A stretch of DNA of 64,000 nt from Octopus sinensis (GCF_006345805.1 NW_021831287.1:1-64000), one strand, 5' to 3'. Counted from the first letter of the stretch, positions 1-64,000 are shown. Notes: generated by a model from the letters alone, not told the origin. A program made the numbers and translations.

Positions 1-2490
1 TTTTACAGCTCGTCTAAAATCTTTTTAATCTACTCTATTCTGGCGTTTTAAAATTTTCAGCAAGATTTGCGTAATTATAAAGATCCCTACTCAGTTCTCC
101 ACGTGTGTGATATCAATCGATCTCATTTTTTCAGGAGATCAGTTTGAAATATTTCTCGATAATATGCGCTTTTTACAGCTCGTCTAAAACCTTTTTATCT
201 ACTCTATTCTGGCGTTTTAAAATTTTCAGCAAGATTTGCGTAATTATAAAGATCCCTACTCAGTTCTCCACGTGTGTGATAATAATCGAGCTCATTTTTT
301 CGGGGGATCAGTTTGAAATATTTTGGATAATATGCGCTTTTTACAGCTCGTCTAAAACCTTTTTATCTACTCTATTCTGGCGTTTTAAAATTTTTAGCAA
401 GATTTGCGTAATTATAAAGATCCCTACTCAGTTCTCCACGTGTGTGATATCAATCGAGCTCATTTTTTCAGGGGGTCAGTTTGAAATATTTTAGGATAAT
501 ATGCGCTTTTTACAGCTCGTCGAAAACCTTTTTATCTACTCTATTCTGGCGTTTTAAAATTTTCAGCAAGATTTGCGTAATTATAAAGATCCCTACTCAG
601 TTCTCCACGTGTGTGATATCAATCGATCTCATTTTTTCAGGGGATCAGTTTGAAATATTTCTCGATAATATGCGCTTTTTACAGCTCGTCTAAAACCTTT
701 TTATCTACTCTATTCTGGCGTTTTAAAATTTTCAGCAAGATTTGCGTAATTATAAAGATCCCTACTCAGTTCTCCACGTGTGTGATATCAATCGATCTCA
801 TTTTTTCAGGATCAGTTTGAAATATTCTCGATAATATGCGCTTTTTACAGCTCGTCTAAAACCTTTTTATTTATTCTATTCTGGCGTTTTAAAATTTTCA
901 GCAAGATTTGCCTAATTATAAAGATCCCTACTCAGTTCTCCACGTGTGTGATAACAATCGAGCTCATTTTTTCGGGGGATCAGTTTGAAATATTTTAGGA
1001 TAATATGCGCTTTTTACAGCTCGTCTAAAACCTTTTTATCTACTCTATTCTGGCGTTTTAAAATTTTTAGCAAGATTTGCGTAATTATAAAGATCCCTAC
1101 TCAGTTCTCCACGTGTGTGATATCAATCGAGCTCATTTTTTCAGGGGATCAGTTTGAAATATTTCTGGATAATATGCGCGTTTTACAGCTCGTCTAAAAC
1201 CTTTTTATCTACTCTATTCTGGCGTTTTAAAATTTTCAGCAAGATTTGCGTAATTATAAAGATCCCTACTCAGTTCTCCACGTGTGTGATAACAATCGAG
1301 CTCATTTTTTCGGGGGATCAGTTTGAAATATTTTAGGATAATATGCGCTTTTTACAGCTCGTCGAAAACCTTTTTATCTACTCTATTCTGGCGTTTTAAA
1401 ATTTTTAGCAAGATTTGCGTAATTATAAAGATCCCTACTCAGTTCTCCACGTGTGTGATATCAATCGAGCTCATTTTTTCAGGGGGTCAGTTTGAAATAT
1501 TTTAGGATAATATGCGCTTTTTACAGCTCGTCGAAAACCTTTTTATCTACTCTATTCTGGCGTTTTAAAATTTTCAGCAAGATTTGCGTAATTATAAAGA
1601 TCCCTACTCAGTTCTCCACGTGTGTGATATCAATCGAGCTCATTTTTTCGGGGGATCAGTTTGAAATATTTTAGGATAATATGCGCTTTTTACAGCTCGT
1701 CGAAAACCTTTTTATCTACTCTATTCTGGCGTTTTAAAATTTTTAGCAAGATTTGCGTAATTATAAAGATCCCTACTCAGTTCTCCACGTGTGTGATATC
1801 AATCGAGCTCATTTTTTCAGGGGATCAGTTTGAAATATTTTAGGATAATATGCGCTTTTACAGCTCGTCTAAAACCTTTTTATCTACTCTATTCTGGCGT
1901 TTTAAAATTTTCAGCAAGATTTGCGTAATTATAAAGATCCCTACTCAGTTCTCCACGTGTGTGATATCAATCGATCTCATTTTTTCAGGGGATCAGTTTG
2001 AAATATTTCTCGATAATATGCGCTTTTTACAGCTCGTCTAAAACCTTTTTATCTACTCTATTCTGGCGTTTTAAAATTTTCAGCAAGATTTGCGTAATTA
2101 TAAAGATCCCTACTCAGTTCTCCACGTGTGTGATATCAATCGATCTCATTTTTTCAGGGGATCAGTTTGAAATATTTCTCGATAATATGCGCTTTTTACA
2201 GCTCGTCTAAAACCTTTTATTTATTCTATTCTGGCGTTTTAAAATTTTCAGCAAGATTTGCCTAATTATAAAGATCCCTACTCAGTTCTCCACGTGTGTG
2301 ATAACAATCGAGCTCATTTTTTCGGGGGATCAGTTTGAAATATTTTAGGATAATATGCGCTTTTTACAGCTCGTCGAAAACCTTTTTATCTACTCTATTC
2401 TGGCGTTTTAAAATTTTTAGCAAGATTTGCGTAATTATAAAGATCCCTACTCAGTTCTCCACCTGTGTGATATCAATCTATCTCATTTTT
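1..2490. repeat. Tandem satellite array, 167-169 bp monomer, about 14.7 copies in window (probably continues left of the window)
   Basis: TTGAAATATT recurs at 144, 313, 481, 650, 817, 985, 1154, 1323, 1492, 1661, 1830, 1998, 2167, 2335. One monomer counted by hand is about 34% GC. The repeated ORFs in the track are artefacts of the repeat. Confidence 0.98.
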
Positions 2491-4593
2491 CACACACCAA
2501 TGGGGATACCGGGAATCGCCTCTTGAATGCTTGTACTAACTTGTGCAATTTATTCCTAAGCGGCAAAATTTCTGACCATGCTAGAATTCTGTTCTTTGCC
2601 GCGAATCTTACGGCCTTGGGCAAGAAAGATGGCGGTATCAGGCCTATTGCTGTTGGAAATTTCTTTCGTCGTTTATTTGCGAAAGACTGTTGCAAGTCCG
2701 TTATTCCTTCTATTGGCGAGCAACTGCAGCCCATTCAGTTGGGTGTGGGTGTTTTTGGTGGCTGCGAGTCTTCTGTCCATGTTTGTCGTTGTTTTATTCA
2801 CGCTTCTACTTGTTCCAATCTTCCCCTTGCCTTATTGAAACTGGATGTAACTAATGCTTTCAATTCTCTGGACCGTGGTCATATGTTGGAGGTCTGTCAA
2901 GACCGAGTTCCACACTTGCCTTCCTTTATATCGCTTTCGTACTCGGTTCCATCACTTTTAATCGCCGGTGGTTCTTTCATTTCTTCGTCCTGTGGCGTCC
3001 AACAGGGTGATCCTTTGGGCCCATTACTGTTCGCTCTTGCCGTGGATGCCATTGCCCGCGTTAATGAATCGCCCCTTAATCTTTGGTATCTCGACGATTG
3101 CACCCTGGGCGGTCCGCCTGATGTTTTGCTAAAGGACTTAGCCAGTCTAATTCCGGCTTTATCCGACATTGGTCTGGTTATTAATTCCAGCAAGTCCGAG
3201 ATTGTCAATCTCTCTGTTGAGCCATCCCTGTTTAAGAACTCCTTCTCTCTTTTTTGCAAACTCCTTCCTGAGTTGAGACAGACACCTCTGTCTGATCTGG
3301 AAATTCTGGGGTCACCGATTCTCGCCGACTCAGCTACACGAATCCTTCTTGCCAAAAAAATCTTATTGCATCTCTTTGTGAAAAACTTTCTGTCATTGAT
3401 CCTCATCCTTCATTCTACATCCTCAAGAACTATCTTTTGATCCCAAAAATTGTTTATATCTTGAGGAGCTCACCTTGTTTTTATGCCACCCAAATGCTGG
3501 AATCTGATGATTCCTTGGTTCAGGTCTGCGGAGAAAATTCTCAATGTGCATTTCGATGATATTGCCTGGTGTCAGGCTAAACTTCCTATGAGTCACGCGG
3601 ATCTGGGCCTCCGTTTTAGTATGGATTTGGCTCTTCCTGCCTTTCTTTCTTCGGCGTCTGGATCGTACAAAAGATTCTTCTTGTCCAAAAGATTCTGGAA
3701 AAAACTACTGAATCATCGTTGGACTCTGATATTGATTCGGCCCTCGCTTTTTGGGAACGCAATTTCTCTGAAGTCCCTTCCGATGTCTTTTCTCAGCGAG
3801 ACTGTGACAAAATTCTTTGCTGTCGATCTTCAACTGACTTGGAACCACTCCTCGACCAACACAGACTGGCTTGTTTCCGTTCCACCTGTCAGCCATACTC
3901 AGGCTCCTGGCTGAATGTACTCCCTTCTCCGCTTTTGGATACTGTCCTCGATAGGGATTCACTCCGTCTGGGTATCTGTAATCGCCTTGGACTCCCTGTC
4001 TGCAGACCTCACCCATGTCGTTGTGGGGATAAAGTTGACGCCTTTGGGCTACATCCTCTTTCTTGTCGAATGAGCGCCGGCAAAACGTCCAGACGGCTGT
4101 ACGCTGTTCGCTTTTGAATCCGGGAAACAGCTCGTTTGGGACATCACCTGTTCTGACTCTTTCGCCAAGGGTGCCTTAAATGCTACGGCTTGTCGACCCG
4201 GTTCGTCGGCCGAGAAGGCCGAATTTGTAAAACTAACGAAATATGAGGATTTACTCGATCGATTTTGCTTTTGGGCAATTGCCGTCGAAACTTCCTGTGT
4301 TTTTGGGGCCAAGACGCTTGCTCATCTCAAGAAACTTGGCCGCCTGTGCACCTACCGCTCCAGAGATCCGAGGGAATTTATATTCCTTAATCAGAGGATC
4401 TCGCTGGCTGTTTTACGCGGGAATTGTCTTTCAATCCTGCGAGCCAGTTCATAATAGCTAAATTTTTTTGACGATTTCTCTTATTCAAAAAAAATTAAAT
4501 TAATTAGCTTAGCTATCTTTTTACTTTTTTTAATAATTATTTTTGTACAAAAAAAACATATTCGGTCCAAGCTAACAATCATTTTACAAACAT
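2491..4593 (+). mobile_element. CRE-clade non-LTR retrotransposon (RT + CCHC + RLE endonuclease), 5'-truncated and frameshifted
   Basis: RT motifs KKDGGIRPIAVG, QLGVGV.GGCE, KLDVTNAFNSLDR, GVQQGDPLGPLLF, WYLDDCTL. C-terminal RLGL...CRCG...HPLSC, then KRPDG..L.WDITC...QRISLAVLRGN ending TAA 4452-4454. The A/T-rich 3' UTR resembles that at 41400-41500. Internal deletion near 4080. Confidence 0.92.
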
Positions 4594-4698
4594 AGCCCCC
4601 ATGAAAGCAAACCACCCTATTCTTTACACCGACAGACACCCTCTAATTTGACAACCATAAAAGGAAGCATAATTTAACATGAATAGTAAGAGTTTAAT

Positions 4699-6177
4699 TT
4701 AAATTTGTTCAGAGATTATTTTGGACGTCACTGACAATACAAAACAAATAATACCACAATTCGCAGCATTTTCACGTTCCAGTTCACCCTCATACAACTT
4801 GTTATGAAGACCCATTTGCCGGATTTTGTCCCTCAATTCATTCAGCTGAGTGAGTTTGGCCACAAATGACTAAAATCATAAAAAGACACAACCTCAACAC
4901 TTCGAATAACAAATGAGAGCATAAAGACAGCCGAATCGACATTCTTCTTTGTGCCAATAATGTGCAATTTGTACACCTTCTCCTCCTCACTGTAATGCGT
5001 AAATAGTCTCCGCACTTCCGCACGATCCACAATCTTTTGTAAATTCTCGCCCTTCTTTCGATAAATTCTCTCTACAATGAATCCACCAGGCATACGAATC
5101 AAGGACTGCTCGATGGAAATGACTTGCTCGACATACTCCAACATACTTCTCGCCTTACTCACCGAGGACGCGTTCTAACACCCTCAATATTCTACAAATA
5201 CATTTCCGGCAATTTTGACAGACGAGGTCTCATCATCGACGACCACGTCCAGAATTCCACGTATTTTACGTGCAGTGTCAATGTTAATTCCTTTGGTCCC
5301 AATGACGTGGCACATCAGAGACTTGTCCACTTTGAAGACGTCAATGATAGTCCCAGGCTTGACATTCGTCAAATCGCCGGACATTCGACACTGCATTGAC
5401 ACCAATTGGGAATTTAGTTTCATTTCTGTCCGAATAAAGTTGATGTGCATGTCCGCAATATTCACAACTTGCCTCAATTCGGCCGCATTCGGAGTCTGCC
5501 AGTCACACCACAACACATACAATCAAATCAAGCAGCCCAGTCGACTCATCCACAGAAATTGAGACTGGCTCTTTGCAGTCCTCAGTAAATTTGGCGATGC
5601 TTTCTGCACTCATCACGCTAAACAGTAAACGATCACCAAAACCTATCTAATAGTGCTTGAGGGACTTTAATTTGGGCAAAGTGGTAGCGGGGGGCTCCTC
5701 TTTTGTCCATCGTAGGACTGCAACTGTCGGGACTGGGAGATACTTGTGAGTGACGGCTCGGACTTCATCGACGGTGTAAGAGGCGTTGGTGGCCTCTCCT
5801 CCAATCACGGAAAAAAATTCTCCACGGACACGATCGACTTTGCAGGCTGACCAGCCAACGGCATTACTTCCGGAAATTTTGACGGGCACCTAAAATAGGA
5901 AGTTGTGAGTCAACTTCTATTTCCATGCCAGCTTCCACTTTAGTCACTTCGGAGTACTCTCCTGGCATTCTCAGTTGATTCAAAAGATACATCCCCGATG
6001 GAAGGCTAAGGGATTACAGATCATGGGATACTGGTCAAAGTCTATCATAAACGAGTTAGTGTTTCCTGAGGCAACGAATCCCTAAGGATATTGTCATAGG
6101 TGAACTACTTTAATCCACAAGTCATTTTTTAGGTATACTTCAGCTGTATACTTTCCTCGAGATTGACAAAAAGACAT
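4699..6177 (-). CDS. FMR1: FMR1/FXR-family RNA-binding protein (Agenet/Tudor x2, KH0, KH1, KH2), about 10 micro-introns of 23-27 nt
   Basis: KH1 CHVIGTKGINIDTARKIRGI matches FMR1 [30 protein letters not shown] matches KARSFLEFAE. Intron positions and phases match human FMR1 (K|GF, DQ| phase 2, IE|V, GN|N). ATG at 6177, TAA at 4699. Confidence 0.88.
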
Positions 6178-6371
6178 TGAAATGTAACCAAACTAAATCA
6201 ACAAGTCAAAAATATCAATTGTTTCTTTTGGTTTAATGGAAAATTTATAAATTTTAAATAAATAAATATTTATAATAATATTTATTCTTTTTTCATTCTT
6301 TCATTATACTAAAAAATTAGACTAAATTTGTAATTATATTATTAATATAAACCTAATTATGGAAAAATTTA

Positions 6372-7136
6372 TCAAAAATATACCATTGTATACATAATTT
6401 TGGAACTTTTTGAGAGCGTTCCACATGCGTTGGGCAGATTTTTCCTTTCCAAGGATTTTGATTTGTTTTTCCCATCTTCTTCTTTTTTGAAAAAGGACAT
6501 AGCTTTGTTCGTACGGGGAAGGGCTTTTTTGATTATGATTGGATTGTGATCTGAATTAAGATCGTAGTCTACTGTCCATGAAATGGCTGAGGATAAGTTA
6601 TTTGAGGATAGTGTAATGTCCGGACATGTTAAGCGTTCGGTATCCTTATAAGGTGTCCTAGTGTGGGTCTTGGCAGAGACATGGCAGAGAGTTGTTCCAT
6701 TAGACACCATCCTCTTGAGTCTTCCCGTTGGGATTTAAGCCAAGTCGGATGCTCTGCGTTCAAGTCTCCGCAAATTAAAAGGTTCTTTAAATTGGATAGC
6801 TTTGAGAAGTTTGGATTGAATCCCTTTAGACAAGAGTTGGCAATAGTGGTCTTTCCAAATTTAGTATTCAACGTAATTCAAGATATTCCTGATACGCCGT
6901 CCTGAATTGTTGCCTTGAGGTCATCCGTGGAGTCTGTATAGTGCAAACCGTTTTTGATAATAAACAGAAGACCTCCGCCAAGTCGGTTTAACCGATCTAA
7001 AGGATACAGTTATATCCCGGGCGGAAACTGTTATGAAAGTATCTGATGTCTGAATACAGACGAAGGCTGAGTTCATAGATACGTAAACAAATGGAGTGCC
7101 AATGACAGGCGGTTTGGGCATGCAAACAGATCCCAC
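6372..7136 (-). mobile_element. LINE fragment, apurinic (APE) endonuclease domain, frameshifted
   Basis: LLICGDLNAEHPTW, PTRTP...CPDITL and SDHNPI are APE motifs, spread over frameshifted ORFs. Confidence 0.8.
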
Positions 7137-8825
7137 TTGCTGTCACAAAAACTGAGCACAAAAATGGCCGTTAAGGGTCAGAAGAAAACCGATTTCTAAT
7201 GAAACTCTGCAGTTGACAGAGAAACAAACGAAAATAATAAAATTGAATAAATAATCACAAAATGATGAACTTTCAGATAATTTTATCATTAAAAGAAACT
7301 ACAACACAAATTATTCCTTCTGTATCCAATTACATAAAAAATAAAGTGGGATCATACAACTGAGACAGTACAATGTTCTGAGCACAACAATCGACCGCGT
7401 GCTCACATATGGCCTGAATTATTAGGTGGCCATTAATAAATAAAATAATTAAACTTTATTTTAATAATACCTGTGTTTTTTTAACATTGGTTGTTTTTTC
7501 GGTTTTAATCAAAACTATGTTTATGGTAGAACACAAATATTTTGATTTAATTTAGTATGTTTTAGGATGATTTACTTACAGTAGAACAGGTAGTCAACTC
7601 ATTTGTGTTCTCTGCTGTAATTTTTCAACTAGTCAAGAAAGATCTAACTTTTGTTCCTTAACTTTATGGGATCTTATAGAATTTTGCAAATGTTTACTGT
7701 CCGTGGAAAACAAGGGATTTTCCTTGGAGATTTGGATAGCCTGTCTTTCAAGTTGATAGAAGTCCTAAATGAGGATCTGTCGACGGTTGGTCTGCGACTG
7801 AGGTCGGCGGACGACCGGGACAACCTCAAAGACATTGCAAGCACCAGAAATTCCTGGTCGAGAGAATGTTACGGAACACGGCACAAGGGAGACTTAAATA
7901 ACTTTATGTTTTTTAAGTGCTCTTAATAATAATAATGGAGGTATTAAGTGTAACTTTAGAACAAATAAAAATCTTTATTCTGAACAATAATTTGAAGTCT
8001 TAGTAACTTTAAATAGACTAGATTGCAAATATTATATTCGGTGGTTTCCCAAGAGTTGTTTGCCGTAAAATCTACTCACATCTGAGTGTGTTTCCTGAAA
8101 TATTTGATCGAATAAAATCGAGTGCAGTCAGGGCCTTAAATATCCCTAATTTACCTTTAACTATCTTCATTTATTCAAACTCTAGGAGTCACTGGCCAAC
8201 AATGAAATGTCACGTAGTGATTTGATAATCTTCTCACGTGTGCTTGTTACATATTTGCAATGAAGAAATTCTGTGGTTGTAGCCATATGGGTTTTTCGTA
8301 GACAATCAAATTGGTTTTGAAGATTAACAAGATTTTTTCCGATTTAAAAAAACAAATCCTCTTCCATGTTTATTTCTTGCCAGATACCGTTTTTCTTTAC
8401 AGACTAGCTTTTTCAGTTTATTTATAAATAGAAAATCATTTTTTAAAAATAAAAAAATTAGCTTAACCAGTATTGATTGACATATTCAGACAATTTGAAA
8501 ACAAAATCCTGCTTAATGGACCTAAGACTAATACAAATAACAGCTATATGTTTGAATTTGTTTGGATAAAGTATGTATTTTGACATTTTAAATATTCAGT
8601 TGCAGTCGTTGTAATATATTACAGTCCGACATTGAATTGGAACACTTAGTGCTTTAAAAACTGAGGTTTTGTCAAAAAATTAATATCAATATATATTTGC
8701 ATTGCATTATGGTGACTTAGAGAACTTCACATCAAAAAGTCTCATTAAAATATATTGTAAACAAAACAAATAATATTTATTCTTTAATAATAATAACAGT
8801 TCATAGGCAACGGAAAAGTGGTGTG

Positions 8826-10739
8826 ATGAGAATATTCAAGGAAGGCAGTCACGGGAAGTGTGAGGTGTCCTTAGTGTGAGTAGTGCAGGACTACAAAATA
8901 CTGGAATGCATAGGGAAGGGTGCCTTTGGTCGAGTCTACCGGGGAGTGAGTGTACAAACGGGGGATTTCGTGGCCATAAAACTAGTAGTGATGAGATTAT
9001 ACATATAGATACAAAAAAGTATATTAGGGGAGTGGAGTATGGCAGAACGTATTCGACAGGAAGTGGCGATTCATTCCAAGTTGACTAATCCGTGGATTGT
9101 GAAGGCAAGAGTGTATGATCAATATCCGATAGTTGTACACTCACTTTGAGGACGAGGACAATATATATCTAGTCCTCGAGTTATGTGAAGGGGGGAGTGT
9201 TTCCGCACTGTTGAAGGCCCGGGCATTAACAGAACAAGAAAGTAGTGGATTGAATGATAAGCAGGCAAACACATATTTAGTTCAGTTGTGAAAGCAGTGG
9301 AATATCTCCACTCTAATCATATTATCCATCGAGACCTGTCCTTGTCCAATGTCCTTGTCTCCTCTGACCTCACTTCGGTCAAACTCTGTGACTTTGGCTT
9401 GGCCACCACTGTCCTAGAACAGCACGTGACTGTGTGCGGGACACCCAACTTTACTTCTCCGTGTGCTCGGTCATTCATTTGTTAGGGAAATGATGAGAGG
9501 ACTGCCTCACGGACTGGAGACGGACGTGTGGTCACTGGGTTGCATACTCCACACTCTCCTGACGGGCACTCCTCCCTTCGTCGAGTCCGGGGGACACATT
9601 TCACGGAAGGCCAAGGATTTGATTGGTCGACTCCTTGTGAAGGACCCTCGTGGGAGAATGAGTGTGGATGGTATGACCACTCCTTTACTCAGTCATACTC
9701 AAACACGACTATTTCTGGGAGGACAGTGGTCACTCTACGTGGTCTCTTTCGACCAGTCGACTGTCGCCGATTAGCACAAAGAAGGGGGAGTTGAGAGTAT
9801 TGGTGATACAACACGACAGATATCCATTGTGGATGACCTGAGTGTGGAAATGGTGAGTGGACATGAGACGTGGAGAATATCGCGGGACGGAAGGGAGGTG
9901 AGTGTGAGGAATGTGTCGGGGAGTTGTGATGAATACACAATGACCTCCCTCCCGGAGAAGTACTGGGACAAGTACAAATATGCATGCAAGTAGACAACAC
10001 TAGTGAATAGTAGATTCGTGAATATTATACGTTCAAAGACACCCAAAGTGACACTCCACACATCCTATGGGCAGTGTATACTCATGGAGGACTCCACTAC
10101 CACAGAAATGAGATTCCACGACAGTATTCAATTCATCGCACTCCTTAGAATGCCAAGTGAGGACCAACTCCGCGGGGATGAGGATAATCTACTCCGACGG
10201 GCGACAGGAGAACATCGACATGTCCAATCCACAATCACCCATCCATCACATGTGTGTCTCCTACTACACACAAGTTGGTTAATTGATGGGTAGTCCCAGG
10301 TAATGAGAATACTCCGACAATCCGAGCAGTCCTCCCCTCTATTTCCAGTCTGTCTATCCAAGTGAGTGCTCATTCATATAACAGGCCCCCCTCCCTCAAA
10401 CGAATGTTCATATCTGACATTCTCAACAATCAATCCCTCCAACTCATGTCACAACAAACACCCTTCATTCACATCCCCGACGTCGGCTGGGGGGCCAGGG
10501 TTAGATCCCCATCTCATCTCCAGGTACACGACACTGCCACTATCCTCTTTCACGACGGCACTCACCTTACTTTCCATTCTTCTCCCCACCCTTCTCTCAC
10601 TTATATTTCACATTCTCATCATTCTCAGTTTAGTTATTCACTCAGTCATAGATATCATTCCGCGGGAAAAATTCCACCCCACGTGCTGCAAAAAGCACGA
10701 GCTTTTATTCTTCTTATGAATATTCTTGGTCCTCAATAA
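8826..10739 (+). CDS. PLK4: Polo-like kinase 4 (SAK), compact form; kinase + cryptic polo box + PB3, about 13 micro-introns
   Basis: GKGAFGRVY, HRDLSLSNVL, DFGLA, CGTPNFTSP, HGLETDVWSLGC. Cryptic polo box [26 protein letters not shown]; PB3 VGW..., KIPPHVLQK. Intron positions match human PLK4. Confidence 0.92.
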
Positions 10740-11929
10740 ATATGCTTTGTTTATTTCCTCCCTTTGACATCATAGTAACATAATCTAATCTTCAAAGTGG
10801 CCTTGGTCGATCATTTTTTTGAAAAAACAAAAAAAAATTTTTGATGGGACCAATGACAGTCCAATGTTAATTAATGCTTTTATTAACTCGGATTTGGATT
10901 TAGATATTCTGTATCCTGTCATTTTTACAACATTTTTTCTATACCTGCCATTTCTTCTGTTTCGATGGCACACTTTTTTATTATGTATTCAAATACACTC
11001 AATACGGTCACTTTCAATACAGTCGATTATATTCTCCATGCTGAAGCTAACAAGTTTGCCCTATTTAATATGCTCTTAATACTTACCGACTACAAATTGA
11101 TTAGTGTCTAATATAAGCTCCAAGTATATAACAGAATCCACATTTTCTTTTATTCTTACATTAGTGACAGGATTACGATCCACCCAACTAAAGTTGACTT
11201 GATCGTCACGATCGTCACAGAATTCCCTGTTGGACCAAAATTCTTTAAATTCGTCTAACTTGAGGTCAAAATGAGACGCTTTATGCATTTCTTCAAATTC
11301 CTGACTAGCTGACCAAATGTCTAAATATCATGTCCGCGAACTGGTTGATTCCTAGAGCATACGAAGTCTTCTTTCTTTCGTATTTCAAGTTGTATTAATT
11401 AATTAGTTCCAGATTGCTTCCCATCTCCGACTCTCCTCATGTGATGGATATTGTTTGTCACGAAAGTTGGTTTAATGAACAAATAATTTTTTCAAGATCA
11501 ATTTCAGATTAAACTGGCGATAGTTCAAAACATTGGAACAAATATTGTCTTTATATTTATATTTTATTGCTACTTTTAGAAGATTCGAAAAAATCTTGCT
11601 ACTATGATTATTTATTAAGACATTTATTAATGACAAAAGGACCAGGATAAACCAGTTAATTATAATCCCTGTGATCTCTGATGCATTTTGCAAGCGACAG
11701 AGATCCTTCGGAAAGGTTCGATTCTGCCCACAGTGATCGACGTGGGACGACGATGTCTCCTGTGGTCAAAGTTCTAGAAGTTCTTTGTCGGTAGGGATTA
11801 GGTTCCCCTCGAGCGTTTTCATATCAAATTGAAAGTTCTAACTGACATAATCGAGAACCTGATAGCAATAATCAGAACATCAATATGCTTCAACCTGGAT
11901 CCGAAAATCTTGATTTCCAGGTCATCGTC

Positions 11930-12440
11930 ATTATTATGGATTTCATAAACAGTGCCTGTGTTCGGATTCTTATTTTTTGCAACAGAAACATAGTTTTTAA
12001 CATGCCCCGTCAAGGCTGAAACACCATCAGTGTAGATACCCACACATTCATTCCAATCCAACTTTATATGCTCGAAATATGAATTTATAAGATTTAAAAT
12101 TCCATATCCCTTTGTTTGCAGCAAAGAAAATCTTCAACAATGGATTCATCGTTCACATAGCGAACGAAAACAAGGAGTTTCATTTTTCCTGTACTATCTG
12201 AGCTTTCATGTACTTGAAGCGCAAAAAATTCAAAATTTTTTATTTGCAGAACCAAACGCGTTTCGATTTCATCAGACATACTTGATCCACCTGCTCACAT
12301 AAATATTTGAAATATGAATTAAATCGAGTTCTTTAAAAATTATCTTCACTACTTCTTTGCATGCTTCTTTGCAGTGTCCTCAAGAGTGTTTGATTTCGTC
12401 TTTTTGGTAGCGATCTCACACACATGCTTTTTCGGGTACT
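11930..12440 (-). mobile_element. hAT (Buster/ZBED5-FAM200-like) transposase fragment
   Basis: FALQVHESSD...LLVFVRY...EDFLCC and CVGIYTDGVSALTG motifs, frameshifted. Confidence 0.8.
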
Positions 12441-12479
12441 CATTTAAGTTCCGCTGTAGGTAGGCAGGGAGCCCAGATC

Positions 12480-12870
12480 AGACTCGCGTGACTTAGTACT
12501 GGGCGGATGTATCGTTTGTAGACTCGTCTGAGGAGTGGTTTTGTGCACCTATTTACTCTAGTTGGATCAAAAGTAAGTCAGATGTTTGGTTAGCGAGATG
12601 TCAAAATCAAAGAGAGATAACTTGGGATGTATGCTCGATTTTCTGGAGTCGGAAAGTAATAGGCCGACCGAAGATTTGGAGGACAAAGCCTGGGTCTGTT
12701 TTCGATGAGTCAATTTTCAGAAAAGTATAGTTGTTGATGAATTTGAAAAAAGCGGCTTTGTAGACTTTGTGCTTTTATGCGATAATGTCGGCCGCTGAAG
12801 TGGAAATAAAGGTTGAAATAAGTCGGAGACAGCACGGAATCTTGCAGTGCTCCCTTTGGAAGGTAACCTT
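12480..12870 (-). mobile_element. Degraded LINE reverse-transcriptase fragment
   Basis: LQDSVLSPTYFNLY resembles PQGSVLSPTLFN and VYKRYIRPVLSHA resembles the RT C-terminal YKAYIRP motif; interrupted by stops. Confidence 0.5.
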
Positions 12871-13175
12871 GTTTAAAACAATGATTATTTTAATGGATTA
12901 GCTATGTTATTTTATCACGTATAAAACCGAAGGAGTTAGCCATCGAATTACATCAAGAAGTATGACAAGATTGGCCAGATTAGGTTATTCATTGTTGTTT
13001 TGCCCATTCCAATAGTCACATCACCCCACTCCATTAGGCTTTAAGGTTCGTCCAAAGGCAAATTACAAATAATTACCCTTGATTGGCTGTCGGCCTCCTC
13101 AAGTTGGGTGGGTTAACTGAGCATTGTGTAAAAGAACAAGTCCCAAGACTAAACATATTATTTGAAATGAGTTAG

Positions 13176-14503
13176 TCAGTTGAGAGTCACAACCAAGATT
13201 GTGTCCTCGTCACAAATCCGAAGACTGTAGAGTAGTTTGTTAGGATATTTAAGCTCCTCTGGCCCCCCGACGTGGTTGTCGTGAAACATTTTAAACTTGA
13301 TGTTTCTTTTGTTGTCGAACAATTCTCGACAAATCAGCTTTCTGAGCTCAGTGACAGACATTTTGACACTGACAGGGACAGTCTTGCTGCAAAATCCATC
13401 GCAAAAAAGTCTTAAACTGACAACCTTGGGAGGCGTCAAGTCCACATCCAAGAGAGGACCCAAATCCCCGTGGATCTCCCTCAGTTCGTAAAACCGCTCT
13501 GGCTTGTCATGTCTCTGTGTGTAGTGTCTAATGAACGCCCGTTCTGCATTCTCTCGGTCTTGGTCACTCACTCTCGTCCTGTTGAGAACACGCAGACTTG
13601 GAAGGTACGAAATGCACCAATCACGCCGAATCCTCTGCGGAATGTTCTACAAGTCACGTTTTTCTAAATCAAACGTCAATCAACGGAATTCTGAGGAGTT
13701 GAATGTTCGTCAAAAACGGAAACGTGTTGAGGTGAGTGACTTGCGACCAGTCCCGCAGAAGAGTGTCGCAAAGGTTGATTTCCTCCAGTCGACACTCCCC
13801 ACAGTCCAGTCCACGCAAATCCACGAACGGATTTTCTCGTATTGACAGGTATGTGAGCCCGGGAAATAAATGTAAGAATTTATTCAAGTCTTCAGAGTCT
13901 GAAAGTTTGTTTCCCGCCAAATAAAGTTTCCTCAATGACGGGAAACGGGGGGACCTCTCCATCCCGCCCACCAGATTGTCATATTCGTTAAGACACAGCC
14001 ACAAATTGGCAATACTGAACATTTGGCAACATTTGGAACCTCGGAAGTTTTGTAAGCAGTTCATCCAGTAGAAAGGAGATTTGCACGTGGGTAGAATTCA
14101 AGACAAGTTCTGTGAGGTTGGGATGAAGGGGGGTCTGGGAGATGGACTCAATGTCCGTGGCCAAGTGGAGAGGGTTGAAACTGAGGTCCAGGAAATGAAG
14201 TTTTGAAAGCCTTGTGAGAAGAATTGCGACCTAAAAGAACTGAAAAGAGCCCACATCACTCCACGAACAAATCGAATTTTCACTCAAATCCAGTTCGCTG
14301 AGATGCTCGATCTGCCCGAGGGAGGCAAAGTCCCCCAAACAACCAATCGCCCTCCCAGAAAGGGATAATCTTTTCATTTTGTCTATTTTTAATTTCCCTT
14401 GCTTACCCGGCTTTGGCGAAGTGGATAAAATGAGGACCGAATCTGAGTGGTCTTGCCTCGTCTCTGCTGTGACGTCACCAATGGCATCAGATATTGATTT
14501 CAT
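13176..14503 (-). CDS. TBCEL: Tubulin-specific chaperone E-like protein (LRR + ubiquitin-like domain, no CAP-Gly)
   Basis: SELDLSEN..W, LWLCLNEY, DRENAERAFIRHY and GPEELKY match TBCEL. Four introns of 24, 24, 25 and 28 nt restore one frame. Confidence 0.88.
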
Positions 14504-15129
14504 GGACTATTTGTGAATATTATTAGGTTTAGTGGCGACGGTCAAATATAGGTTATATCTACATTTTATTTTAGGGAATTGATATGGGTATTTAATGCTT
14601 TCAAATTGTGAGAAAATCAGCAGTTACAAATTCAGGTCAATTTAAAATTTGAATTAGTTATCATACTATTAGTTTTGAATTAATTTATAATTAAATCAAT
14701 TAAAACAAATATTGCTTAAATCTCTGTCGAGTCGTGTTCTATTCTATAGCTAATATTCCAAAACCATCGCATCCAAGGAGACATTGGAGTTACCCTTGGA
14801 GGGGAAGAAAAGCTTCTCACTCAAAGTCGTGACTTTTTTGTATTAATAATAATATATTGAATGTTAATTAAAAAAGTAATAAAATCACGACCTTTGTGTA
14901 GTGTGTCATCACATGGACTTTTATTATTATTATTATTTAAGCCAAAAACAGAATCACCGTCTTAACCATTAACTAACGTGTTCAGGTGATTCCGACACTT
15001 CTCAACAGTCTAGCCATCTTTCACGATGTTCAGACCGTGACCCCACACACTTCTGATGTACGGTGAAATGCTTGTGGTCCATCTCCACGATCCCTCCCAC
15101 TTGCCTCTACAAGAGACTCCAGTGTTCGA

Positions 15130-15437
15130 TGGACAATTTTCATGTCGGTATGGTCCTTCAGTATGTTTATGGATTTTTCTTGGATTTTCTCGATTTTTAG
15201 TTGGTTCGTTGCCGCCAGGTTACAGCCCCAAGCAGCACATGCATAGCCTATTGTTGGCTCGATATACTGCTTGTAAGGGTCTCTACCCCTGGCGGACAAG
15301 TTCTCCCACAGTTCGAAAGAAAGGCTTTCACAAAATTGATTTTCTTTATACAAGTTGACACGATTGATTCAACATGAGGTGAGAAACAGAGGAAAGTGTC
15401 AAACGTTACACCCAATATCTTCTGTGTCAAACGTTAC
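15130..15437 (-). mobile_element. LINE RT C-terminal fragment abutting the PSMD12 5' end
   Basis: KILGVTFD.FL.F..HV and YKQYIEPTIGYACAAW motifs. A 12-bp direct repeat GTCAAACGTTAC (15398 and 15426) lies at its 5' junction. Confidence 0.7.
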
Positions 15438-15449
15438 CCAACTCGATAG

Positions 15450-16887
15450 ATGGGCAACTAAAGAAGCACGACTATTCCTCCGAAGTGACCGAAACAATAC
15501 AAAACTCGAGAAAACTTCTTCAAGTACAAAATTATACCCAACAAACAGAGCCAATTCCCCTTAGCTGTGTCCAACCTCTTGGAACTTGAGAAAAAGTCGA
15601 GAATGGCCAACGACTCCGAATCGACAGCCCGTATATTAGTAGAAATAGCCTCACTCCACCAAATAAGAGGGGAGTGGGCCGGACTGTGTGACATAATCCC
15701 CCTTCTGTGTCGAAAGAGAGCCCAATTCAAACAAGCACAGCACGCCCTGATAAAGCAAGTGTTTGAATATGTGAAGGACACCCCCAACACAGCCACACAA
15801 GTCAGACTAATCGAGACTCTCCTCCAAGTGAGTGAAGGAAAGGTCGAGTGATCCCCACTTTGGCAGATCTTTGCAGAAGTGGAGAGGGCGAGGCTGACGA
15901 TGATGCTGTGTAAAATAAGGCAGGAGAAGGGGGACGTGGAGGGGGCCTACGACCTGATGATTCCCGTCCAAGTGGAGACATTCACTTCCCTCGACCAACA
16001 CGAAATGACTCTCTTCATCCTCGAGCAGATGCAGCTCTGTCTTAGCCTCTCCAAGTACGACAGGGCGGCCATCATCGGCAGGAAAATAGTCCCCTCCAAT
16101 CTCGAACCAGTTTATTCTTCCTTTTTGACAGACCAGGATTGGCGGTCGTTGTTTTACACATATATGATTTCGATTGAAAAGCACGTCTGTAACTACCTCG
16201 AGGTGGCCAAATACTACTTGGCTATTCTGGAGGCGATTCCTCAGTTGGAGTGGAGAAAGGTCTCCGCTGTGGTTTATTGGGCAGACTCTGGCCAATGCAG
16301 TGAATTATGCAATATTGGCCCCACATTGTCCCCAACAAGTCGAGGTGCTCCATCAAATCAACTCAATCAGAAGACTTGACTTGCTTGTTGAACACAAGTT
16401 TGTTTGGATTGTCAGTTTGTGAGGAATATTCTTCAAGTTTTTATTGAGGCTGAGATTGTCGGCTCAGAACAGTTTTTTGCCAGGTTTTCAGACCTGTTCT
16501 GGAAGGATCCTCTGTCCTCGGGTACGTTTGGGTGCGGGGACGTGGAGTTGGAGCAGTTGAGGATTCGGATAATCGAGCATGTTGGTGTCTGTGTGAGTAT
16601 TAGAGAACATGTGGGTGATCGCCAAGTCGTATGGCTGCATTACCATATCTCGGGCTGCCCAGTTGTTGCAGTTGTCGGAGGACGAGACTGAGAAGCATTT
16701 GTCCAAGTTTGTGGTCGATGGGAGAACATGGGCGAGGATTGACCGGATTAAGAGAATCGTCAATTTTAGAAAAGTGGAGAAGTACGAGGAGACGTTGGAC
16801 AGATTGTCAGCCACCACTGAACGTCTTATGATGAATGTGTCCAAAGTTGTTCATCTCATTAACAAGGAGGCGCTCAAAGCTCTCTGA
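15450..16887 (+). CDS. PSMD12: 26S proteasome lid subunit RPN5; start codon one base out of frame as assembled
   Basis: LLELEKKSR, EGK|IFAEVERARLT, QVETF, FILEQMQLCL, IIEH|NMWVIAKSY and ARIDR match PSMD12. Six micro-introns at conserved positions. Confidence 0.92.
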
Positions 16888-18560
16888 TTTTTCCTTGTTT
16901 CCTAATAATGTGGGCTGTTCTTGTAGTTGTGTTGCATTTTTGATTGCTAAAAATTGTAAAAATCAACCCTGGCTCGATTCTTACCGACAATCGAAAGCTT
17001 ATGGTAATGTCACCAATTCTCAGTCATCTTTCAAAAATGTATATTCAGCTCACTCAATCTCAGTCAATTTTAGAGAATCTATTCTGGAATGAAACACGGT
17101 GCCTTGCCCAAACAAAATGTCACGACGTTGCAAGTCGTTCAAAATCGCAGTGGAAACAGAAATCTGTTTGGTTTCGAAAAAGTTCACATTTTTGACAGAA
17201 ATAAAAGGAATCAAATAATCTTTGGTGATTTGTCAACATGTCCTCTCCAAAGTAATAAATACTTGGACAGAGCCATACAAACATTTTAGAAACTGGTATT
17301 TCGTAAGCTCTCGTTCCACCGGAATGTTGTAGATCAAGGCAGCCTGACTATAATTGTCCGACTATTCAATTATAAATAAAGTATAAACATGTATGAACAA
17401 ATTTAAGTTGCATCATACATAATATCATAACTCATCCCCAAAATCCTGGTAATCTACAAAAATTTATCGTCAGGAAATACCAAATTGTGGAGATTATTTT
17501 CCAAAATAAGTTTAGTTAACATAAAAGAATCATCTCAAAATGCAATCATTTTCAAATTCTGACACAAAGATGCTTAAAAAACGAGATCACTTTTCCAAAA
17601 AAGACCACTAATGATCATAAATTAACAATTTGTACGGTAGAAATTTCTACGGGAGAACTGGCAAGAATTAAAGGAGGCAATGTCCGAAATAGTTATTTCC
17701 AATGGGAACAACCAGAAAGAATAATATTGCCACTAAATACAGCAAAAGAGCCAGCCAAATCGAAATATTTATTTCTGACGTCTCTTCAGTCCAAATCACC
17801 AACGTGTTGTCACACATTGAGATTGCCCTTGAAGGCGTTTCATATTATTTTTGATATTTTTGGAAAATAAAGGAGACTGGCTTGCAAACCATAGGTCCTG
17901 GCCTTCAAAGTTGGCCGAAACACAAGTCGAAATAAAACGGTCAGAGACATCCAGAGACCCCCTCTTGCCAATCTTCAACCTGAGTCAATACTTTGCTATT
18001 CTAGAAAGATATCCCACACGAAACATCTGATGCGGGGAGGAGGTCTAGCACAAAATACAGTGGGGCAAATAAGTAATGGAACGCCTATCTTTTTTAATTT
18101 GGTAAAAATTGAATTAATTCTCTCGGCAAAAACGGGCCAAAATAAGAAACCCCAGAAACCGTCCACAAAAACATTAAATGATTTTTTAGACCAATAAAAT
18201 AAAAATCGAAGCGAGCCTAAAAAAGCCTTTACACTCACAGTGCTCAGGTTTAGTGGAAAGTTCTCAGCTCCTATGGAAGCCCTCTTGCAGTCCTATGAAT
18301 AAAAAATATAATGCAATTGCGGGAATCAAGGTACACTTTCAAGACACACTTGCGCGGATTCACGTGAGGAAAATCGGGCAAAAATGAGGACCCCCTAAAG
18401 TGTGTCGGAATCACGTGCATTTATTTTTCCGTTTCTTGTGTTTTGTTTGGGAAATATAAACAAATAAATATGACAAAAAACGAATCAAAAATATTCAATT
18501 AATTGTTACAAACACTAAAAAATTCCCTAAATTGATTGTTTTTAAAATAAATTAATAAAA

Positions 18561-20791
18561 ATGTCCCGAGTGCGCACACTTTACGACGTGTTGGTGGTGG
18601 GAGGAGGACATGCCGGATGTGAGGCAGCCCACGCAGCCCACCGAATGGGTCTCTCCACATCCTTAGTGACGGACAACATCAAATCAATAGGCAACAACTA
18701 ATAGTTCTACCCCCAGGAGAAATGTCCTGCAATCCCTCTTTCGGTGGAATCGGGAAGGGCCATCTTATGAGAGAAATCGACGCCCTCGATGGACTGTGTC
18801 CCAAGCTTTGTGGTCTAAACTTTACTTATTTGAACAGATAAGGCAGGAATTCACTTCCGTGTTTTAAACAAGAGTCACGGACCGGCTGTGTGGGTTTGTC
18901 CAACCAGTCTACTGCAGGGACTCAGAGCACAAATCTGCCGAGCCAAATACAGAACATTAATGCAGGCAGAATTACTGTGCAATTCCCACAATCTCGACAT
19001 TATTGAGACTAAAGTGGAAAACTTGTGCATAGAGGAGGGACAGTCAGGCCTCAAATGCACTGGAGTGGTCACTGGTGAGATATTCACTACTTTTATCCAG
19101 AATGTGGACTGATTCGTGCTAAAACTGTTATTTTGGCCACGGGAACGTTTTTGGGTGGGCAAATAAATATCGGAAAGGAGTCCTTTCCAGCGGGAAGACT
19201 CAATGAATCTCCCTCCAATGGTCTCTCTAATTGCCTTGAAAAATATTTTTCAATTACTCGACTGAAGACTGGTTTGATTGTTCCTGCCTAATTAAAGGGA
19301 CTCCCCCGAGAATTAGAAGGTCGACCATCAACTTATCACTCACCCAGCCTTCTCTCCCAGACATGCCTCCACTTCCTTTCTCTGTTATGAACAACAAAGT
19401 ATTAATTCCGGTTTATTGGGGTTTATTTGATGGCTAGTCTGAGGGACAATTGTACTGCTATAAGACAGAAACGAACTGTAGAGTTGCTCAGGTAGTCCGG
19501 GACAGTCTCCATCTTAATAACCATGTGAGAGAAGAAGTGGTGGGACCTCGATACTGCCCTTCGATAGAAGTATTGCCTCTTGATTTTGCTAGTCGAAAAT
19601 ATTGCGTTTTGGTGAGAGACGACACCCAGTCTGGCTCGAACCCGAAGGCTTTGAGTCTGATTTGATATATCCTCAGGGTCTGTCCTGTACGATGCCTCAG
19701 GAATATCAGCAAAAGCTTATTAATTGCATTCCGGGTCTTGAAAATGCAAAAATAACAGTTCCAGGTTGCCATCGTTAAATATTTGCCTTTTATTATACAC
19801 TTAATAATTTAAAGGATATGGAGTAGAATACGATTTTGTGGACCCACGTCAATTAAAATTAACTTTGGAAACAAAGGCAATCGCGAATTTATATTTTGGA
19901 GGTCAAATAAACGGGACAACAGGGTACGAAGAGGCAGCAGCCCAGGTTGTGTTGAAAAGTAATTGAAGGGAATTGTGGCAGGAATAAATGCAGGGTGTCG
20001 TGTGTTGGGACATCAGGAATATATAATAAGTCGATCGATGGGGTACATTGGAGTACTCATTGACGACATTGTGTGTCGTGGAGTGACCGAGCCTTACAGA
20101 ATGTTCACCAGCAGGGCAGAATATCGAATCACCCTTCGGCCTGACAACGCTGCAGAGAGACTCACACTGGGTAGCCCAATGGCAATATTTCAGACAATCA
20201 GACTGGCTGTGTCTCCCAGGAAAGAATGGCCGCTGCCCGGGAATTTCGGGATCGGTTGGAGGGGGCGGTGGAACTGCTTTCGAGGATTGTCCTTCCTCCA
20301 CATCACTTGGCAAATCCTTCCAGAAAGCATTTAAAGTAGTCAATTTAGACCAATTCAAGTGCATTGAAGTGTCTATCTCAGGATAATGTGGATGTTACTA
20401 ATTTGATTCCCGTCCTCCCTCAGATTAGGGAGTATGTCGAGAAGAATGGGGAATACGACTGCCACATGATGCTCAGACTCAAATGCGAGGGTTATTGAGG
20501 CAGGTCATCTGCTAGGACTGTACAGACATGCGGTTATGATTCAGAGTGAGGAGATGAATTATTTCCAAAAGCAATCAGAAATCAAAATCCCTCACAATTT
20601 TGATATTGACAGGTTTTGTTATTTGTCATTTTCAGTCTGTGTGTCTCTTATGAGATTAGAGAGAAGGTTCGACAGTATCGGCCGAGGACTGTAGTCTTCC
20701 AAGTGATGTGTAGGTAGGGCAAGCCAGTAGAATCGAAGGAATGACTCCCGCAGCCTTGATGATTATTTTATATGCAATTGAACGTAATTAA
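18561..20791 (+). CDS. MTO1: Mitochondrial tRNA modification enzyme MTO1 (MnmG/GidA family), 14 introns
   Basis: [53 protein letters not shown] and [16 protein letters not shown] at 20789-20791. Confidence 0.96.
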
Positions 20792-20881
20792 TTTTTTTGA
20801 AATCAACAAAACAAGAAACAAAATCAGTGTAATTTCTAACCATTAAATTTGGCATGTTTTTAAGCATCTCTTAATCTAAAG

Positions 20882-21411
20882 CAGGGGTTCTCAACCTTTT
20901 TAGCTCAAGGGCCAAATCGATAATTAAGATTAGCTTCGCGGGCCGCACAAAAAATATTATATATATTTTTATATTTTCCATTTTACTAAATATTGATTCG
21001 CATAAATATGTAGATTCATATATGCATTGTGTGTTATATTTTTGAATTTGTCTGGAGGAATTAATTCGTAAAAATTAATAATGGACGCATTTTTGAATAA
21101 TGCCGCCAGTTCTATATTATGTTGTAAATTAATGCGTTCTAGTTGAAACTTTGCAGGCGCATCCTTAATTTCCACGCTGAATGGAGTTACGAATATTTTC
21201 ATTAAAGGAAGGAATTCTTTAAAATTCTAAAAATTAAATTTATAATGTACCCCAAAACGTGCTTCAAATTGACTAATGAAATCACCAATTATGGATATGT
21301 TTAACCTTAAGAATGAATAATTGAATTTAAACATTATTAAAAAATTAAAAAAGTTAGTTACTCTAGAGGGGCCGCAAAAAAAATCATGGGGGCCGCATTT
21401 GAGAACCGCTG
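20882..21411 (-). mobile_element. Non-autonomous hAT element (530 bp) with intact ends
   Basis: TIRs CAGGGGTTCTCAA / CAGCGGTTCTCAA; perfect 8-bp TSD ATCTAAAG (20874-20881, 21412-21419) with central TA. Internal GTF2IRD2/SPIN-like transposase C-terminal remnant at 20969-21202. Confidence 0.93.
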
Positions 21412-22344
21412 ATCTAAAGAGTTAAATTACTTCTTGTCCTTACTCTTGCCAACGAAATCAACATTTTAGTCAATTTTGGAACAAGACTCCAAACGTGGCC
21501 AAACCATTTTGTATAATATTTGATCAATGTTCAGCTTTGAGCAAGTGTCACGGGAAGGTTATTCTTGGTCTAGAGTGGATCACTTATACTGGATGTATAT
21601 TAAAATATTTTGATACATTAAACATCTAATATGGATATCGACGCGTTTTCACGTATAGGCAGATAAAAACATTTTGGAACCTAATTCTAACATTACAATC
21701 TGTCTCCCGAAATCAGAAAATATTCCTAAATAAAAAGCTTATCTTATTAACTGACAAAAATATGAAAATGAATGCACCTCAAAATTATAAAAGACAAATA
21801 ATCACGGAGGAAGTATATAATGTGTTAGTTTAGTAACAGTAGACTGCAACCTCTCTGCTTTCATTAAGCAATGTTCAATGAAAAATGGAATGTGAATAAT
21901 AAATATTCTAAGACACCAATTAACTAACCCAATTATTCGTGTGCCCCAGAAAATGTGCATTTTTACCAATGGGTCTCAACCCACAATGTACACTTAAATA
22001 TTCTCATATAAGGATTACGAATTTCAATTCTCCGATAAGTATAATATTAACTGGCAAAAGTTTGGAAACAAATGCGAATTCAGGAAGCGGAGCAAGACTA
22101 AGATCCGAGAATCCATATGGTGGGTTAGTTCACTCACAATAGATTGCAAACTCTGTCGCTATCCAGCATCAAGAAATATGCTGTGCAGCCAGTATTGCCG
22201 AAAATAAATTAATGTTCTGTATGAAACACAGAAACCCCTGATTTATTTCTATGCAAAAACCAATGGAAGGATTCAACAGCATCAACGTTGGAATCATTTA
22301 AACAATCAAAGAGAATTGCATCCAATGGTTTTTTCATTATTTAC

Positions 22345-22575
22345 TCAATTAAAGAGGCTTGTGAAGCACTAGCCAACGCTACCCGCCAATTGTCGTTTTC
22401 CAAGCCAAAGAATGTTCCCTTCCTTTTCAAACTTGATATTAAGAATGCTTTCAATAGCGTCAGGAGGGGCCACATGCTCGAGGCAGTGTCCCAACGCTGT
22501 CCCGAGTTATTTCCAATAGTTTCTCTTGCATATTCCATTCCAAGCAACTTGCTGTTTTCCGGGAAAGTCATTAGG
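22345..22575 (+). mobile_element. CRE-clade RT fragment
   Basis: ACEALANATRQ and FKLDIKNAFNSVRRGHMLEAV. Confidence 0.8.
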
Positions 22576-22576
22576 T

Positions 22577-22987
22577 AGGAATGTGATTTGGTCAAAAATT
22601 AAATATGAACTATCGAGGGATGATACAGAAAATCGACCAAAAAATAAACATCAACAAAAGGATAAAATATTAGAAATTTGGAATAAAATTCCAATTGATT
22701 TTATTCGAAAATTAATAAATTCGATGAAAACTCGTAGTTTAGAGTTATATAAATCGAGAGGAAAGCATATTCCTTACTGATATTTTATTTTCTGACATTT
22801 GTCCGGAATTTTTTGTCTTGAAAAAATCGGTTTTTGCTTTATTCTCAATATTTTAAAAAGATTTATGGATAAATATTATGAAATTAAAAAATATAGATGA
22901 TATTAGCATGCTTAAGTTTTTAATTTAATAAAATTGATAATAAAAATGACGATTTATTAACTGTCCGGATTTTAATGTCGAGGGGTG
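22577..22987 (+). mobile_element. Tc1/mariner 3' end (transposase C-terminus plus right TIR)
   Basis: NVIWSKIK...W.KIP....KLINSMKTR......RG.HIPY* is a typical Tc1 C-terminus. Ends ...GAGGGGTG followed by TA; TGTCCGGA is repeated at about 22800 and 22962. Confidence 0.75.
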
Positions 22988-23999
22988 TAAATGCAGAACT
23001 CTTCTTCTCTTGATAAAATAAATAGAACAGATCGAATTCGCCACGTCGAAATTTTGAAAGAATTTTTAATATCATCCACTGATAAACTGACGTTAAGAAA
23101 CAAGAAGGCATTGTTTCTTAACATATATCAAGAGGTAATCGGCTGCATGAAAAATACAAAACAATATCTCTTTGAGGAAACCGCCATATTCTCTTTGATT
23201 GAGTCATTTCAGAACAACCAGCACCATGAAGACAAGTAAACGACCAAAAACTTGGTCAAAACTTTGAAATGGGAGAGATTATATAATTTTAAGAAACAGA
23301 TTAGAAACAGATGTGAGGAATAAAATCGGAAAATATGACAAAATGACGAAATTTCAGATAATTAAATCACTAAAAAAAACTTCATCACGAAATATTCCTT
23401 CTGAATCCAATTTAATACAAAAAATAAAGCAAAGCTAATTAATAAAGCAATACAACAAACTAAATAAACTGTATCTAGAGAGGTCATAATCTATTAGGTT
23501 TGCCATTAAAAATTAAGATAATTGAACAATAATTAATGAAAAATAGTTTATAATTATTATTGAAATAATTATTTATTTATTATTTATTTATTAACTCCAA
23601 GATCACCGAGAAAGATAGGTCAGAACTAACTAATTAGGTGATCCCTGCCTCCAACCACAGCCGTACTTTCCTTACATGATCTTCTGATGACCCGACCGTA
23701 ATCCGGAAAAGCCTTCTCTTCCTTCTGCAGAGGAACTCAATTGGAGTGCATTTCTTTATAACCGACCGAAATTCCTCTGCATGTGCCACCTTTTCCTTGA
23801 GTGGGTTTCCCAGTTCCTTGCAGAAACGTTGAAATAATTATCTGTATCTTTTATTTAGATTTTTTTAATCGCTCCATAAAAAGTACTTCAAATTAAATTG
23901 TTTAAGTTCATTTTTTACTAAGCATAAATACAACCATTTCTGAAATATATATTTGATCAAAAAGACTTCTTATTTAAGGTGCCGTGTCAAAAGTGCTTT

Positions 24000-24510
24000 C
24001 CATGGTCGGCGTGATCATAAAATTATTGTTGGACACTAAAGAGACGCTATAATTCTCCGAAACGCTGAAATTCCTACCCGCAACTACTTTTCCTCCGCGG
24101 CAACTGACCTCTCATGGGACTTTCTCGTGAAAGGAATCCATACAGCGGCTGGCAAACACATCTAAAGACAGATATAGAAAACCCAGTCTGGAAAGGTATG
24201 CAATCCAGATGTGTATTCACATGCCTGGTTAAATGTCATTCCACTGCCAAGTATTGGGAACCTTCTGGACAATGAGTTTGTTAGGACAGGGGTTTGTTTA
24301 CGCCTCGGTCTCTGCCTATGTGAGCCACATGTCTGCCCCTTCGTGCAAAAATCTGCCGTATCCCGCGGCATGTTGCTCTAAATGATCTCATCAGCAGAGC
24401 CTTAGAAGTCGCCGGAATCCCCTCCATACTCGATCGAGGGGACGGGAGAGAACGGACGGGATTATTGTGTTTCTCTTCAACAAAGGGAACCCACTTACCT
24501 GGGACGCCCG
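24000..24510 (+). mobile_element. CRE-clade fragment (zinc-knuckle/RLE region), degraded
   Basis: SHAWLNVIP...GVCLRLGLCLCEPH.C and PRH.ALNDLI.RAL..AGIPS..DRGDG. Confidence 0.75.
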
Positions 24511-25309
24511 CGAATCGAGCTAAATGGGATTAGAAGAAAACTGAGTAAATTCAGCAGAAAATTGAGACTAACAGTAAACAAATAATAATATAGCATTTCA
24601 GCAGAGCCATAGCATTCTATAGCTCCCACACTTTATTTTAAGTAAAGAGTTTACTAATCGAGGTAAGGCCAATTACATTTCATAAAATAAAACAAAAATA
24701 CATTTCAATATTAAATTTGTGTATCGCTTGACATTTCGATCTAAGTTTGTATACATCTCAAATCTATGATTCATTTACTGATCTCACTTAGTTTGCTATT
24801 GATTCCACTTATTTGCTGGTAATCTCATTTAGTGTGGGAAAAGATATAGTTAATGGCAAAATTAACTCATTTTATAACTTATTGCGTACATTTCCCAAAA
24901 TTTGTTTAGGGTTAACTGACGTACAATAGCAATGGCGATTGGCTGGTTGTTTAATTCCCAACCGATCCACTTCCATTATTGGTGACTATCTGAATATCAA
25001 TTATGACGGTAAACCTAAAGCTTTTGTTAATATTGTAAATTTTATGTTAGTCAACCAATATAATGGATTATTCAGAAACCACGCCACCGAGAGATCTAAA
25101 GAAGTCATTTGCGATGCCATCAACATATCGAGAGATGAAATGATACAAGCATGCCAAAATATGAAACTTAAGTAGCCCGTTAATCTTACTTTATCCGAGA
25201 AAATTCCTAGTTTTCTGGATCCAATTAAGGCTCTAGACACTTTAGCTTTCATTCTCAGCGTTTTCATGCCACGATAAAACCCTCCAGTTAACAACAATTG
25301 ATTAGCGGA

Positions 25310-25558
25310 TACTTACTGTCTTAATAGTTATCATAACATAAATTTGTTCATTTTTGCTCTTCGCATTGATAGGTTATTTTCAAAACTAACGACCTACAAA
25401 GAAAATCTTGATATCATTTGTAAAACTTTAAATTTAACATTAGAGGCATTATAGATTCTATTGGCCCTAATTCTAAAGTCAGGTGCAATTCAAGTCGTAT
25501 TAATCCTACTTACTTGTCCTGTTCAGCGCACATTATTATCTTCATTTTCCTAGTGTCA
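25310..25558 (+). mobile_element. Possible Penelope-like RT C-terminal relic
   Basis: Weak resemblance (LN...LRIDRL..K...KENLDII.KTL) to PLE thumb regions; stops present. Confidence 0.25.
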
Positions 25559-25569
25559 CCTTAAAAGTT

Positions 25570-26539
25570 TTTTTTTTTTTTTTTTTTTTAGGTCTTTTTA
25601 TTTTTTTTTTAATTAAGTAAATTTATGATGTTAATTCTTTGATTGAGAGGACGCGCGAATAGATAGGCAGTTTCCGCGCAATATCGCGAGCGAAATGCGC
25701 TGAAAAAGCCAACTAGACTCACGTTTCTCGTGACTCTTCCTTGAGATCATCAAGCCGATTTCCGAAAGGAACTCAAGAGCTTTTGGGCCGATTATCCCGC
25801 TCGTTTCGAAAGCCAGGGGGACGAAAAGGCAGGTGTTCTCCAATGAGGCATACTTTGTTATTTTTTTTGTTTCGGCATGTGCGGAGGCTGAGCCAGGTCG
25901 GGAGGCAGAGTCCATGAGAGATGACGAGGAAAACGAGTCGACACAGGTCACGTCCCAAACGAGAGCGAGTCCCCCCTTGAACGGGAATAGCGTGGACCCG
26001 TCGCCACGGTCTAAACCAACCGGCTCTAGGACCGAAGGGAATCCAGCGGCGTTGAGCGCGCGCTTGACAATATCATTCAAGGCGGCATGTCTGGGTATAC
26101 GGCCGGTACTGAGGCGACAAGAGAGGGGGTGTAGCCCTCTCCTGTCAATGACCTTTCCGCATCTGCACTGATGTGGCAGGCAAATCTCTATGCCAAGCCG
26201 TAAACAGATTCCGATGCGGACAGATTCGTCGTCCAGCAACATTCCAGCAGAGGAAATCGGCAAAGCGTCAAGCCAATCGGCCGAGTGGGGTTGACAGGCA
26301 CAATTGATGCTTGCCAACTGAAACTGGTCAGCACGTAGGCGGATATCTTCGAGTGTATGCACACAATGTATCTCATCCCAGTTCTTTTGAACTGAGGGGA
26401 CGTCCGGGATTTTAAGCCCACGAGAAATCCACATGTTGACACCCGCCGCATATTCCAACAACTCGGGCTGTTCAGGGTATACGGCCGGTACTGAGGCGAC
26501 AAGAGAGGGGGTGTAGCCCTCTCCTGTCAATGACCTTTT
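25570..26539 (-). mobile_element. CRE-clade 3' portion with intact RLE ORF, poly(A) tail and 11-bp TSD
   Basis: ORF 25631-26530 (ICLRLG..CRCG..HPLSC..RHAALND..WDVTC..FETSG..QRISLAILRGN). Poly(A) tail about 25568-25588. CCTTAAAAGTT at 25559-25569 and 26540-26550. Confidence 0.93.
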
Positions 26540-27110
26540 CCTTAAAAGTTGGATCTGAAATTGAAAATTTTATACTTTGATAGAAAACATTTTAGAAATT
26601 AATAAATTCATTCATTTGATCTTTTACATCACCATTTGTAACCCAAAAATAAATCCATTTTATTAACTTTGTATCCCGACAAAGTAAGTATGGCTGGATG
26701 TTTCAGTAGACAGTTAACCTAAAAAATGGAAGCTTTTGGTAGGTTATTTTACTTATAATAGACTGCAACTGTTGTCCTTTTCTAATATCTGTTAATCTGC
26801 TATGCAACGAGATTTGGCCTTAATCAAATATTCGGATGCTACTAATAAACTAACATGATTATTCATTTTAATATTTTCATGTTCTTAACTAATATCAATG
26901 CAATTTAACAAATTTATCACTTAACACAGGCCTGAATTTATGACTATAGTCATTACACTTAGCAATTGACGGATTAAGCCGTTGACAAATTGTGCATTCG
27001 ATGGAGAAAACGTTGATGATCATTTACGCGAAATTGAAATTAGGAGGGGAATTACATTTCTCAATAAAGAAATATTCTCGAATTTAAGCAAATTTAAGGA
27101 TTGTATAGAC

Positions 27111-27770
27111 CAGGGGTGTCAAACTCATGGGGGCCGCATTTATAATAATTTTTCATCAAGAAAAGGTTATTTATTTTATTAAAAAAATAGAAATAAGGAA
27201 ATCTGAATATATTAATCACCATCTTTTAATCGTGCTCAGACCTACTTCCGAATGATTGACATCTTTTTTCCAATATAATGTTTGACAAGTCGAACTCAAT
27301 TATTCGTTTAGTCCCGACTTTAATTAAAACCAACAAACTTTCATCTGAAAGTCGTGTTCTATGAACAATTTTTGTTAATTTCATGAAATGGTACCAGGAT
27401 TTAACTTTCCTATTTCAAGTCGCAATTTAGAAGCAACTCCAGCATATCTTCTAGCCATATTAGGAGCACCATCGGTTCACAAACATACAAGCTTCCTCTG
27501 ATCAAATCCATAGTCAAAGAGAATTTGTTGTAGTTTTACAAAGATATCTTTACTTTTAGTAGTATCGTGCATTGGTACCAGTTCGAGAAATTCTTCATAA
27601 ATATGAAAATCTCGATCACAATCACGAAAAAAGATTGCTAATTGTGCAATTTCGAAGACATTTCTTTGATATGTTCGGCAACCGTATTTCTGGTCAAATA
27701 AATCTCTAAACAAATGTGCATTATTTACTTGTAAATTATTTACATTAAGTCCACGGACAGTCAAAGTCCT
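27111..27770 (-). mobile_element. hAT (GTF2IRD2/SPIN-like) transposase fragment with one terminal repeat
   Basis: AQLAIFFR....F.IYEEFLELVPMHDTT...DIF motif. End CAGGGGTGTCAAACTC at 27111 shares the subterminal CATGGGGGCCGCATTT with the element at 20882-21411. Confidence 0.75.
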
Positions 27771-27988
27771 ACCAAAGCTTTTGTTTAGAATGAAGTGTTC
27801 TGATAATTATTTCTTACAGTCCTATGATGTAGGGATTTTCTTAGCAATAATTATTCATTGTGTATTAATAAAATTTCTAATTAGTGGAAATGTAATATCA
27901 ATTTTATCTTGAATTATTTTTGAAGATTTTATTCAATAGATAAAAACAAATAAAATAAAAATGATAATTTCCATGACTACAGTTTTCA

Positions 27989-30900
27989 ATGTCTGGTTTG
28001 TACCCTTAAGGAGACAAAACTTTAGAATTTCTAGTTCCGCCAAAAAATCAAGTGTTTATAATTTCAAAATGCGATCGAAATGAACTGGAAGACCTATACC
28101 TTCGTTCCTATGATTACATCCTCGATCTTAAAAATGAAATGAATCAAAAAGACATAAAAATGAAAAAGTAAAAATATTTTTTTTGATTTTTCCAGAATGG
28201 CTACAAAACTTCTGCGAATAGTCAAAGACCAGCAAACAAATTCTCCTCCTGGTTACAGTCCATTATTTACATTAATAGATAGAGATTTGGAATATAAACA
28301 GACAATTGATTCCCTGCGATCAGAAAATATAAAACTTGAGGATAATCTAAAAAGATTGAAAAAGAAATTTATTCAAATCAAGCCCATGTCTACAAGCCAG
28401 TCAAAGTCCTACCAAAACATTTCATCAAAAATAAACACAGGGCGAACAAGTCAAAGGTTTTTTTATTTCAAAAACCAAAGTTCTCTTCTACCTCGACCTG
28501 CCAGTTTAGGGAATCCTAAAACTCGAGATTTTGAAATAAAAATCCAAGAGCTACAACTGGACAATGCCAGGAAGGACCAGTCCCTCTTGGAATTGAATGT
28601 AGAATTGAAAGAAAAGTCCGCGGAAATTCAAGTTTGGCTAAATAAAACCAAATTTTAGAAAATCGAGAACAAGTACTTTCAAACAATCGAACGAATGGAC
28701 AAAAATATGAAAGATCTCCACCATTCCGGCGACGCTGAGCTAATAAACTGCCAAAGGACAATCCAAGAATGGAAATATAAATACAACAGACTCAACGACC
28801 AATTCAGTTCTCTTCAAAATGTAAGGATGGTGGAGATATGTCGAGGAATGTATGGATTTGCGAGGAAATGCAGACAAAGCGATTTCAGAGGTGAGAAGAC
28901 AGTCTGACGCAAAATGCGACGACGAGAGGAAGATCCTCATGTTACAAAATGAACTCCGAATTGCTGCAAATTCCACCACAAAGATCTCTGAAGTTGATTT
29001 TTTATATAAAAATGAACAAAATAGCTTCAAGTGGAGATTATGGCTTTAAGGAGGGAGAACTCAATCCTCAAAGAAGCAAATAACGACCTTTTAAAAAGGC
29101 GTGATTGTTATATTTATTCCACTGCTTTAGTCTCTTGAACCAGGATGGGGACAGAGGGGAACGGGAAGAAAAACTAAAGAGTCAAATAACCCAATTGGAG
29201 TCCGCAATGAAATTAGATTTGGAAACCAAAAACGACTTGACCCAACGTCTTTCAGTCAGTAAAAGTAAAAATATCAAATTTAAACATTCCAAGGTCAAAC
29301 ACAAAAAATAAATGACAGTCTCGACCGACAAATCCAGGAAAACAATCAATTGAAGCAAGAAATTAAATCCCTCAGGAGTCGGGTAGATCTCTTCGACAAA
29401 ACGGATCAACTCAACGACATGAGCCAGGCCTTCCTTGAGCTCAACAAGCCAAACAATGCAAAAATCGATTTGGACTTTCTCAAAAAAGTCGAAGGAAGTG
29501 ATCTCAGAGACGAAGGTTAGTAAATATCCTCAAAAAATAAAAGAATTGAAGGAGGCCTATAAGAAGCTGCAAGTGGATTACGCAGAGACTGTTGCAGAGT
29601 TGTGGAAAACTCACGAAATGCTGATGGTTCAACACAAAATATCAAAAGATTACCAAAAAGAGGTAATCCTGCAGTTTCACCGAACAGGTCTCAATTCTTA
29701 CCGAGAAACTCAAACTCCACCAAGAACGCTCAGAAAACCAACAAAAAGAGACCAAATCACTGTTAGATTCAAAAACTCAAAAAATCCAAGTTGTAGCTAA
29801 AAACCTATTAGAGACATTACGGTCTCAACTCAACGATATTGCATACGGGAAGCGGAAAGTGGACGCACTAGGAGGCCTTCCACGTGACTCTATGGGGGAG
29901 ACTTGGGAGTGTGAGGTGGAGAAGGGACAAAACATTTTTGAGTTTCACATTCGAGAAGTAAATTTCACTTGTAATATTCTAGGCTAATATTGTGGAGAGA
30001 GAAGAGGCGGAAAACGAGTCATATTTCTGTGTTTTTGAGTTTTTTGACTTTGAAATTGTGGCCACAAACGTGGTTTCCGGAGGTAGACCAAATTTTGACT
30101 TTTTTGCGAAATATTTGATAACGATGGACGACTTGTTCCTTGGATATATCCAAAAGGTTAAAACCATGGAAACGGACATTTCAGGGTACGGGACAACTTG
30201 AGTTGTTGCAATCCAAAGGATCGACGTTCAAATCCCTGGGAACCGCCAAAATAAATTTCCGCGACCTTCTCAATTCCAAGGGATCCTTTGTCGACTCATC
30301 AGTCACGCTCTTTGGTTAGAAATGCGGAATGATCTCTAGACAGCAAAGCAACTCCTTTCTGCCAAATATCATACTCGTACAAAACCAAAGATCCCCTCGA
30401 CGAGTCTCTGCTTCAATACCAGAACCGACTGAGAGCATTGGAGGTCGTCCTGCCCTCCCATGGAAATATTCTGAACCTCACAATATCAATTCTTCGTTGT
30501 ACATCAGTCAAATCCTCGACAGGTTTGTTCATTTTGTTTATTTTAAAAATTAGGGTTGCCACCCTCTTTGTACGCGGTTTACAAGTTTTTTGACTTTGAA
30601 GACCACGACACGCCGATAATAGAGAACACGGAGAACCCAGAATGTGGTGATGTGAGGACATTTACTCTTCCGCTGACTGGAGAACTCGACAGATATCTCA
30701 AATCGAGCGTATTTTATTCGTATTTTAGTGTTAGAGTTTGAATGTTTTTGTATTTGATGACAATGAGTCAGAAAGCGCCTCATATTTATGTTTTGCCAAA
30801 ATTCAACTTGTGTCATTGGGAAGAGGGAAGGCAATTCAGGGCCCATTCCAACTTTTTAGGGTTGGAAATGACGTTTATTCTAGAAAAACGGGACCCCAAA

Positions 30901-32114
30901 CGGATTTATTGAGATTAGAATAGGCTGGGATGCAACAAAGGTTGATCAAACTCCACAAACGACACCAAAAACTGTCTTGGGGATTAAAAAACCCAAAAAT
31001 GACTTGATTTTGAGTCCAGAAAAAACAGACACAACCATCAAAGATCCAGAAAGTGAAAATATTTCCCAAAATACAGAAATGGGCGAAAAAGAAGAAATAC
31101 AAAATATTCAAAATAAATTAGAAAAAGGTCAAGATATAGAAAAAAATGAAATTTCTCAAGAAATTGATTCACCAAGAATGAGCCAAGATTGTAAAACAGA
31201 AAATGTAAAACTCAGTATTGATGCAATCCTAGACTCATTTAGAAGAGGATACAAAGAAAGAAGAAATTAAACGACCATCGATCATAAAACTCCCCGACCC
31301 TCCCAAACAGTCGTTAATGCCAAACATAAAAACCGGGGACAATACTTCAAAGAAAGTGCGCATCTCCGAACCGACGACCATAATTCAGGAACCCAAAGAC
31401 ATTTTGACAGAATCTTTCAGCGAGACAAAAACAGAATACGAAGGTAGAAATGTTAAATAGTCCAGATGACTTTGAGTTCTCCACTGAGGAAGTCACTGAG
31501 GAGAGTTTGGTCTCCAAGACAGTTTTGTATTTTTAAAAAGTCAAAGACCTCCGATGATGTCACGATAGTAGTACACAGCTTCACTCCGGGGTCAGTCATA
31601 ATGACAGACTCGCGGGTGATGAACTTATTCGTTTCTTACAGATTCCTACAACTTCCCGCTGAACAAACAGAAACCGAGTTTTCTCTCCCAAAAACAGACA
31701 AAAAATTGAATTTCGACTTTGATAGAGGTTTTGGGATTACGTAACTTGTAGTCTTTGATGTCAGCCACGTGAACAATTATGAAAGGAGACAAGATTTGGC
31801 AGTAATGTTGATTAAGGAGGGCAACAGTGGGTTGGATTCTTTTTTAATGTTGACAGAATTTGTTTTACGGTGGTCAGTGAACCGGAAAGTGACGCGGACG
31901 GAGACTGCGAGGATCTCGGAAGTTGTGTGGTGAACATAAAAGATATTTTGTTGGAGAAACAGGACTGTATTGGCAGACAAATACCCGGTGATTACTCTAT
32001 TCCTTGATAAACTCAGTTCTCAGTCGTAGCAAGGAGGAAATTGGGGTTTTAAAAGTCACCGTGAAGTGTTACGATGTCCTCAGGGTGATTGAAAGCGAAT
32101 TGAACGGAAAATGA
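27989..32114 (+). CDS. RPGRIP1L: Ciliary transition-zone protein RPGRIP1L/RPGRIP1 (coiled coil, C2 domains, RID); start tentative
   Basis: ELEDLYLR...K|MATKLLR; C2 motifs FFDFE...FLGYIQK and YKFFDFEDHDT...LDRYLKS; C-terminal FTVVSEPE....CEDLG. TGA at 32112-32114. Confidence 0.9.
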
Positions 32115-32597
32115 CTAAATAATTAACTTAATTACAAATAGTCTCGAATTAGAGTTTGTTCTGATATTGATTAGAGAAGATTTGGTTTTAAATCGTAGAA
32201 ATTTTGATTTATTTAGTCTACTGATACCGCATGTGGGAACAATAACTGATTCTTGTTTAAGCAAGTTTCTCGAAAATTATGATAACCATTCTGCTTTCAA
32301 TGAAGAGGTTTTTAAACAAATAGACTAAAAACTGGACATTTTTATAAGGTTAGGGTGATTAGGTGGCGATACGATTAAAGATTATTATCAATAAATGTTT
32401 GTGGAGGACATGAAGCAATCACAACGAATTGTCCATCTCTGGTCAGCTTGACTATCTCACTAGACTACAAATAAAAATCTTTTTTCTTAAAATTGAACAT
32501 AGTTTCTTTACGATGTTTTGTGATCCTAATCTCTATAAACGTAATGTGTTTTGTTAAATAAAAGAAAAAATAATTTAAAAATAAAATATTTAAATAA

Positions 32598-34214
<1,617 letters not shown>

Positions 34215-34269
34215 TTTTTATTGCTTAATTATTCGTCGTTGACTTGTGTAATTTTTGTATTCTTGTTTT

Positions 34270-34780
34270 TATGGCTCGTAAGCTTAGTTTTGAGTTAAAG
34301 GTCAAAATTGGCGAGGAATTAAGTGAGAATAAACATCTTACTAAACGAGATATTGTAGATAAGTCCAAAAAGGTTGTTTATTAATGTAAGTTTGTAGGCG
34401 CTGTGTAACGTATTAGAAGAATTATTTAAGAATATTCAACGCTCTGCTCATATTTTATCCTAAAAATTGGATAAAATTGTTTTTGAGGCTTTCACAAGAC
34501 AAGGGAAGAATTTATTTCTGTTTCCGGTCCTCATTTTGAAAATATTGCTTTCAAAGTAGCAAGGATGTTGAATTATTTGGTGTTCAAAAGGTTCAATGAC
34601 TGGTTGGAATAATGTAAGAAAAGACGTCATTTAAGACAATTAGTGGAGAGAAAAACTCTTTCGATGTTTCTTCACTTGATATGTTTTTTCCCAAGTATGA
34701 TGAATATGTAAAAGAATATGTTCTTCAAAATATTTTTAATTGCGACGATACTGGGTTATATATTAAAGGGAAATTAATGA
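34270..34780 (+). mobile_element. pogo/Tigger-like transposase relic
   Basis: CENP-B-like HTH remnant (VSGP..., F..FNDWL) and IFNCDDTGL, resembling the IFNxDETGL first-D motif. Confidence 0.65.
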
Positions 34781-34918
34781 AAAATATGCTAAAACTATTT
34801 AAATGTTTATTAAAGTGAAGGAAATTTAGACCTTTTTGAGGCAATTTTTCACAATTGATGTTCCAAATGGAGGTTTTCTGTAGCGGGAATATACTGTGGA
34901 AATTTATTAGTTAATGTG

Positions 34919-35578
34919 TTAATGCGACATTATTCGGTGGGATTCTACCACTGGTGGATTTGATTCAATACGGAGTGGCGACTCTACTTTGGAGTTTTCT
35001 TGAATCAATTTTTTTCCAAAATTCCATTTGAAGATGGCTCCATAAGTAGCAACAGTGACAATAGAGTTGGACATATTTTGACTTTGAGAATACTACTATC
35101 CCTTAAAGAGGGTAGTCTTCTTATGATAGGACATAACTAACAAATGTTGGGACAAGTCACCTTGACTAGTTTGTCGTCCCCAGGAGTGACAAAGTACCTG
35201 CCACAACAGGAGACATCCATTCCATTAATATCCCCGTTGTCCGAACTGGACAGAGTCTTGACTTTATCGAGTTGTAGACTACAGTGCAATGTTTTCGTGT
35301 GATAGTCTACACGAACTGCACATGTTTGCCACCAAATTACTTTAAACCCCATATGTCTCATTTCCGGCATACCTCCCCTCATTGGAGTGGCCAGACAGCT
35401 TATTTTATTGCTGCTTCCACTACTGCTGACAAGTGAGGATACTCCCCATAATGACAGTCAAGGCAAACAATGTGTTCTCCTCATCCCTTTGTACCAATAG
35501 GCCATCGAGGACAGTCCTATAAGTGAGTTCTATTTCCAGGCCATTAAATGATAAAACCAATTCCTGTGTATTCCCCAT
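34919..35578 (-). pseudogene. CFAP52: CFAP52 (WDR16) pseudogene with frameshifts, stops and a large internal deletion
   Basis: N-terminal FNG..DGL, SGHSN, MGFK and DY.TK.LH..L.L.K.K are joined directly to C-terminal GDINGMDVS..G.YFVT.GDDKLVK and IVTVATYGAIFKW. Several in-frame stops and frameshifts. Confidence 0.72.
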
Positions 35579-35618
35579 TTTATCAACATTTGTTAATTAC
35601 AATAAAATTAGAATAATT

Positions 35619-38509
35619 TCATTTTAAATCATTAAGTCTAAATCGGTAATGGTCCTTGTTGGCTGCAAAAATATGAACAGTCCCCGAAACATGGACGATT
35701 GCCTGTTCCACGAGGATTGTCCCCTTCCTCCCCACGTGATTGGTTACACTACGAAGGGAAGGGAACAGCCAAGTGAGAATCCTCCCACCTTCAGTCACCA
35801 GGACTATGCCCTCCACTCTTCCCCAAGTGCAAGTGGCCACCGAAATGCAATTTATAGTCACCACGTTACAACAGGGAATCTTTATTCTTTTTTCAATCAA
35901 AAATGTATCTACATTCCTAATCTTAAATAATATATATTAATATATACTTCAATAATATTCTTCCTTAATATAAGTAATTTTGAATCTATAATAAAATATA
36001 TAACTCTACATAGTCGACGTGATTCACCTTCATTGGTCACATTTATCATTTGTGTTGCCGGGTGAGAGGCCATAAAGGAAAGTTCGTCAATAATATTACC
36101 ACATATCACTAAACATCCCCTCACACCACTAACATAATCTCGACGACTTTCTAAACGACATTCGTTCGTGTAGTCCCAAGTGGTGGACTGTGTTACACCT
36201 CCCCCCAGTCTCCACCAAGAGAACCAATTTGTTACCCCCTATATATACATTCGTACTACTTTTGTCATCCAGGGCCATGAATAGATGTATGTAGGTCACA
36301 CCCCCCCAGTCGTGGCTGACCGGCAATGCCCGATACCCCACCAACCAATTACAACTAGAATATCCACACAATCAACAACCACATAAAATTAGCACACATT
36401 GTAGTATTTGATGCACACATCTCGACGTGGCGATGAATGATCTCCTGGAGGGACATTTGGTAGACCACTCGGCCATAGTCATAGTCGAGCACGACGAATC
36501 CCCGAGTAGTGCCCACAGCCAGTCTGGAATATACACAATCATCACAGTTTGGTGGCCTCCTCACAACTAATCGAGTTGATGGTGGCCTGTAGGAGACACA
36601 CGAGGGTTGGTTTGATGGAGTACAGCTGGCTTTGTTTGTGGTAGTCGTTCCCCATCTCGATTGTGCTGGCTGTGTTCATCTCCACGTTTATTTCCATTGT
36701 CTTATTATGTTTATCCAATTTACACTTTTGTTGGGATTTCCTGCTTGTATTCCAGTAGAATGAAGAATATTTGCTGGGTTGTCGAGAGGATTATTCTTTT
36801 ATTCGTCAAATCTACGTGTAGACGGGTTATTCTTTGGTTTTCGGCTATAAATTGTGGCTTTTTGTCTGCCTTTGGGTTTTTAGTGTGAATGTACATAAAA
36901 GTTGTCATTTCCGTTATAAATGTTGTCGTACTGCTGGAATAAAAATCCTGAATAGTTAATTATGTTGATTAAGAACACTGAGGGCCCTCCCACGTCCCAA
37001 ATTTGGATGAATCCGTCCTTAGTCCTATAAATGTATATTTTTGATGTCCCACGTCAACAGGAGTATGTCTCGTTGTATATATTTAATTCCCGCATATAAA
37101 GTATTATTCCAACAATTCCTATAAATGTATATAAAAAAATATTTTCTCATTACATTGAAGAATAGCCAGTAAAATGACAAAGTTCTCTTTTCTGAAAGTA
37201 GGCAAGCACATTATATGGACAGTCGAGGATAAATCGGGAGGCTGAGATCGTCTCATGGGGAATGGAGGCAAGGAAGGGAGTCCGGACAGAGAGGAATTCC
37301 AACGCAGGTGTAATTTCGAATACTCTGCACGAATTGAGGGTAACCACAATGATAAATTCAGAGTGGCAATCTGATTCTGATTGTGATAACATTTCGATAA
37401 ACCTTCATTTATTTTAAAAAAGTCCACTCCTAAAATTTCATTTTCGAATTGAATTTTTCGTTTTTTTGAGTTCAGTTCAATTTGAATGTCGCATTCGTGA
37501 ACAGTTGCCCCAAATGATTGTCCACGAGTCTCGTTTATAAGCAAATTTTGAACTTTTTGAGTGTCCCCTTTATCTAGTGAATTACAACAATCAAACTCAA
37601 CAACCCGCTTTACAGAAATTGTCACTTTTAGTAAAAGGTGACAAGTCAATATTGCATTTAAAAATATTTCCGTTTTCGTGACCGGAAAATAATATTCTCC
37701 CATCCTGATTAAGAGCCAAACATGTCAAATTCTGGAAATTAGTCATTGGAGTTCAAAACTGGTTTACTTTCGACTTGTTTAATTATTTTCATGTTTGTAA
37801 GGTCGAATATAACCACAACGTTGTCTGTTCTGCTGTAAATTACGAAATGTGTCTTTTTATGGCAATGTTCGACTATTCCTTGAACACCACTTTTAAGACT
37901 GACTGGGTGACCATTCTTTAATTTTCTAAAAAACATAAATTCTATTTTTACTCACGTTTCTTTAATCCAATAAACCTCTAAGCTGTCCAAATCCATATAA
38001 ACAAGTTCTGGACTATTTGTTAACCCAATCCACAGTCGTTTGTAGCCATGAGATACACAAGAGATTCCAATATTCTGACAGTCTCTACTCAATTCAAAAG
38101 AGATTTACACATTTCGCTCAAAAAACGAGTTTTCATGATGACCAGAATCCCGCATCGGTATTCTAGTTTATAAAGATTGACATTTCCGTTGTTGAAGATA
38201 CAAAGTAACTTATCCTACATGTTCAGGACTAGATTGAGTACATGTTTTGGAATGAGGTGAATGATTTTTATTTCTGGTACTACAGTCTTCACAAAGAGGA
38301 CATCCTCGAGGGTATAACTTAAATAACATTTTGAACAATTTTTACATAATAATTTGATTATTGGTGGTGGCTATTGCTAGTCTCATGTTTATTCTGTCGA
38401 AGGAATATTTTGTTATTCGTTCATCAGAGGAGAAAAGATTTACTTTTTCTCTGTCGGAAAAAACTTTATTTTCTGAATTTTGTTTTGAACTGGTTCGACT
38501 ATGTGACAT
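35619..38509 (-). CDS. Lethal giant larvae / tomosyn (STXBP5) family double WD40 propeller protein, shortened
   Basis: SFDRINMRLAIAT...|YT...|DKLLC matches the tomosyn N-terminus with the same intron phases; DGFIQIWD, LAVGTTRGFVVLDY and GRILTWLFPSLR. Paralog (LLGL vs STXBP5) not resolved. Confidence 0.72.
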
Positions 38510-38805
38510 TGGTCGACTTGATTGTGCGATTTTTTGGCTTATAAGTTCATTGCATTCGCGTCAAATTCCGCAAGATTGTGATTGGTCTGTATATCTTATC
38601 TATTTAATGTTAAATATGCCTAATCATATTGCACGATACACACTTGCTACATTTCTGAACAATAATTTGATTGGGTATATTTTGTCTGTAGAACTTCATT
38701 TCATGAATTTTTGACTATCCAGACAAAATATTCACCAAAATAATTTAAGAATGTCCAAAAATCGATATATAGACATTCTTAAGAAATGGTTCAATCATAT
38801 ATTCA

Positions 38806-40376
38806 AACGTAAATATTAAAAAGTAGAGGGCTCAAGACCGAGTCTTGAGGTACCCCTCTTTTGCGATCGACAAATTCCGACAAACTGTTTCCGCATCGTA
38901 TGTATGACCTCCTCATGGATAGATAGCTCTTCAGCCAATCGACTGTTCTAGACCCGGGTTTTATTCTGGCGACACTTCCCAAGAGGCCCAGGTGCCATAC
39001 GCTGTCAAAAGCTTTTGAGACATCGAGGCAGATAGAAATAGTCGCTATATTGTTTGCAAGACTAAGCGTGATGACTTTCTCGAATTCTCCGAAACAATCT
39101 CCGTAGGATCTTCTTCGTCGGGATCCCCACTGCTCTGATTCCTCTACGAAGTTCGAAAGCCTTGTGAAGACAATCCGTTCCATAATTTTAGAGACGGAGT
39201 ATATTAGGCTTATTGGTCGATAGTTCTCTGTATGGTCCTTCATTTTCCAGGCTTTGGAATCATACGTACGATTGACTTTTTCCAAGAGTCCGGTACGTAT
39301 CCAAATCTCCAGCTTGCATTGTATAGTGCGGTCAAGTATCGTAGGAGAATAATTGGAGCATGTTTGAATACAGTAATTGGAATGTAGTCATGGCCGGGTG
39401 CATTGTTCTTGCAGCTCATAATTGCGGCATACGTTTCTTCCAACGTTATGTCTCTGCACAGTGGTATAACTCAAATTAGCTTGCCTCACTCTCTGTGCCT
39501 CACATATAAATTCTTTCGGATTATGTCAATCGGATCCACCTCTTGAACTTTTGCCAGTTGTTTTCGCAAATGTGAGGGAACTTCATCGAGCGGGATAGCT
39601 ATTCCTTCAGTTGTTTTGGAATATTAATCGACTGAAAACCATTGATTTTGTGATGCTGCTTTCCCTTTAGCTTCGTTTCATTCACAACAATATGTCCATG
39701 TTTATCAATCTAACCAAGTAGGTTAGCTCCGTAGCCCGTTTCCGAATTGACCGGGCGTTGATAGCGTAAAAACGCTCATCTCGTCAAGTTTTGGTGACTG
39801 TCCTCCATAACGAGCTCCACCAGTTCCAGTAAATTTTTAAACGTTTTTTTAGTCGTCGTTTTCGATTTAAGATGGAGATCCTCTAGTTCTGCTTTTAAAT
39901 GTTCAATTGCACTTGTCTTTTCGTCTGCCACCAGTATGTTGCATGGTGATTTTCCCGGGATTGACTTAGAAGTGTCCCCGAGTTTCATAGATGTCATTCT
40001 TTTTTGGGTTGAATCATAGATTCGGTTGTGTTTACGCCTTGTTCCAACTTTAATTTTGGTTTTTGCGTAGATATAGTGGGTGTCGCAGTTTTCAAAGTGT
40101 TTGACATGGATTCATAGATATCGTCAGTCTGAACTTCAGCGTCCACGAATTTTGTACTTTTACTAAAATTCCATCCCTTCCAGGTATTTTGTAGTTTAAC
40201 TTTTCCTGTTTTTATCTTTTCGTCTTGTATTTTCATTGCGGAAGACGTATTAAATTTCAGTTTACTAGACTGATCTGTAGTTTTTCGAGGTAATCTCTTT
40301 TAAGAAGCTCCTTGACAACAGGAAATCCACCGTAGTTGACCATGTGTGCTGAGGATCCACAGTTTATGCATATTAA
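38806..40376 (-). mobile_element. LINE 5' segment (ORF1-like region + RT up to motif NIYV), inverted relative to its 3' part
   Basis: APGHDYIP, WKKSIV.MIPKPGK, NYRPISL...SKIMER, CLDVSKAFDSVWH and GVPQDSVLSPLLFNIYV; coiled ORF1-like ORFs at 39776-40236. Confidence 0.85.
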
Positions 40377-40750
40377 GTTGCTGATATTCCAAAACCGACA
40401 GATCCTACCAGTCGTCTCATGATCTACGCGGACGACATACTAATAACGGATACTTCATGGAGAAAAGACATCTCGTGTAGGAAATTAAAAAGATATGTGA
40501 CAAGAGTGGAAGAGTGGTGCATATCAAAAAGACTGAAACTCGCAAAAGAAAAGTGCACCACCACCTGGATTGCAAAACAGGGAGCTAAACGAAAACCGCC
40601 GAGAAACCTCCATGGGTTTACAGTAACGGAGAAACTGAAATACCTTGGGGTTGAAGTTAGATCCAAGAGTTCTTACTTCAGATACATCGACTCGAAGAGA
40701 AGGAAATGCGCTCAAATTATCAGGAGCATATTTTACTTCCACCTTTGTTA
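40377..40750 (+). mobile_element. LINE RT 3' segment continuing the same element
   Basis: VADIP...MIYADD...LKLAKEKC...KYLGVEV continues exactly where the minus-strand segment stops. Confidence 0.85.
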
Positions 40751-41234
40751 ATTGGTAAACGATCCTGTGCAGATCTTCGGAATGAAAGGAAAAAGCATTA
40801 TTAACCAAACTAGACAATTTCCACTGCTAGTAGTTTTCAAATTCTCAAAGGAATCTTAATCGGGGCGTGGAAAACATAATCGAGTTGGGTTATCTATTGA
40901 AGGGGAGACGTCAATTACTCGAAACCTCAATATACAAATATGCTACTCGCATTTGTACTATTATTTTGGTCATAAATAATGTCCAAGTATTGATACACTT
41001 TTGTTAAGATACAAGTTAATTCAAGACCGCCGTGTCTTAAAATTGTTGCGAGAATATCTAAATTGTCGGTCGAGAGTCATCGATTATTGATAATTAATGA
41101 AATCTATGTTGAGTAGTGAGGGGAGTCCACTCAAACAAATTGACTTGTTTGTTGTGCACAGTTATTAGTTGTAAGATGTAATAAATCAGTGGAGTGATAG
41201 GACATTCTCGTACCAGTGGAATAAGAGAGAGCTT

Positions 41235-41500
41235 AGAACAATTTAGTCGAAGACACTCCGCTTCCTTCGCTCGCTCGGTCGGCGGATTTCAAGGACTAGC
41301 CACGATCCAAGAGAGTATTCTTGGCTCCTGGAACGTCTGTCGATTGCTGTGATCCGAGAAAACGGCTTCGCCATTCGCGAGGCTGGCCGGGTGTCTCGTG
41401 AGGCCTTTAATTAGCTTGGCTATCTTTTTACTTTTGGATATCGTTATTTACGTAAAAAAAAAATTTAGTCCAAGAAATCGCAAATTCACATAGACTACGC
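41235..41500 (+). mobile_element. CRE-clade extreme 3' fragment with 3' UTR
   Basis: DPREYSWLLERLSIAVIREN; 3' UTR TAATTAGCTT.GCTATCTTTTTACTTTT is shared with the element ending at about 4590. Confidence 0.75.
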
Positions 41501-41599
41501 GAAATATTATTTTTCGAGAAACTAGACGACTGGGAGACATTTACATTATGGAAAGAAAATGTGGAGAAGTCGATTTGGAGTCAATTGACTTTATTTTTT

Positions 41600-42070
41600 A
41601 GATTTTTGCAGGCATCAAGGAATTGTTGTATGCTAGACGGAATGACAATCTTTCCTTTTCGGGACGACAAGTGCCTCGTCTGGGATGCTACGTGCATCGA
41701 CTCTTTCTCTCCATCGGCAATCATGTCATCTACCACTTCCCCCGGGTCCGCTGCGGAAAAGGCTGAGACGGCCAAAATTAAAAATACCAAGAACTTGGAC
41801 GCCGTTTTATATTCGTGCCAATCGCTTTGGAGACATCGGGCGTCGCAGGGCCTCTAACCTCGGCCTTCATCGACATTGGGAGGAAATTGGCCCACAGAAC
41901 GAAAGAGCCACGCGAGGTTTCGTGGCTATTGCAGCGGATATCCATCGCCATTCTCCATGGCAACACGCATGCGGTACTTTCCGCAGGAGGGTGCGTGCTT
42001 TAGCCCCCCCGGAGTTTCCCCTCTGCACATTCCTAACTTTATTTTTTTTCTCCCAACTTTGGGGTTATAC
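41600..42070 (+). mobile_element. CRE-clade RLE-domain fragment
   Basis: DGMTIFPF...CLVWDATCIDSFS, PIALETSGV and REVSWLLQRISIAILHGN. Confidence 0.85.
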
Positions 42071-42311
42071 TCTTTAATATAGTGCAATAATATAGGAAAA
42101 TAGTATAAACATCATGTGATTCACAAGTGGCTTCGAAATTATATGTGCATGTTAAATTAATTCTTTCAGTATTGAAGTGGCTTATAGATTTTACGGATTT
42201 GAATCAATTGATTAAGCCATTGATTATTTCTATTCAAATTGATCTATTAAATTTAAATCGAAATCGGTATATATGAATTATAAATACTTATTTATATATT
42301 TCCGACTGTCA

Positions 42312-42662
42312 ATGGCTATTAGATATTTTATACCCCCTAACTCTTCATACTTTTACGAATGTAAAAAATGTTTAATCCCCTTCGCCAACTTGGACGACAT
42401 CACATCAGCCGAATTCACAAGAAGAGGAATAAAGTCATACCAATTCTCAAAAGTGGTCAACATCAAGTTTGGGAAGATTTTTGACACAAACATACGATCG
42501 AAGCACTACCTAATACAGAATGCCTACTGCAGTGGCTGCCTCACCAAAGTTGGGTGGAGATACGAGTTCACGTTCAATGACGAGGAACAGCACAAGGAGG
42601 ACATGACTATCATCAACAAAGCCTATGTAATCCATCACGTCGATCCGAATTGTAAGGAATAA
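42312..42662 (+). CDS. YPEL: Yippee-like protein, divergent and intronless
   Basis: Two CxxC pairs (CKKC, CSGC), F.KVVN and VGWRYE.....Q.KE match the Yippee family; 116-aa ORF. Confidence 0.82.
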   Translation: MAIRYFIPPNSSYFYECKKCLIPFANLDDITSAEFTRRGIKSYQFSKVVNIKFGKIFDTNIRSKHYLIQNAYCSGCLTKVGWRYEFTFNDEEQHKEDMTIINKAYVIHHVDPNCKE

Positions 42663-42689
42663 TATTACTTCTTGTTTTATCACTTTTTT

Positions 42690-43800
42690 AATTTGTGTGG
42701 TCTAAATATTATTTCTACCTGAGGCGGAACTAGCAACTCTCTCTGATCCTTAAACCTCCTCCCAATCGACAACCCGACCTCATTAAAGAACGAATGAGTG
42801 TTTTTTACAGCGACTCCAACGATCTCCGGGGCAATTGGTTCAACACGGTAGCGGTTCGCCAGGGCTGAATACTTTTCCAATTTTATCTTTTCGGAGTTGA
42901 TTGCAGCCGAACGATGGTTCGCAGGGGAAGAGACAAGTCCCTTTTCGTCAACGGTCTCCCACATCTGCAGCGGTGTTTATCACATTCGTCCAAACCGAGT
43001 CGGTAAGCGACACCGATCCGGATGACAACATCATCTAGCCACGTCTCAATACTGGAGAGCCAAAAAGAATTCAGTCAGCTGCCAGAGTGATGGACTGATG
43101 CTGCAAGGAGACAAGCTAGCCGGTGTTGGTAAAAGTTTACCGAAAGCTCAGACACACGAGCTCTACATGCGACAAGTCCCAGGCACGTTGGGAGGAAAAC
43201 TCTCCAAGCCTCTCAAAAAAAGGGCGATCCAGGTAGCAAGCCGACTAAACAGCGTACAGGCAAGATCCGAAAGGTTAGTGCAGGATCTCTGCACATCGAA
43301 AAAAAGAATAGATATGTCAGGAGTGTTAAATCGGATGCGATATGGATTTTCGCACCTCGGAAACTAGGAAGAGCAAACATTGGGCAATCCCAGAGGATCG
43401 AAGCGGACATTGATGACGGATTCAGCGGCTTTTTCAGAATGATGTCGTTTGCTGGGAGTAGATCCATTTGCAATAAACAGGAAGATCCATTTGCTTCTGA
43501 GAGTGAAGATGAGGTGGGCAGATAGTGCTGTTCCTCGGGCGGAAAAGGTAGTTTGTGAGTCCTGGATAGAAAGAAAGTCTCTGAAAGTATGCATCGGAGC
43601 TAAGGGTCGGAAAGGAGCCACAGAGGATGGTGACTCATCGATTCAGGCGGGACACAGCGTAAAGAAGTCTGCCTCAGAACAGGAGACGTTAATGATCTCA
43701 GTCTTCGTTGCGTTGAACGAAAGGCCGAGGACAAATAGGGATGTGACAATATGTTCGATAAAACAGATTGAAAGAGAGACAGAAAGTCGGGCTGCATAAT
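42690..43800 (-). mobile_element. Degraded CRE-clade element (RT C-terminus to RLE)
   Basis: IRIGVAYRLG...HRCRCG and EKIKLEKYSAL...PIAPEIVG; many frameshifts. Confidence 0.72.
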
Positions 43801-43846
43801 CAATTGAGAAAGAAAAAGAAGTAGTAGAAGCTGATTACATTAAACA

Positions 43847-43927
43847 GCCGACATGGCCGAGCGGTTAAGGCGGTAGCTTTAGGTGCTATTACGGAAACGT
43901 GCGTGGGTTCGAATCCCACTGTCGGTA
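43847..43927 (+). tRNA. tRNA-Leu, anticodon TAG
   Basis: Acceptor stem GCCGACA/TGTCGGT, D-arm GCCGAGCGGTTAAGGC, anticodon stem GTAGC/GCTAT with loop TTTAGGT, long variable arm ACG-GAAA-CGT, T-arm GTGGG-TTCGAAT-CCCAC, discriminator A, then a T-run terminator. Confidence 0.96.
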
Positions 43928-44235
43928 TTTTTTCAACCTCGAATTTTTAAAAACATTACCTATTTTAAATTTTTAAAAAAACTCGGTAAATATAATTTTA
44001 TACGTAAAGGATAATTTGAATATTAAATCGAATAAAATCGACATGTAAATCTTTCGATAGTGTGCAATTTGAAGCACTTGCAATCTGAGTCAAATAATAT
44101 TCTCGTTTTTGCTAATGTTTTAAAGGTCTATCTGAAAGATATTGTTTTATTTAGATTATGAAATTTATTATTGTTTTTAATAAACTATTTTGATTTAACC
44201 GCGCTTAAATTTGCTGTGGTGTTGAGTTGTTGTAT

Positions 44236-47200
44236 ATGGAAGAACGGGATTCATATTGGGCAGAATTGTACGATTCAAACTTTCTCTCCACCGACTTTTA
44301 TGATGACTCAACCACAAAGATCAACGAACCTAAAAAATACGACTGTGCTCAAAAAGGACTATCTGATACCACAAACTTACAAGAAAATACACATCCTGAT
44401 TTTCGAGAAAAAATGACATTAGCACTATCCTCCCTCAAAGAGAAATATGAAGGACTCGACCCAACTGCCTCCCAGAAATGGCTTTTTATAATGAACGGGG
44501 AGTTCCGTGATTACCAGTTCAACATTGCACAGAAGGCATTGTATCGCAACACTCTTGTCTCACTACCCACTGGTTTGGGGAAAACATTTATTGCAAATAT
44601 AGTCATGTATAATTTTTACAAGTATTCATAATTTGTGATTCTATTTTAGATGGTACCCACGTGGAAAAATTATATTTATGGCACACACAAGACCGTTGGT
44701 TAAACAACAGCTTGAGGCCTGTTTTGATGTGTTTGATATTCCCGCCAATGACGTGGTTCAACTAACCGGTTAGAATGTTCTGGAACGTTCTAGAACTTTT
44801 CAAGGAAGTAAAATGGTTTCTTTAAGGAAAGATGACTGGGAGACAAAAAGGGTCTTCTTTCTAACACCTCAAGTGTTTGTAAACGACCTTGTTCGTTATC
44901 CTTTCGTGGCCAAAGAGGTCAAATGTCTGATTGTGGACGAGGCACATAAAGCTCTGGGAAATCATGCCTATTGCCAAGTATTCCCATTCTTTGTGTTGGA
45001 AGGTTGTGAGACAGTTACTGACTGTGGGCTGTGAATTCAGACTTGTGGCTCTGACTGCCACACCAGGCAACTCGGTGAAGACAATTCAGCAGATAATTGA
45101 TAACCTATTAATTGGACATATTGAACTGAGGACAGATCAGTCGATTGATACTCGAAATTACTCATTTTCTCGCCTAGTTGAAAAAATAGAGATTTCCCTG
45201 TGTGATCATCCAATCGAGAATATTTCAACCCAATTTATAAAAGTAGAGTTGGGTGTCTGATTGGGTAGATTATGCACAGTCAGGCTGCCAGGTTATATGA
45301 AAACAACCTGATTGGACGACTCCAGCCTCGAGCCATTTCCAAATTCTACATTCTGAAAGCCCGGGAACAGTTTAGGAGGCAGAATAGTGCCTTTTCTGTA
45401 TATATAGTGTGGGATTGATATTTGTGGGTTAGAAGGTGATGCGTGGAGTATTGGAGGCTGACTTTGCCAACTGTATGAGTCTGTGTCATGCCTATGAACT
45501 ACTAATCATGCATGGACTTGTGTCCTTCAGAAATTTTTTCCTGTCAAGGGACACCCAATCAGGTCAGAAGGGGAACAAGACATGTCTGCTTTCCACATTT
45601 CCCGACATTAAAAGTTTATTGAGTAAAATTGATAGGTTGAATAATATAATCACTTTTAGCACCTGTGGACACCCCAAGCAACAGAAAGTTCTAGAAATCC
45701 TGGTTAACCACTTTGAAAACTCTCCCAATTCTCGAGCCATTGTTTTCTCTCAGTACAGAGATTCGGTAGAAGAATTGGAGGGAATTTTAAACAGTCGGGG
45801 ATTTCCCGCTATAAAAGCACGTGTTTTTGTAGGGCAGAAAGCTACTGGGTCATCTTGTGTGACTCAAAAAGATCAAATGAAAGTGATGGAGCAGTTTAGG
45901 GGCGGGGATTGCAACACACTGGTCTCCACGTGTGTGGGGGAAGAAGGACTGGACATTGGGACTGTGGACATAATAATTTGTTATGACGCAACAAAGTCCC
46001 CAATCCGCCTCATTCAACGAATTGGGCGAGCTGGGAGGAGGAGACCTGCACGTGTGTTTATGTTGGTGACAGAGGGAAGGGAGAACTCAGTTGAGTCCAA
46101 ATGGATTAATATAGATGTACATCAAGTGTATTGAGAAGAGGAGAGTAATCACGGATGCCATTGTCGACCCCTCAAAGTGCCTTACCCTCTACCCCAACAC
46201 CCCGAGGATGATTCCCCCCAATATCACCCCCACTGTCCACAAGATTACCATCCAGCCCACTTTATATACCCAACCGTAAAGTGTCATAATTATGATAGTT
46301 CTAAGCGAAAGTTATCGCTTACTCAAACAAAGAATAAATTGGCCAAAAAAAGTGCAGAACAGTCAATTCCCCCAGAAAACATTGCCTTCCTGGAAAAGTT
46401 GGTGAGAGATGAGAATTACACTCAGTTGGAGGGGTTGTTTAAGAGGGACTGTCTTGTCTTTAAGCCAGTTGTGTTTGTGTGGTATTGTTAGAATGCATTA
46501 AAACGAATTGTACATTTCGCAGATACAAGTGGGAATGTGTTGTGGAGTGGGGATGCTGGACATTCCTTCCTCGTGCGGGGATATCTCCTTCTTAGAAATC
46601 AGTTAATTGTTATGGATGGACTGGAGACTGGCTCGTTTGGTGACAGAAATAAGACTCGGGATGAGTCATTGATCACTAGACCGAGGAAGAAGACATTGAG
46701 GATATTCAGTGATGATGATTCTGATGACTGTGGGGATTTGGTTGCACAAGCAATGAACAGAATTACTTGTTCTCCTATCCTGTCCTCCAAAGTCAGGCGA
46801 AATGCCCCTTCCGTTGACAATCCCTCCAAAGTGGAGTGTCCTTCTCTGCAAAATGAAGTGGTTCGTTCACCTGAAATAGTGGGGGAGAATATAAATGTGG
46901 ACAGTCCTTCGTTATTTTCAAATAATGCAGTAGTTTTATTTGATTACATAAGATGGAGGCCTCCCCTTGTTTCAAAAATGACTTGTGCTTTGACTTTGGG
47001 TATATTGTCTCACCTCCACTCCAATCCACGCCTATTCATAATGTTTTGGTTGTTTATTATTGATAGAATGTTATTGCTGATTCTCATTGTGTTGAGAATG
47101 CCTATTGTGAAGAGTTCTTTGGTGACGATGTCATTGGGAAATCTATCAAACTGGCTACTGAGAGTGAAGATGATGAATTTGATGGTTTTGTAGACTATTC

Positions 47201-48338
47201 TTCTTATGAAAGTGGCATTAATAATCTAATTTAGTGGATTGGGACGAGCATTGTGACTTGAATGCGTTTCATTTGGATGCAATGAGAGACATTAAGGACG
47301 AGAATTGCGAATTTCTTCCGCAGAAAACATATATTCCTAATAATCTACAATATTCGCAAATCCCAATTCAAGATGCTGATTATGATTATGACAGCTTTGT
47401 GGTTCCTGACTCCGAATGTTCTGAGGAATCACTTCCTCCCCCAAAGAGGAAACGACGGGTAATTTCTTTCTCTTCTGGAAGTGACGAGAAGGTTCTAGAA
47501 AATCCCGTGATTCAGGTTGATTCAGTGATTAATATTTGTAGGATGAAGTGGTTAACCCAAATGGATATTTTATTTATGCCGATTCTTCAAAAATATATTT
47601 ATTTCACGTGAGAACTATTTTTATTAACTTTTCGTAGGAGTTAATTGGAATTCTTAGGTTTAAAATGAATTTCAACGTCCATCTGTGTCAGTTAGAGTAC
47701 TGCCATTTTGCACTCACTCCAAAAGTGGCCTTGTTTATAATAAACGTGGATTTGGGTTGATTACTATTATATAATTCTAGAGAGTGACAAACCCAGAAAA
47801 CAACTTTCAAGCGACGTGATTGATAAATTAATTGACGATATCAACAGGACTGCTGATTTATACGACAAAGTGTGGGTCATTCTCGAACTCCCCGAGAACC
47901 AACCGAAGCCACGTTCTGTCGATCGTCTACTTTGCAGTGTCGTAATGTCGGAGGCAATGTTACTCCAGTCTAATTCAATTGGTATGACTTGAGAGTGTTA
48001 TTAGTGAGATACCACAGCAGAGTATATTCGTAGTATCCACAAGTCATCTGCCTCATGTCCATCTATAATTTGGTCGGAGAATGATTTGGTATGAATAATG
48101 AGTGTAAATGCAGATATTCAAGTCGTTGTGTTCTTGTGGTGTGATGAATACTCCTTCGTTGATGGTCTTAATGAGCAAGTTCTCGGTGCATGATGTTATT
48201 ACTGGGTTGGGGTGTCGTAGGTATTGTAGGGATTTGGAGGTTATTGATAATGTGACTCAGGTGGGACTAAGTCGATTGAAGAGACTTAGGGAATTGATTT
48301 GTTATCGCACCATGCCGGAGATGACTCCAATTTATTAA
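44236..48338 (+). CDS. FANCM: Fanconi anaemia group M helicase (DEAH helicase + C-terminal ERCC4/HhH)
   Basis: RDYQFNI..KAL..NTLV.LPTGLGKTFIA, FLTPQV, VDEAHKA, ALTATPG, IVFSQYRDSV, STCVGEEGLDIG and SPIRLIQRIGRAGR; degenerate ERCC4 region near the end. Confidence 0.93.
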
Positions 48339-48499
48339 TGATGTATAAATATATTTTGTTTGTGACTGTCGTCGTGTAATGAGGAGATTTTGGGGAAATA
48401 TTTGATTAATATTTTCACTTGTTCTGGTTAAACTGTACAGAGCACAGTCAACAAGATCAAGTCATTATTAGACGAAACATAATTAAGTCTTTTTGAGCT

Positions 48500-49480
48500 A
48501 TTGAATTAATTATGTGATTCAAAAGTTGAGCCTGCGATTAACACTTTATAATGAACTATTAGGTTGGTGAAGTAGTAATACAGATTTGTCGAGGTGTCTT
48601 CAATACCATTTTTCGTTTATTATATCTGATAACATCTCGAACGGCGAAATGCAAACAACTCAAAAAACTATTTTGATTATTTCATTGTCTATGCCACTGT
48701 TTAAAAATCAGAGTATTCAGTCAGATAGAAAAAATCTATCTTTATTTTCTGTCTGTGTTCAATGAGCATACTTTCCTGCGTTCTCTTTTGCACAACCGAC
48801 TGCATGCACGTCTTCGTTCCTTCTTCAATTAATAACTTATGAGTAAAATTTTACCAAATAAGTGCATTGATATAAAAAATTTTGACAGTCTGCAATTAAA
48901 TTCAAACAGATTGATTTGTCGTCGGCAATTAACGTTGAAATATTCCCTTCATTACTAGAACAAACAGCCATGGTGTAAACAAAGTGAGATATGATCATGC
49001 TACTCTTTATTATTGATAACTGTTTCATCAGACTAGAATCCTGCAAACATCATGAACGTAATATCATAGTAGGAAAATTATCTCTTTTCCAGAGTTTCCA
49101 ATAACAACCTTCTTGAAAAAATAATCAAAGAAACAACTCTTCAAATAGAATTCTAAAATTTAGTTGTTTGAAAGTTGTTCCCGACTTCGTCTGACATATA
49201 AGCTTTCAGAATTATAATCAATTTGTAAAAAATACAAATATTGTGGAGATCAATTCCATAAATTTCGCCATATCTGAGAAAAGAAATCGGTCTGTATCAT
49301 CAATTGGAATGGAATCGTAGCCAGCTGTCCCGAAAAAAGAATTCCCTAAGAAAAACAAATCCCTCTGGATGTATAGCATTTTTGCACGATCTACGAACAA
49401 ATTTTCCTGTTTTCTCCAACTGGGATCTTTATGGGATGGCAGGATGTGGCTATTTCGTATGTGAAGGTTGAGTGTTGAAT
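48500..49480 (-). mobile_element. Highly degraded DNA-transposon relic, possibly Mutator-like
   Basis: Only a weak ES.HN...N.RLD-like motif among stops. Confidence 0.25.
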
Positions 49481-50399
49481 GGGAGTACCTAAAAGTTTAG
49501 GGCAGTGAGATCAATCCAAATAATTTTTCCATTTACACATTTTAGTTCCTATTGAAGACAGTCAGTTTCCTATGAAGTGGAGGAGTTCTAAAGAAGAGAT
49601 ATTTTTAGAATTTTATTTTGTTCCTCAGATTCAAATCATGGAAAGTTCAATACTAATGAAATAAATATAAATACATAGATTAAAGTGTGTTAATAATTTT
49701 TTGCTCCTATATTCTTTTTGGTCAAAGGCAGGTGTATTTTAGTTCTTTCAGAAAAGGTATCCTACTTTTGTCAATAGCTTCATTAATAGTTTTTTCCGAG
49801 CTATTCCAATTTTGGAGATTGTCATTCCCAATTTCGCATTTAACGCGTGGGATTTGAAGTTTTCCCGGCATCGCCAAAAAACAAAAATAAAGTGTTTAAG
49901 CTCAAATAAAGTAACAGCTTATAATTTCCACAACAAAAACTATTTCTGTGCGCATTTTTCATTTCCCGGAAAACTGACAGAAGTTTCCTGGCAATTAGCG
50001 CGCTTTTGAGTATGCAGACAAACCTTTAAATCTCACCATTTTTGGGACCAGCCAAATCTTGGCGAGATTTAGAATTTGGCATGCATTTGCACTTTCGGTT
50101 GTTTATCAAAATTATATACGTAATTGAATGATGATTAATTATTTATGTTTTAAAATTGTAAAAAAGTTAAGAAATCCACAAATTGTTTTAAAAAGTTGAT
50201 GAAAATAAAGATCCATCTCAATGAAACTATAATCAATTAATTCCGATTGTTCTATAGGATTCAGAATTATAAGCGGCATGACCATTTAATCGTAATTCTC
50301 AATCTTTATTTCTGTTTCTGGCGCCTGATTTTCACATGTAATTTATTCGGCATGTCCGCTAAATAACATTTTTCCATTCAAAATATGTAAATAGAAGAT

Positions 50400-51074
50400 C
50401 TTGACTTAAATTCAGCAATTTATGTAAATCGACATGATCAGTTTCATTGTCAATTTTGTCCAACATCGCCTCAAATTAAAATTTTTTGCTAACCAGTCAT
50501 TGCTAGTCTTGAAATCAGTAATTCCATATAGAACTGCGACTTTGTTTGCTTTCAAACAAAAAAAATTGTCGTTCATGAATCCGCCACAAAGTTCCATTCA
50601 TGTCATAACTTTTGTATCAATAGTTGAATATTTTAAATTGAATTGGCGTTTTTGCTTAAGAAAAGAGGATCACTGTTAAGTATTTTTTGTTCCTCAAGCC
50701 TGAGATCATTGGTTGATCTCTGTGAATTTTTTTTCTTATTATTGAAGAAAAAACAGCGGCTATATGTTCCATTGTAATATGTTTTTTATTATCGATGTAG
50801 GATATTATGCGTTTTTTTATTAAACGTCAGTCTAGTACACTTGCGCATTTTTTAACTCCCCAAAATTTTTCTGATAATAAAAAATAGTGGCGAGATTCAA
50901 AATTTTCTTTAGAAAGGTTTCTTTAGAAATTTGTCTCTCAATGATGCGAGCCGGTACTTAATAACTAGCTTATTCCGTTTTCCTTCTTATTTATACAAAT
51001 TATTCAAAACATTGTTTCAATTTTCTTGAAAAATGTAGCAAACAATGGAGTAGCGAGTAATAGAGGTTTGACTG
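50400..51074 (-). mobile_element. pogo/Tigger-like element 5' part with terminal repeat
   Basis: FKTSNDWL (pogo FKAS.GWL motif) in a CENP-B-like HTH; terminus TA|CAGTCAAACCTC at 51074. Confidence 0.65.
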
Positions 51075-51559
51075 TATATCAGATCTAAAAAGAATTAATT
51101 AGACTTAGCATACGTCACTTGCTAAGCATATATTATATTTCGATTCACACAAAACCATTTTTGCTGGAATAGGGTGGTTTAACTGAATGTCAGACCATCG
51201 ATAAGGGCGGTCATATCACCAAAATATAGACCGCAGAGCTTAAAAAGGTCTCAACATCGGAGGGAAAAAGGCAATGAGGTAAACAGACAAAAAATGTTCA
51301 AAGTCTTTGGATAAAATTATTGCTCAGTCTACAATCCCAGTAAACTAGAAAACGTTTCTAAATCGACCTCATCATTGCCCGAATGCTGTGATTAACCAAA
51401 AAGAAAGATTCCAGGTCGATTAGCAGCCCTCTAGCATGTCTAACTTAAAACAGTAGAAAATGCAAGCCAACATCGAATACCACTATACAACATGAGAGTG
51501 CCAGAAAGAAAGAAATTATTCTGTGTGATATTCGTGAAATAAGGACCAAGTAAGAAATA

Positions 51560-52293
51560 TCAAGCCATAGGTTTAAGCATGGGGACAGTCTTCTTTGAGC
51601 CGCAGGTGCTACAAACGAGAAAGACGAGTCGACTGCTCTTCTCTAGAGCAGTGACCGGGGACTTACACATGTGGCACGTGACGTATTCCTCTAACAATGA
51701 CAAACCAGTCTTACTTATATACTTTTTGAGAATAGTCTCAATATTGAAATTGCGGATTTTCCCTTAATCAAAAACACCCCGTTCATGTCCACACTCCCCG
51801 TCGTGCCCAGTTCGGCCAACAGAAAGGCCCCCAAGTGGGCAGACTCGCGGTTTATCCTTCCACTCACACCACTCACTCACTGCTCGGAAATTTCCTTAAA
51901 GTTGCAGAATGCAGTCTTCTTGGTGCCCGACCGAACCACCTGGGGGGTCTCAGGACGAGTTGCTTCCTCTCCCCACTCACCATTTCCGGATTCTTTTCTG
52001 CGATGATGGAATATATTCGGTCGATCATCTGCGTGAGGAATGGAATATACGAATTCATAGGTAAATCGGCCTGTCGAGGAGTTGCTCGTGTCGTTCTCGG
52101 CTTCCTCCACTTTTTCCACGACTGGACGGAATATGTCGCCCTCTCGTCTTTTCTTCTTCTTAAGTCCGCTGAATTCGTTGGTGACTGGCGGAGGATAGTT
52201 GGGGGGAGGCGGGTGGAGTACATCGCCCACCTCGAACTTGACTTGTTTCTTCTTTTTCTTAGTTGGCAACTCATCAACCACAAAATCAGTCAT
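51560..52293 (-). CDS. EIF2S2: Translation initiation factor eIF2-beta, one-base frameshift as assembled
   Basis: Two poly-Lys boxes, KNPEMVSGE..Q.VLRPPQVVRSGTKKTAF.NF, AFLLAELGT.GS, and Zn ribbon KEYVTCHMCKSP...C..C. Three introns of 22, 24 and 24 nt. Confidence 0.9.
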
Positions 52294-52538
52294 GCTCGTT
52301 TATTAATATTATTAATTTATTAATTATTAATATATTTCCATATTACTAGTTAATATTTCAGGAAATGTTCATAACCAAGTCTTCAATTCTTTTGAGGAAT
52401 GAAACAATAAAAGAAGTAATATGAATTATCAATAATTATAATTTAGTAAAATATAATTTATTGCGAGGTTTATTTTGTGCGTTGTGAATTCCTCACAATT
52501 TATTCCCTTGTGGAGACAACTCTAATACTCATAGAAAC

Positions 52539-53671
52539 ATGGCAACCAACAGTTGTTCTCGAGTATACGCCGACGTGCTTGATGACAAATTGGAGGAGTA
52601 CTGGGACTACGAGTCTCTCTACATAAACTACGGGTAGTGGTGGTAGACCAATGGCAGATCCCCCGACAAGTACAGAATAATCCGGAAGATTGGGAGAGGC
52701 AAGTACAGCGAGGTGTTTTACGGAGTGGACTCAGTCACTTCCAACAAAGTGGTCATCAAAGTGCTAAAAGTACTGTCTGATATCACCCAGCCCATTCGGT
52801 ACACCAAAATACAGCGAGAAGTGCACATTCTGCGAAACGTGGGCGACCACGAGAACATAATCAAGTTCAATGAGATAACCAATTCGAAAGAAGTAGTCCT
52901 CCCCCTCATTGAAGGGTCACCGTGCCCTCATCTTCGACTATGTCCCCCACGACGTCCGGGTTGGGTGTGTGTGCTGACTGTAGGCCTTCGAGAACCCTTC
53001 CCTCCCGGAAATCCGCATGTTTATGTTCCAACTCCTGAAGGTAGTGCTGTGGGGGAGTGCAGGCCTTGGATTACTGTCATTCGCGGGGGATCATGCACAG
53101 AGACGTCAAACCTCAGAACCTCATCTTCAACCGAGCACAGCAGAGACTGTATCTCCTGGACTTTGGACTGGCTGAATATTATCACAAATATCAGGAATAC
53201 AACGTCCGGGTGGCTTCCCGACACTACAAGGCCCCTGAATTGCTTGTCAATTACATGATGTATGACTACTCGGTCGATTTGTGGGCTACTGGGTCCTGGC
53301 TGGCCGCACTGCTTTTTAGAATAGACCCCTTCTTCAATGGAAAGGACAATGTCAATCAGGTTGGTTTGCTGGTAGCATTCAGCTTGTGCGAGTGGAGAGA
53401 GTGTTGGGATTTGCAGAATTACAGGCATACCTGTCCAAGTACAATATCGAGTTGGACAGAAAGATATCCGCCGCCATCACCAGAAAGTGTCAATTCTTGT
53501 CATTGTAGACACAACCGACGTCCCTGGATGGACTTTGTTACTGAGGCCAACTATGCGCTCTGTCAGCCTGATGCCATTGACCTGGTCGACTCACTTCTCA
53601 GATATGACCACTCCACTCGCCCCACTGCCCTCGAGGCACTGCAGCATCCTTTTTTTACTGGAATGTCCTAA
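52539..53671 (+). CDS. CSNK2A1: Casein kinase II alpha, divergent, 7 micro-introns
   Basis: SRVYADV....EYWDYE, GRGKYSEVF, CHSRGIMHRDVKPQN, EYNVRVASR, YDYSVDLW and FF.GKDN..QL. Introns at human CK2-alpha positions. Confidence 0.9.
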
Positions 53672-53759
53672 CTTTTAATTCCCTTTGCTTTCCTGCTTTT
53701 TATGGCTGTTGACTCTTTATTTACTCATCCGAGATATTTAAATTAATTATATTTAAATA

Positions 53760-55028
53760 ATGCGTCGTACGTGTCTTCTTCCCAGACCATCGAAAGCTCT
53801 CGTGTTCAGTCTGGCCACGTCCAACGACTTTGGGCGCATATTCGTGGGGTCGAGGTCGGGGACTCTCACTCCACACCAAAAGTCAATTTCCCCCTCCATC
53901 GAAGGAATATCCCTAAACCCCTCCAACTCGCAATCCCTCGCCGCATGCGCACGGAAACTGGCCTCCCACAAAATAGACGTGCTGGTGCATGATATGTCTT
54001 CTGTCCTCCTCCACCAGTACATGAATTGTCGAATGAACAGCATATCCCTCAACGTCAACTGCCAATCCCTCCTTCTCAGGTTCCCATGTGAATTTATTAT
54101 CAGTGTCCGAGCATTCCTTCCTCTCCTGGCCAAGTCTAGTAATCCACACGTCGTCGTCCTGTGTGCTCCACTTAACCTCGACAGTCAGTGGACGACCCAT
54201 CATTTCAGTACTCCTCCCTTCCTAATGTCCAGATATGACTTTGGCCCACAATTTCAACTCCTATGCCACTCTTGCCCTCGCCGAAGAACTCAAAGACCAA
54301 GGAATAGCTGTAAACTCTCTGTGGAGTCGGAATTGTATGTCCTGCATTGATTGGCAGTGATTTGTGACCTCCCTCTGAACATTGCAGACAAGTCACTGCG
54401 GGACATGTGTGCCACGCCCAGTCTCATGGCTCGGGCCATCAATCACATCTCCAAGCAAAACTCGGGCGGGTTTACGGGGAATCACCTCATTGCGGAAGAC
54501 ATGTTGGGGGAGAAGAGCAGGGAAGGTTATTCCGTGGGTGTATTCTAGACTTATTCCCTGCCTTCTTGATGGGAGAATACAAGCACTCGCCCTACGCACT
54601 CGTTCGAGCCAGTCAAGTATAGAATTGTCCTAATCTAGACTGGGCCTATTAAAACGTTGGACGGACTGAATATATTCCAGTCCATGTTGCAGAAATATGT
54701 AAAAAACGTGCCCTTGTCAGACCTCCCCTCCTCTTCATTCAATATTGTCATCAGGACGTGCAGTCTCGATGACTGGATATTCAAATGTGAGGGCAGGACA
54801 TGCAATCTTGTCAACACAGTCGACTGTTCTCAAGTGTACATCCTCTCCCTTCCCCAACAACTCCTCCTGAGTGTCCTGTCTTCTAATCTACACCCCAAAT
54901 ATCTCAGCTTCAGTTCTGGGTTCTTCTTTAAAGGATCTGTGTCTGCCTGGAAGATGTTCGAGGGTGTTTTGTTGATGGCTCAACAACACGTGATCGACAA
55001 TTTGAGTACTAATTCGTCGACTGTCTGA
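53760..55028 (+). CDS. HSDL2: HSDL2-like protein (degenerate SDR domain + SCP2-like domain)
   Basis: FLPLLAKS.NPHV..L..PLNL..QW, LAEEL...IAVNSLW, FTGN.LI.ED, LFPAFL.GEY and SCP2-like L.P....SG..FKG. Five introns of 22-25 nt join the ORFs. Confidence 0.72.
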
Positions 55029-55108
55029 TCAGTCACTAATAATACTGTCTTTGTATTGCCCTCTTATGTCGACTAATTTTATTGTGTGCCCAATTAGGGT
55101 GTAAAGTG

Positions 55109-55908
55109 TCAATTGTTAAATGGATTGTGATAATAAGGATACTCTCGATAGTACTCATTTGGGTAGTACCCATTATACATGTAGTGAGGAATCGACACCC
55201 TCGGGTTGACACTAGATTATATGTCACCACTCATACTAATTGACCTGCTGATAGGGCAAATACGTGTCAGGCATTTGTGCAGGGGGTATTTGTGACCTGT
55301 CGATACTAAACTTGATAGCCCATGAGTCACCTTATTGCTTCCTGATTTGTTTCGTCTGAGTAAATACCCGATTTTCTGTTTTCCAATAAATTTCTTTTCT
55401 CATTTTTTTTGATTCTCTGCCGCTTGTTTTTGAACCAATTCTTGATTTGTTCGTCTGTAAGACACGTGTTTTGTGCCAGCAGTTTCTTTTCTTCGTGGGA
55501 AGGGTTGGGGGTGGTGGAAAAAAAATCTTCCAAAATTTTTTTAGCAGAAAGCGGCATGTTATATTTGTATTTGTCTTTTCCGTCCGAAATTGTCAGAGGA
55601 GGAGGATTTTTCTTTTTAAAACGATGCCATTCGACTTTTTTATAGTCCATCCGGGCCAGTTTTCTCATTTGACGCTGAGAGTCTATCCAGATGAGATTGA
55701 GGGCGTGCCAATCTGAGCGATAAAAACGGTTGTTTTCCAAATATGACTGCACTAGCCTGTATTCCCCTCTCATCATATATTCCGTGGCGCGTTCAACCGG
55801 ATTTTGCTCCATTTGCTTTTGTGGACCACTTTCCTCCAGTCGTTCCTCTTGTGGTGAAGTAGTTGACTTTTGAATACAGCGTTTCTGGTGTTTTCCTGCC
55901 TTTTTCAT
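55109..55908 (-). CDS. Divergent SIX-class homeobox gene A (partial SIX domain + K50 homeodomain)
   Basis: RGEY.....LENNRF...W..., PPP.TI.DG and NWFKNKRQR match SIX proteins. Two 25-nt introns after the homeodomain lead to a Tyr/Pro-rich tail ending TGA 55109. Start codon tentative. Confidence 0.82.
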
Positions 55909-56180
55909 TGTGCATGGCCGCAGACTCTTTTTTCGGATTATATACCTTGTAATAGAACACCTCGTTCCGTTAGCAGCCAACGTTATGACAGGCAAGTCTA
56001 AACACCATAGCTGACAAAATAGCTTCCTTTCGAAGAGATTATTAAAAGTATTGAGGATTTCGTGAATGTGGGTGGTTGAGCTGATTCGAGTATGTGATAC
56101 TGATTAATGGGTCATTCGCCAATGAAAAACAATCACATTAAAAAATATATGTAAAATTAGTAGCACGTAAAGGATTAGTA

Positions 56181-57376
56181 CTAACGTGGAGGGTGATAGG
56201 GAAATTGTTGATTACCCTGTCCGTAATAGTCTCTGTAGTATGAATCTTGATTGTAGTCATATCTATCATATTGCGGTCTGAACTCACTGAATCTGGGGTC
56301 GCGACTACATTATGATCCAATATTCAAACCGATAAACTGGTTGACGGAAGGGGTACCTCTCATGATTTTCCGCTGGTAGTACTTCCATTTGTCGTTTTCG
56401 TATGAATGTACTAACTTGAGGACGATTCCCAAACGTATTTGTGGTGGGTGGCTGTATGTCCGATTCACTGGGGATTGTGTTATTCAATAAAGGGTACCTC
56501 TCCGGATTTTCCGCTGGTAGTACTTCCATTTGTCGTTTTCGTATGAATGTACTAACTTGAGGATAATTCCCAAACGTATTTGTGATGGGTGGCTGTATGT
56601 CCGATTCACTGGGGATTGTGTTATTCAATAAAGGGTACCGCTCCTGATTCTCCGCTGGTGGTACTTTCTTTTTTCGTTTTCGTATGAATGTACTAACTTG
56701 AGGACGATTCCCAAACGTATTTGTGGTGGGTGGCTGTGTGTCCGTTTCACTGGAGATTGTGTTATTCAAAAAAGGGTACCGCTCCTGATTTTCCGCTGGT
56801 GGTGCTTTCCTTTTTCGTATGAATGTACTAACTTGAGGACAATTCCCAAACGTATTTGTGGTTGGTGGCTGTGTGTCCGATTCACTGGGGATTGTGTTAT
56901 TCAATTAACCTCCTCGATGCTCTTTCTTTGTTTCTCTTTCTGTGGTTTTTAAACCAATTAGTGACTTTCTTGGATGAAAGATGGGTCATTTCGACAAGCA
57001 CTTCTATTTCTTGGGGAGAGGGTTTTGGATTATTGGAAAAAAATTCTTCCAAAATCACTCTCGAGGATTGGAGGACTCCATAAATGTATTTGTCTCCCGG
57101 ATCAAGTATTGATGGAGGGGGAGGATTCTTGTCTTTGAAACGGTGCCACTCCACACATTTATAGTCGAGTCCAGCCAATTTTCTGAGTTGTCTCTGCGAG
57201 TCTTCCCAAATGGTATAAAGGTCGTGCCAATATATCCGATCGAATGAATTATCCCTCAAATATTGCTGCACTTGTGTGTATTCCCCTCTTTGTATAAATC
57301 CTCGAGCCACTTCAACCGGATTACGCGTATCTTTCTTCTGCGGTGGACTTTTCTTTTTTCGTTGATTTCTATTCAT
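56181..57376 (-). CDS. Divergent SIX-class homeobox gene B with repeat-expanded C-terminus
   Basis: Paralog of gene A (NPVE.A...RGEY, WHRFK.KNPPP, NWFKNHRKR). Introns at 56885-56909 and before the Tyr-rich last exon ending TAG 56181. Confidence 0.82.
56340..56904 (-). repeat. Coding tandem repeat, 4 units of 135-141 bp, inside SIX gene B
   Basis: CTGG(G/A)GATTGTGTTATTCAA starts at 56468, 56609, 56750 and 56885; peptide unit SESD.QPP.TNTFGN.PQVSTFIRKR...PAEN.ERYP.LNNTI. Confidence 0.95.
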
Positions 57377-57452
57377 GGTGATTGCCGCAGACTCATCTTT
57401 CATCTTATCAGTAAACATGAAACGATGGCTAATTCATGACGGAATAAAAGGA

Positions 57453-60400
57453 TTAAGGCAAGTTGGCGTTATTGTGCACATATACTATATCCTCCGCCCC
57501 CAACAACGACAGAAAAGAGCGAACAAGGTAACTCCCCGTCCCACCCCTTCCATAAAATGGGAGATGACTAAAACTCGTCAATGCATCACCGTCCAGAGTA
57601 TCGAGTGTGTACAAATGCACTGCATTGTGGACAACCTACTCCATTAGATATCCCAAATGCCTCGTCCACACTCAGTGCTCGCTCAATGTCCAAGTTGAGC
57701 AGTCCAGACTCGAACGACCCGATCACTGTCAGAGCCTACAACTCTACTCACTCCTGTACCTCCACAGTCAGTTGTTTCTGGATGGGCTCGAGACCCTCCA
57801 ATGCCTCCACTAAACTGAGTTTGCGCTTCCGCTGAATGTTATCCCAGGAAATGTGCACGCCGTCGATGACAACCCCATTTTCCAGTCGTTCGAGAATTAT
57901 GTCCATTGAGCGGAAAAAACTTTGAGGAATGCGTCCCAGCAGTCCATCAACAAGTCTCGCGTGTCTGAAATGTGAGGAGGAAATACCCGGCCTCTGAACT
58001 CCTCTTCCTTCCCAGAAGGTCCTCGATCAGTTGCTGGATTTGTGCAGGAGATAACGTCCATATATCCTTCCGCGAAGAGAGTCGATGTGACTCAACTTGC
58101 ATTGCACGAATCAAATCCCCAATTCGAATATTGACAATATCCTCAAACAGGGCTGGCTTGTCGGATATGAGCACTCCCAGAATGAAGAGGACTTCCTGTT
58201 GGAGACTCACCTGCACAGGGTTATCAGGCATGCACATTTCGGATATGCACTCCAATATTTGTGCCCGGCCTAATGGCTGTCGGATGGCCACCATTTTGAC
58301 CAGTCCCACGGAGACCTGACTGATTCACATATTTCTACCGTCTTTCCGTAACTGATGTAAGTAGAGACCATAGAGGCCAGTGAATTGACTGATTTGTGGA
58401 GAAGGGCAGAGCATAATCTGACTACGTACCTCAGATAGGGAAGAATCACAAACCAATTGCCCACCGAGAGACCAGACATGTAGAAATCACGAACATACTC
58501 ATCCAACTGGACTGCCTCACGTCTGCACCTCAACTCGACCACTGCAGAGACTCGAGTGATCAAACTGGTCTCGTCTTGGCTGACCAAACCCATCAACTCC
58601 TGGCTCGTCAGACTTTTCAAATCCTAATTAATCAACAAAACCAAACAAGCCTGTTCTATCTTGGTGCTCTTGTCCTCAAGTCTGCATAATGGCTGACTGA
58701 ATTTCCCAAGACGGGGACTGACCCCATCAAATCTATCAAAACATTCCACGGAATCCACAAAATCAAGATATTCCGTGGCGGAATTGGCCACCAAATTCTA
58801 TTCCAGTGAGAAGAAGGGACACCTGTGTCCTCCCACCAATAACTTTGACGCCATCAACACTCCCCGTCTTAATTTGTGAGAGCAATTTGAGGCAGGCGGA
58901 GGCATTCGACCCACTACGAATGAAGGAACCACCAACGCCAGCATCGACTCGTACAACAGAAAACAGAAAATAGGACGACCCCCCAACTTCCAACTGCGGG
59001 AAATGAATTTGAGAGTATTCTAGCAATGGAGAGAAACAGCACCCTTATCGAGTTGGCCACAAACTGGGAATCACTCCACAAGTAAAAGTCATCCACTCCG
59101 AACATGAGAGGAAAACAAAGCACAGTCTTGCCGCATAATTTGTATATCTACACTCACTAAACAACTCACTTTGGATGACGAGAGGACTCCGAAGGTTCTC
59201 GGAGGACGCCCAGTCAGGCGGAGACCCTCATGACATCCCAGTCGTTCAAAAACCTTGACGATGTGTGAAATGTTCCAAATCTCGATGGGGTGGATCTGGG
59301 CGGGTGTTTGTGTCTGTATTCCGTAGTCCTGCAAAAGAGACTGGAGATTCTCGTTCTCCGCGATCTGCACAATTTGGACGACCATGTTGGCCTGACCCCC
59401 CTGGAAGGTGGTGTGTCGGCCATGTCTCTTGTGTCTTTTACTCCCCGGCAGAAACCTCCTCAGGGGGTCCAGGTCAGACCGACTGATCACTTTCTCGCCT
59501 GTGGAATTGTCTCTGGCCGTCTAACTGAGGGCCGAATAAAGCAGGCTGAGGGAGTCGAGTGCTAGGGAGACAGGTGAGCAGGCCAGTGGGAATAGTTGGT
59601 TGAACAGTGAAGAGTACTGTGTCTGTAGTTCATCATTTCTCCAAAAGAATCCACTAATCATGACGAGAATGCATATTATGGCCCGTTGTGGACAATTCTC
59701 CTGTCCTTCCTCACCCAGGATGCACCGAGATACTCCTTCCATGACTTTAGCGAGCGTATCCCTGCTGTGGGAGGCAAAACATGGCCATCCGACAGCCGTC
59801 AACACGTCCAGATCAAACTCCTACAGATAGTGGCCCACAACTCACGTCAAAGTGGAGAAGAGTGTCGAAAGTGCTCGAATTCCTTCCATGGGCATCCACA
59901 TCGGCGTAGAGGACAGCCCAGGGAGGCCCCGAAGGACCGTAGAGGTTGAATCCATTGACCGACTCGAGAGCTGCCTTGACTATCCCGACCGTACTAACAT
60001 CCTTGCATGTACATACCAGGAGTGCAGTCTGGGCTCCTTTTCGGTGGCCCAAATGCCAAAAGCGGGGACACAATATGCCCTCTCCACACAGAAGACGAGG
60101 TTTTGGACAAAGCTGACCTCACTCCTTGAATATATGACATCCATGCCACTGCTGACCATCTGAGTCAAGAACAAGAGAAACAACGCAGTGACATGCACCT
60201 ATTGTCGTTAAAGAAGCACACCTGTCTGTCTGCCACATCGTAACACACAGTGAGGCCTGTCTGAATGTCGCAAGACGAACTGAGAGCGTTCTCGATGTGT
60301 TGATGTTGCTTGAACCTCTCGACCTACCCATGAGGGACCGAGACACCCTCTCGGACTGGTGCATCCAGCAGTACAACACCCCTCGAATGCCCTTGATGGC

Positions 60401-60697
60401 CGAGTAGGCCAGGGAGTGGTAGTGGCCGCTGCTGCTGTCGAACCGTCTGGGAGTGAGTGGAGTGTCCAACCTATATCCCATGGACAGACCCCACAGCAAT
60501 AGGAACAAAGCAGACTGTCCCGCAGATTACTTGTGTTTTGGTCTTGTTCGGAAGGAAAGAGGCCGGTCGTTATATTCTGGTTGAGGAGAATTCGATTAAG
60601 GACTATTATCAAGAAAACTCAGCCCACCTTGTGAATATAATCGTTCGAGTTTATTTCCGATTGTTACTGGACTGTCCGTGTATGTGTTACCGTACAT
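57453..60697 (-). CDS. PHKB: Phosphorylase kinase regulatory subunit beta, shortened; one-base frameshift near 60500; 3' end approximate
   Basis: TTGLFP, SAIKGIRGVLYCWM.Q, MVSSG..VIY...EVSFVQNLVFCVERAY, VKAALES.NGFNLYG, LTGRPPR.FGVL.SSKIY and W..GGRP.F; at least 12 micro-introns. Confidence 0.87.
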
Positions 60698-61298
60698 CAA
60701 CCACCACAATAATTATATATTTATTACTTATATTATTCAGTGCAATGCCATTGTCATTTAGCATGTTTAGGGCACTGAAGGATGGTAGTATTTACGCGAC
60801 CGAATATGAACTATGCTCTTGAATATATACATGTTTTTCTATCGGATAAAGATTAACTGCACAGTGCAGGTAGATTGGTGTTGATTTCAGACATAAGACG
60901 CATGTTTATACTGATTGCAGTCTCAAAATGTAGCTTGTAGATAAGTAGAGAGTCCAACTCGCCTAACAGTACAACAGAGTCGGAGGCAGCCAACGGAACC
61001 CCATTTTACAGATAACGTTGTTCAGAACAATGGTTGTTCTATAATAACTGTTTTTTTTGTTTCTGACTGCAGATATTCCAGAATACCAAATGTTCAAAAA
61101 ACGTGTTGCTGTATTCTAATTTTTAGAGTATACTGACTTTATTATTAACTAAATATTGTCACAAACACCTTACTTCATATAAATAATCATCAGTGAGAAT
61201 GTTAGCTGTATTTTGTTATTTATTTCTTTGTTGATTAATTATTTTGAGTTAACTTCCCACAATAATAAAACAGCAATAACGTTTTAGATCTTGTTGAA

Positions 61299-62080
61299 AT
61301 GTCTTTTGCAAAATCTCAAAAGAGTGGACGAAAAAAATACAAGGAGAGATCACAGCCAACTGAAAGAGCCCAGTTGGGCATTCTCGAAAAACGTGCAGAC
61401 TATCGTGTCCGCGCCAAGAATGCAAACGAGAAACGCGACCAACTGAGACAGCTTCACCTGAAGGCTCTCGACAGAAATCCCGACGAATTCCACTTCAAAA
61501 TGATGCGGACTAAACTAATCGTATTTTCCCTCCCTAATTGGAGGACGGAGTTCACCAGCCGGAGGAAAACAAGCCCGTTGTGTACACAGACGACCAACGA
61601 CTGGCCATGGACACTCAGGACATGACCTACGTCCGATTTATGCTCAGCAAGGAGAGGAAGGTGCCACTTTTCTCTAATATCAGAAAATTGATAAACTGCG
61701 GGAATCAGTCACTCTTTCTCAGCCTCCAAAACCAAACCGTCGACTCGTCTTTGCTGATAGTCCTGAGAACTGTGGGAGTGTTTTCTTATGACTAGTCCTC
61801 TCTATGAAACACCAGTCGACGCCTTTCGAGCAGATGGGCCCGTCGGAGATTGATGAGTCCTCTGTACTCTTGTTTGTGTATTTCAGAGAGTGCAGTTGGC
61901 GAAACATGAGGAGAGGGCGAGGAGTTTGTCAGTGATTTTGGACAAGATGGAGGTTCGGAGACACTTGCTTGTATTCTTGTGTACTATTGCTAGAAAACTC
62001 CCAACAAGGCAACTCTCCTGGTGGAGGAGACACCACACAGCGCCCCCGTCTATCAGTGGAATTTTATTAGGAAAAAATGA
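61299..62080 (+). CDS. UTP11: U3 small nucleolar RNA-associated protein 11
   Basis: KERSQP.ER..LG.LEK..DY..RA, KAL.RNPDEF.F.M, M.TQD..YV and terminal P.Y.W...RKK; five introns of 23-24 nt. Confidence 0.94.
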
Positions 62081-62144
62081 ATTATTATGTTTTGTTAAAA
62101 GAAAATTAAATATTAATAATAGTCTATAATTGTAGTTGATCAAT

Positions 62145-63829
62145 ATGGAGAAAGCCGAGTATCCTCCGGAAGTATGAGTATTGTGTATAGTTAGTCGCCC
62201 GACGGGAATGTGGAGTACAAGGTAGTCCTCAGGCACACCCCCAGCGAATGATAGTCCACCCTCCCGACGACCGACTGGAACACCTGCTGACCCAAATGAA
62301 GTACCGTCTCGACCAAGGGAGTGGCCATGCCATCTACCTCCTGGGAGTGAACGACGATGGGTCAGTGGCCAACATTGACCAATCCCAACTACAACAGTCG
62401 TGTGCCACAGTCATAGAAATGGCCAACAAGTGTGACGTGCGAGTGACGTACTCAGATTAGGGGCAAGGACACAGGTCAAGACATGTCCCCACAATGTCCT
62501 CGAAGTGTGCATGTTCCAGGACTGGTCGGAGGCTGCCTCGGTTGCTGAATGTGCCCCACTTGGTAGAGACCGGAAGTGCGGGTGGCAGTAATCGGCAAGT
62601 CGTATGCAGGCAAGTCCTCGTTGGTGGGAGTTATGAGTTGTGGACGACTCGACAATGGGAGGGGCCTGGCCAGACTGTCCATGCTCAGTCACTTCCACGA
62701 ACTGGACTCAGGCATGACTTCCACCACAGCCCCCGTCACCCTCGGCTTCCACACCTCCGAACAAGTCCCCTTCTCTCCACAATCCCCCAACATGTCCCCC
62801 ACAACTGAACTATTCAGTCAGTCCGACAGAATGGTCACCCTCATTGATTTGCCTGGCAATCACCGTTATGTCCGCACTGCCCTCCGAGGACTCACCGGCT
62901 ACCACCCCGACGTGGGTCTGGTCGTGGTATCCGAGGACCACAGGACTGGTCTGCCTGTCCACGTCCAAATTGGAGTGCTTCTGGGCATGGGAGTGCGCAT
63001 AGTCGTGGTCATCAACAAGATTGATATGCTCAGTCCTGACACTCAGGCAGTCACCGATATGTTAGGAGTGCTCGCCTCTCTCGGACTGAATGGATGGGAG
63101 GTGACCCACTCCTCTCAGTTGGACACATTCTTTGAGGGTGACCAGTCGGGTGTGCCTGTCATCCCCCTCTCGTCCTACACGGGCACCAACCTCCACCTCC
63201 TCCTTCACTACATGGCTCTCCTCAGACCCCCCATCCACCACTATTCCCACCACGTCGAATTGAGAATAGTCAAAGTCTTTCGGGGCAACAAATTGATTGT
63301 GGGGGGCACTCTCCGTCGGTATATCTCCCACGTGATGTTAGGGGTGTCCTCTCCGTGGGGCAACAGTTGCATGTGGGTCCCTTTGAGGACGGGATATTTC
63401 ACTCAGTCGTGGTCGACAGTCTCCACCGGTGGAAAGTGCCCTGCAATACTCTCACCTCGGTGAAATCCTGCGTTTCAGTGGCTTTGGTGTGTTCCGACAC
63501 GTTTATTCCACGGGCGGTGAGTGTTCTGTCCTCAGTGGCAGGGTCAGGTTTGTGTGGACAATCCTTCGGGGATGTTGAATTCGCGGAGTTTTTGGGGGAG
63601 GGTGTCGTACATTGACTGTCCTTGCATTAAGTGTGGGGACATGACGACCGTGTATATGGAGGGGATTCGAGTGAGTGCCGTCGTGGCTGTATTCCCTGGA
63701 TGGCTAGTCTAGTCTGTCGAGGGGAATGTCTGTCTCTTCCAATTGAACCAGTTCGAGGCATTCCGGACTGGCTCGACATTTCTATTGGTGGATGATCAAC
63801 ACACAGCACACGGAGTGGTCTTGGCATAA
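62145..63829 (+). CDS. GTPBP2: GTP-binding protein 2 (translational GTPase)
   Basis: YPPE..DGNVEYK, EHLLTQMKYRL.QG.G.AIY.LGV.DDG, RVAVIG....GKSSL.GV, LDNGRGLARLS, LIDLPG..RY and NKID; at least 7 micro-introns. Confidence 0.9.
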
Positions 63830-63861
63830 TTACTCATATTTATATAATTATTTGTTATTTG

Positions 63862-64000
63862 TTAGAAATATTTCCAACTGGTCAACCACACGGACTAATT
63901 GTTTTCTACTGTGACTATAAAAGGATACAGTGAGAGAGCGAGCGTGTTCATTTCGTCCAGTCTGAGGGAGTGGGTATCGGCCATGACGACTGTCATAGAC
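63862..64000 (-). CDS. 3' end of an unidentified gene running off the window
   Basis: Open frame with a 23-nt GT-AG micro-intron-like segment and a stop at 63862; no recognisable motif. Confidence 0.3.

What the first reader, a model, noticed from the sequence alone, without database searches (positions are those of the whole stretch)
56340..56909. Possible intron birth: tandem duplication across a splice acceptor creates new 30-nt GT-AG units in SIX gene B
Seen: the duplicated unit is the 3' 20 nt of the ancestral 25-nt intron (56885-56909, ...TTGAATAACACAATCCCCAG) plus the following exon, which ends in GAG (A/C)G|GTACCC. At each of the three junctions (56750-56779, 56609-56638, 56468-56497) an exonic GTAC becomes fused to a copied acceptor, giving a 30-nt GT...AG segment in the same phase as the parent intron. 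The last GTACCC copy is coding (RYPFRQ, aligning to TYLPYQQ in paralog A), so the donor was originally exonic. GTAC donors are used by real introns here (CK2, HSDL2, PSMD12, DUS2). The new segments are 3n and stop-free, so spliced and unspliced forms both stay in frame, a low-cost route to new introns. Established: intron gain by tandem duplication of cryptic splice signals is a proposed but rarely observed mechanism. Inference: micro-intron genomes make it easy because about 20 nt carry the whole acceptor.
Basis: partly seen in the sequence, partly recalled or inferred. Interest (0 to 1): 0.8.

Follow-up and report, generated by a model that had tools for sequence, protein, structure and literature searches.

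The report
Tandem repeat copying a micro-intron's acceptor
A homeobox gene in a tiny-intron animal genome has amplified a 141-base piece that begins inside a 25-base intron, leaving three intron-like 30-base segments that might be newborn introns, but no RNA evidence was available and the mechanism is already documented in potato.

Summary
On the minus strand, a divergent SIX/SINE-class homeobox gene (57376-56181) carries a 141-nt tandem array of 4.0 copies, 91% matching. The unit starts inside the gene's 25-nt first intron and ends in exon 2 at ...GGTACCC. Each of the three internal junctions is therefore a 30-nt GT...AG segment: six exonic bases (GTACCC) plus a copy of 24 of the intron's 25 bases. 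All three are multiples of three, stop-free and in phase 2, like the parent intron. The tandem paralog A is single-copy and collinear with a one-unit version of B, so the array is a B-specific expansion.

Whether the segments are spliced cannot be decided here. No transcript or ortholog was reachable. Among 27 homology-verified introns in this window, the segments pass the weak local signals (GT[A/T], [C/T]AG, A-rich 3' part). A verified 29-nt intron with a GTAC donor also exists. However, 30 nt lies outside the 21-27 nt core. Exonic GT...AG decoys outnumber real introns about 5:1, and the reading frame does not need the splice.

The same mechanism, with transcript proof, was published for a potato RdRp gene (PMC4974935). 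This is a plausible, cheaply testable new example of a known kind.

The parts
56910..57376 (-). Exon 1 of homeobox gene B, from the ATG at 57376. It encodes the SIX-domain-like region and the homeodomain.
   Evidence: ORF. Pfam Homeodomain, E 6.6e-12. 42% identity to paralog A, whose only PDB hit at E<=1e-9 is SIX1 4EGC, E 2e-13.
56885..56909 (-). Parent intron 1: 25 nt, GTTAATTGAATAACACAATCCCCAG, phase 2.
   Evidence: It is needed for the frame. The exon 1 frame hits TAA 12 nt into the intron, and the downstream frame is closed by TAA just upstream.
56330..56884 (-). Exon 2 as read without splicing of the junction segments: 555 nt, containing the array.
   Evidence: Gene model translates without stops to 381 aa.
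56770..56904 (-). Repeat unit 1: 135 nt, with a 6-nt in-frame deletion. Its first 20 nt are the 3' end of the real intron.
   Evidence: Alignment A1. Unit comparison.
56629..56769 (-). Repeat unit 2: 141 nt.
   Evidence: 94% identical to unit 1.
56488..56628 (-). Repeat unit 3: 141 nt.
   Evidence: 95% identical to unit 4.
56347..56487 (-). Repeat unit 4: 141 nt. It runs into the unique exon sequence ...RYPFRQPVYR.
   Evidence: Collinear with paralog A.
56750..56779 (-). Junction segment 1: 30-nt GT...AG candidate proto-intron, GTACCCTTTTTTGAATAACACAATCTCCAG.
   Evidence: Composition score at the 52nd percentile of verified introns and the 90th of exonic decoys.
56609..56638 (-). Junction segment 2: 30-nt GT...AG candidate proto-intron, GTACCCTTTATTGAATAACACAATCCCCAG.
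   Evidence: 19th percentile of verified introns and 67th of decoys.
56468..56497 (-). Junction segment 3: identical in sequence to segment 2.
56305..56329 (-). Intron 2 of gene B: 25 nt, GTTTGAATATTGGATCATAATGTAG, phase 2.
   Evidence: Needed for the frame. It sits at the position homologous to intron 2 of paralog A, with flanks VY(R)|RDPRFS against VN(Y)|VNPRVS.
56181..56304 (-). Exon 3 of gene B: Tyr-rich C-terminal tail and the stop codon.
   Evidence: Similar Tyr-rich tail in paralog A.
55109..55908 (-). Paralog A: single-copy reference for the ancestral state. Its introns are 55330-55306 and 55236-55212, both 25 nt and phase 2.
   Evidence: 750-nt CDS, open. Pfam Homeodomain 2.1e-13 and SIX1_SD 5.2e-4. 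PDB SIX1 2e-13.

Best explanation
Shown. Gene B is a divergent SIX/SINE-class homeobox gene lying in tandem with its paralog A. It underwent a lineage-specific amplification, from one to four copies, of a 141-bp segment. The segment begins at about the second base of the gene's 25-nt first intron and ends inside exon 2 at ...GGTACCC. Each of the three internal junctions carries a copy of about 24 of the 25 intron bases, including the A-rich TAAC region and the CAG acceptor, directly behind an exonic GTACCC. The unit is 47 codons and stop-free. The array therefore reads through as one 555-nt exon 2 encoding four 45-47 aa repeats (S/T/P-rich with an RKRK cluster) between the homeodomain and a Tyr-rich tail. 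In this reading the intron-derived bases are exonized as ..LNNTIPS...

Inferred. The 30-nt GT...AG segments are splice-competent-looking proto-introns. Their removal is optional for the reading frame. I consider it most likely that they are retained, or removed in only part of the transcripts, so that they are at most alternative micro-introns. I think constitutive new introns less likely. I put the chance of detectable splicing at one or more junctions at about 0.45-0.5, and the chance of efficient constitutive splicing at about 0.3.
For: - Array and coordinates.
- Gene model with two 25-nt introns that the frame requires.
- The ancestral state was one unit. B with a single unit (242 aa) is collinear end to end with A (249 aa), 42% identical over 224 aa with 5 gaps. 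A has no repeat.
- The units are diverged (91-95% identity, one 6-nt indel), so the array is real and not brand new.
- Nothing forces splicing. The segments are 3n and stop-free.
- GT...AG alone means little. There are 146 exonic decoys of 20-31 nt in 4522 nt of verified exon against 27 real introns. 14 decoys are exactly 30 nt, and 17 fit GTW...YAG.
- Length: 25 of 27 verified introns are 21-27 nt, and only two are longer (29 and 50 nt).
- Features that keep splicing plausible:
  - +3 is A or T in 22 of 27 real introns, against 33% of decoys.
  - -3 is C or T in 21 of 27, against 34% of decoys. The segments have +3 A and -3 C.
  - A is enriched at -7 to -9 in real introns, and the segments have A at -8 and -9.
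  - A TNAY motif places the A 18 nt from the donor, which is typical of verified introns.
  - A homology-verified 29-nt intron with a GTAC donor and an AATAACA stretch exists in DUS2.
  - Three 3n stop-free introns are inferred by homology.
- Literature: the dicyemid 5' splice site is reduced to GTa and the 3' splice site to AG (PMC13644364). About one third of predicted Dicyema sp. introns are 30 bp or longer (PMC6543705).
Against: - No RNA evidence of any kind, so the retained-versus-spliced call is a judgement and not a result.
- The copied 24 nt contain every 3' signal the functional parent intron has. The parent itself scores worse on intron-like composition (11th percentile) than the new segments do (19th-52nd). 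Efficient splicing would therefore not be surprising.
- pN/pS among the units is about 1 (0.5-1.6). Simulation gives a 34% chance that all four units stay open under neutral substitution. There is thus no positive evidence that the repeat peptide, including the exonized part, is under protein-level constraint.
- The homology of intron 1 between A and B is not exact in the BLAST alignment, which places the positions about 19 codons apart in a poorly conserved stretch.
Confidence: 0.55

Rival explanations
1. True intron birth. The three 30-nt segments are efficiently spliced micro-introns. Gene B then has five introns and encodes a 351-aa protein with four 35-37 aa repeats.
For: - The segments carry a copy of 24 of 25 nt of a working intron.
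- The donor GTA and acceptor CAG fit the weak consensus of 27 verified introns.
- DUS2 has a verified 29-nt intron with a GTAC donor.
- 3n stop-free introns exist in this genome.
- The identical mechanism is proven with transcripts in potato RdRp (PMC4974935).
Against: - No transcript data.
- 30 nt is outside the 21-27 nt core that holds 25 of 27 verified introns.
- +4 C is rare, seen in 2 of 27.
- In the verified set, no real intron of 28-31 nt has the GTW...YAG form, while four exonic decoys do.
- A GT within a few bases of a random exonic breakpoint is roughly a 40% coincidence (my own rough estimate, not a computed result).
Confidence: 0.3
2. Array skipping. The real donor at 56909 splices to a downstream acceptor copy (56750, 56609 or 56468), giving introns of 160, 301 or 442 nt. 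With the last copy this restores the ancestral one-unit mRNA, as in the classical Rogers model, and the array evolves as intron.
For: - The four acceptor copies are near-identical and in the same phase.
- pN/pS is about 1 among units.
- An open frame is only weakly informative: P = 0.34 under neutrality.
Against: - The proximal acceptor, 25 nt from the donor, is intact.
- 26 of 27 verified introns here are 29 nt or shorter, so introns of several hundred nt would be exceptional.
- The 6-nt indel is in frame and no stop has arisen. The joint chance of this under neutrality is about 0.1.
Confidence: 0.07
3. Artefact or decay. The array is an assembly error, or gene B is a degenerating pseudogene whose repeat has no transcript-level meaning.
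For: - Read-level data were not available.
- pN/pS is about 1 in the array.
- No homolog of gene B was retrievable.
Against: - The units differ by 5-9% and by an indel, unlike collapsed or expanded identical repeats.
- The full 381-aa frame is open across three exons.
- The homeodomain scores above the Pfam cut-off.
- Both flanking introns are intact.
Confidence: 0.05

Closest known systems
Potato RdRp intron gain by tandem duplication across an intron-exon boundary (Ma, Lan & Niu 2016, PeerJ, PMC4974935)
   Same: The duplicate spans the 3' part of an intron plus the 5' part of the downstream exon. The new intron consists of a small, formerly exonic piece of the upstream copy, which supplies a cryptic donor, plus the intronic piece of the downstream copy. 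The branch site and 3' splice site are inherited from the parental intron.
   Different: - The potato case has transcript evidence and orthologs without the duplication. Here neither could be obtained.
- Here the intron is only 25 nt, so almost the whole intron (24 of 25 nt) was copied.
- The event was iterated to four copies.
- The candidate is in frame and stop-free.
[quoted passage not shown] 2011, as reviewed in PMC3443670 and PMC2891723
   Same: An internal tandem duplication supplies the splice signals. When the unit is 3n, retention and splicing can coexist (PMC2891723).
   Different: In the classical model both sites come from a duplicated exonic AGGT, the intron has the size of the duplication, and the mRNA is unchanged. 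Here the candidate intron is 30 nt out of a 141-nt unit and the mRNA gains 105-111 nt per copy. This is 'imprecise' gain in the terms of PMC3443670.
Multiplication of a pre-existing intron by internal tandem duplication (Arabidopsis TOUCH3, Knowles & McLysaght 2006; Gao & Lynch 2009; both as cited in PMC4974935)
   Same: A pre-existing intron is carried along in an internal tandem duplication.
   Different: In those cases the entire intron, with both splice sites, is copied. Here the copy lacks the G of the GT, so the original donor is lost and a different exonic GT 6 nt upstream would have to serve.
Fission-yeast genes with tandem 24-bp AGGT repeats and an intron across several duplicates (Zhu & Niu 2013, as cited in PMC4974935)
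   Same: Multiple short tandem units inside a coding exon generate repeated splice signals.
   Different: In the yeast genes the intron spans whole units. Here the candidate introns sit at the unit junctions.
Micro-introns of Dicyema and myxobolid Myxozoa (PMC13644364; PMC6543705)
   Same: The window's verified introns have a median of 24 nt, GT[A/T]...[C/T]AG ends and an A-rich zone upstream of the AG. This matches the reduced 'GTa' and 'AG' signals reported for these animals.
   Different: The three junction segments are 30 nt, 3n and stop-free. Their splicing is unverified.

Membership tests
[quoted passage not shown] 2016) | A tandem duplication lies inside a gene. | tested here: met
   Array of period 141, 4.0 copies, 91% matches. 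Aligned units.
[quoted passage not shown] 2016) | The duplicated unit crosses an intron-exon boundary, so that the downstream copy supplies the branch region and 3' splice site. | tested here: met
   The last 20 nt of the parent intron are identical in the copies and similarity extends to 24 nt.
[quoted passage not shown] 2016) | A GT in the formerly exonic end of the upstream copy lies at an intron-like distance from the copied AG. | tested here: met
   GTACCC lies 30 nt upstream of each copied AG, and there is no other GT in between.
[quoted passage not shown] 2016) | Relatives lack the duplication, establishing polarity. | tested here: inconclusive
   The in-window paralog A is single-copy and collinear with one-unit B. 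Orthologs from other species or individuals could not be obtained.
[quoted passage not shown] 2016) | Transcripts are spliced at the new sites. | not testable with these tools
   No RNA data. The protein database and exact look-up returned nothing for this gene.
Spliceosomal micro-intron of this genome | GT...AG termini with +3 A/T and -3 C/T. | tested here: met
   The segments are GTA...CAG. In verified introns +3 is A/T in 22 of 27 and -3 is C/T in 21 of 27, against 33% and 34% in decoys.
Spliceosomal micro-intron of this genome | Length lies within the genome's narrow intron-length range. | tested here: inconclusive
   The segments are 30 nt. 25 of 27 verified introns are 21-27 nt, with one of 29 and one of 50 nt. 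The literature reports about one third of predicted Dicyema sp. introns at 30 bp or longer.
Spliceosomal micro-intron of this genome | Intron-like interior composition: T-rich, 38% against 24% in exons. | tested here: inconclusive
   The composition score separates real introns from decoys with AUC 0.81. Junction 1 is at the 52nd percentile of real introns. Junctions 2 and 3 are at the 19th. The parent is at the 11th.
Spliceosomal micro-intron of this genome | Removal is required to keep the reading frame or homology. | tested here: not met
   The segments are 3n and stop-free, and both forms are in frame. No homolog exists to show whether the 10 codons are absent elsewhere.
SINE (SIX) class homeobox gene | A homeodomain is present. 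| tested here: met
   Pfam PF00046: B 6.6e-12 and A 2.1e-13, both above the cut-off.
SINE (SIX) class homeobox gene | A SIX domain lies N-terminal to the homeodomain. | tested here: inconclusive
   - Pfam SIX1_SD matches only A, at E 5.2e-4 and 20.9 bits, below the 27.4 cut-off.
- The only PDB hit for A at E<=1e-9 is SIX1 4EGC, over residues 42-171, covering the C-terminal part of the SIX domain plus the homeodomain.
- B is 42% identical to A over this region.
- Divergent dicyemid-specific SINE groups are described in PMC6543705.
Tandem exon duplication (cassette or mutually exclusive exons) | Each copy carries its own acceptor and its own donor from the flanking introns. | tested here: not met
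   The unit ends inside the exon at GGTACCC. The true donor of exon 2, at 56329, is not duplicated.

The most novel reading that the evidence does not exclude
The three junction segments are genuine, recently born micro-introns, or alternatively spliced ones that could give up to eight in-frame isoforms (2^3 combinations, by inference). It would also be a natural experiment showing that about 24 nt of a 25-nt intron is a portable acceptor module that can recruit any nearby exonic GT[A/T]. Its route, 3n and stop-free, would escape nonsense-mediated surveillance at birth.
Probability: 0.4. Interest if true: 0.6.

Novelty: new member of a known kind. Interest (0 to 1): 0.4.

Why it matters
How 21-27-nt introns are recognised is an open question. 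Their 5' signal is little more than GT[A/T] and their 3' signal little more than [C/T]AG (PMC13644364). In this window, exonic GT...AG decoys outnumber real introns about 5:1.

This locus holds four copies of the same 3' intron module in one transcript. One copy sits behind the native donor at 25 nt, and three sit behind a different donor at 30 nt. A single RNA-seq alignment or RT-PCR would therefore show whether the 3' module plus any nearby GT is sufficient for splicing.

If the segments are spliced, this adds a clean and recent case of intron gain by boundary-crossing tandem duplication, in an animal. If they are not, it is an example of intron sequence exonized into a repeat-expanded linker of a transcription factor. 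Either way the mechanism itself is already known from potato.

Tried and rejected
1. Enumerating 'frame-rescuing' GT...AG candidates from ORF structure alone. GT...AG candidates showed no length peak over control dinucleotide pairs, so this was too noisy to use.
2. A self-trained coding-potential dynamic-programming gene finder. It recovered only 2 of the 7 CK2 introns that homology shows, so I rejected it as unreliable. I replaced it with a home-made protein-to-genome spliced aligner, applied to MTO1 with six homologs, and with hand or PDB-guided junctions for CK2 and DUS2.
3. The aligner's 25-nt plus 16-nt solution at 18666-18719 was rejected after reading the DNA. A single 26-nt GC-AG intron at 18691-18716 restores VTDNIKSIG|[14 protein letters not shown].
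4. Homolog search with the full gene B protein found nothing at E<=1e-3. Exact look-up of the exon 1 ORF found nothing on record. Exact-pattern scans of metagenome and genome contig collections gave 0 hits. No ortholog or transcript was therefore available.
5. Selection tests on the units gave pN/pS of about 1 and a 34% chance of frame preservation under neutrality. These have too little power to tell coding from non-coding, or intron from exon, for the 30-nt segments.
6. Supplementary intron-length tables of PMC13644364 are not held, and Gao & Lynch 2009 is not held.
7. I considered and rejected the reverse polarity, in which the parent intron derives from an exonic repeat. Paralog A and one-unit B are collinear through both introns and the C-terminal tail, and exon 1's frame stops inside the intron. 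An intron at or near this place must therefore predate the array.

Full report
**The observation**

The feature lies on the minus strand. Tandem Repeats Finder reports one array at 56351-56905 with period 141, 4.0 copies, 91% matches and score 907.

- the 25-nt GTTAATTGAATAACACAATCCCCAG at 56909-56885;
- three 30-nt GTACCC...(C/T)CCAG segments at 56779-56750, 56638-56609 and 56497-56468.

A 30-mer across the acceptor occurs four times in the window, against none in 100 shuffles.

Aligning the units (A1) shows that the last 20 nt of the 25-nt segment are identical in the copies. Similarity continues upstream, with TTTATTG in the copies against TTAATTG in the parent. The simplest reading is that 24 of the 25 bases were copied, everything but the G of GT, with one later A>T change. 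The unit ends at GGTACCC. After the last copy the sequence continues into unique exon (CTTCCGTCAACC...).

Units 1 and 2 are 94% identical and units 3 and 4 are 95% identical. The other pairs are 91-92% identical, and unit 1 has a 6-nt in-frame deletion. Such divergence argues against an assembly artefact.

**The gene**

The ORF of exon 1 (57376-56910) encodes a homeodomain (Pfam E 6.6e-12). Its frame runs into TAA 12 nt into the 25-nt segment. The downstream open frame is closed by TAA just upstream of TTGAAT. A 25-nt phase-2 GT-AG intron is therefore needed to join them.

A second 25-nt phase-2 intron (56329-56305) joins exon 2 to a Tyr-rich tail that ends at 56181. The full product is 381 aa, or 351 aa if the three 30-nt segments are removed.

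Immediately downstream on the same strand lies paralog A (55908-55109), which also has two 25-nt phase-2 introns.
- A's only PDB match at E<=1e-9 is human SIX1 (4EGC, E 2e-13). The match covers the C-terminal half of the SIX domain plus the homeodomain.
- Pfam SIX1_SD is sub-threshold for A and absent for B.
- 'SIX/SINE-class-like' is therefore the fair label. Divergent dicyemid-specific SINE groups are described in PMC6543705.

A version of B with a single unit (242 aa) aligns end to end with A (249 aa): 42% identity over 224 residues with 5 gaps, including RYPFRQPVYR|RDPRFS against TYLPYQQVNY|VNPRVS around intron 2. One unit is therefore the ancestral state and the array is a B-specific expansion.

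In the BLAST alignment the first introns of A and B sit about 19 codons apart, within a poorly conserved stretch. Their strict positional homology is unresolved. An intron at or near this place must still predate the array.

**The source organism**

CK2-alpha, MTO1, DUS2 and other animal genes are present. MTO1's best hits are bilaterian and sponge MTO1 at about 60% identity, with no near-identical sequence in the database.

Introns of this size are reported among animals only in myxobolid Myxozoa and Dicyema japonicum (PMC13644364). The SINE-class paralogs and LINE-like ORFs fit a dicyemid (PMC6736024, PMC6543705). This assignment is an inference.

**What real introns look like in this window**

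I assembled 27 introns supported by homology:
- 7 in CK2-alpha, by alignment to human CK2-alpha';
- 14 in MTO1, using my own spliced aligner with six homologs that all agreed. One GC-AG intron was corrected by eye;
- 2 in DUS2, checked against human DUS2 structures;
- the 4 introns of SIX A and B.

Their properties are as follows.

| Property | Verified introns | Exonic decoys |
|---|---|---|
| Length | 21-27 nt in 25 of 27; one of 29, one of 50; median 24 | 20-31 nt by definition |
| +3 is A or T | 22 of 27 | 33% |
| -3 is C or T | 21 of 27 | 34% |
| A at -7 | 54% | 36% |
| Interior T content | 38% | 24% (exon) |

The verified exons (4522 nt) contain 146 GT...AG pairs 20-31 nt apart. Fourteen of these are exactly 30 nt and 17 have the GTW...YAG form. 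A GT 30 nt upstream of an AG is thus ordinary in exons and is not evidence of an intron.

**How the junction segments compare**

Points in favour of splicing:
- The segments have +3 A and -3 C, A at -8 and -9, and a TAAC whose branch-type A lies 18 nt from the donor. That spacing is typical of the verified set.
- Their composition scores sit at the 52nd percentile (junction 1) and 19th percentile (junctions 2 and 3) of real introns. The parent intron sits at the 11th.
- A homology-verified DUS2 intron (32936-32964) is 29 nt long, has a GTAC donor and even shares an AATAACA stretch.
- CK2 has a GTAC-donor intron (52770-52790). PSMD12 (15524-15548) and HSDL2 (54208-54232) have frame-required candidates with GTAC donors.
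- Three 3n stop-free introns are inferred by gap-free homology: CK2 21 nt, MTO1 24 nt and DUS2 27 nt. Being in frame and stop-free is therefore no bar.

Points against:
- 30 nt lies outside the 21-27 nt core.
- +4 C is rare, at 2 of 27.
- In the verified set, the 28-31 nt GTW...YAG class holds four decoys and no real intron.
- A GT within a few bases of a random exonic breakpoint is a moderately likely coincidence, by my own rough estimate.

**Selection**

pN/pS among the units is about 1: 0.5-1.6 overall, and 0.6-2.6 when the junction codons are excluded. A simulation gives a 34% chance that all four units stay open under neutral substitution.

The repeat peptide therefore shows no detectable constraint. 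These data cannot separate 'coding' from 'spliced out' for the 30-nt segments.

**External evidence**

- The protein database returned nothing for gene B.
- An exact look-up of its exon 1 ORF found no contig.
- Pattern scans of the metagenome and prokaryote genome collections found nothing.

No transcript or ortholog could therefore be examined.

**Interpretation**

The structure and its origin are well supported. A tandem amplification crossed the 3' splice site of a micro-intron. Nearly the whole intron was exonized, or re-armed, three times.

Splicing status is open. I judge retention or partial (alternative) removal the most likely state, with confidence 0.55. Efficient new introns are a serious rival at 0.3. 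Use of distal acceptor copies to skip the array is a minor one at 0.07. Artefact or pseudogene is unlikely at 0.05.

**Comparison with what is known**

Tandem genomic duplication is among the best-supported routes of intron gain. A review counts 188 events plus the ATP2A1 in vivo demonstration (PMC3443670). Lehmann et al. already noted that 3n duplications allow retention and splicing to coexist (PMC2891723).

The exact variant proposed here is published with transcript evidence for a potato RdRp gene (PMC4974935). There too the duplicate crosses the intron-exon boundary, the branch region and acceptor are inherited from the parental intron, and the donor is recruited from the upstream exon.

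Three things are particular to this locus:
- the micro-intron scale, so that 24 of 25 nt travel with the duplication. This places the case between 'propagation of an existing intron' and 'creation of a new one';
- the iteration to four copies;
- the in-frame, stop-free nature of the candidates.

**Verdict**

This is a new, unverified member of a known kind, with moderate interest. One RNA alignment would settle it and would also bear on how micro-introns are recognised.

Noticed in passing
window 1-2490: A 169-nt satellite array (14.8 copies, 96% matches; also scored as period 337) abuts a reverse-transcriptase-like ORF at 2427-3440 (+). It is the only other tandem array in the window.
   Followed up: no
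window 18691-18716 (+): A 26-nt GC-AG micro-intron lies in MTO1 (GCAACAACTAATAGTTCTACCCCCAG). Only this junction restores VTDNIKSIG|[19 protein letters not shown]-only aligner had to invent a 25-nt plus a 16-nt intron instead.
   Followed up: partly
window 52770-52790, 18894-18917, 33009-33035 (+): Three micro-introns of 21, 24 and 27 nt (in CK2, MTO1 and DUS2) are multiples of three with no in-frame stop. They are recognisable only because homologs lack those residues and GT...AG sits exactly at the gap edges. Retaining such introns would be invisible to nonsense-mediated decay.
   Followed up: partly
verified exons of CK2, MTO1, DUS2, SIX A/B (4522 nt): Exonic GT...AG pairs 20-31 nt apart outnumber real introns about 5:1 (146 against 27). 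Even the GTW...YAG form is as common in exons (17) as in introns (17). The known signals therefore cannot by themselves explain intron recognition here.
   Followed up: partly
window 19765-19814 (+): A 50-nt intron in MTO1 is the one clear length outlier among 27 verified introns. All six homolog alignments agree on it.
   Followed up: no
window 55109-57376 (-): Two SIX/SINE-class homeobox paralogs lie head to tail, 42% identical, with about 270 nt between B's stop codon (56181) and A's ATG (55908). This is possibly the two-copy 'dicyemid SINE group 1' listed for D. japonicum in PMC6543705.
   Followed up: partly
window 22225-22575 (+), 25631-26530 (-), 38803-39285 (-) and others: Several long ORFs carry reverse-transcriptase-like motifs (for example FKLDIKNAFNSVRRGHMLEA) and look like LINE-type retroelement copies interspersed among the genes. 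They were seen in translations only.
   Followed up: no
window 32936-32964 (+) and 56885-56909 (-): The DUS2 29-nt intron and the SIX-B parent intron share an AATAACA stretch in their 3' halves. TNAY motifs occur in 21 of 27 verified introns, mostly with the A 16-18 nt from the donor. This may be the branch-site signal.
   Followed up: partly
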